A stretch of 32,000 bases of DNA from an uncultured Opitutales bacterium (lineage in GTDB: Bacteria; Verrucomicrobiota; Verrucomicrobiia; Opitutales; Intestinicryptomonadaceae): positions 8,201-40,200 of the forward strand of contig CAKUIA010000021.1 in the NCBI GenBank assembly GCA_934660865.1, written 5' to 3'. Positions 1 to 32,000 of the stretch are shown one piece after another. Each line of letters begins with the position of its first letter. The first letter of the stretch is position 1. The notes beneath the pieces were generated by a model. The model had not been told where the DNA came from. It did not search any database and saw nothing but the letters and a program-made list of their open reading frames with translations. Made by a program: the position numbers and the translations under genes.

Positions 1-71
1 ATCGTACACATAAGGCGCCGCCCCAAGCTTTGCAAAGACCGCAAAAAACAAAATAAAAAGCCGCAAAAATT

Positions 72-638
72 TCATTGTTTGGGCGGGGTAAATCGTTCGG
101 GTTTCGTCTCGTCGAAAGCCGCTTTTGCCGCGATTTTGTCTATATCTTTCGCCGAAAACAGCATTTCGGTTTTGTCGCCGTCCGGCTCGTAAACAACGGC
201 CTTTACGGGGGCTTTGCCGCCAAGCGTAATTTCTATTTTGGCGGCGAATTTTTTTACAAGTTCGTCTTTCGGCGCAAGCCATATTTTGCCGTTTTCGGTT
301 TTGCTTTCAAATTCCGAAAAGTCGCCCGAAATCATATTCAAAACCATTCGGGTAATCTGTTTTGTCTTTTCGGGCGCGGCGTTTTTTATAGGGCAAAGGG
401 CGCCGTTTTTTTCCTCGAACTGGAACACGCCGTTTTTGTTTATTATAAGAACGCTCTTATATGGGCTAAGAACCTGCCAGCGCACGTTTTCGCCGTCGCT
501 TACGGCAAGCGCCTTAGACGACAGCGTCTCGCCTAGCATTGCGTAGGTTTTTGTCTGCTCTATAAGCACGGCATTGGGGCCGGCAAAGCAGTGCGCGGCC
601 AAGCACGCCGCCGAAATTATGAATGTAAACTTTTTCAT
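72..638 (-). CDS. LolA-like secreted lipid/lipoprotein carrier-like protein
   Basis: 188-aa ORF with an N-terminal signal peptide (MKKFTFIISAACLAAHCFA). The C-terminal ...ERFTPPKQ resembles the F-x-F-x-PP ending of LolA-family proteins. ATGA overlap (635-638) with the upstream KS gene. LolA-like genes are standard members of APE-type clusters. The assignment rests partly on context. Confidence 0.5.
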   Translation of the reverse strand: MKKFTFIISAACLAAHCFAGPNAVLIEQTKTYAMLGETLSSKALAVSDGENVRWQVLSPYKSVLIINKNGVFQFEEKNGALCPIKNAAPEKTKQITRMVLNMISGDFSEFESKTENGKIWLAPKDELVKKFAAKIEITLGGKAPVKAVVYEPDGDKTEMLFSAKDIDKIAAKAAFDETKPERFTPPKQ

Positions 639-2788
639 AAAACTTCGAAAACAAGAATTGCCGCCCTGTTTGTGCTAGACAGCACATATTGCATATAGCG
701 CCCCTTGGCGCCGTTCTTTAGCGCCGCCAAAATTCCGAATGCCGAAGCAGAGTACGAGCTTCCGAGTTTTTCGTCTAAAAATTCGAATTTGCCGATTTTG
801 GCAGAAACGGCTTCGGTTATTTTTTCGGCAAATTTGTTGCGCGGCATAAGCGAAAAGCACTTAACAAAATCTTTGCAATTTGCATTGGCCAAAATCTGCC
901 CGACGCGTTCGGCCTCGGCTGCGGGGCTTTGGTCGCGTTTCGAAATATCAACAAAATCTATTTTTGCAAGGGGCTTAATGTTGCTTAATTCTTTGGACAG
1001 GTAGTAGGTTGCAGCCTGTTCGCTTAAGCAGGGCTTTGCGTGCGAATAGATTGAGTGGGCGTTCATAAACTCCTGCGCAAAGTGGTTGTATTCGTCGCTA
1101 GAGCCTACAAAGGCTGCGTCTATCGCGCTTGTCTTTATTTTGTTTATGGCGGTTTTTAGCGCACATTCAAACGAAATTTCCTTGGCCGAAACCGCAAAGT
1201 TTATGCCGTTTAATTTATGGCTTAGCGCCGCAAGCGAAGAGGCCGCGTTATGCACCGAATTTGTAAAGGAAAGCGGCTTTGCCGAATTTTCGCCCTCGGT
1301 TAAAATGGGCATTAAAAAGTTTTCGGTTTCGCCCGTCATGCCGAGCCCGGTTCCCAAACATACGCCCGTTCTTTTGGGGTTTGTTTCGGCGTTAAGGGAG
1401 TTTGCACATTCGCGCATTGCGCTTAGCAAAATCTGCTGGTGTCTGGACCACCTGCGCTTTTTTAGCGGCGATATGTTTTTTAGCGGCGTAAATGTTTGGC
1501 GTTTGCTTAAATCGCCGTAGTTTTCAAAAATTTGCGCCACATTTTCGCCCATATCCGAAAACGCCCCCAGCGAATAAACATAGCAGGGCTTTTCGTAAAA
1601 ATCTATTTTAGCGGTATTAAATTTCGAAAATATGGTGCACGAATTGTTGCCGCCAAACCCCAGAGAAAGCGACAGGACGCTTTCCAGGTTTTCCCTCGCA
1701 TTTTCGGTGGCGGGCTGCGGGGTAATTTCGGGGTCTTTGTCGGAAAAGCCCGTGCTTGCAAAGGCGGTGTTGTTTTGCATTGCCTCTATTGCCACTACTG
1801 CGTTAAGCAGGCCGCTTGCCCCCAATGTGTGCCCGAAAATTCCCTTTAAAGACGCGTAGCTGGGCACGTTTGAAAAGGCCCTGTTTAGGGCTTTAACTTC
1901 GGCTACGTCGTTGCCGGCGGTTCCCGTGCCGTGCGCGCATATAAACGAAATGGGCTTTTTGCCCGAAATCTTTAGCGCGCTTTCTATTGCCAAAAAGGCT
2001 CCCATGCCCTCGGGGTCGGGAGCGGTTGCGTGGTGTGCGTCGCACGACGACCCCCAGCCCGAAATATTCGCCAAAACTTTAAGCGAATTTTCTTCGACTG
2101 CCTTTTGGCTTGCCAAAATTAAAACGGCGCCGGCTTCGCCCAAATTTATGCCGTCGCGGTTTAAGTCGAAGGGCTTGCTAAAGTGTTTCGACAAAAGCAA
2201 AAGCGAGCCGAACCCGTTTAGGGTTATTCTGGAAAGGCTGTCGGCGCCGCAAACTACGGCAAAATCCAAATCGCCGCAGGAAATGGCGCAGGCTGCCGCA
2301 TCCATCGCAATAGACGAGCTTGAGCACGCCGTGGAAAACGCGCAGCATTGGCCGCTTGCCCCGATTTTTTTCGCCACAAATTCCGCCAAAGTGCTACATT
2401 CGTAGTAGCGCAGTGCCGAAAGGCTTTGGGTTTTGTTTTTTAAGTTGTCTATAATCGCGTTTTCGGTTTCGAAAACGCCGCCAATGCTTGTCCCCAAAAA
2501 TACGCCGCATTTGTATTTTTTTAGAATTTCGGCGTTAAAATTTAAAAGGCTTTGGTTTAAGGCCGCCAAAAGCATTTTGCCGCAGTTGGATATTTTCGAC
2601 GCGTTTTTTAATTCGGGTATTTCGGCCTGCGCCGAAAACCTGTCGGCAAACTTTTCGCTTTCGAACAGGTTTTGGTGTTTTAACGCGCGCCGCTGCAAAA
2701 GCGCCAGGTTGTAGGCCGCATTGGGGCTGCGGGCGCCTGCGCACCAAAGCCCGTGCGAAACTACGGCAATGCTTTGGCTCTTCATCAT
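635..2788 (-). CDS. Fused beta-ketoacyl-ACP synthase (KS) and chain-length-factor-like (catalytically inactive KS-fold) protein
   Basis: 717 aa. The N-terminal half has KS catalytic contexts: FSTACSSSSIAMD (Cys155), ICAHGTGTAGND (His286), GIFGHTLGASG (His320). The C-terminal half (about residues 400-717) is KS-fold-like (GVCLGTGLGMTGE, FVGSSDE). It has SAKEIS where TACSS is expected and GSSYSASAFG where GHxxGAxG is expected, so there is no Cys/His/His triad. ATGA overlaps on both sides. Confidence 0.85.
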   Translation of the reverse strand: MMKSQSIAVVSHGLWCAGARSPNAAYNLALLQRRALKHQNLFESEKFADRFSAQAEIPELKNASKISNCGKMLLAALNQSLLNFNAEILKKYKCGVFLGTSIGGVFETENAIIDNLKNKTQSLSALRYYECSTLAEFVAKKIGASGQCCAFSTACSSSSIAMDAAACAISCGDLDFAVVCGADSLSRITLNGFGSLLLLSKHFSKPFDLNRDGINLGEAGAVLILASQKAVEENSLKVLANISGWGSSCDAHHATAPDPEGMGAFLAIESALKISGKKPISFICAHGTGTAGNDVAEVKALNRAFSNVPSYASLKGIFGHTLGASGLLNAVVAIEAMQNNTAFASTGFSDKDPEITPQPATENARENLESVLSLSLGFGGNNSCTIFSKFNTAKIDFYEKPCYVYSLGAFSDMGENVAQIFENYGDLSKRQTFTPLKNISPLKKRRWSRHQQILLSAMRECANSLNAETNPKRTGVCLGTGLGMTGETENFLMPILTEGENSAKPLSFTNSVHNAASSLAALSHKLNGINFAVSAKEISFECALKTAINKIKTSAIDAAFVGSSDEYNHFAQEFMNAHSIYSHAKPCLSEQAATYYLSKELSNIKPLAKIDFVDISKRDQSPAAEAERVGQILANANCKDFVKCFSLMPRNKFAEKITEAVSAKIGKFEFLDEKLGSSYSASAFGILAALKNGAKGRYMQYVLSSTNRAAILVFEVL

Positions 2789-3045
2789 CGCTTCGACGAA
2801 ATGTAGTCTGCCAATGCGCCCATTGTGGCGAAAATCTTTTTGGCTTCGTCTTTGTCGTCTACCGAAATTTTATATTTGTTTTCGAGCATAACGATAAGCT
2901 CTAGGGCGTCTACCGAGTCCAGCCCAAGGCCGTCGTCCTCGAAAAGCGGGGTGTTTTCGTCGGCAAAATCCAAGTCGGCCGCCTGAATGTTCAGGGAAGA
3001 AGCCAGGTTCTTTTTTATGTCTGCAATCAAGTCTTGTCTGTCCAT
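2785..3045 (-). CDS. Acyl carrier protein
   Basis: 86 aa and acidic, with the phosphopantetheine attachment motif GLGLDSVDALELIVMLE. Overlaps the KS start by 4 nt. Confidence 0.85.
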   Translation of the reverse strand: MDRQDLIADIKKNLASSLNIQAADLDFADENTPLFEDDGLGLDSVDALELIVMLENKYKISVDDKDEAKKIFATMGALADYISSKR

Positions 3046-3091
3046 ATAATACGGAGCAATACTTGTCTACAACGCCGTTATAGGCAAGCAT

Positions 3092-3961
3092 TTATTCCCA
3101 ATAGTCGTAAAAATTGAACCATTGGTAGGGGTATTTCCTGACATAACATTCCAGCTGCCTTACGCACATTTGGGCAAATTCGTTTATGTCGGCGTGCATT
3201 TTTAAAGATTGCGCGCTGCAAAGCTCAAGCATTTGGTATCGGCAAAGGCCTTTTCTTACGCAAAGCGTTTGTATAATGCCCTTGCGCGCCGCCATTGCCA
3301 GTGCAAAAGGCGCAATCGAAAACTTTATTTTTTTGCCCAAAAACGGCGTTTCAATATATTTGCCGCCCGCGTACCTGTCGGAATGTATGGCAATAATGGT
3401 GCCGTTTTTAAGCTCTTTATACGCTGCAAGCGACGCAAATTCGTCTTCGTAGCCGCCAACGCTTTTAAGGGCGTCTATCTTGCTAGACTTTTCCCATAAA
3501 GAGGCAATTTTACCGTCTTCGGTTTGCGTGCCCAAAATTTTTACGGGGCACTTATATTGTTTTAAAGTATCGGCCGAAATTGCCCAGCCGCCGAAGTGCG
3601 CCGTTAAAACTACGCAGGAACCTCCTTTTTTTACAAAATCTGAAATTTCTTTGCCGCAAAGATTTGCAATTTTTATTTTTTTGCTTTTAAGGTGGTAGGC
3701 GGCTTTGTCTAAAAGGCATATTCCGAAGTTTAAAAAGTGCAGATACACTTTTAGCGAAAAATATGCGGGTTTTTTGCCGAAAACCATTTTTAGGTAGTTG
3801 CGCGAAATTGCGTTTAGCGACGGCCTAAAATACGCAAAATAAAACGCCACAAATACAAGCAACAAATATGCGGGAGCAAGCCCCGCCTTTAGCAGCATTG
3901 CAAAGCACCAGTTGCCGAAATAGCCGCCGTACGATTTGCCTTTCCATTTAACGTTTTGCAT
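3092..3961 (-). CDS. LpxL/HtrB-type (LPLAT superfamily) lipid acyltransferase
   Basis: 289 aa. N-terminal membrane anchor, then an LTAHFGGWA box that resembles the HxGNWE box of lipid A late acyltransferases, with Ala in place of the acidic residue. C-terminal YPYQWFNFYDYW is typical of this family. The position matches ApeD-like genes in APE-type clusters. Confidence 0.6.
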   Translation of the reverse strand: MQNVKWKGKSYGGYFGNWCFAMLLKAGLAPAYLLLVFVAFYFAYFRPSLNAISRNYLKMVFGKKPAYFSLKVYLHFLNFGICLLDKAAYHLKSKKIKIANLCGKEISDFVKKGGSCVVLTAHFGGWAISADTLKQYKCPVKILGTQTEDGKIASLWEKSSKIDALKSVGGYEDEFASLAAYKELKNGTIIAIHSDRYAGGKYIETPFLGKKIKFSIAPFALAMAARKGIIQTLCVRKGLCRYQMLELCSAQSLKMHADINEFAQMCVRQLECYVRKYPYQWFNFYDYWE

Positions 3962-6272
3962 TGTCTTTTATCAAAATGTTGCAAAGAGGGTATGTTATGC
4001 AGGTTGAGGCCAGATAAACGCACAATATCGAAAGCGCGGCGGCCGCCCCCAGACTTTTTAGCACGGGGCTTTGCGTTAACGCCAAAGAGCCGAATGCGAT
4101 TATTGTTGTAAGCGCCGAAAGCGCAACGCACGCCTGCGTTTTTGCGGGGGCAAAATTGCCGCTTTTTGCGCATATTGTAAACACGGCATAGTCTTGCGCC
4201 AAACAGATTGCGAAAATAACGAATATTGCGTTTACAGGATTTACCGAAATTTTAAATATGCCCATAAGGGCCGCCGCCCACAAAATTCCCAAAAACACGC
4301 TTAGCATTACAACAAGCGTTTTCTTTGCGCTTTTAAACATAAAAAGCAAATAGGCCACCGCAAACAATACGGCAAAACACGCAAATTTGGCCGTCCAGAT
4401 TTTCGAAAGCGACGCCATATTTTCGCCGAAAGCCCTTGCGTTGTACAGGCTTGCCGAAGGCATAAATTCCCTCAATTTCCGCTCAAGATTTTCGAAATTT
4501 TCGCCGTCGACATTCTTTATTACGGTAAGTGCCGCCTTTTGCGAAATGAAGTTTTCGGCAAAATCGCTAAACGGCGTTTTTTGCAGGCTTTCCATATTGT
4601 GCGCGTTTTGCGCGTTTAACACGGCGTCTTTAAAAAATTCGGGCTTAAAGCCAAGCTCTTTTGCCGATTCGTAAAAGTTTGCAACGGCCTGTTTGCCTTG
4701 CGGCGACGCCCAAAATTTTCGCCAAATTTCGAGGCTTTTTTGCGCGCTTTTGTTTGAGGGGCAAAGCACGCTTGCGCTTTTAAAGTCCAGATTTTGCCCT
4801 TTTAAAAATTCCGCCAAAAGCTCGTTGTTTTGCCTTAAAGCTTCGGGGGTGTCGGCATATACAACGGCGTAGGTGTCGTTGTAAAGGGCGTTTGCCCAAA
4901 GTTTGCCGATCAGCTGCAAGTCGGCCTTTCTTTGGGCGGAAATGCCGTTTAGCGAATTTATGTCGCTTTCGAATTTAATATTGTGCGCAAAAAACAGCGC
5001 GGGCAAAACCGAAAGGGCGGCCACCGCAAACAGCACTTTGCCGAAACGTTTTTGAATGCGGCATACTATCCGCCCGAACTTTTCGAAAACGGTTGTTTTT
5101 TGCAAATTAGCCTTTTTGTATAAAAAGGGTAGGCATAGCGTAAAGACCGCGGTAAGCAGAATGCCCAAAGCGCCGAAAACCCCTAGCTGTGCAAACCCCG
5201 TGTTCGAAAAGAAAAATATTATGGCAAAGGCCGCAATGCTGGTTCCCGCGGCAATGCAGACTGGCTTTGCAAAATCCGCCGCTATTTTGTTGGGGGTGCG
5301 TCCCGATTCTACGGCATAGATTATGTGTATTGCATAGTCTATGCCGACGCCCACGGCTATTGCCGCAAACGCCAGCGCTATCGCCGAAATTTTGTCGTAG
5401 ACAACAGTTAAAATGCAAAACGCCAACGCCATGCCCGCCAAAGACGGGATTATTGCAAATATTAAATTAAGCTTTCGCTTAAAGGCAACGGCGCAAATGC
5501 ACGCCAGCAAAACTGCGGTTATGTATAGCGATTTAGACGATTCGCTTTTCGAGATTTTCGCGTTTTCTGCTCCGGTAATGCAGCCGCCGCTAAAGGCGGT
5601 TTTTGTCCCGAATTTTTTGTCTATTTTTTGCGTCGCATTTTCTGCAAATTCGCAAAAATTTGCCGCCTTTTGCGTGTTCGAGGGAGGGAAATCTACCGTA
5701 GCTACAAGCAGCACATTGCCGTCTTTGCAAAGAAAACCGTTGTTTATTTCGCAGTTTTCGTCTTTAAACGCCGCCAGATAGCCGAAAACAACATTGCACA
5801 TTCCGAAGGGGTCTTTCGCCAAAATTTTCTTTGCAACCGCCCCCTCGGGCGAAAGCATTTTCCTTTTATATTCGGCCAGGCGCTTTTTGGTTTCCTCTTT
5901 TTTTAGGCTGTTTAAAAAGCTTTCGTAATTTGCGTAAAATATGTATGCAAACGAGTTTGTTATGTTGTCTATTGCGCTTTCGAAGTTTTCCGGGGAAGTT
6001 TTCGGGCGGTTTACCTTTGCGCCCGATTTTTCGAGCCTTTCCGATAAATCTTCGGCGGCCGTTAGGGCGTTTTTGCCCGAAATGTTAAAGTATACCTTTT
6101 TCGAAAAATCCAGATTTTCGGCGGCCTTTTTTTGCGATAAAATCGAGTCGTTTACAACGGCAAGTATGTCGAACGGGTTTTCGTCGAAAACCGCATTATG
6201 CAGGCGCAATGCGGCGAAAACGGCTATAAAAGCCGCTGTTAACGCGAAAATAAGCAGATTCTTTTTGCGCAT
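3948..6272 (-). CDS. MMPL/RND-superfamily predicted lipid exporter
   Basis: About 774 aa from the ATG at 6272; a GTG at 6308 is an alternative start. Two hydrophobic multi-TM bundles, each preceded by a large soluble domain. MMPL-like motifs GVGIDYAIHIIY and CLAQDYAVF sit in the two bundles. Overlaps the acyltransferase gene by 14 nt. Confidence 0.7.
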   Translation of the reverse strand: MRKKNLLIFALTAAFIAVFAALRLHNAVFDENPFDILAVVNDSILSQKKAAENLDFSKKVYFNISGKNALTAAEDLSERLEKSGAKVNRPKTSPENFESAIDNITNSFAYIFYANYESFLNSLKKEETKKRLAEYKRKMLSPEGAVAKKILAKDPFGMCNVVFGYLAAFKDENCEINNGFLCKDGNVLLVATVDFPPSNTQKAANFCEFAENATQKIDKKFGTKTAFSGGCITGAENAKISKSESSKSLYITAVLLACICAVAFKRKLNLIFAIIPSLAGMALAFCILTVVYDKISAIALAFAAIAVGVGIDYAIHIIYAVESGRTPNKIAADFAKPVCIAAGTSIAAFAIIFFFSNTGFAQLGVFGALGILLTAVFTLCLPFLYKKANLQKTTVFEKFGRIVCRIQKRFGKVLFAVAALSVLPALFFAHNIKFESDINSLNGISAQRKADLQLIGKLWANALYNDTYAVVYADTPEALRQNNELLAEFLKGQNLDFKSASVLCPSNKSAQKSLEIWRKFWASPQGKQAVANFYESAKELGFKPEFFKDAVLNAQNAHNMESLQKTPFSDFAENFISQKAALTVIKNVDGENFENLERKLREFMPSASLYNARAFGENMASLSKIWTAKFACFAVLFAVAYLLFMFKSAKKTLVVMLSVFLGILWAAALMGIFKISVNPVNAIFVIFAICLAQDYAVFTICAKSGNFAPAKTQACVALSALTTIIAFGSLALTQSPVLKSLGAAAALSILCVYLASTCITYPLCNILIKDNAKR

Positions 6273-6277
6273 AAAAC

Positions 6278-6991
6278 CTATTTTAAAGCCAGCTTTTTTA
6301 AAACGCACTTTGGCAGCAACAGGCTTTCGAAATACAGCCGCGTGTTCATAAGCGAAAATTTAAGGGTATCTAAAAACGGCTTGTAGTGCGAATTTTTTAG
6401 GCTTTCTTCGGTGTATACGGCCGGTATTTTAAGCTCTTTTAAGCCTATGTTGCCCCAGGCTGCCTTTACCAAAATTTCGGTTTCGAAAACAAAGCCCGAA
6501 AAATTCAGCCTAAGCTTTTCTATCTCTTTTAGCGGGTAGCACCTATAGCCGCATTGCGTATCGCCTATCTTTATTTTTGTTTCCCTGTAAAACCAAAAGT
6601 TCGAAAATTTGTTCATAAAAAGCCGCTTTGGCGGAATGGGCATTGTGGGGTGTTCAAAGTCTCTTACGCCAACGATTATCGATTCGGGGTTTTCGGAGGC
6701 GGCCCTTGCAAAATTTTGCGCAAATTCGGGCGGGTGCTGCATGTCGGCGTCTAAGGTTATGGCGTGCGTAAAGCCAACAGCAAGCGCCTTTTTAAAGGCA
6801 ATTTTTAGCGACTGCGCCTTGCCCAAATTTTTTTTGTTCCTTATAACAAGCGAGTTTTGATTTTTAAAGCTTACGGGGGTTTGCGAGCCGTCGTCTACAA
6901 CAATAGTAAAAAAATTGCGCGAGACTGTTTCGGCAACATAGTTTAGGCTTTTGTTGTGGTTGTAGCAGGCAATTACCGCACAGATTTTCAT
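6278..6991 (-). CDS. Family 2 glycosyltransferase
   Basis: N-terminus MKICAVIACYNH, then VVDDGSQ and the LDADMQH (DxD-type) motif. I prefer the ATG at 6991 over the ORF-track start at 7033, because GT2 enzymes begin directly with the beta1 strand. Confidence 0.8.
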   Translation of the reverse strand: MKICAVIACYNHNKSLNYVAETVSRNFFTIVVDDGSQTPVSFKNQNSLVIRNKKNLGKAQSLKIAFKKALAVGFTHAITLDADMQHPPEFAQNFARAASENPESIIVGVRDFEHPTMPIPPKRLFMNKFSNFWFYRETKIKIGDTQCGYRCYPLKEIEKLRLNFSGFVFETEILVKAAWGNIGLKELKIPAVYTEESLKNSHYKPFLDTLKFSLMNTRLYFESLLLPKCVLKKLALK

Positions 6992-7063
6992 AGGCAGACT
7001 TTTTGCGCTTGAATAGTGTTTATATAAAAGCAATAGTAATTTTTTATAAAAGGTATCTAAAAT
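6992..7063. promoter_or_regulatory. AT-rich divergent promoter spacer between the two main operons of the lipid cluster
   Basis: 72-bp gap between divergently oriented first genes (GT2 on minus, ACP on plus). It contains a perfect 10-bp palindrome TTTATATAAA (7019-7028) and TATAAA-like elements. No -35/-10 pair could be assigned with confidence. Confidence 0.35.
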
Positions 7064-7336
7064 ATGATAGTCAACAACGAAAATCTTGATAAAAGACGCA
7101 ACGTTTGTTCGGAGCTTAAAAGCAAGCTTATAGAGGCTTTGGATTTGCCCTATTTGCCGGGCGATTTGTCCGACGATATTCCCATTGTGGGCCTCGGCCT
7201 CGGGCTGGATTCGCTGGATATTCTGGAAGTTGTAAGCTGTGTGGAAAGCAATTTCGGCGTAAAAATGCCCGAATCGGGGCTTGGCGAGCTTCGCTCGATA
7301 AACACTTTGGTAGACTATATTTTGGCTAATAAATGA
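7064..7336 (+). CDS. Acyl carrier protein (second ACP of cluster)
   Basis: 90 aa with the motif GLGLGLDSLDILEVVSCVESNFG. ATGA overlap with the next gene. Confidence 0.8.
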   Translation: MIVNNENLDKRRNVCSELKSKLIEALDLPYLPGDLSDDIPIVGLGLGLDSLDILEVVSCVESNFGVKMPESGLGELRSINTLVDYILANK

Positions 7337-8400
7337 AAACTATGCTTTTAAGGGAAAATTGGGCGAATGCCGAAAAATTTGCAAACGTAGCGGGCAGCGA
7401 AGCCGTTGCCGTGTATAAATCGCTTAAAGACGAATATGCGGCCTTGCGCAACAGCGCGCTTTTAAGCGAATTGTCGTATTTAAAGCCCCTTGTATATACC
7501 GAAAGCGACGCCGCAGACAATCTCGACGCGGTTTTGACATCGAACATACTAAAGCTTAGGTACGGCAAGGTTATAGACTCTTTTTTGGCGGACAAAAACG
7601 GAAATATTGCCTCCGAAACCTTTGTGGCCGACACGGGCGACTTTATTTTGCTTTTTGCCGACGCTTTTGACAATGCCGACATTTCGGCTTTAAAAAACGG
7701 AGCGAAAGACGCAGGCGAAACTCATTGCGTTTTTTCGGTAGACGGGCCTTTGGCGTATAAGGCCGCAAAAGAGGTTTTCGGTTCCGACATTTTAAACCTT
7801 TCGTTTATGTCGTGCGAAACGTACAACTACGAGGGCGAAAAGGTTGTTTTGCTGCGCTGCGGCAAAACGGGCGAATTTGGCTATATGTTTTTTGCGCCGC
7901 TTGCGGTTGCAGACAGGCTTTTTAAACAGCTTAAAGGCGCGGTGGAAAATCTTGGCGGCTGCCTTGGAGGCTTTGAAGCTCTGGATTTGGCCGCGATGGA
8001 ATCGAACTTCTTTTGCGCAAGAAACGAGGGCGCAAAAATCGGCAATATGGCGCAGCTTGGGCTGTTGTGGGCGGTAGATTTCGACAAGGAATCGTTTTCG
8101 GGTTCCGAAAAAATATTCGAATACCGCAAAGACGAATCTTTAATGCCCGTAGTTTGCGTAAGGGGCAATATTGCCGAAAATGCCGAAATTTTCGCAAACG
8201 GCGAAAGCGTAGGGCGCGTTGTTTGCAGCAAATTCAGCTACGCGCTAAACGACAATTTGGGCATGGCAGTTTTCAATCGCAAATATGCGTTGGCGGGCTT
8301 CGAGTTTTCGTCGAAAGCCGGCGAAAACTTGGGCGACATTTCCACAATTTCGCGCCCGTGCGTTATGACAAAAAGCCTTGAAAACGGAATGGAGCAATAG
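7333..8400 (+). CDS. GcvT/YgfZ-fold (aminomethyltransferase folate-binding domain-like) protein, function unknown
   Basis: 355 aa. By-eye alignment to E. coli GcvT: FSVDGPLA vs IAVQGPNA; LLRCGKTGEFGYMFFAP vs IATTGYTGEAGYEIALP; ALDLAAMESNFF vs ARDTLRLEAGMNLY; GRVVCSKFSYALNDNLGMAVF vs [21 protein letters not shown]. Very divergent. Translationally coupled on both sides (ATGA at 7333-7336, TAGTG at 8398-8402). Confidence 0.55.
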   Translation: MKTMLLRENWANAEKFANVAGSEAVAVYKSLKDEYAALRNSALLSELSYLKPLVYTESDAADNLDAVLTSNILKLRYGKVIDSFLADKNGNIASETFVADTGDFILLFADAFDNADISALKNGAKDAGETHCVFSVDGPLAYKAAKEVFGSDILNLSFMSCETYNYEGEKVVLLRCGKTGEFGYMFFAPLAVADRLFKQLKGAVENLGGCLGGFEALDLAAMESNFFCARNEGAKIGNMAQLGLLWAVDFDKESFSGSEKIFEYRKDESLMPVVCVRGNIAENAEIFANGESVGRVVCSKFSYALNDNLGMAVFNRKYALAGFEFSSKAGENLGDISTISRPCVMTKSLENGMEQ

Positions 8401-9134
8401 TGAAATTTTCGGGTAAAACGGTTTTGGTTACGGGCGGCTCGCGCGGCATAGGGGCTGCCATAGTGGAGCTTTTTGCCGAAGAGGGCGCATTTGTATGCTT
8501 TACGTATAAATCCTCCGCGCAGCTTGCCGAAGATTTGGCAAAGAAAACGGGCGGCAAGGCGTATCAATGCGGGCAGGACAACCCAGCGGAAATCTCGCGC
8601 ATTGTAGACGAAATTTGCGCCGAGCGCGGCAGGATAGACATTCTTGTAAACAACGCGGGCATTACAAAAGACGGCTACATAATGCTTATGGGCGAAAACG
8701 ATTTTAAAAGCGTTATCGACACAAACCTTACGGGCGCGTTTTTGTGGACAAAGGCGGTTATGCGCAAAATGTATGCAAAAAAATCGGGCAGCGTTGTGTT
8801 TGTTTCGTCGGTGTCGGGCCTAACGGGCGTTGTAGGGCAGGCCAACTATGCGGCAAGCAAGGGGGCAATGCTTTCGTTTATGCGCGTTGCGGCTGCCGAA
8901 GGCGGCATGAAAGGCATTCGCGTAAACGCCGTTGCCCCCGGTTTTGTTAAGACCGATATGACGGCGAAAATGCCGCGCGCCATAGCGGCAGCCCAGTGCG
9001 AAAAAATTACGCTAAAGCGTTTTGCAGACCCCGTTGAAATTGCAAGGGCGGTTTTGTTTTTGGCGGGCGACGAGGCCTCGTACATAACGGGGCAGTGCCT
9101 TGTTGTAGACGGCGGGCTAATTTCGCACGCGTAA
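8400..9134 (+). CDS. fabG: 3-oxoacyl-ACP reductase (SDR family)
   Basis: 244 aa. GTG start overlapping the upstream stop. TGGSRGIGAAI cofactor motif, NNAGI, and the S...YAASKGA catalytic motif. Confidence 0.9.
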   Translation: MKFSGKTVLVTGGSRGIGAAIVELFAEEGAFVCFTYKSSAQLAEDLAKKTGGKAYQCGQDNPAEISRIVDEICAERGRIDILVNNAGITKDGYIMLMGENDFKSVIDTNLTGAFLWTKAVMRKMYAKKSGSVVFVSSVSGLTGVVGQANYAASKGAMLSFMRVAAAEGGMKGIRVNAVAPGFVKTDMTAKMPRAIAAAQCEKITLKRFADPVEIARAVLFLAGDEASYITGQCLVVDGGLISHA

Positions 9135-9139
9135 GGCTT

Positions 9140-9176
9140 GCGCGGAAAATGCGGCGTATTTTGCGCGCGGCTTTTG
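9140..9176. terminator. Candidate bidirectional hairpin terminator between convergent operons
   Basis: GCGCGGAAAAT-gcggcgt-ATTTTGCGCGC imperfect hairpin (one G.G mismatch) followed by CTTTTGG. Located in the 82-bp convergent gap. Confidence 0.35.
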
Positions 9177-9216
9177 GCTTTCGTTGTGTTTGCCAATATA
9201 TGGCCAAAAAAGCGTT

Positions 9217-9921
9217 TTACCTGCGTTTTTCTATATCCCAAAAAATTTTCGCATTTTTGGCAAACTGCTCGTCGGATACGCTTAGGTAAAGCTCGGCTAC
9301 GTCAATCAAATTTTGGCTTATGTTGCAGCTTTCGCCGAACTCTTTGCCCATTTCGCGGAAGGCCGCAAATATTTTTTTTACCCTTAAAGACGTTTGTGAT
9401 TTTTCGCCCAAAAGCGGGGCTTCGCCTCGGCGTATGTTTGCAATGTAGTTTAGGTTTAGCGCGCTTGCAATGCTTGAATATGTTTGGCTTATTACGCCAA
9501 ACGCCGAGTTTTTGCGGCCCAATGCGCAGCTTATGGTAATGAATTTTTTGCCCTTTAACGCCGTTGAATTTTCTACCGCATTGTTTTGCGCGTTAAATGT
9601 ATACCCGTCTATTAACGGGAAGCACCTGTCGAAGAATATTTTTACAAGCGAACTTGTAGAATAAAAATATACCGGGCTTATGCACACAACGGCATCGCAC
9701 TCTTTTAAAAGCTGCAAAAGCTTTTGCATATTGTCGTTTTGAACGCATTTGTCCGTTTTTACGCACGCAAAACAGCCTTTGCAGGGCGCAATGTTTTGGG
9801 CGGCCAAATCTATGTCGAAAATTTCGGCGTTGGCCTCTGTTAAGCCCTCTTTAAACAGGTTGCCCAGCTTTTCGCACAGGCCCGTTTTGCGGGGGTTGCC
9901 CCTTAAAATTAAAACTTTCAT
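9217..9921 (-). CDS. Iron-sulfur flavoprotein (Isf)-like NADPH-dependent FMN reductase family protein
   Basis: 234 aa. Flavodoxin-like start MKVLILRGNPRKTG. Compact cysteine motif CKGCFACVKTDKC (C-x2-C-x2-C-x5-C), as in Isf-type 4Fe-4S flavoproteins. ATGA overlap with fabZ. Confidence 0.6.
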   Translation of the reverse strand: MKVLILRGNPRKTGLCEKLGNLFKEGLTEANAEIFDIDLAAQNIAPCKGCFACVKTDKCVQNDNMQKLLQLLKECDAVVCISPVYFYSTSSLVKIFFDRCFPLIDGYTFNAQNNAVENSTALKGKKFITISCALGRKNSAFGVISQTYSSIASALNLNYIANIRRGEAPLLGEKSQTSLRVKKIFAAFREMGKEFGESCNISQNLIDVAELYLSVSDEQFAKNAKIFWDIEKRR

Positions 9922-10343
9922 TGCGCGTTTTTTGCGGCCGCCAAAACAATGGTGCCCTCTGCGATTTTGTCGGTACCTACACAGGCCGTGGCCGAAAATT
10001 GGAAAAGCCCGTTAAAGCTGCGCACAATCTTGGCACAAAGCCTTAATGTGTCGGGCGGGCGGGCAACCTTTAAATATTTCATATTTGCCGAGGCCAAATA
10101 AAACATTTTGTTTTGCGGGGCATTTTTTAACGCAAGCAAAATTCCGCCGGTTTGGGCAAGGGCTTCGCAGGTAAGCACCCCTGGCATAATGGGTTGACCG
10201 GGGAAATGCCCCTTAAAAAACGGCAGGCTTTCGTCTAAAAACAATTCGCATTCTATTTGCGTGTCGGTGTGCGAAACAACTTTGTCGACCATCAAAAAGG
10301 GTTCTCTGTGCAAAAGCAGCTTTTTTATTTCTTCTTTGTCCAT
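9918..10343 (-). CDS. fabZ: 3-hydroxyacyl-ACP dehydratase, FabZ type
   Basis: 141 aa. LLHREPFLMVDKV, FKGHFPGQPIMPGVL (catalytic His) and EALAQTG motifs. Confidence 0.85.
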   Translation of the reverse strand: MDKEEIKKLLLHREPFLMVDKVVSHTDTQIECELFLDESLPFFKGHFPGQPIMPGVLTCEALAQTGGILLALKNAPQNKMFYLASANMKYLKVARPPDTLRLCAKIVRSFNGLFQFSATACVGTDKIAEGTIVLAAAKNAQ

Positions 10344-10348
10344 TGCGT

Positions 10349-11128
10349 TTATCCGTTGTTTGAATTTGCGTCTATGCTTTTTAGGTTGCGGTAAATTTCG
10401 TTGTAGGCCTTTGCCGAAATTGCGTCGGCATTGCGGCAGTTTTGCGGGTTTATGGGTTCGCCTATGCAGATTGTAAGCGTTTGCATAAATTTTGGGCGGA
10501 AGCTTTTTTGCCCCTTTGCCATAAATTTGTCGCTAAAGCGGATTGTGCAGGTTCCCACCGTTTTGTTCAGCTCTTTTGCAAGCTTAAAAGCCGATTTTTT
10601 AAAGTCTGCAAGCCGGCATGTGCGGCTGCGCTGGCCTTCGGGGAATACTATAAGGCGGTGGTTTCCGTTTAAAACTTCGGCGCATTTTTTGTATGCGTTT
10701 TGCACCGACAAAATATCGTCTTTCGAAATCGAAACGAAATTGAATATGTAAAAGAAAATCAAAATGAACGGGTTTCTTTTGTATTTTGTCTTTACCAAAA
10801 TTCCCGCGTCGCCTATCAGGGCCAGCATTATAAACGGGTCTATAAAGGAGGTGTGGTTTGCAACGTAAATGTCGGCTTTGTTAATGTTTTCTTTGCCGCA
10901 AATTTTTACGGTATACCCGCCCATTTTGGGCAGCGCAAAAAATACATAAACGGCCATTGCGGTTTGTATTATTGCCGAAATTGCCCTGCAGCGCAGGTTT
11001 TTATTGAAAAACAAAACAATATACGCCAAAACCGACGCCAAAACGGCGGGTATCGCCAAAATGCCGAATACAACAAAGCCCATGCAAAACCAAAGCGAAC
11101 AGAAAAATTCTTTTATATTTTTGGGCAT
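10349..11128 (-). CDS. PlsC-type (1-acylglycerol-3-phosphate O-acyltransferase family) membrane acyltransferase, cluster-specific paralog
   Basis: 259 aa. N-terminal TM segments, the H-x4-D box ANHTSFIDP and the FPEGQRS box. 5 nt from fabZ, and overlapped by the upstream gene by 16 nt. Confidence 0.8.
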   Translation of the reverse strand: MPKNIKEFFCSLWFCMGFVVFGILAIPAVLASVLAYIVLFFNKNLRCRAISAIIQTAMAVYVFFALPKMGGYTVKICGKENINKADIYVANHTSFIDPFIMLALIGDAGILVKTKYKRNPFILIFFYIFNFVSISKDDILSVQNAYKKCAEVLNGNHRLIVFPEGQRSRTCRLADFKKSAFKLAKELNKTVGTCTIRFSDKFMAKGQKSFRPKFMQTLTICIGEPINPQNCRNADAISAKAYNEIYRNLKSIDANSNNG

Positions 11129-11748
11129 TTTTTCCTTAAAATTACATAGGTTGCAATCAGCGCAAAAACAAGGGCAATGACAATTAAAAATTTCTCCCTA
11201 AAAGCCGCGTTAAAAATCAAAATCATTGCAAGTGCGATAAGCCCCTGCACGCAAATGTTTACGGTAAGGTATGTAAAAATTTGCGCCTTTTTCGATAGCG
11301 AAGCTAATATCAGATTCTGCGCAAAGTAGGGAACCCCCGGGATGGCCCTTATAAAGAAGTTAAGCTTAAAGTATATGGCGTCTTCGGCATGCCGCGGCAG
11401 AAATTTGTTTTTAAGCTCTTTTACATAGGGCAGTTCCGAAAACACATTGCCTATAAAAAAGCCTATAAGCGAGCTTGTGAAAAGCCCTATAATGCAAAGC
11501 AAAAAGGCTTTTGGCAACGTATATGCGCTTGCCGCAAATACATAGCAAAACGAAAGCGGCACGCCCACGGCGCACCCTATACCCATAACGGGCAAAAAAA
11601 CGTATGCGGCGGAATTGTTTTTTGCAAATTCTTCGAACGCCCCGACAATTTGCGCAAAGCCCCAAAAATATTGAACGGACAACGCCGCCAATATTACGAG
11701 TACTACCTTTGCATATTTAAAAAACATTTGCCGATTATAGTAGGGCAT
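11113..11748 (-). CDS. Polytopic membrane protein, TVP38/TMEM64 (DedA/SNARE-associated-like) family candidate
   Basis: 211 aa with about 5-6 hydrophobic helices. Size and glycine-rich helix pattern (LIGFFIGNVF) are consistent with the TVP38 family. First gene of the 11748->9217 operon. The family call is tentative. Confidence 0.45.
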   Translation of the reverse strand: MPYYNRQMFFKYAKVVLVILAALSVQYFWGFAQIVGAFEEFAKNNSAAYVFLPVMGIGCAVGVPLSFCYVFAASAYTLPKAFLLCIIGLFTSSLIGFFIGNVFSELPYVKELKNKFLPRHAEDAIYFKLNFFIRAIPGVPYFAQNLILASLSKKAQIFTYLTVNICVQGLIALAMILIFNAAFREKFLIVIALVFALIATYVILRKKCPKI

Positions 11749-11827
11749 TTGCTCTTTCTATCAAGAAAATACAAAGTTAAAAATGGTTGTAAATTTTTGC
11801 GGCCAATGGCAATGTTGGGGCAATTAT

Positions 11828-12742
11828 ATGAATGTTGTATACTACAAGGTTTTGGCAAAAGACGCGTTTTCGCCCACAACGCAGTTCGACTATTCCCCCT
11901 ATCTGCCGCAAAACGGCAAGGCCGGCAAATGGCTGCCCGAAATAGAAAAGGCGCAAATAAGGAAAGCAGGCTACTACGTTTCGCGCTACTGGAATATGTG
12001 GTACGAAGACGGCTGCAGAATATACGAAGTAGAGTGCAAAGGCCTTTTGCTTGGCGACGAAAACGGCGTAGAAAAACAGGCATGCTGTGCGCAAATAAGG
12101 CTGCTTAAAGACGTAACCGAAAGCCTTGTGGGCTTTCTCGACTTGTCGGCTTTTGGCGAATCGGGAAACCCCCGCTTTAACACTGGCCCAGGCAACACGG
12201 GGTTGCGCAACACGGGTTCGTACAACAGCGGCAATTTTAATACGGGCAGCCGCAACACTGGCAACCTAAACAGCGGCGACTTTAACACGGGCGACAACAA
12301 CACAGGCATAGACAATGTAGGCGACAACAACATAGGCAGCGCCAACAGCGGGTGTTCGAACATAGGCCATTCAAACAGCGGCAATTTCAACAAGGGCAGC
12401 TACAACACGGGCAAATGCAACACGGGGCACTGCAATACGGGCAGCTTTAATTTTGGCAATTCAAACGTGGGCAAATGGAATGTGGGCAACTACCATTGCG
12501 GATTTTTTAATACAAAAGAAGCCCCCATAATGATGTTCAACAAGCCCGCAAGCGTTAAAATAAGCGAGGTAAAAATGCCGCTTTTTTTGAACGAAAAAGA
12601 CTGCAAAGCCGCCTTTGAAAAAACGACAACAAAAGACATTCAAGACGCTCTGGCATTGCCGAATTTCGATTTTGAAATATTCGGGGAAATTACGGGAATT
12701 TCGAAAGCAGACTTCGAAAGAAGGCTCGGCACAACATTGTAG
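11828..12742 (+). CDS. N-x-G-x-x pentapeptide-repeat (predicted beta-helix) protein with unknown N- and C-terminal domains
   Basis: ORF 11783-12742; ATGs at 11783 and 11828 are both possible starts. No signal peptide. About 115-aa N-terminal domain, 22 consecutive 5-residue repeats, and about 75-aa C-terminal domain (...ALALPNFDFEIFGEITGISKADFERRLG). Followed by a strong terminator. Confidence 0.85.
   Translation: MNVVYYKVLAKDAFSPTTQFDYSPYLPQNGKAGKWLPEIEKAQIRKAGYYVSRYWNMWYEDGCRIYEVECKGLLLGDENGVEKQACCAQIRLLKDVTESLVGFLDLSAFGESGNPRFNTGPGNTGLRNTGSYNSGNFNTGSRNTGNLNSGDFNTGDNNTGIDNVGDNNIGSANSGCSNIGHSNSGNFNKGSYNTGKCNTGHCNTGSFNFGNSNVGKWNVGNYHCGFFNTKEAPIMMFNKPASVKISEVKMPLFLNEKDCKAAFEKTTTKDIQDALALPNFDFEIFGEITGISKADFERRLGTTL
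12179..12508 (+). repeat. Coding tandem repeat: 22 x 15-nt (pentapeptide) units
   Basis: NTGPG NTGLR NTGSY NSGNF NTGSR NTGNL NSGDF NTGDN NTGID NVGDN NIGSA NSGCS NIGHS NSGNF NKGSY NTGKC NTGHC NTGSF NFGNS NVGKW NVGNY HCGFF. Asn at position 1 and Gly at position 3 are invariant in 21 of 22 units. Confidence 0.9.
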
Positions 12743-12767
12743 GCCGCAAAACTTTTGCGCGCGGAAC

Positions 12768-12802
12768 AAAAAAACCGAACCCGCAAACGGATTCGGTTTT
12801 TT
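12768..12802. terminator. Bidirectional rho-independent terminator
   Basis: A-run, stem CCGAACCCG (12775-12783), loop CAAA, stem CGGATTCGG (12788-12796; 9 bp with 1 mismatch), then TTTTTT. Lies between convergent genes. Confidence 0.6.
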
Positions 12803-12821
12803 GCGTTTTTTTTAGGCTTTT

Positions 12822-14249
12822 TTAGTACCAGCCCTTGCGCATTGGCGGGTTTATAAACGAATTTATTTTTGCGGAACCGCCTTTGCATACCATATTTTCG
12901 CTGTCCCAAACAATGTTTTCGTTTGCGCGCAAAGTAAGGTTGCCTAGTTGCACAATTTCGGTAAGTTTTGCCGCAGTTTCGAAATCCGACGAGGCTTTTT
13001 TTACCTTGCCGCAAATTGCGTCTATAAAGTTTATGTGGTGGTCTTTATAGCGTATTCTCGGCTCGCTTTCGGGAACTGACATTGCAAACTTTGTCCGCTT
13101 TTTCGGGAGCACTACGGGCTTGCCGAAAAGGTGCATTGTCGGCGAATAAAGCACGCCTTCGTCGCCTATAATGAACATTCCGTCTTCGGTAGACAAATCC
13201 CTGTAGCCGCGTCCGGTATCGGTGTATTCTTTCGGCAGCTTGGGCAAAAACGACAAATCGTAGTCTTTATACGAATCCCACTTTCCGTTTTTATCGGGCT
13301 TAACAAAGCCGCTATACCACTTTAGCTTTACCTTTTGCCCCTGGTTGCTTGTGTCGAAATTGTATATAACTTCGTCCTGAAGGGGGACGGAAATTTCGGT
13401 GCCGCCGCGCTGGCGCGATGTTATCAAACTGGGCATGCCAAGCCCGAGAGCCGTGTAGGGCACGTCTATGATGTGCGCGCCGATGTCGCCCAGCGAGCCG
13501 CTGCCGTATTTGTAGACCCTGCGCCAATTAAGCGGTACAATTTCGCTTGAATAGGGGCCGAAATCTGCAACATTAAGCCATTTGTCCCAATCCAAAGTTT
13601 CGGGCACTTTTTCGCTTGGCCACTGCTTGTAGCCCATAGACGGGCGGTTGCAACCCTTTAGCGGGCGGCATGTCCACATAACAACTTCGCTTACATTGCC
13701 TATCACGCCAGCTGCAATCCATTCTTTGGCAATTCTTATGCCGTGGCCCGAATGTACCTGGTTGCCCATTTGCGTTATAACGTTTTTGGTTCTTGCAAAG
13801 TCTCTTAGCGCCCTTATTTGCCCCAAAGTGTGGCACATGGGCTTTTCGAGATAAACGTTAAAGCCGTGCTTGATTGCGCACATGGCGGCCGCAAAGTGCG
13901 AGTGGTCGGGAGTGGCTATTATAACGCCGTCCAGCTTGCCCTCCATTTGCGAAAACATTTCGCGGTAGTCGGTAAAAATTGGGGCGTTTTTTTCGGCAAG
14001 GCTTTTGCCTTTGGGTATGCCGTAGGCTTTGTCTACGTCGCAAAGGGCGGCAAAGGTTTGTCCCTTGGCTATAAAGCGGCGCATATTCTCCGAGCCCATA
14101 AGCCCCGAGCCTACAATGCCAAGTTTTAGGCGGTCTACATTCTCGTAGCCACCCGCGGTTTTTTTGCCCGCCACCGATATGTAGGGGGCCGCCAGCAGCG
14201 ATGTTGTAGCCAGTGCAATGTTTTTTATGAATTTGCGTCTCGACGACAT
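12822..14249 (-). CDS. Tat-exported Gfo/Idh/MocA-family NAD-dependent oxidoreductase (GH109-like architecture)
   Basis: 475 aa. Twin-arginine signal MSSRRKFIKNIALATTSLLAAP. Rossmann motif LGIVGSGLMGS. The EKP motif (YLEKPM) is typical of Gfo/Idh/MocA. Confidence 0.85.
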   Translation of the reverse strand: MSSRRKFIKNIALATTSLLAAPYISVAGKKTAGGYENVDRLKLGIVGSGLMGSENMRRFIAKGQTFAALCDVDKAYGIPKGKSLAEKNAPIFTDYREMFSQMEGKLDGVIIATPDHSHFAAAMCAIKHGFNVYLEKPMCHTLGQIRALRDFARTKNVITQMGNQVHSGHGIRIAKEWIAAGVIGNVSEVVMWTCRPLKGCNRPSMGYKQWPSEKVPETLDWDKWLNVADFGPYSSEIVPLNWRRVYKYGSGSLGDIGAHIIDVPYTALGLGMPSLITSRQRGGTEISVPLQDEVIYNFDTSNQGQKVKLKWYSGFVKPDKNGKWDSYKDYDLSFLPKLPKEYTDTGRGYRDLSTEDGMFIIGDEGVLYSPTMHLFGKPVVLPKKRTKFAMSVPESEPRIRYKDHHINFIDAICGKVKKASSDFETAAKLTEIVQLGNLTLRANENIVWDSENMVCKGGSAKINSFINPPMRKGWY

Positions 14250-14389
14250 ATTTTTATTTCTCCCTCGATTTGTTTTAATTGTTCGGGCGCGCTTTGTCGG
14301 GTTTTTAATGCACGCTCCGTTCGAAATTGATGTGCAAGGTTTTAATATTCGGGCAAATCGGCTTGCAACAAGAAAAGGTTTGCATTTTT

Positions 14390-14402
14390 CTTAACAGTTA
14401 AG
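14390..14402. promoter_or_regulatory. Candidate operator palindrome in divergent promoter region
   Basis: CTTAAC-A-GTTAAG, a perfect inverted repeat 26 bp upstream of the LacI-family start and inside the 178-bp divergent gap. The odd central base is atypical for LacI operators, so confidence is low. Confidence 0.25.
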
Positions 14403-14427
14403 TAAAAAGCCCGCCGTCTTTTGTTTT

Positions 14428-15462
14428 ATGCACCAAAGTTCCCGTAAAAACGTAAGCATTGCCGACATGGCCGAAAAGCTGAACCTTTCGAAAGCCGCGG
14501 TTTCCTTCGCGCTTTCTGGGTCTAATATGGTATCTAAAGCCACAAAAGAGCGCGTTTTAAAGACGGCTGCAAAAATGGGCTACCAAAAAAGCCCCTTGGT
14601 TTCGTCGCTAATGTCGTCTATAAAAAGGGGTAAAGTTTCGGCATTTTCCGAAACAGTGGCCCTTTTAATTGCCAATGCCGACAAAAACATAATAAAAAAA
14701 CACCCGACTTTGCGCGAATATAAAAGGGGCATTGAAAGCGAGGCGAAGCGTTTGGGCTATGTAGTAGACGAAATTTGGGTTTCGGACCCTCTTTTAGACT
14801 CAAAAACCCTTGCAAAAGCCCTCCGCGCGCGCGGCATAAGGGGAGGGGTTGCAGTGGGCCACTTTTTGGGCGAATTTTTCAAGCCCAAGTTTGCTCAAAT
14901 ATGGCGCAACTTTTCTTTCGTGTCGGTCGGGGTAAAAACTTCGGCGTCGTTCGGCACGGTGGTTTCCGCCGACCAATATGCCGCCAGCTATTTGGCGTTT
15001 GAAAACTGCGTTAAAAAGGGGCTAAAGCGCGTGGCCATTATTATGGAAAAGGAGGTAGACTACTTTGTAGACGGCCGTTTTATTGCGGGCTTTTTGCGCG
15101 CGCAGTTCGAGGTTGAAAAATGCAACCGCATAGAGCCTTTTACCGTTCCTTTTGCCTCGGCCGATTTCGGCGCAAAGCTAAATTCGTTCTTAAAAACGCA
15201 AAAGCCGCAGGCAATATTGTATTTGCGCGACTATGTTGGCGATTTTTTGCGCCTAAACAAAATTGTTGCCGACAATAAAATACTTTTAGTTCAGCTTGAA
15301 AACCGCCGCAAGATTACAAAAAATTGGTGCGGTATAGAGCAAAACAACTATTCGGTTGGCGTTATGGCGGTAAGAACCCTTGCCGACATTTTAAACCGCA
15401 GGGAATTTACAGGCGAAACGCCGTATGTCAGCTTTGTTTCGCCTAGCTGGTGCGAGTTTTAG
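14428..15462 (+). CDS. LacI-family transcriptional regulator
   Basis: 344 aa. N-terminal HTH VSIADMAEKLNLSKAAVSFALSG...VSKATKERVLKTAAKMGYQ, followed by a periplasmic-binding-protein-like sugar-binding core. Confidence 0.85.
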   Translation: MHQSSRKNVSIADMAEKLNLSKAAVSFALSGSNMVSKATKERVLKTAAKMGYQKSPLVSSLMSSIKRGKVSAFSETVALLIANADKNIIKKHPTLREYKRGIESEAKRLGYVVDEIWVSDPLLDSKTLAKALRARGIRGGVAVGHFLGEFFKPKFAQIWRNFSFVSVGVKTSASFGTVVSADQYAASYLAFENCVKKGLKRVAIIMEKEVDYFVDGRFIAGFLRAQFEVEKCNRIEPFTVPFASADFGAKLNSFLKTQKPQAILYLRDYVGDFLRLNKIVADNKILLVQLENRRKITKNWCGIEQNNYSVGVMAVRTLADILNRREFTGETPYVSFVSPSWCEF

Positions 15463-15506
15463 ATTTATAGTTGACGTTGTTTTTTTCGGCAAATAGCATT
15501 TTTGCC

Positions 15507-17624
15507 ATGAATAAGAAACGCATATATATGTTGGGCAGGGTTGCCGTTTTGTTTTTTGCGCTTTTCGCTTCGCTTTGCGCCTTCGGCGAAAATCCGGAAA
15601 AGCAGCGCGCATTTTCGGGCGAATGGATAACAACGCCCATGTTCGAAAATCTGCAAAAAATAAACGTATTTCGCCGCCAGCTAGACGGCAAAAGGGCGGC
15701 AGAAATAAAAAAGCTTTCTACCATACGAAACAAGCACATATTGTTCAGAAAAACTTTCGAGCTGCCCGAAGCCGTCAAGAATGCCCGGCTTTATTTTTCG
15801 GCCGACGACTACGCGAAAATCTACATAAACGGGCAGTTTGTAGCGCAGGGGCCGACGGCGGCCTACAACTTCCACTACCTATACAATACGGTAGACGTTT
15901 CCAAATTCCTCAAAAAGGGCAAAAACACGATAGCAGTTCACAGCTACTATCAGGGGCTTATAAACAGGGTGTGGGTTAGCGGCGACAACCGCCACGGCTT
16001 TATTTGCGATATTGTTGCCGACGGCAAAACCGTTTTAAAGAGCGACAATTCCTTTAAATATGCCTATCACGACGCGTTTACCGCCACGGGCATTGTCGGT
16101 TACGACACCCAGTTTATGGAAAGCTACAACGCCAGTGCCGCCCAAGTCGGTTTTGAAAACCCCGATTTTGACGATTCTAAATGGCAAAGCGCCGTTGTCG
16201 CCAAGCTGGCCGACTACACTTTGTTTGAGTCTCCGCTTGCAAATTTGCAGTTCGAAACAATTAAGCCGAAAGTTATAGAGCGCCGCGGCAGGCGCATTTT
16301 TGCGGATTTCGGTGCAATGTATGTGGGCTATTTTAACATGAAGGCCTCCGGCAAAAAGGGCGCAAAAATCGAACTGCGCTTCGGCCAAGAGCTTAACGAC
16401 GACGGCTCGGTGCGCTACAAGCTTAGGGCAAATTGCGATTATAGAGAGCACTTCATACTCTCGGGCAAAAAGGGCGACACGCTCGACCAGTTCGACTACA
16501 AGTCGTTTAGATATGCCGAAATTATAGCGCCCGAAGGCGCGGATATAGACGAAAAATCCGTAGAGCTTGTCGCCCGCCATATGCCCTTTAAGCTTAAGGC
16601 GCAATGCAGGTACAAGGGCGACAAAACAGTCGAAAAAATCTGGAACTTGTGCGTGCGTTCCATGCAATACGGCGTGCAGGAACAGATACAAGACTGCATG
16701 GACAGGGAAAAGGGCTACTATTTGGGCGACGGCTGCTACACAATGCTTACCTATTGCGTGCTTACTAACGACTACGCTCCCATGAAAAAAATGGTAGACG
16801 ACTTTTTGCGAACCTCGTTTATAGACGGCGGTTTGGTAACCTGCGCAAACTGCTCGTTTATGCAGGAAATTGCGGAATATCCCTTTATGATGTTTATGCT
16901 TTTGCCCGTGCTTGAAAAGCGCGACGCCGAGTTTGTAAGGCAAAGAATGGGGCAGTTTAAAAATATATTGGACTATTATGCGAAAAACTACGCCGAAAAA
17001 GACGGGCTTTTGAACAATCTCGACAAATGGTGCGTTGTTGAATGGCCCGCGTCTTGGCAGGACAACTACGATGTAGACGTAAGCGAAGGAAAGGTATGCC
17101 GCACAAAGCACAATGTTATAAACGCATGGTATGTTGGGGCGGTGTTGCTATACAACAAAACGGCGCGCAGGCTTGGAATGTCGGAATATGCGGGGCAAAC
17201 ACAGTTAAAAGAGGCCTTTGTAAACGCGTTTTTCGACAAGGAAAAGAACTTGTTTAAAGATTCGGTTGCAAGCACACATACGAGTTTTCCCGCAAACATA
17301 TATCCGTGGTTTTTGGGCTTGTGCCCAAACAAAGAATCTAGCCAAAACATTTTGGAGATGGTAAAAAAAGAGAGAATGCAAAAAAGCATTTTGTTTATAA
17401 CATTTCCAATGTTTGCCTCGCTTAGAAGGGACGGGCAAGAAGGGCTTTTATACGAATTGCTGACCGACAAAAACGCCTGGCTTAAGATGCTCGAAGAGGG
17501 GGCTACCGCCACGTTTGAGGGCTGGAGCAAAACCTCAAAGCGCAACGCCTCTATGTTCCACCTAACGCTTGCGTGCGCAGCCGTGTTTATGGCCGACTAC
17601 GACATAAACGAGATTTTCGAATAG
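15507..17624 (+). CDS. GH78-like glycoside hydrolase (alpha-L-rhamnosidase family), secreted
   Basis: I prefer the ATG at 15507 (MNKKRIYMLGRVAVLFFALFASLCAFG signal peptide) over the TTG at 15471. ARLYFSADDYAKIYINGQFVAQGP resembles the rhamnosidase N-terminal domain. DCMDREKGYYLGDG resembles the DCPxRExxGWxGD catalytic-domain motif of GH78. Confidence 0.7.
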   Translation: MNKKRIYMLGRVAVLFFALFASLCAFGENPEKQRAFSGEWITTPMFENLQKINVFRRQLDGKRAAEIKKLSTIRNKHILFRKTFELPEAVKNARLYFSADDYAKIYINGQFVAQGPTAAYNFHYLYNTVDVSKFLKKGKNTIAVHSYYQGLINRVWVSGDNRHGFICDIVADGKTVLKSDNSFKYAYHDAFTATGIVGYDTQFMESYNASAAQVGFENPDFDDSKWQSAVVAKLADYTLFESPLANLQFETIKPKVIERRGRRIFADFGAMYVGYFNMKASGKKGAKIELRFGQELNDDGSVRYKLRANCDYREHFILSGKKGDTLDQFDYKSFRYAEIIAPEGADIDEKSVELVARHMPFKLKAQCRYKGDKTVEKIWNLCVRSMQYGVQEQIQDCMDREKGYYLGDGCYTMLTYCVLTNDYAPMKKMVDDFLRTSFIDGGLVTCANCSFMQEIAEYPFMMFMLLPVLEKRDAEFVRQRMGQFKNILDYYAKNYAEKDGLLNNLDKWCVVEWPASWQDNYDVDVSEGKVCRTKHNVINAWYVGAVLLYNKTARRLGMSEYAGQTQLKEAFVNAFFDKEKNLFKDSVASTHTSFPANIYPWFLGLCPNKESSQNILEMVKKERMQKSILFITFPMFASLRRDGQEGLLYELLTDKNAWLKMLEEGATATFEGWSKTSKRNASMFHLTLACAAVFMADYDINEIFE

Positions 17625-17627
17625 GGC

Positions 17628-17700
17628 GCTGCGGTTAAACCCCGCAGCCGTTTTGCCGCCTTTTTTACAAACAAAAATCCCGAAATTTTCGGGATTTTTT
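17628..17700. terminator. Two tandem hairpin terminators between convergent genes
   Basis: Hairpin 1: GCTGCGG-ttaaacc-CCGCAGC (17628-17648), followed by a T-rich tract. Hairpin 2: AAAAATCCCG-aaatttt-CGGGATTTTT (17673-17700), flanked by an A-run and a T-run, so it can act in both directions. Confidence 0.55.
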
Positions 17701-17740
17701 GCGTTTTAAATGCCGTTTTTTGCCGAAAACTTTTTGGGCT

Positions 17741-18397
17741 TTAAACGTGGTAGTGCCATTTATATTCTATTTTGGCGATGTGCTCCATTATTCGGTCGGC
17801 TATTATCTGGGCGCGGTCGTGGTTCCCCTTTTGGGGGTCTATGTCGGCAACGTTAATGGGGTTGCCCGCAATTATCGTTATGCGCGTGCCCGCCGTAACT
17901 TTGTTGGATTTCGGCATAATCTTGAAATATCCGAAACTGCGTATCGGCAAAACGGGAATTTTAGCCTTAAGCGCCAGCATTGCAGCCCCCGGTTTTGCCT
18001 TCAGCAAATTGCCGTCTTCGGTGCGCGTGCCTTCGGGGAAAATAATAAGCGAATGCCCGTTTTTTATGCGCTTAAGAGCCTCTCTTATTGCCCCGAAATC
18101 GTTGCCGCCGCGCTTTATGGGAATTGCGTTTAGCGCCGAAAAATATATGCGCAAAATGGGGTTTTTCATAAGCGTGTCGCGCGCTATAACCGAAACGTTG
18201 TCGTTATGGAAAACCGACATTGTAGGCGGGTCTAAAAAGCTTACGTGGTTTGCAACTATAATGCAGTTGCGCTTTGGGGCCTTGTCGAAACCGTATATTT
18301 CTATTCTGCCGAGCAAATCGTTGAACGCGAAAAAAACGTGCCACGATACGCAGTACCAAAAGCCCGAATTTTTTAACGATGCAAATGTTGTTTTCAT
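17741..18397 (-). CDS. plsC: 1-acyl-sn-glycerol-3-phosphate acyltransferase (housekeeping PlsC)
   Basis: H-x4-D box ANHVSFLDP and FPEGTRT box. I prefer the ATG at 18397 (MKTTFASL...), which forms a TAATG stop/start overlap with aroA-cmk. The longer ORF-track start (18487) would lie inside the upstream gene. Confidence 0.85.
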   Translation of the reverse strand: MKTTFASLKNSGFWYCVSWHVFFAFNDLLGRIEIYGFDKAPKRNCIIVANHVSFLDPPTMSVFHNDNVSVIARDTLMKNPILRIYFSALNAIPIKRGGNDFGAIREALKRIKNGHSLIIFPEGTRTEDGNLLKAKPGAAMLALKAKIPVLPIRSFGYFKIMPKSNKVTAGTRITIIAGNPINVADIDPQKGNHDRAQIIADRIMEHIAKIEYKWHYHV

Positions 18398-20367
18398 TAT
18401 GCCTGTAAAATTATTGAAATGCTTTTTTGTATAACCTCGTCTTTTGTCATATACGAAGTGTCTATTTTTATTGCGCCTTCGGGGCAAAGCAGGGGGGCTG
18501 TTTTGCGCTTGCTGTCAAGGGCGTCGCGCTTTGCAACCGAGTCGCCAATGCCCTCTTTTGCGCGCCGCGCCGCCCTCGTTTCGGGGTTGGCGTCTAAAAA
18601 TATCCTTACGTCGGCGTCGGGGAAAATAACCGAGCCGATATCCCTGCCTTCCATAATAAGCCCGTTAAAGCCAAGCTTTTTCGCCTCGTCTTTCATCGAG
18701 CGCTGGTAGTTTTTAAGAAATTCCCTTAAAAACGGCTTTGCGGCAAAATAGGCTACGTTTGAGTTTATCCTTTCGGTTCTTATGTCGCAGTCTTTTACAA
18801 TATGGCCGTCTACCGCCATTTTGGCCTGGTTTTTTCCCTCTATTTTGGTGGAAATTTCAAGCCCGTTTATCGCTTTTAAAATTTCGGCGTCGGGGCTGTT
18901 GTAGCTTAGGTTGTTTTCAAGCAAAATATACGTTAAGGTTCTGTAGTGCGAACCCGTGTCGACGTGCATATAGTTAAGGGTTTTAGAGCTTTCCTTAGAA
19001 ACGCTCGATTTGCCGACGGCAGCTCCGCCGTCGATTGCAACAACTTTAAATCGGTCGGATTGCATTTTCCAATTCTCCATATCTTCAAAAAATTCGGGCC
19101 AGGTTTTGCCGCAGCATTGCGGGTTTTGTATGTCTATCCACGAAGCTCCGTTTAGGTTGCATGTGCCCAAAACGGCAAAGGCCATCGCCATTCTGTGGTC
19201 GTTGTAGGTTTCTATTAAAACGGGTTTTTGCGCGGTTTGCCTAAGCTCTTCGGGCAACGGCGGGGCAATGTCTATCGAGTCGTTGTCTATTTCCACGCTT
19301 TTGCACAGTTTTTTTAGCTCTGTTGCCATCGCCAAAACCCTGTCGGTTTCCTGCTTTCGGGTGTGGGCAATGCCCGTAATTTTCATTTTTTTACCAAGCA
19401 AGGGCGATATTGCCGCCAGGCTTAAAAATGTGTCGGAAATTGCGTTGAAATCCAAATCGGCGCTGCAGTCGAAATTGTGCAGGCTTTCCACAAGCAGGTC
19501 GCCGTCTACATTCGCCGTTTTTACCAATCCGATTTTGCGCAATATGTCGGAATATTCGGCGTCGCCCTGAAGCCTGCATTTTGCGAAATTTTTTACCAAA
19601 ACAGCCCCTTTGTTTACGGCCGCCATTGTAATGGGGTAGCTTGCGGCGGTAGCGTCGGGTTCAACTTCGTATTCGCCTATTCGGGTAGCTTGCTCCTGTC
19701 TTTTTATTTTGTAGCAGGTATCGGCCACTTGGGCGCAAAACCCGAATTGCTCCATCATTTTTATTGTCATTTCGACAAACGGTTTCGAAACCGTGCCGCC
19801 GTTTAATTGTACAAGCGAATCGCTTTCGGCCCTTGCCGACACCATTAAAAACGCCGACAAAATTTGGCTTGAGGCGGTTGCGTCTATAACGGTTTTTCCG
19901 CCGCAAAGCCCCGCGGTTTTCATCTTAAAGGGGAATGCAAATTCCTCGCCCAAAAACTCGAATTTTGCCCCCGAATTTTCTAGGGCAAGCAACAGTCCCT
20001 TTACGGGGCGTTTGTACATTTCCTCGTCGGAATCGAAAATGTATTCGCCGCCCCTTGCAAGGGCGCACAATGCGGTTATAAACCGCGCCGCCGTTCCCGC
20101 ATTGCCAACAAAAAGTTTTGCGTGCGCGTTCGGTATTTTGCCGCCAAGCCCGGTAATGGAAATGTCGTTTGCGTTTTCCGAAATTTCGAAGCCCAGCTTT
20201 TTAAGGCAGTCGAGCATAATTACGGTATCGCGCGAGCGCAGTATGTTGCGCACAACAACGCGCCCGTCGCAAAGCGATGCCAAAAGCAAGGCCCTGTTTG
20301 TTATGCTTTTAGACGACGGCAGCTTTGCCGAAAACGCCGCGCCTTTGTTGAAGGTTTTTATAAGCAT
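18397..20367 (-). CDS. aroA: Bifunctional 3-phosphoshikimate 1-carboxyvinyltransferase (EPSP synthase) / cytidylate kinase fusion
   Basis: 656 aa. The N-terminal ~430 aa are AroA-like (LPSSKSITNRALLLASL, HRMAMAFAVLG). The C-terminal ~220 aa are Cmk-like (VAIDGGAAVGKSSVSK P-loop, DTGSHYR, GRDIGSVIFPDA). The domain junction is near nt 19070. Confidence 0.85.
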   Translation of the reverse strand: MLIKTFNKGAAFSAKLPSSKSITNRALLLASLCDGRVVVRNILRSRDTVIMLDCLKKLGFEISENANDISITGLGGKIPNAHAKLFVGNAGTAARFITALCALARGGEYIFDSDEEMYKRPVKGLLLALENSGAKFEFLGEEFAFPFKMKTAGLCGGKTVIDATASSQILSAFLMVSARAESDSLVQLNGGTVSKPFVEMTIKMMEQFGFCAQVADTCYKIKRQEQATRIGEYEVEPDATAASYPITMAAVNKGAVLVKNFAKCRLQGDAEYSDILRKIGLVKTANVDGDLLVESLHNFDCSADLDFNAISDTFLSLAAISPLLGKKMKITGIAHTRKQETDRVLAMATELKKLCKSVEIDNDSIDIAPPLPEELRQTAQKPVLIETYNDHRMAMAFAVLGTCNLNGASWIDIQNPQCCGKTWPEFFEDMENWKMQSDRFKVVAIDGGAAVGKSSVSKESSKTLNYMHVDTGSHYRTLTYILLENNLSYNSPDAEILKAINGLEISTKIEGKNQAKMAVDGHIVKDCDIRTERINSNVAYFAAKPFLREFLKNYQRSMKDEAKKLGFNGLIMEGRDIGSVIFPDADVRIFLDANPETRAARRAKEGIGDSVAKRDALDSKRKTAPLLCPEGAIKIDTSYMTKDEVIQKSISIILQA

Positions 20368-20369
20368 GG

Positions 20370-21203
20370 CTAAAGCGATTCCCTAAATTTTTGCGAAGAC
20401 GCCAAAAACCTTTTTATGGCTTTGGTGTTGCCGCTTTTTAAAAGCTTTTCGAAATTTTTAAACTCGTCTATCTGGTTTTTTAACGCCTTTAAAATCGAGC
20501 TTTTGTTTTCGGTTATAATGTCGGTCCACAAAACGGGGCTGCCGCCCGCTATTCGGGTTGTATCTTTAAAGCCGGTGCTTAACGCAAACCTTTCGTTTTT
20601 GCCCTTTGCGTTTTTGCATAAAATGGCCGCGGTTATGTGGGGCAGGTGGCTTATTCGGGCAACGCACAAGTCGTGCGCTTGGGGCGTCATAAGCTTAACG
20701 CGCATTTTCAGCGATTTCCAAAAATTTTCCACAAACAGCGTAGCTTGGCGGTTTTTAGACGGAATTACCATGCACGGCCTATTGTCGAAAAGGTCTGCCG
20801 AAGCCCACTGCGAGCCAGATTTGTCGGAGCCCGCCATTGGGTGCGAGCCGACATAAAAGGCCTTCTTGCCCCTGTAGATTTTGTCTACAACGCCGCAGAT
20901 TGCGCCCTTAATGCTTGCAACATCGGTTACAACGGCGTTTTGCTTTAAATGCGGCAAAATTTCGGCGGCGTATTTTGCTATGGTAGAGGGATTCGTGCAA
21001 ATGACAACAATGTCGGCGTCTTTCACACATTCGGCTGGGGTGTTGCACACGGTGTCCGCAAGGCGTTTTGCCTTTTCGCGCGAAGACTGGCTGCGCGACC
21101 AAACGCTTATCTTTGCCCCTTTAATATTCTTTTTTGCCGAAAGGGCAAGCGAGCCGCCCAAAAGCCCCATACCTAGTATGGCTATGTTTTTTGCCGAATT
21201 CAT
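20370..21203 (-). CDS. tyrA: Prephenate dehydrogenase
   Basis: 277 aa. Rossmann motif IAILGMGLLGGSLAL, GSHPMAGS and ISHLPH motifs. Confidence 0.8.
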   Translation of the reverse strand: MNSAKNIAILGMGLLGGSLALSAKKNIKGAKISVWSRSQSSREKAKRLADTVCNTPAECVKDADIVVICTNPSTIAKYAAEILPHLKQNAVVTDVASIKGAICGVVDKIYRGKKAFYVGSHPMAGSDKSGSQWASADLFDNRPCMVIPSKNRQATLFVENFWKSLKMRVKLMTPQAHDLCVARISHLPHITAAILCKNAKGKNERFALSTGFKDTTRIAGGSPVLWTDIITENKSSILKALKNQIDEFKNFEKLLKSGNTKAIKRFLASSQKFRESL

Positions 21204-21240
21204 GGTTAATATTTCGGGGCATTATGTGCAAACTGCCGTG

Positions 21241-21885
21241 CTATGCAATATTTTTTATGCCCGCGGCCTCCAGGGCCGCCTTTCTTTCCAAACAGGTTGC
21301 GCATTTGCCGCAGGGGCTGTCGCCGCCGTTGTAGCACGACCACGTTTTTGAAAAGTCTACCCCAAGCGACACTCCCAGTTTTGCGATTTCGGCTTTCGAC
21401 ATATCCACAAAGGGGGCAACCAGTTTCAGCTTCTTGTCGTCGCAAAGCGAAATTGCAGTTTGCATTGCCCTGGCAAATTCGGGGCGGCAGTCGGCGTAAA
21501 TTGCGTGGTCGCCCGAGTGCGCCGCATAGGCCACCGAATCGGCGTTCGAGGTTATCGCGTAGGCGGCGGCTATCGAAAGGAAAATCATATTGCGGTTCGG
21601 CACAACGGTGTCGGCCATATTTTGCGGGTTGTATTCGGCCAAAGGCACTTTTACCGATTCGTTTGTAAGGGCGCTGTTGCCGAAAACGGGCTTTAAAGAC
21701 GATATGTCGGCTACAAAATGCCTTACGCCCAGTTTTTGGCAGTTGTATTTTGCATATTCAATTTCCCTGTTGTGCCTTTGCCCGTAGTAAAAGCTTATTG
21801 CGGCCGCAACGGAGTTGTCGGCGTGCAGTTTGTAGAGCAAAACGGTGGAATCCAACCCGCCCGAATATATCAATACCGATTTCAT
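21241..21885 (-). CDS. queC: 7-cyano-7-deazaguanine synthase
   Basis: I prefer the ATG at 21885 (MKSVLIYSGGLDSTVLLY PP-loop). C-terminal Zn-binding cysteines SCYNGGDSPCGKCATCLERKAAL. The 85-codon N-terminal extension in the ORF track is low-complexity and unlike QueC. Confidence 0.9.
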   Translation of the reverse strand: MKSVLIYSGGLDSTVLLYKLHADNSVAAAISFYYGQRHNREIEYAKYNCQKLGVRHFVADISSLKPVFGNSALTNESVKVPLAEYNPQNMADTVVPNRNMIFLSIAAAYAITSNADSVAYAAHSGDHAIYADCRPEFARAMQTAISLCDDKKLKLVAPFVDMSKAEIAKLGVSLGVDFSKTWSCYNGGDSPCGKCATCLERKAALEAAGIKNIA

Positions 21886-21981
21886 ATATGCCGCAATATT
21901 TTGCAGCGCAAAGCGCCTTTGTAAAGTATATTTGAAAATGCTTGATATGGCCGCGGCTTTCGGCTTACATATTGCGTTGTA

Positions 21982-23745
21982 ATGAGAACTTCTATTAAGC
22001 AGATAGTTGTTTTTGCGGGCGCGCTGGCCGCGGCGCTGCCGTGCGCGGGGCTGCTCGGGTTGCTGTATTTTAAAGCCCCGAATATAGACAGGATTTCCGA
22101 AAACATATTCGACGACGTTTCGGAGAACAACGCAAAGCACATTGTAGGCGACATTAGGGGGCTTTGCCGCATTATGGATTCGTCGCTAAAAAATTCGGCT
22201 GGCAAAGACGCATACGAATCGGAAAAGGAAAGCCTGAAAGAGTCTATCTGCAAAAATCTTGAAAGCACAAAAGTGGGCGCAACGGGCAATTTTTGGGTTG
22301 TGGAGTTTTTGGACGAATTCAATACCGTTGTGCGCGTTTCGAAAAAAGGGCTTAAAACGGGCAAGATTATAGAAAAAGACTTTAACGAGCTTGATTTAAA
22401 GCCCCTGCAAAAGGCCATAGGCGAGCTTTTGGCTGCTGCCAAAAAAAACGGCGAAAAAATCAACTTTGTAAAGCGTTCGCCGGCCGATATGCGCATAACG
22501 GGCGAAAGGTATACCGCATTTTGCTATCTTCCCGAATTTAAATGGGTTATTGGAGTATCTTTCGCCGACAACGTTCCCGAAAAACAGGCTGTTTCAAAGG
22601 CAAAGCCCATCGACAGCGTAGCCGACAAATTTTCGGCAAAACTCGGCTCTAAAAAGATGTTTTTAGACATTCTTACCGTTTCGCTTGTGCTGCTTGTAGG
22701 TGCGGTTGCAATTTCGCTTATAGTGTCGTCGAACATACTTGTGGGGTTTAAGTCGGCGAATATGGCGTTAAAGCTTTTAAAGTCGGGCAAGGTTAGAGAG
22801 GCCGCCTACATTCTAAGAAGCGCCTCGTTTAACAACAAAAATTCGTTCTCGGAAATGGACGAAATTTTCCAAAACATTGCGGGCTATATAAACAGGATAA
22901 ACGAATCGATTGTGTCTTCGAAATCGAAATCGGCCAGAATTTCCGAGCTTTCGCGCCGCATTTCGGCCTCGCTGTTCGCGTTCGAAAACTTTGTAAAGGC
23001 CGAGGATTTGTCGGTAAGGCAGGTGTACCAGCAGTCCAATTCCACCGCCTTTTCGGCGCACGCGCTAAGCGCCACTACGGCCGAATCTTCAAGGGAAATT
23101 TCGGAATTTGCGGTGCACTGCAAAAGCGCAAAGGCCCATTTTGAAGAGCTTGGCCGCGATATGGGCTATTTGGCGCTTTCGGCGACCGAAACGGCAAACA
23201 GGCTAAAAAGTTTGCTTGAAATGTCGGGCCAGATATTCCAGTCGCTTTCGCAGATAGAAAAGTTCGGCGAAAACGCGAATATGCTTTCGTTTAACATTGC
23301 AATAGCCGCCGAAAAAGACGGCGGGGCAAGCGCGGGGCTTTCGGCCGTATCGCGCGAAATACACAAAATTGCGCAAAACATAAAACAGCTTGGCAAAAAT
23401 GTCGAAACGGCCTCCAAAGACCTGCAAAATTCGCTGGCATGCGACATTGCCGACGCTTCGCTTTTCGTGTCGAAAATAGGCGAGGCAAACGCCGAATTGG
23501 CGGCGTTGACGGGCGATTTTTCCGACATAGACGGCTATGTGTCGGAGCTGGACAAGGGGTTTTCGCGCTTGTCAAAATCCATTGCCGAGCAGTTCGAAAT
23601 TTCGGGCAAACTTTCGGTTTCTATGGATATAGTCGCCCAAAGCTCCGAAAAAATCAGGGCAAAAAACGCCGATTTTAAGTCGTCGTCGGACTTGCTTAAG
23701 CTTTCGGCCGACACATTCAAGGGCGTATCGGAAAACTTTTCGTAA
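21982..23745 (+). CDS. Methyl-accepting chemotaxis protein-like transmembrane sensor (divergent signalling domain)
   Basis: 587 aa. TM1 (residues ~8-30), a ~200-aa periplasmic domain with a Cache-like ending (YTAFCYLPEFKWVIGVSF), TM2 (~228-252), then a long coiled-coil cytoplasmic domain. Its hairpin region, NMLSFNIAIAAEKDGGASAGLSAVSREIHKIAQ, is recognisably related to the MCP consensus NLLALNAAIEAARAGExGRGFAVVAxEVRxLA but is degenerate. Confidence 0.6.
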   Translation: MRTSIKQIVVFAGALAAALPCAGLLGLLYFKAPNIDRISENIFDDVSENNAKHIVGDIRGLCRIMDSSLKNSAGKDAYESEKESLKESICKNLESTKVGATGNFWVVEFLDEFNTVVRVSKKGLKTGKIIEKDFNELDLKPLQKAIGELLAAAKKNGEKINFVKRSPADMRITGERYTAFCYLPEFKWVIGVSFADNVPEKQAVSKAKPIDSVADKFSAKLGSKKMFLDILTVSLVLLVGAVAISLIVSSNILVGFKSANMALKLLKSGKVREAAYILRSASFNNKNSFSEMDEIFQNIAGYINRINESIVSSKSKSARISELSRRISASLFAFENFVKAEDLSVRQVYQQSNSTAFSAHALSATTAESSREISEFAVHCKSAKAHFEELGRDMGYLALSATETANRLKSLLEMSGQIFQSLSQIEKFGENANMLSFNIAIAAEKDGGASAGLSAVSREIHKIAQNIKQLGKNVETASKDLQNSLACDIADASLFVSKIGEANAELAALTGDFSDIDGYVSELDKGFSRLSKSIAEQFEISGKLSVSMDIVAQSSEKIRAKNADFKSSSDLLKLSADTFKGVSENFS

Positions 23746-23834
23746 AAACCCGGCGCAGGGCAGCCAAAAAAACCGCGTTTTTGTGCTTTTTTTAAGCAAA
23801 AAATGCTTGAGTATTTTGCCGTATATTTGAGATA

Positions 23835-25385
23835 ATGCCCGAATATATGGAACAGAAAATAGCTTTAATTTCGGTAAGCGACAAATCAGGTTTGTTGGAT
23901 TTCGCCAAGGCGTTGGTTGAAAAACACAACTATAAAATTTTATCTACGGGCGGAACGGCCAAAATGCTCGAACAAAACGGCGTTCCCGTAACCGAGGTAA
24001 GCGAATATACGGGTTTCCCCGAAATGATGAACGGCAGGGTTAAAACTTTGCACCCTAAAATTCACGGCGGTTTGCTTTGCCTGCGCAGCAATGCCGACCA
24101 TATGCGCCAGGCCAGGGAAAACGGCATTAGCATGATAGATATGGTTGTAGTAAACCTTTATCCTTTCGAAGCTACCGTTGCAAAAAGCGGCTGCACTATA
24201 GAAGACGCAATAGAAAATATCGACATAGGCGGGCCGTCTATGCTGCGTTCGGCGGCAAAAAACCACGCCAGCGTAACGGTTGTGTGCGACGCCAACGACT
24301 ACGGCAAAGTTCTTGAGGCCATGGACAAGGGCGAAGAGGCACTTAAGGAACTTCGCAAGCTTTTGGCTTTAAAAGTATACAAAAGAACCGCCGCCTACGA
24401 CACCGCAATTAGTAGCTATTTGCACTCGAAATTCCTGGGCGAAGAATTGCCCGAAAGAATGAATATTTCGATGCCTTTGGTTCAGAAAATGCGCTACGGC
24501 GAAAATCCGCACCAATATGCCGCTTTATACGGCGAAGATTTCGGCAAATTCTTTAAACAGCTTCACGGCAAGGAATTGTCGTACAACAACATTACCGACA
24601 TAAGCGCGGCCTGCGAACTTATATCGGAGTTCGAAAAACCCACTTTGGCCATCTTAAAGCACACAAATCCGTGCGGCGTTGCCTCGTGCGACGACTTGGT
24701 TGAAGCGTGGAACCAGGCTTTTGCAACCGATACCCAGGCTCCCTTCGGCGGCATAATAATAATAAACCGCCCGATGAAAGCCGATTTGGCCCAAAAGATT
24801 TCGGAAATATTCTGCGAGGTAATAATAGCCCCCGCTTTCGAGCAAGACGCTTTGGATATTCTTAATAAAAAGAAGAACTTGCGCCTGATGGTTTCCAACT
24901 ACACAAAGCAGTCGGCAAGCCCCGTTCAGTTCAAGAGCGTTGTAGGCGGCATGCTAGTTCAACAAAGCGACGATATTCAAGAGCTTAAGGCGAATATGCA
25001 GGTTGTTTCAAAACGCCAGCCCACCGAAGAGGAATGGAACGCAATGCTTTTCGGCTGGAAAGTTGTAAAGCACGTTAAGAGCAACGCCATTGTGTATGCG
25101 TCTAACGAGCGCACTTTGGGCGTTGGCGCAGGGCAAATGTCGCGCGTAGACAGCTCGCAAATTGCGGTATGGAAAGCGCAAAATGCAGGCTTGTCGCTTA
25201 AGGGCTCAATAATTGCCTCCGACGCGTTCTTCCCGTTTGCAGACGGCTTGGTTGCCGCGGCAAAGGCGGGGGCAACGGCCGCAATTCAGCCCGGCGGTTC
25301 GGTTAGAGACGCCGAGGTTATCGAGGCCGCCGACGCCAACAATATGGCGATGGTGTTTACCCGCGTAAGGCACTTTAGGCACTAA
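23835..25385 (+). CDS. purH: Bifunctional AICAR transformylase / IMP cyclohydrolase
   Basis: 516 aa. [38 protein letters not shown] and C-terminal FTRVRHFRH are all classic PurH motifs. Confidence 0.95.
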
Positions 25386-25390
25386 TTAAA

Positions 25391-26218
25391 ATGTCTATAT
25401 CAAGGCTATATTCGCGCGTTTTTAACGAGAAGCTGTTAATGGGCTTGTCGCTTGCGTTTATAGCCTTTATGTATCTTCTCTTTGTCGGCGGCTGCGACAC
25501 TAAAACCGGCGACGCCGTCGACGAGGTTGAAGAATCTTTATACAGCAAGGGCAAAGCCGAGTTAAGAAAGGGCAATGCAAACGAAGCCCTAGGCTGTTTT
25601 TTGAAGGTAATAGAAAAGCGGCGCGACGCCCCCGAATCGCATTGGGAGGCGGGCAGCATATATTTAAATTCGCTTAACGATCCCATTGCCGCAATATACC
25701 ACTTTAAAAAGTATTTAGAGCTTAAACCCGACTCGAACATTTCGGGCAATGTAAAGCAGATGATAGAAACAGCGCACAAGCGCTTTGCGGCTTCGCTTCC
25801 GTTGACGCCGTTTTCGAACAATGTAGAGCTGGAAGAAATTATATCGAAGCTGCAAAAGGAAAATTACGAGCTAAAACAGCGCTTGGCAACCTATGCCGAC
25901 ACTATAGAAAAGCTTGAAAAATACCAAAAAAATATCGCAAAAAAGTCGGAAGCTTCGGCAACTTTGGCGAACATTCAGCAAACCGTAAGGGAAAAGCCCG
26001 ACACTTTAAACAACAGCAGGCACAATACAAAACCGCCCGAAGTTCAGCGCGACAAGGCTGTAGATTATGTCGTAAAACCGGGCGATACGCTTAGCAGCAT
26101 AAGCCGCAAGGTATACGGCACAACTTCGCGCTGGAAGGATATTTACAAGGCAAACCGCTCGGTTTTGCCCTCGCCGGAGGCTCTAAAACCCGGCCAAACC
26201 CTTAAAATGCCCAGGTAA
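25391..26218 (+). CDS. TPR / coiled-coil / LysM-domain lipoprotein
   Basis: 275 aa. Signal sequence plus lipobox (LLFVGGC). TPR-like segment (GNANEALGCFLKVIEKR...AAIYHFKKYLEL). Coiled coil. C-terminal LysM domain (YVVKPGDTLSSISRKVYG...WKDIYKANRSVLPSPEALKPGQTLKMP). Confidence 0.7.
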   Translation: MSISRLYSRVFNEKLLMGLSLAFIAFMYLLFVGGCDTKTGDAVDEVEESLYSKGKAELRKGNANEALGCFLKVIEKRRDAPESHWEAGSIYLNSLNDPIAAIYHFKKYLELKPDSNISGNVKQMIETAHKRFAASLPLTPFSNNVELEEIISKLQKENYELKQRLATYADTIEKLEKYQKNIAKKSEASATLANIQQTVREKPDTLNNSRHNTKPPEVQRDKAVDYVVKPGDTLSSISRKVYGTTSRWKDIYKANRSVLPSPEALKPGQTLKMPR

Positions 26219-26220
26219 AA

Positions 26221-27489
26221 ATGCTGGCGGCTCTTATAGTTTTAGTTGTTTTGCTTTTTGCCGTGTCGGGCACATTCGCCTACTTTTATATAAAAGCCGC
26301 CAACGAAAAGGTTAGGCTGGATACCCAAAATTCCATTCTTAAAACCGAGCTGGAAAAGCTTGGGCTTGAAAACGGCGCCTTAAAGACAAAGCTTGCCGAC
26401 ACCGAAAAACAAAACGTTTTGCTTTCGCAAAAAGAGGCAATTTTAACCCAAAAACAGATTGAATGGGAAAACAAATTTAAAATGGCCTCAGAGCAGATGA
26501 AAAGCGACTTTCATTTGCTTTCTATGAAGATTTTTGAGGATACGCGAAAAAAACTTGCGGGCGAAAATAGCGAGAATATAACGCATATATTGACCCCGTT
26601 GAAAAGCGACTTGGCGGCCTTTGCAAAAAGGGTTGAAGAGTTAAACGGAGTTTCGATAGAAAAGCAGGCGCGTTTTGAAACGCAAATAAAACATTTGGGC
26701 GAGCTTAACAGCAAGTTGTCGCAAGACGCAAAGGATTTGGCCAACGCGCTGAAAAACAACAAAACCGCGGGCAACTGGGGCGAGCTTGTTTTGGAGCGCT
26801 TGCTTGAACTAAGCGGTTTGCACGAGGGCGTAGAGTACGAAAAACAAGTGTCGGTAAAGTCCGAAACGGGAGCTCTTTTGCGCCCCGATGTTATTGTAAA
26901 GCTTACAAATAATAGAATTATTGTAATAGATTCCAAATTGTCGCTCGATTCTTTCGAAAAATGCGTGAAAACGCAAGATACCGCCGAATATGCCGAGGCC
27001 GTAAAGGCCTTTAAAGCTTCGGTTGAGCGCCACATAAGGGGGCTTTCGCAAAAAAAATACGAAGACCTGTTTAAAACCCCCGACTTTGTGTTTGTGTTCA
27101 TTCCCATAGAGGGCGCATTTTCGCTTATAATGGGCGAATGTCCCGAATTGTACGAAACGGCCTACCAGTGCAAAATAATATTGTCGGGGCCGTCTACGCT
27201 GCTTGCTTCGCTTAAAACGGTAGAGTTTATCTGGCGCGCCGAAAAGCAGGAAAAGCACTCGATTGAGATTGCCGAAATGGGCGCAAAGCTGTACGAAAAA
27301 ATGCGCGTCTTTTGCGAAAAATATGCGCGTTTGGGCGAGCAGATAAAAACGGTAAATTCTACCTACGAAGAATCCCTGAAAACCATTTCGCAGGGGAAGG
27401 GCAACGCCCTGTCTATTGCCGACAAAATGGTGGCCCTTGGCGTAAAAACCAAGTCGGGAATAAAAATGGATTTCGAAAAAGACGCATAA
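26221..27489 (+). CDS. rmuC: DNA recombination protein RmuC
   Basis: 422 aa. N-terminal TM helix and long coiled coil. RmuC nuclease-like core (GNWGELVLERLLE, RPDVIVKL...IVIDSKLSL, FVFVFIPIEGAF). Confidence 0.85.
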   Translation: MLAALIVLVVLLFAVSGTFAYFYIKAANEKVRLDTQNSILKTELEKLGLENGALKTKLADTEKQNVLLSQKEAILTQKQIEWENKFKMASEQMKSDFHLLSMKIFEDTRKKLAGENSENITHILTPLKSDLAAFAKRVEELNGVSIEKQARFETQIKHLGELNSKLSQDAKDLANALKNNKTAGNWGELVLERLLELSGLHEGVEYEKQVSVKSETGALLRPDVIVKLTNNRIIVIDSKLSLDSFEKCVKTQDTAEYAEAVKAFKASVERHIRGLSQKKYEDLFKTPDFVFVFIPIEGAFSLIMGECPELYETAYQCKIILSGPSTLLASLKTVEFIWRAEKQEKHSIEIAEMGAKLYEKMRVFCEKYARLGEQIKTVNSTYEESLKTISQGKGNALSIADKMVALGVKTKSGIKMDFEKDA

Positions 27490-28392
27490 ATGGAAAATTT
27501 TGCCTCTACATTGCTAGACTATAAGGCGCATTTGCAAATGCAGCTTGGGCTAAGCAAAAATTCGGTTCTTTCGTATGTGGAAGACATTTCGCTTTTCGGC
27601 AAATTTTTGAAAGCCCACGGCAAAACCTCTTTTGAAAGCGCCGATATAGACGACATTTATTTGTGGATAGATTCGATTTCTCCCAAAGTGCGAAGCACAA
27701 CGCAGGCGCGCAAGCTTAGCGCGCTAAAGTCGTTTTCGCTTTTTATGGTAGACGAAAAGCGCTGGCCTCACGACTATACCCAAAAGCTTGTGCGCCCCAA
27801 AGTAAAAAGGGCAGTGCCTACGGCCCTTACTTTGGACGAAGTGGAAAAGCTTTTGTCGGCCCCGAATACAAGCACCTACGAGGGCGCCAGAGATTGCGCA
27901 ATGTTCGAGCTTATGTATTCAAGCGGCCTGCGCGTAAGCGAATTGTGCTCTTTAAAGGCAACCGATATAAATTTCGACGAGAATTTTTTAAGGGTAAAGG
28001 GCAAAGGCTCTAAAGTAAGGCTTGTTCCCTTCGGGCAAGACGCCCGCAACAAACTTGTAGACTATATACGCAACATTCGCTGCACGGTAAAAAACATAAA
28101 AAGCGACGTTCTTTTTATTACCAAGCGCGGCACGCCGCTTTCCAGAAAAACATTTTGGAGCAACATAAAAAAATACGCCGCCGCATGCGGCATAGAAAAG
28201 AACGTAAAGCCGCATATTTTAAGACATTCGTTTGCAACGCACCTGCTGCAAAACGGCGCAAACCTGCTTTCAATTCAGGAAATGCTGGGGCATAGCGACC
28301 TTTCCACAACCCAAATATATACCGAGCTTACAAAAGACACTTTGCTTGAAGAATTTGCAAAACGCCACCCAAGAGACAATATGAAACTTTAA
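27490..28392 (+). CDS. xerD: Tyrosine site-specific recombinase, XerD/XerC family
   Basis: 300 aa. N-terminal SAM-like domain (LSKNSVLSYVEDISLF). Catalytic residues in context: YSSGLRVSEL (Arg), HILRHSFATHLL (H-x-x-R), LGHSDLSTTQIYT (His, Tyr). XerD versus XerC cannot be settled by eye. Confidence 0.8.
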   Translation: MENFASTLLDYKAHLQMQLGLSKNSVLSYVEDISLFGKFLKAHGKTSFESADIDDIYLWIDSISPKVRSTTQARKLSALKSFSLFMVDEKRWPHDYTQKLVRPKVKRAVPTALTLDEVEKLLSAPNTSTYEGARDCAMFELMYSSGLRVSELCSLKATDINFDENFLRVKGKGSKVRLVPFGQDARNKLVDYIRNIRCTVKNIKSDVLFITKRGTPLSRKTFWSNIKKYAAACGIEKNVKPHILRHSFATHLLQNGANLLSIQEMLGHSDLSTTQIYTELTKDTLLEEFAKRHPRDNMKL

Positions 28393-28478
28393 TTTCTTTT
28401 GCAAAAAAGACAAAAAGGCGTTTGTGTATTTTGCTTATTATAAATAAGTTGCAGTGTTTTATTTTGATAAACCTCGCG

Positions 28479-28831
28479 CTAATCTTCGTTGGTTTCCTCG
28501 TCTATAATGGCAATGTTTTCGTCTAGCGAGGCGTCGTGGGTTTCCTTTTCGCTTTCGGGCGAAGAGCTATAGTCTTTAATTTCGCCGCGTCTTAGGGCTT
28601 TGGGCTTGGCGTTAAACTGGCTTATAAGCAAGTCGCAAAGCGTCTGCGGGATTTTCGAAAGCGCCTCTTTAAACTCGGGGGTGTCTATCCCGAAAGTTTT
28701 AATGTTTTCCAAAACTTTTTGCTCGGTGGCTTCGTCCGATTCGCTTGTATCCGGTTTTTTCGATACAATCTTTTCGAAGTTTTTTGATACAAAATTCGAT
28801 TCTAAAAGAGCTGTTCTAAGCAGAAGGGCTA
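28479..28831 (-). CDS. dnaX: Putative tau-specific C-terminal extension of DnaX, in the +1 frame relative to the dnaX 0 frame
   Basis: My hand translation of the +1 frame from the A-run gives ...[120 protein letters not shown]. There is no stop. The 77-aa ORF in the track (28479-28712) is the tail of this frame and starts at a TTG. Confidence 0.5.
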
Positions 28832-29964
28832 TTTTTTTTTTGCGTATCCGCCGGTAGGTCGGAAAGTTTTTCCAATTCCTTAATAAGGGTGTTTATCGCC
28901 CTTGTTCGGCTTTGCTCTACCGCCTTTAACAGGGTTACTTCAAAATTTGCCCTTTCCGACAAGCCGCTTCGAAGGGTTTTTACGCCCGACTGCAGGGCGT
29001 CGAGCATGTGCATAATCTGCTCGCTGGAAAGTTTCTTTTCGCCGAAAAGGTAAAAGCCTTCCTTCAACGAATCCATAAGCAACTTTCGCAATTCTATTTG
29101 CAGGTCGTTTAAAGCCCTGTATAAATCGCAGCCGTTGTCTATTAAAGAGGCAACTTCTTTCATTAGCGAGGCGTTGTCGCCCTTTGCCATTGCCGCAATA
29201 ATCGCCGAAATTTGCGCCGTAGATGCAAGGCCGTATACGTTAATTACGTCTTGCTCGGAAATGTTTTTGCCGCAAAACGAAATCATTTGGTCTAAGATAC
29301 TTTGGGCGTCGCGCATACCGCCGTTTGCAAGGCGCGCAATTACATCCAGGGCGGATTTGTCGGTTTTAATGCCTTCCAGTTCGGCAATTTTGGCCAAATG
29401 TGCCGAAATCTTTTCTTCGGGAATCGGCCTAAACTCGAACCTTTGGCACCTTGAAGTTATGGTGCCCAAAACCTTGTGCGCCTCGGTTGTAGCGAATATA
29501 AACTTAACGTGTTTCGGCGGTTCTTCCAAAGTTTTCAGCAGGGCGTTAAAGGCGTCTTGCGTTAAAGAGTGAACTTCGTCGATAATGTAGATTTTATACG
29601 AGCACAAGGTAGGGGCGTATTTGCAGTCCTGCCTAAGCTGGCGTATTTCGTCTATAGAGCGGTTCGACGCGCCGTCTATTTCGACAACGTCCATACATGT
29701 GCCGTTCATTATCGCTTTTGAAATTTCGCTGTCGTCGCTGGGGTGCGAGTTGGGGCCGCCCTCGGCGTTAAGGGCTTTTGCGAATATGCGGGCTACCGTT
29801 GTTTTGCCCGTGCCCCTTGGGCCTACAAAAAGGTAGGCGTGCCCTATACGGCCGGAATCTATCGCGTTTTTAAGCGTGCGCACAACATGTTCCTGCCCAA
29901 CAAGCTCGTCGAATTGCTTGGGGCGGTAGCGCCGCGCTATAACTTGATAGGATTCTCCGGCCAT
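28816..29964 (-). CDS. dnaX: DNA polymerase III subunit gamma/tau, 0-frame (gamma-length) product
   Basis: I prefer the ATG at 29964 ([24 protein letters not shown]; compare E. coli MSYQVLARKWRP). Walker [10 protein letters not shown], Walker B IIDEVH, SRC motif TSRCQRF. The 0 frame ends as ...[10 protein letters not shown], five codons after an A10 run. Confidence 0.9.
28832..28841 (-). other. A10 homopolymer: candidate dnaX recoding (ribosomal or transcriptional slippage) site, or homopolymer miscall
   Basis: Minus strand reads ACG CAA AAA AAA AAT AGC CCT TCT GCT TAG. The -1 frame stops at once (..AAA AAA AAA TAG). The +1 frame is open down to 28479. Confidence 0.6.
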
Positions 29965-29976
29965 AGGGCGCAACAA

Positions 29977-30843
29977 TTATATTTTCACGCCGTCTTCGGT
30001 TGCCCTTTGCAGGTACCTTGCCGACAATTTTTTGGTAACGGGGCCGGGTTTGCCGTCGCCTATTACGCGCGAGTCGAGCTCTACAAGGGGAATCAAACGT
30101 GCCGCAGTTCCGGTAAGGAAACATTCGTCGGCCGTCCAAACATCGAAACGTGTAAGTATTTTTTCTTCGAAAGGAACGCCAAGCTCTTTTGCGATTTCGA
30201 TTACGCTGCGGCGGGTTACGCCAATAAGCGAGCTTGCCGAGCAGGGGGGCGTATACAAAACGCCTTCCGAAACAATAAAGATGTTGTCGCCGCTACATTC
30301 TGCAATGTTGCCCTCGTTGTTCAATAGCACACATTCTTCGTAGCCCAAATTCTTGGCTTCTATCTTTGCCAAAATATTGTTCAGGTAGTTTAGGCTCTTT
30401 ACCATTGGCGGCAAAGCTGCGGGCGAATTTCTGCGTGTGGGAACCGTTATCGCCTTAAGGCCGTTTTCATACAGTTCCTTCGGGTACAATGTAATTTCGT
30501 CGGCAATGATAATCAACTGAGGGTCGGAGCAGGTGAAGGGCGAAATGCCCAACTTGCCTTTGCCGCGCGAAACAACCAGCCTTATATAGCCGTCTTTAAG
30601 GCCGTTTACGCGGCACGATTCGCACACGGCGTCCATAATTTCCTGTTTGCTCCAGGGCAAATCAAGCATAATGGCCTTTGCCGATTTGAAAAGTCTGTTG
30701 ATGTGTACGGGCAGCCTAAATACGTTGCCGCTGTATAGGCGGATACCTTCAAATATACCGTCGCCGTACAAGAAGCCGTGGTCGAAAACCGAAACTTTGG
30801 CTTCGTCTTTTTCGTAGAATTTTCCGTTTATGTAAACTTTCAT
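29977..30843 (-). CDS. ilvE: Branched-chain amino acid aminotransferase (class IV PLP enzyme)
   Basis: 288 aa. VSVFDHGFLYGDGIFEGIR and the overall class IV pattern. Abuts dnaX. A D-amino-acid aminotransferase cannot be fully excluded by eye. Confidence 0.8.
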   Translation of the reverse strand: MKVYINGKFYEKDEAKVSVFDHGFLYGDGIFEGIRLYSGNVFRLPVHINRLFKSAKAIMLDLPWSKQEIMDAVCESCRVNGLKDGYIRLVVSRGKGKLGISPFTCSDPQLIIIADEITLYPKELYENGLKAITVPTRRNSPAALPPMVKSLNYLNNILAKIEAKNLGYEECVLLNNEGNIAECSGDNIFIVSEGVLYTPPCSASSLIGVTRRSVIEIAKELGVPFEEKILTRFDVWTADECFLTGTAARLIPLVELDSRVIGDGKPGPVTKKLSARYLQRATEDGVKI

Positions 30844-30912
30844 TTTGTTTCCTTATATTTAAAAAGTCGTTAAAATGCTACACCCTAAAAAATGCCGCTG
30901 TCAACAAATAGA

Positions 30913-31686
30913 TTAGTTTTCGATGTAAATTTTTTCGTCGTAGTAGGGTATTTTCGCCTTAATCATTTTATCGAGCGATCCGTCTTTGCGGTGGGTGTCT
31001 ATAAACTGGTTTAAGGCCGCCAAAAGTTTGGGGTTGTCTTGGCGAACCGCCCAGCAAAGCAATTCTTTGTCGAGCACTATCGGCATTGGGGCAATGCCGG
31101 AGCTTTCGAAGTTGCCTGCCAGCCACATAACCAATGTTGAATCGGCAACAAGCATGTCTATTTTTTTTGCAAGCAAAGCCTCTATTGCGTCTTTGGAATC
31201 TTTTAAAACCACAACATTGCAGTAGTAAAAGTTGTCTTTAACGAATGTTTCGGCGGTATAGCGCTCTATAACGCCTATGTTGCCTATTGCGTTTATAACC
31301 GAAAGCGCCGAGTCGTATTTTTGAAAGTCTATGCGGTGCAAAAGCGGCATTTGGCTTACGGTTAAATAGCTTTTTGTAAAAGCAACGCGCTTTGCCCGCG
31401 TATCGGTATACGACATAGCCGACATTACCGCGTCTACCCGCTTTGCGTTTAGCGCGGGAATAAGCTCTTTAAAATCCATATTTATAAGAACAAGCTCGTA
31501 GCCGTTTTCCTCGCAAAACTTTTTTGCGAAGTCAACTTCAAGCCCCACAATTTTGCCCTTTTCGGCGTAAACCATGGGCGGAAAACCTATGTTTACGCCA
31601 ACCCTAAACTGCGGCTTTGCGGATTTGTCGTCGGCAAAGGCCGCGCAAACGGCAAACATCAATACGGATAAAAGAAGCTTTTTCAT
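30913..31686 (-). CDS. Periplasmic solute-binding protein, family 3 (amino-acid-binding type)
   Basis: 257 aa. Signal peptide MKKLLLSVLMFAVCAAFA. Type 2 PBP pattern (FRVGVNIGFPPMVYAEKGKIVGLEVDFAKKF...LIPALNAKRVDAVMSAMSYTDTRAK). No permease or ATPase gene adjacent. Confidence 0.75.
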   Translation of the reverse strand: MKKLLLSVLMFAVCAAFADDKSAKPQFRVGVNIGFPPMVYAEKGKIVGLEVDFAKKFCEENGYELVLINMDFKELIPALNAKRVDAVMSAMSYTDTRAKRVAFTKSYLTVSQMPLLHRIDFQKYDSALSVINAIGNIGVIERYTAETFVKDNFYYCNVVVLKDSKDAIEALLAKKIDMLVADSTLVMWLAGNFESSGIAPMPIVLDKELLCWAVRQDNPKLLAALNQFIDTHRKDGSLDKMIKAKIPYYDEKIYIEN

Positions 31687-31690
31687 AAAA

Positions 31691-32000
31691 CTAAAAATCT
31701 ATTTGAACTTTCGAGTCTTTGCCGTATTCGACACCGTCTACACCGAAGCCGAAAAGCCCCAAGAACGCCTTTTTATAGCCGTCGTAGTCGGTCAATTCGC
31801 GCAGGTTTTCGCTTGTAATGTCGTTCCACATTGCAAATACCGCGTTTTGAACTTCGTCTTTAAGCTCCAAGTCGTCTATTCTTATAAGGCCGTTGTCGTC
31901 GAAATCCAGGAAGTTGTCGTTATAAAGCTTTGTCGCAAAAAGCCTGTTTATTTGCATAATTGCGTCTTCGTGCAAATTCATTTGCTTCATAACCTTGTAC
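31691..32000 (-). CDS. fabV: Enoyl-ACP reductase FabV / trans-2-enoyl-CoA reductase (TER) family, 3' fragment; gene runs off the window
   Basis: The C-terminal ~100 aa align by eye with Treponema denticola TER: IRIDDLELKDEVQNAV vs IRIDDWELEEDVQKAV; LRELTDYDGYKKAFLGLFGFGVDGVEYG vs LTDLAGYRHDFLASNGFDVEGINYE. The M at 31990 is internal. Confidence 0.85.
   Translation of the reverse strand, partial: YKVMKQMNLHEDAIMQINRLFATKLYNDNFLDFDDNGLIRIDDLELKDEVQNAVFAMWNDITSENLRELTDYDGYKKAFLGLFGFGVDGVEYGKDSKVQIDF

Follow-up and report, generated by a model that had tools for sequence, protein, structure and literature searches.

An A10 run in dnaX of host-associated Opitutales and a +1-frame tau-like extension that may be reached by transcriptional slippage

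The dnaX locus and its A10 run

The window, by which we mean the whole 32-kb stretch of DNA analysed here, carries a dnaX gene on its minus strand (Table 1). Judged by its profile matches, the core ORF is unambiguously a DnaX with an AAA+ module, a lid and domain III. Pfam reports PF13177 (DNA_pol3_delta2, 1.5e-44), PF22608 (DNAX_ATPase_lid, 4.4e-15) and PF12169 (DNA_pol3_gamma3, 6.5e-6; 26.4 bits at a cutoff of 24.4), and the E. coli gamma/tau structure chains match the core (residues 5-279) at E=5e-65. The core is followed by a run of ten A residues (A10), the longest homopolymer in the window, where the runners-up have 8 nt. The core is colinear with the 1-373 crystal constructs of E. coli, and by this comparison the run probably lies at about the end of domain III.

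Table 1. Features of the dnaX locus in window coordinates.
Feature	Position	Strand	Basis or remark
dnaX zero-frame ORF, clamp-loader core, gamma-type product	28816..29964	-	ORF calls, Pfam, E. coli structures
A10 run, proposed transcriptional slippage site	28832..28841	-	First A is codon position 2 of CAA
-1-frame stop TAG, directly 3' of the A10 run	28829..28831	-	Would end translation of A11-type transcripts
+1-frame extension, 117 codons, putative tau-specific C-terminal part	28482..28832	-	ORF, dN/dS, frame stops
Initial 22 residues of the extension, where conservation in the clade is highest, adjoining the run	28767..28832	-	Pairwise identity
Conserved C-terminal module, 45 residues	28569..28703	-	Alignment and HMM with -1- and 0-frame relatives
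77-aa ORF	28479..28712	-	3' two-thirds of the tau extension; publicly annotated 'hypothetical protein'

The three reading frames part at the run, where the minus strand reads GAT ACG CAA AAA AAA AAT AGC CCT TCT GCT TAG. The zero frame ends with this last TAG (28816-28818), five codons past the run. Its product has 382 aa when counted from ATG 29964, the start chosen by the gene callers, and 386 aa from an upstream TTG at 29976; the 382-aa product is also called in same-species contigs. The +1 frame is open from an ATA codon (28830-28832) to a stop at 28479-28481, and its C-terminal end reads ...IIDEETNED. This layout agrees with the initial annotation, which had written the same minus-strand sequence, the same zero-frame stop with a 382-386-aa product, the -1-frame TAG directly after the run, and a +1 ORF of about 120 aa that reaches 28479, takes in the 77-aa ORF and ends in the IIDEETNED tail.

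Conservation of the A10 run

A scan of representative genomes yielded 80 related loci, labelled L001-L080, all from Opitutales (Verrucomicrobiota) except two on probably mis-binned contigs. The nearest relatives are host-associated MAGs and one isolate, with 70-99% DnaX identity. Their sources include human and Hadza gut, rumen and yak, and the names 'Merdousia' and CAG:312 occur among them. The more distant relatives (60-64% DnaX identity) are mostly marine and comprise Coraliomargarita, Lentimonas and Puniceicoccaceae. The window and L001-L025 form a monophyletic host-associated clade, in which 24 of 25 loci can be assessed for frame layout, L021 ending at the run.

The initial annotation had proposed a comparison with relatives as a check on the run, and the run passes it: A10 stands at the homologous dnaX site in 76 of the 80 loci, among them that of the isolate L013 (Puniceicoccaceae Marseille-Q1082) and that of the complete chromosome L049. 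The four loci without it have A13 (L001), A9 (L036), A6 (L058) or no run (L053). The related loci together comprise 529 kb and contain 77 A10 runs, of which 76 are the one in dnaX and a single one is intergenic (L048:1208). The occurrence of A10 at dnaX is far beyond chance.

Within the species, eleven sequences were compared, namely the window, L001, L002 and eight assemblies retrieved via the 77-aa ORF. Nine of them have A10. The eight further assemblies are independent of one another and contribute seven cases of A10 and one of A11 (L088, a Logan assembly of SRR25477886), which may reflect an error, a polymorphism in the DNA or a sequence derived from RNA; the A10 sequences come from different samples and different assemblers (MEGAHIT, SPAdes, Logan). 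The other deviating sequence is L001, which is 99% identical to the window; its A13 amounts to a change of +3 that keeps the frame layout.

Replication slippage makes A10 tracts prone to mutation, and the A11 and A13 variants among same-species assemblies could be taken as a sign of phase variation at the DNA level, with subpopulations of A9 or A12 genomes making tau and A10 genomes making gamma only. We consider this very unlikely. As dnaX is a core replication gene, tau-less cells would not be expected to dominate; across the whole order, however, almost all assemblies have A10 as their consensus. The sole clear variant in a representative genome is the frame-keeping +3 of L001, and the many length alleles typical of phase-variable loci are not seen here.

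The +1 extension as coding sequence

The extension evolves as protein-coding sequence in the +1 frame. Its dN/dS is 0.11 against L001 and 0.06 against L002, and pN is smaller than pS in 231 of 231 clade pairs, a pattern that shifted-frame controls on the same alignment columns fail to show. The +1 frame has no stop within the extension, compared with 6-7 stops in each other frame. Mean pairwise identity in the clade is 50% over the first 22 residues and 33% downstream of the TTG that opens the 77-aa ORF, and no conserved start codon occurs in the extension anywhere in the clade. By these patterns of substitution, stops and conservation, the extension is real coding sequence, continuous with the run and under purifying selection.

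A module of about 40 aa, of the approximate form L..EA...I....L..L...F.G....VR, ends the extensions of all three frame classes found among the relatives. An HMM built from the loci with the -1 or 0 frame only finds the +1 ORF of the window at E=1.3e-4 (28581-28679), the next match in the six-frame translation being at 0.17. The same module forms the C-terminus of single-ORF DnaX in L026, L058, L070 and L080. Since these four loci bear it as an ordinary DnaX C-terminus, the extension is best read as a tau-specific tail.

The public annotation, which lists a 382-aa DnaX and a 77-aa hypothetical protein, would suit another reading: that the locus makes no DnaX other than the short gamma-like protein, and that the 77-aa ORF is either a small gene of its own or a remnant in decay. 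The extension also has no Pfam domain. This reading is nonetheless highly improbable. The TTG of the 77-aa ORF lies downstream of the region where conservation peaks, which is the 40 codons leading up to that TTG from the run. An independent small gene is disfavoured because the frame is coding, conservation is highest beside the run and no start codon is conserved. Moreover, the whole 117-codon frame is free of stops and under purifying selection, and the module of the supposed separate gene ends single-ORF DnaX proteins elsewhere in the order.

The label 'tau-like', given in the initial annotation, is supported by the position of the extension and by its homology to single-ORF DnaX C-termini; no support comes from the Pfam tau domains or from solved structures, neither of which the extension detectably resembles. 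Searches of the extension and 42 module sequences against Pfam gave no match to the tau domains (PF12168, PF12170) at E<=1 and otherwise only weak, spurious ones, and the best PDB profile match was ribosomal protein L29 at E=0.26, likewise spurious. A homology search with the 117-aa extension returned two near-identical 77-aa ORFs only. Because the module has no detectable likeness to domains IV/V, the assignment of a tau function rests on position and on homology within the order. The module may serve as a tau-specific element that binds a partner, either Pol III alpha or DnaB.

Position of the tau frame across the Opitutales

The initial annotation had asked which frame carries the extension in relatives, and the answer differs by lineage. 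All 24 assessable loci of the host-associated clade encode tau in the +1 frame. They also close the -1 frame with TAG or TAA directly behind the run, and their zero-frame stop follows the run by 2-6 codons, or by 27 in L022. The sister clade contributes 48 loci with a -1-frame tau. Counted over the loci, tau is in the +1 frame in 26, in the -1 frame in 48 and in the zero frame in 3. The +1 class includes L035 and L050, where the codon phase of the run differs from that of the host-associated clade; the zero-frame class comprises L026, L070 and L080, in which tau is in frame with A10, as in Thermus. The +1 layout requires the loss of one A or the gain of two. In two Moanabacter genomes the run has been lost and dnaX is a plain single ORF.

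All three codon phases of the run (0, 1, 2) occur, while its length stays at 10. The frames that do not encode tau are closed within <=8 codons in 98% of 154 cases, where chance would predict about 32%. Overlapping the run is an Ile codon that thereby makes the -1 stop; in every locus of the host-associated clade in which it was seen, this codon is ATA. ATA accounts for about 50% (17-84%) of the Ile codons in the dnaX cores of this clade and for 17-26% in several lineages. Because the overlapping codon is invariably ATA although ATA makes up only about half of the Ile codons, this pattern suggests that the immediate -1 stop is itself maintained, an argument limited by the phylogenetic non-independence of the loci.

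These layouts bear on the first of two readings offered in the initial annotation, namely that the genome is truly A9, tau a normal single ORF and A10 a homopolymer miscall. Homopolymers are error-prone on some platforms, and two same-species assemblies deviate from A10 (L001 and L088). This reading is rejected and scarcely credible: nine of the eleven same-species sequences agree on A10 despite differing assemblers, as do 76 of 80 genomes of the order, and the layout recurs in all 24 assessable clade loci, each with TAG or TAA directly after the run. No systematic miscall fits, because in the neighbouring marine relatives the correction would have to run the other way (+1 A), and in three lineages A10 leaves tau in frame. 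The published two-ORF dnaX genes with A10, furthermore, derive from finished genomes.

Comparison with known recoding systems

In E. coli, as proposed here for the window, gamma and tau come from one gene and diverge just past the clamp-loader core. The E. coli cassette consists of A_AAA_AAG, an upstream Shine-Dalgarno element and a downstream stem-loop, and tau is the zero-frame and gamma the shifted product. The window, in contrast, has no in-phase A_AAA_AAG, its last in-phase heptamer being A_AAA_AAT. No AGGAGG-like Shine-Dalgarno motif is obvious by eye within the roughly 30 nt upstream of the run. RNA folds upstream of, downstream of and across the run do not surpass those of shuffled sequences (z=-1.39, -0.35 and -0.76, respectively); by these scores a stable downstream hairpin stimulator was not found, and an Rfam search of the whole window gave no match.

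The dnaX gene of T. thermophilus produces mRNAs of variable A length by polymerase slippage on A9, and these mRNAs cover all three frames (Larsen et al. 2000, PNAS 97:1683, as summarised by Baranov 2005, PMC1088944). As in the window, its A run lies past the clamp-loader core and both non-tau frames meet a stop a few codons on. The layout of Thermus, with A9, is matched exactly by L026, L070 and L080 with A10. The window differs in what is templated: in Thermus tau is templated and gamma arises by slippage, whereas in the window gamma is templated and tau would need slippage.

The closest published type is the two-ORF dnaX gene described by Antonov, Coakley, Atkins, Baranov and Borodovsky in 2013 (NAR 41:6514; PMC3711429), who listed 17 such genes from 12 genera. 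Nine of the 17 have A10, including those of Coraliomargarita akajimensis, Chlorobium, Flavobacterium and Cytophaga, and programmed transcriptional realignment was proposed for them (PMC3711429), an account repeated in the review by Atkins 2016. As in the window, the core ORF ends just past A10 and the tau C-terminus lies in a second ORF, a layout in which recoding is therefore needed for the longer product. One member, C. akajimensis, belongs to the same order. The window shows the marks of this type, namely a core stop a few codons from a long A run past domain III (7-10 A in the type), the tau C-terminus in a second frame and conservation across genera, which speaks against a sequencing error or a pseudogene. 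It differs in direction. For the 17 published genes the transition at the DNA level is uniformly given as -1 (PMC3711429), which calls for A11, whereas the window clade is +1 and needs A9 or A12, its -1 frame being closed by TAG; the mechanism is putative in both. The published -1 form does occur in 48 of the related loci.

A +1 precedent comes from tssM1 of C. rodentium, in which the long product lies in the +1 frame past A11 and polymerase slippage has been shown (Gueguen et al. 2014, PMC4256274). The transcripts observed carried 10-15 As, and insertions dominated the described products (PMC4256274). Like the window, tssM1 has a long +1 product past poly-A and no ribosomal stimulators; its short and long forms are both made and needed. 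It differs from the window in being an unrelated type VI secretion gene with A11 instead of A10, restricted to a lineage instead of order-wide.

Proposed mechanism and the level of the frame change

We propose that the window carries a two-ORF dnaX gene with programmed transcriptional slippage, in which tau would come from A9 and A12 transcripts and gamma from A10 and A11 transcripts; we assign this reading a probability of roughly 0.75. From the sequence patterns we infer both the level at which the frame changes, transcription, and the dominant transcript species. RNA polymerase would slip reiteratively on the T10 template (A10 in the mRNA) just past the clamp-loader core and generate a mixed population of mRNAs that differ in their A count. 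Transcripts with A10 (and also A13) would encode the 382-aa gamma-type protein ending ...QKKNSPSA, while those with A11 (and also A8 and A14) would run into the TAG at once and give a 378-aa gamma ending ...QKKK. Transcripts with A9 and A12, that is 10-1 and 10+2, would bring the 117 codons into frame; the resulting tau, read from the ATG, would have 494/495 aa and contain ...DTQKK(K)IALLLR... at its junction. Simulated transcripts, counted from the TTG, give 498 aa for A9, 499 aa for A12 and 382 aa for A11. With mixed transcripts from one dnaX, a single gene would therefore supply both clamp-loader subunits, and the essential long form, tau, would depend on slippage. The yield of tau could be low, because the +1 frame needs a change of -1 or +2 A and insertions dominated the described tssM1 products.

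Two patterns favour transcription as the level of the change. The codon phase and the tau frame vary across the order while the length stays at 10, and so a polymerase slip that depends on length fits better than a phase-specific ribosomal heptamer. The occurrence of both directions in one gene family is a criterion for transcriptional realignment (PMC3711429); because both directions occur in dnaX of the Opitutales, this order shows the corresponding signature. The locus also has the homopolymer of >=9 A/T (here A10) and the alternative frames closed near the run that characterise slippage-type sites.

The second reading of the initial annotation, in which A10 is real, gamma the default product and full-length tau dependent on slippage, is favoured by the conservation of the run, the purifying selection on the extension and the homology of the extension. 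The 'inverted arrangement' that it saw there is not new, having been described by Antonov et al. in 2013.

The frame could also change during translation of a faithful A10 mRNA, if tRNA-Lys slips by +1 (or -2) or if ribosomes slide on poly(A). An A run allows tRNA-Lys to re-pair in any frame, and the relatives with tau in the -1 frame do possess an A_AAA_AAG or A_AAA_AAC heptamer in phase. We consider a ribosomal origin unlikely for the window. A -1 shift there cannot make tau, because it merely reaches the TAG. Behind the Lys codons, the codon in the zero-frame A site is AAT, which is ordinary and offers no pause at a stop or rare codon, of the kind found at prfB-type +1 frameshift sites. Downstream structure was not found, an upstream Shine-Dalgarno-like motif is not evident by eye, and a length fixed at 10 with varying phase and direction is unexpected for a phase-dependent signal. 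E. coli dnaX does use -1 ribosomal frameshifting (PMC3711429), and E. coli ribosomes slide on homopolymeric A, but this sliding is robust at A11 and gives 'little product' with A9 or A10 (Koutmou et al., PMC4363877). Speculatively, the strict A10 may be a compromise between efficient polymerase slippage and a length that stays below that of ribosome sliding.

Novelty and significance

Two-ORF dnaX genes with A10 have been known since 2013, and the window is a +1 directional variant common to the host-associated clade. In the literature searched, the coverage of which is incomplete, nothing beyond Antonov 2013 and Atkins 2016 was found on +1-direction dnaX or on recoding of verrucomicrobial dnaX. 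The +1 direction appears to be undescribed, as does the use of all three frames for tau by members of one order that share a fixed A10. The increment is modest, because the core phenomenon was already published in 2013.

A broader interpretation, which in our judgement is evenly balanced between holding and failing, is that A10 has been fixed in one order while the tau-encoding sequence moved among all three frames, being +1 in the host-associated clade and a second lineage, -1 in the majority of marine lineages and in frame in three lineages. Slippage would then populate every frame sufficiently to sustain replication, and lineages would set tau:gamma by the choice of frame and not by a signal. 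The window clade would be the first dnaX with an essential long product that needs transcripts with one A fewer or two more.

Under the proposed transcriptional slippage, the supply of an essential replisome subunit appears to hinge on transcription that departs from the template, and the fidelity of RNA polymerase would thereby join the stoichiometry control of the replication machinery. The importance of the gamma:tau ratio is debated for E. coli. The Opitutales offer a natural experiment, with related lineages that have an identical A10 and tau in the +1, -1 or 0 frame. Comparison of these lineages could test the yields of the transcript classes in vivo and whether the gamma:tau ratio matters.

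For annotation, the true gene model would be that of a recoded tau/gamma gene, which concerns essentially every Opitutales genome sampled. Public annotation of these genomes gives dnaX as a truncated, 382-aa gamma-only gene and the 77-aa ORF as a hypothetical protein ('hypothetical protein SPI34_07450').

The run and the onset of the tau extension

In the window (28830–28832) and at the homologous position of related loci from its host-associated gut clade (L001–L025), the tau extension that follows the poly-A run of dnaX always opens with the isoleucine codon ATA, and the next codon begins with G or A. Because of these two features, the −1 frame always meets TAG or TAA. Among the isoleucine codons of the same genes, ATA accounts for only 17–84% (mean 50%).

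The length of the run differs among assemblies of the window's species. Contig JAXFOH010000130.1 (L001:4124–4136), whose DnaX is 99% identical, carries A13 at the position of the window's A10. This is a length change of +3, with tau still in +1 and the immediate −1 stop retained, and one extra lysine is expected in every dnaX product. The Logan assembly of SRR25477886 (L088:994–1004) has A11, whereas seven other independent assemblies of the species have A10. Possible sources of the A11 are a sequence error, polymorphism in the DNA, and an RNA origin of the sequence, in which case it would record slippage.

Frame relations in related lineages

The sister clade, in which tau lies mostly in −1, includes several minority layouts (see table). 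These layouts reveal several switches in the frame relation, with the run staying at about 10 nt. After the run, L080 continues with a sequence (ATA ACT...) similar to that of the gut clade, but in frame.

Candidatus Moanabacter has lost the run (absent in L053, A6 in L058) and encodes DnaX, with the same C-terminal module, in one ordinary ORF. This lineage represents a natural control without recoding.

Two metagenome-assembled genomes named as Proteobacteria, 'Yoonia sp.' (L066) and 'Zhongshania aliphaticivorans' (L072), carry an Opitutales-type dnaX with A10 and tau in −1. In the DnaX tree, their proteins (61–63% identity) nest within the Opitutales, and both contigs are probably mis-binned.

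Other homopolymers and the dnaX neighbourhood

Across 529 kb of DNA from related loci, only one A10 run lies outside the dnaX site (L048:1208–1217). It is intergenic, downstream of a porin-like ORF and about 1.8 kb upstream of dnaX. At the end of another contig (L011:4206–4290), C14, G15, C10 and G35 runs lie inside the expected tau extension; they are almost certainly an assembly artefact.

In the window (29962–29979), the TTG at 29976 opens the dnaX ORF directly after the stop of the upstream gene, and the real start is likely the ATG at 29964. Only 86 nt of AT-rich spacer separate dnaX from the recombinase gene on its other side.

Genes flanking dnaX in the window and minority layouts of the sister clade
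Locus	Feature	Position	Strand	Run	Tau frame	Remarks
Window	Class-IV aminotransferase gene	29977–30843				Upstream of dnaX
Window	XerD-like recombinase gene	27490–28392	+			Downstream of dnaX, convergent
L026, L070, L080	dnaX			A10	In frame	
L035, L050	dnaX				+1	Codon phase of run: 2; 0 frame closed immediately by TGA
L036	dnaX			A9	−1
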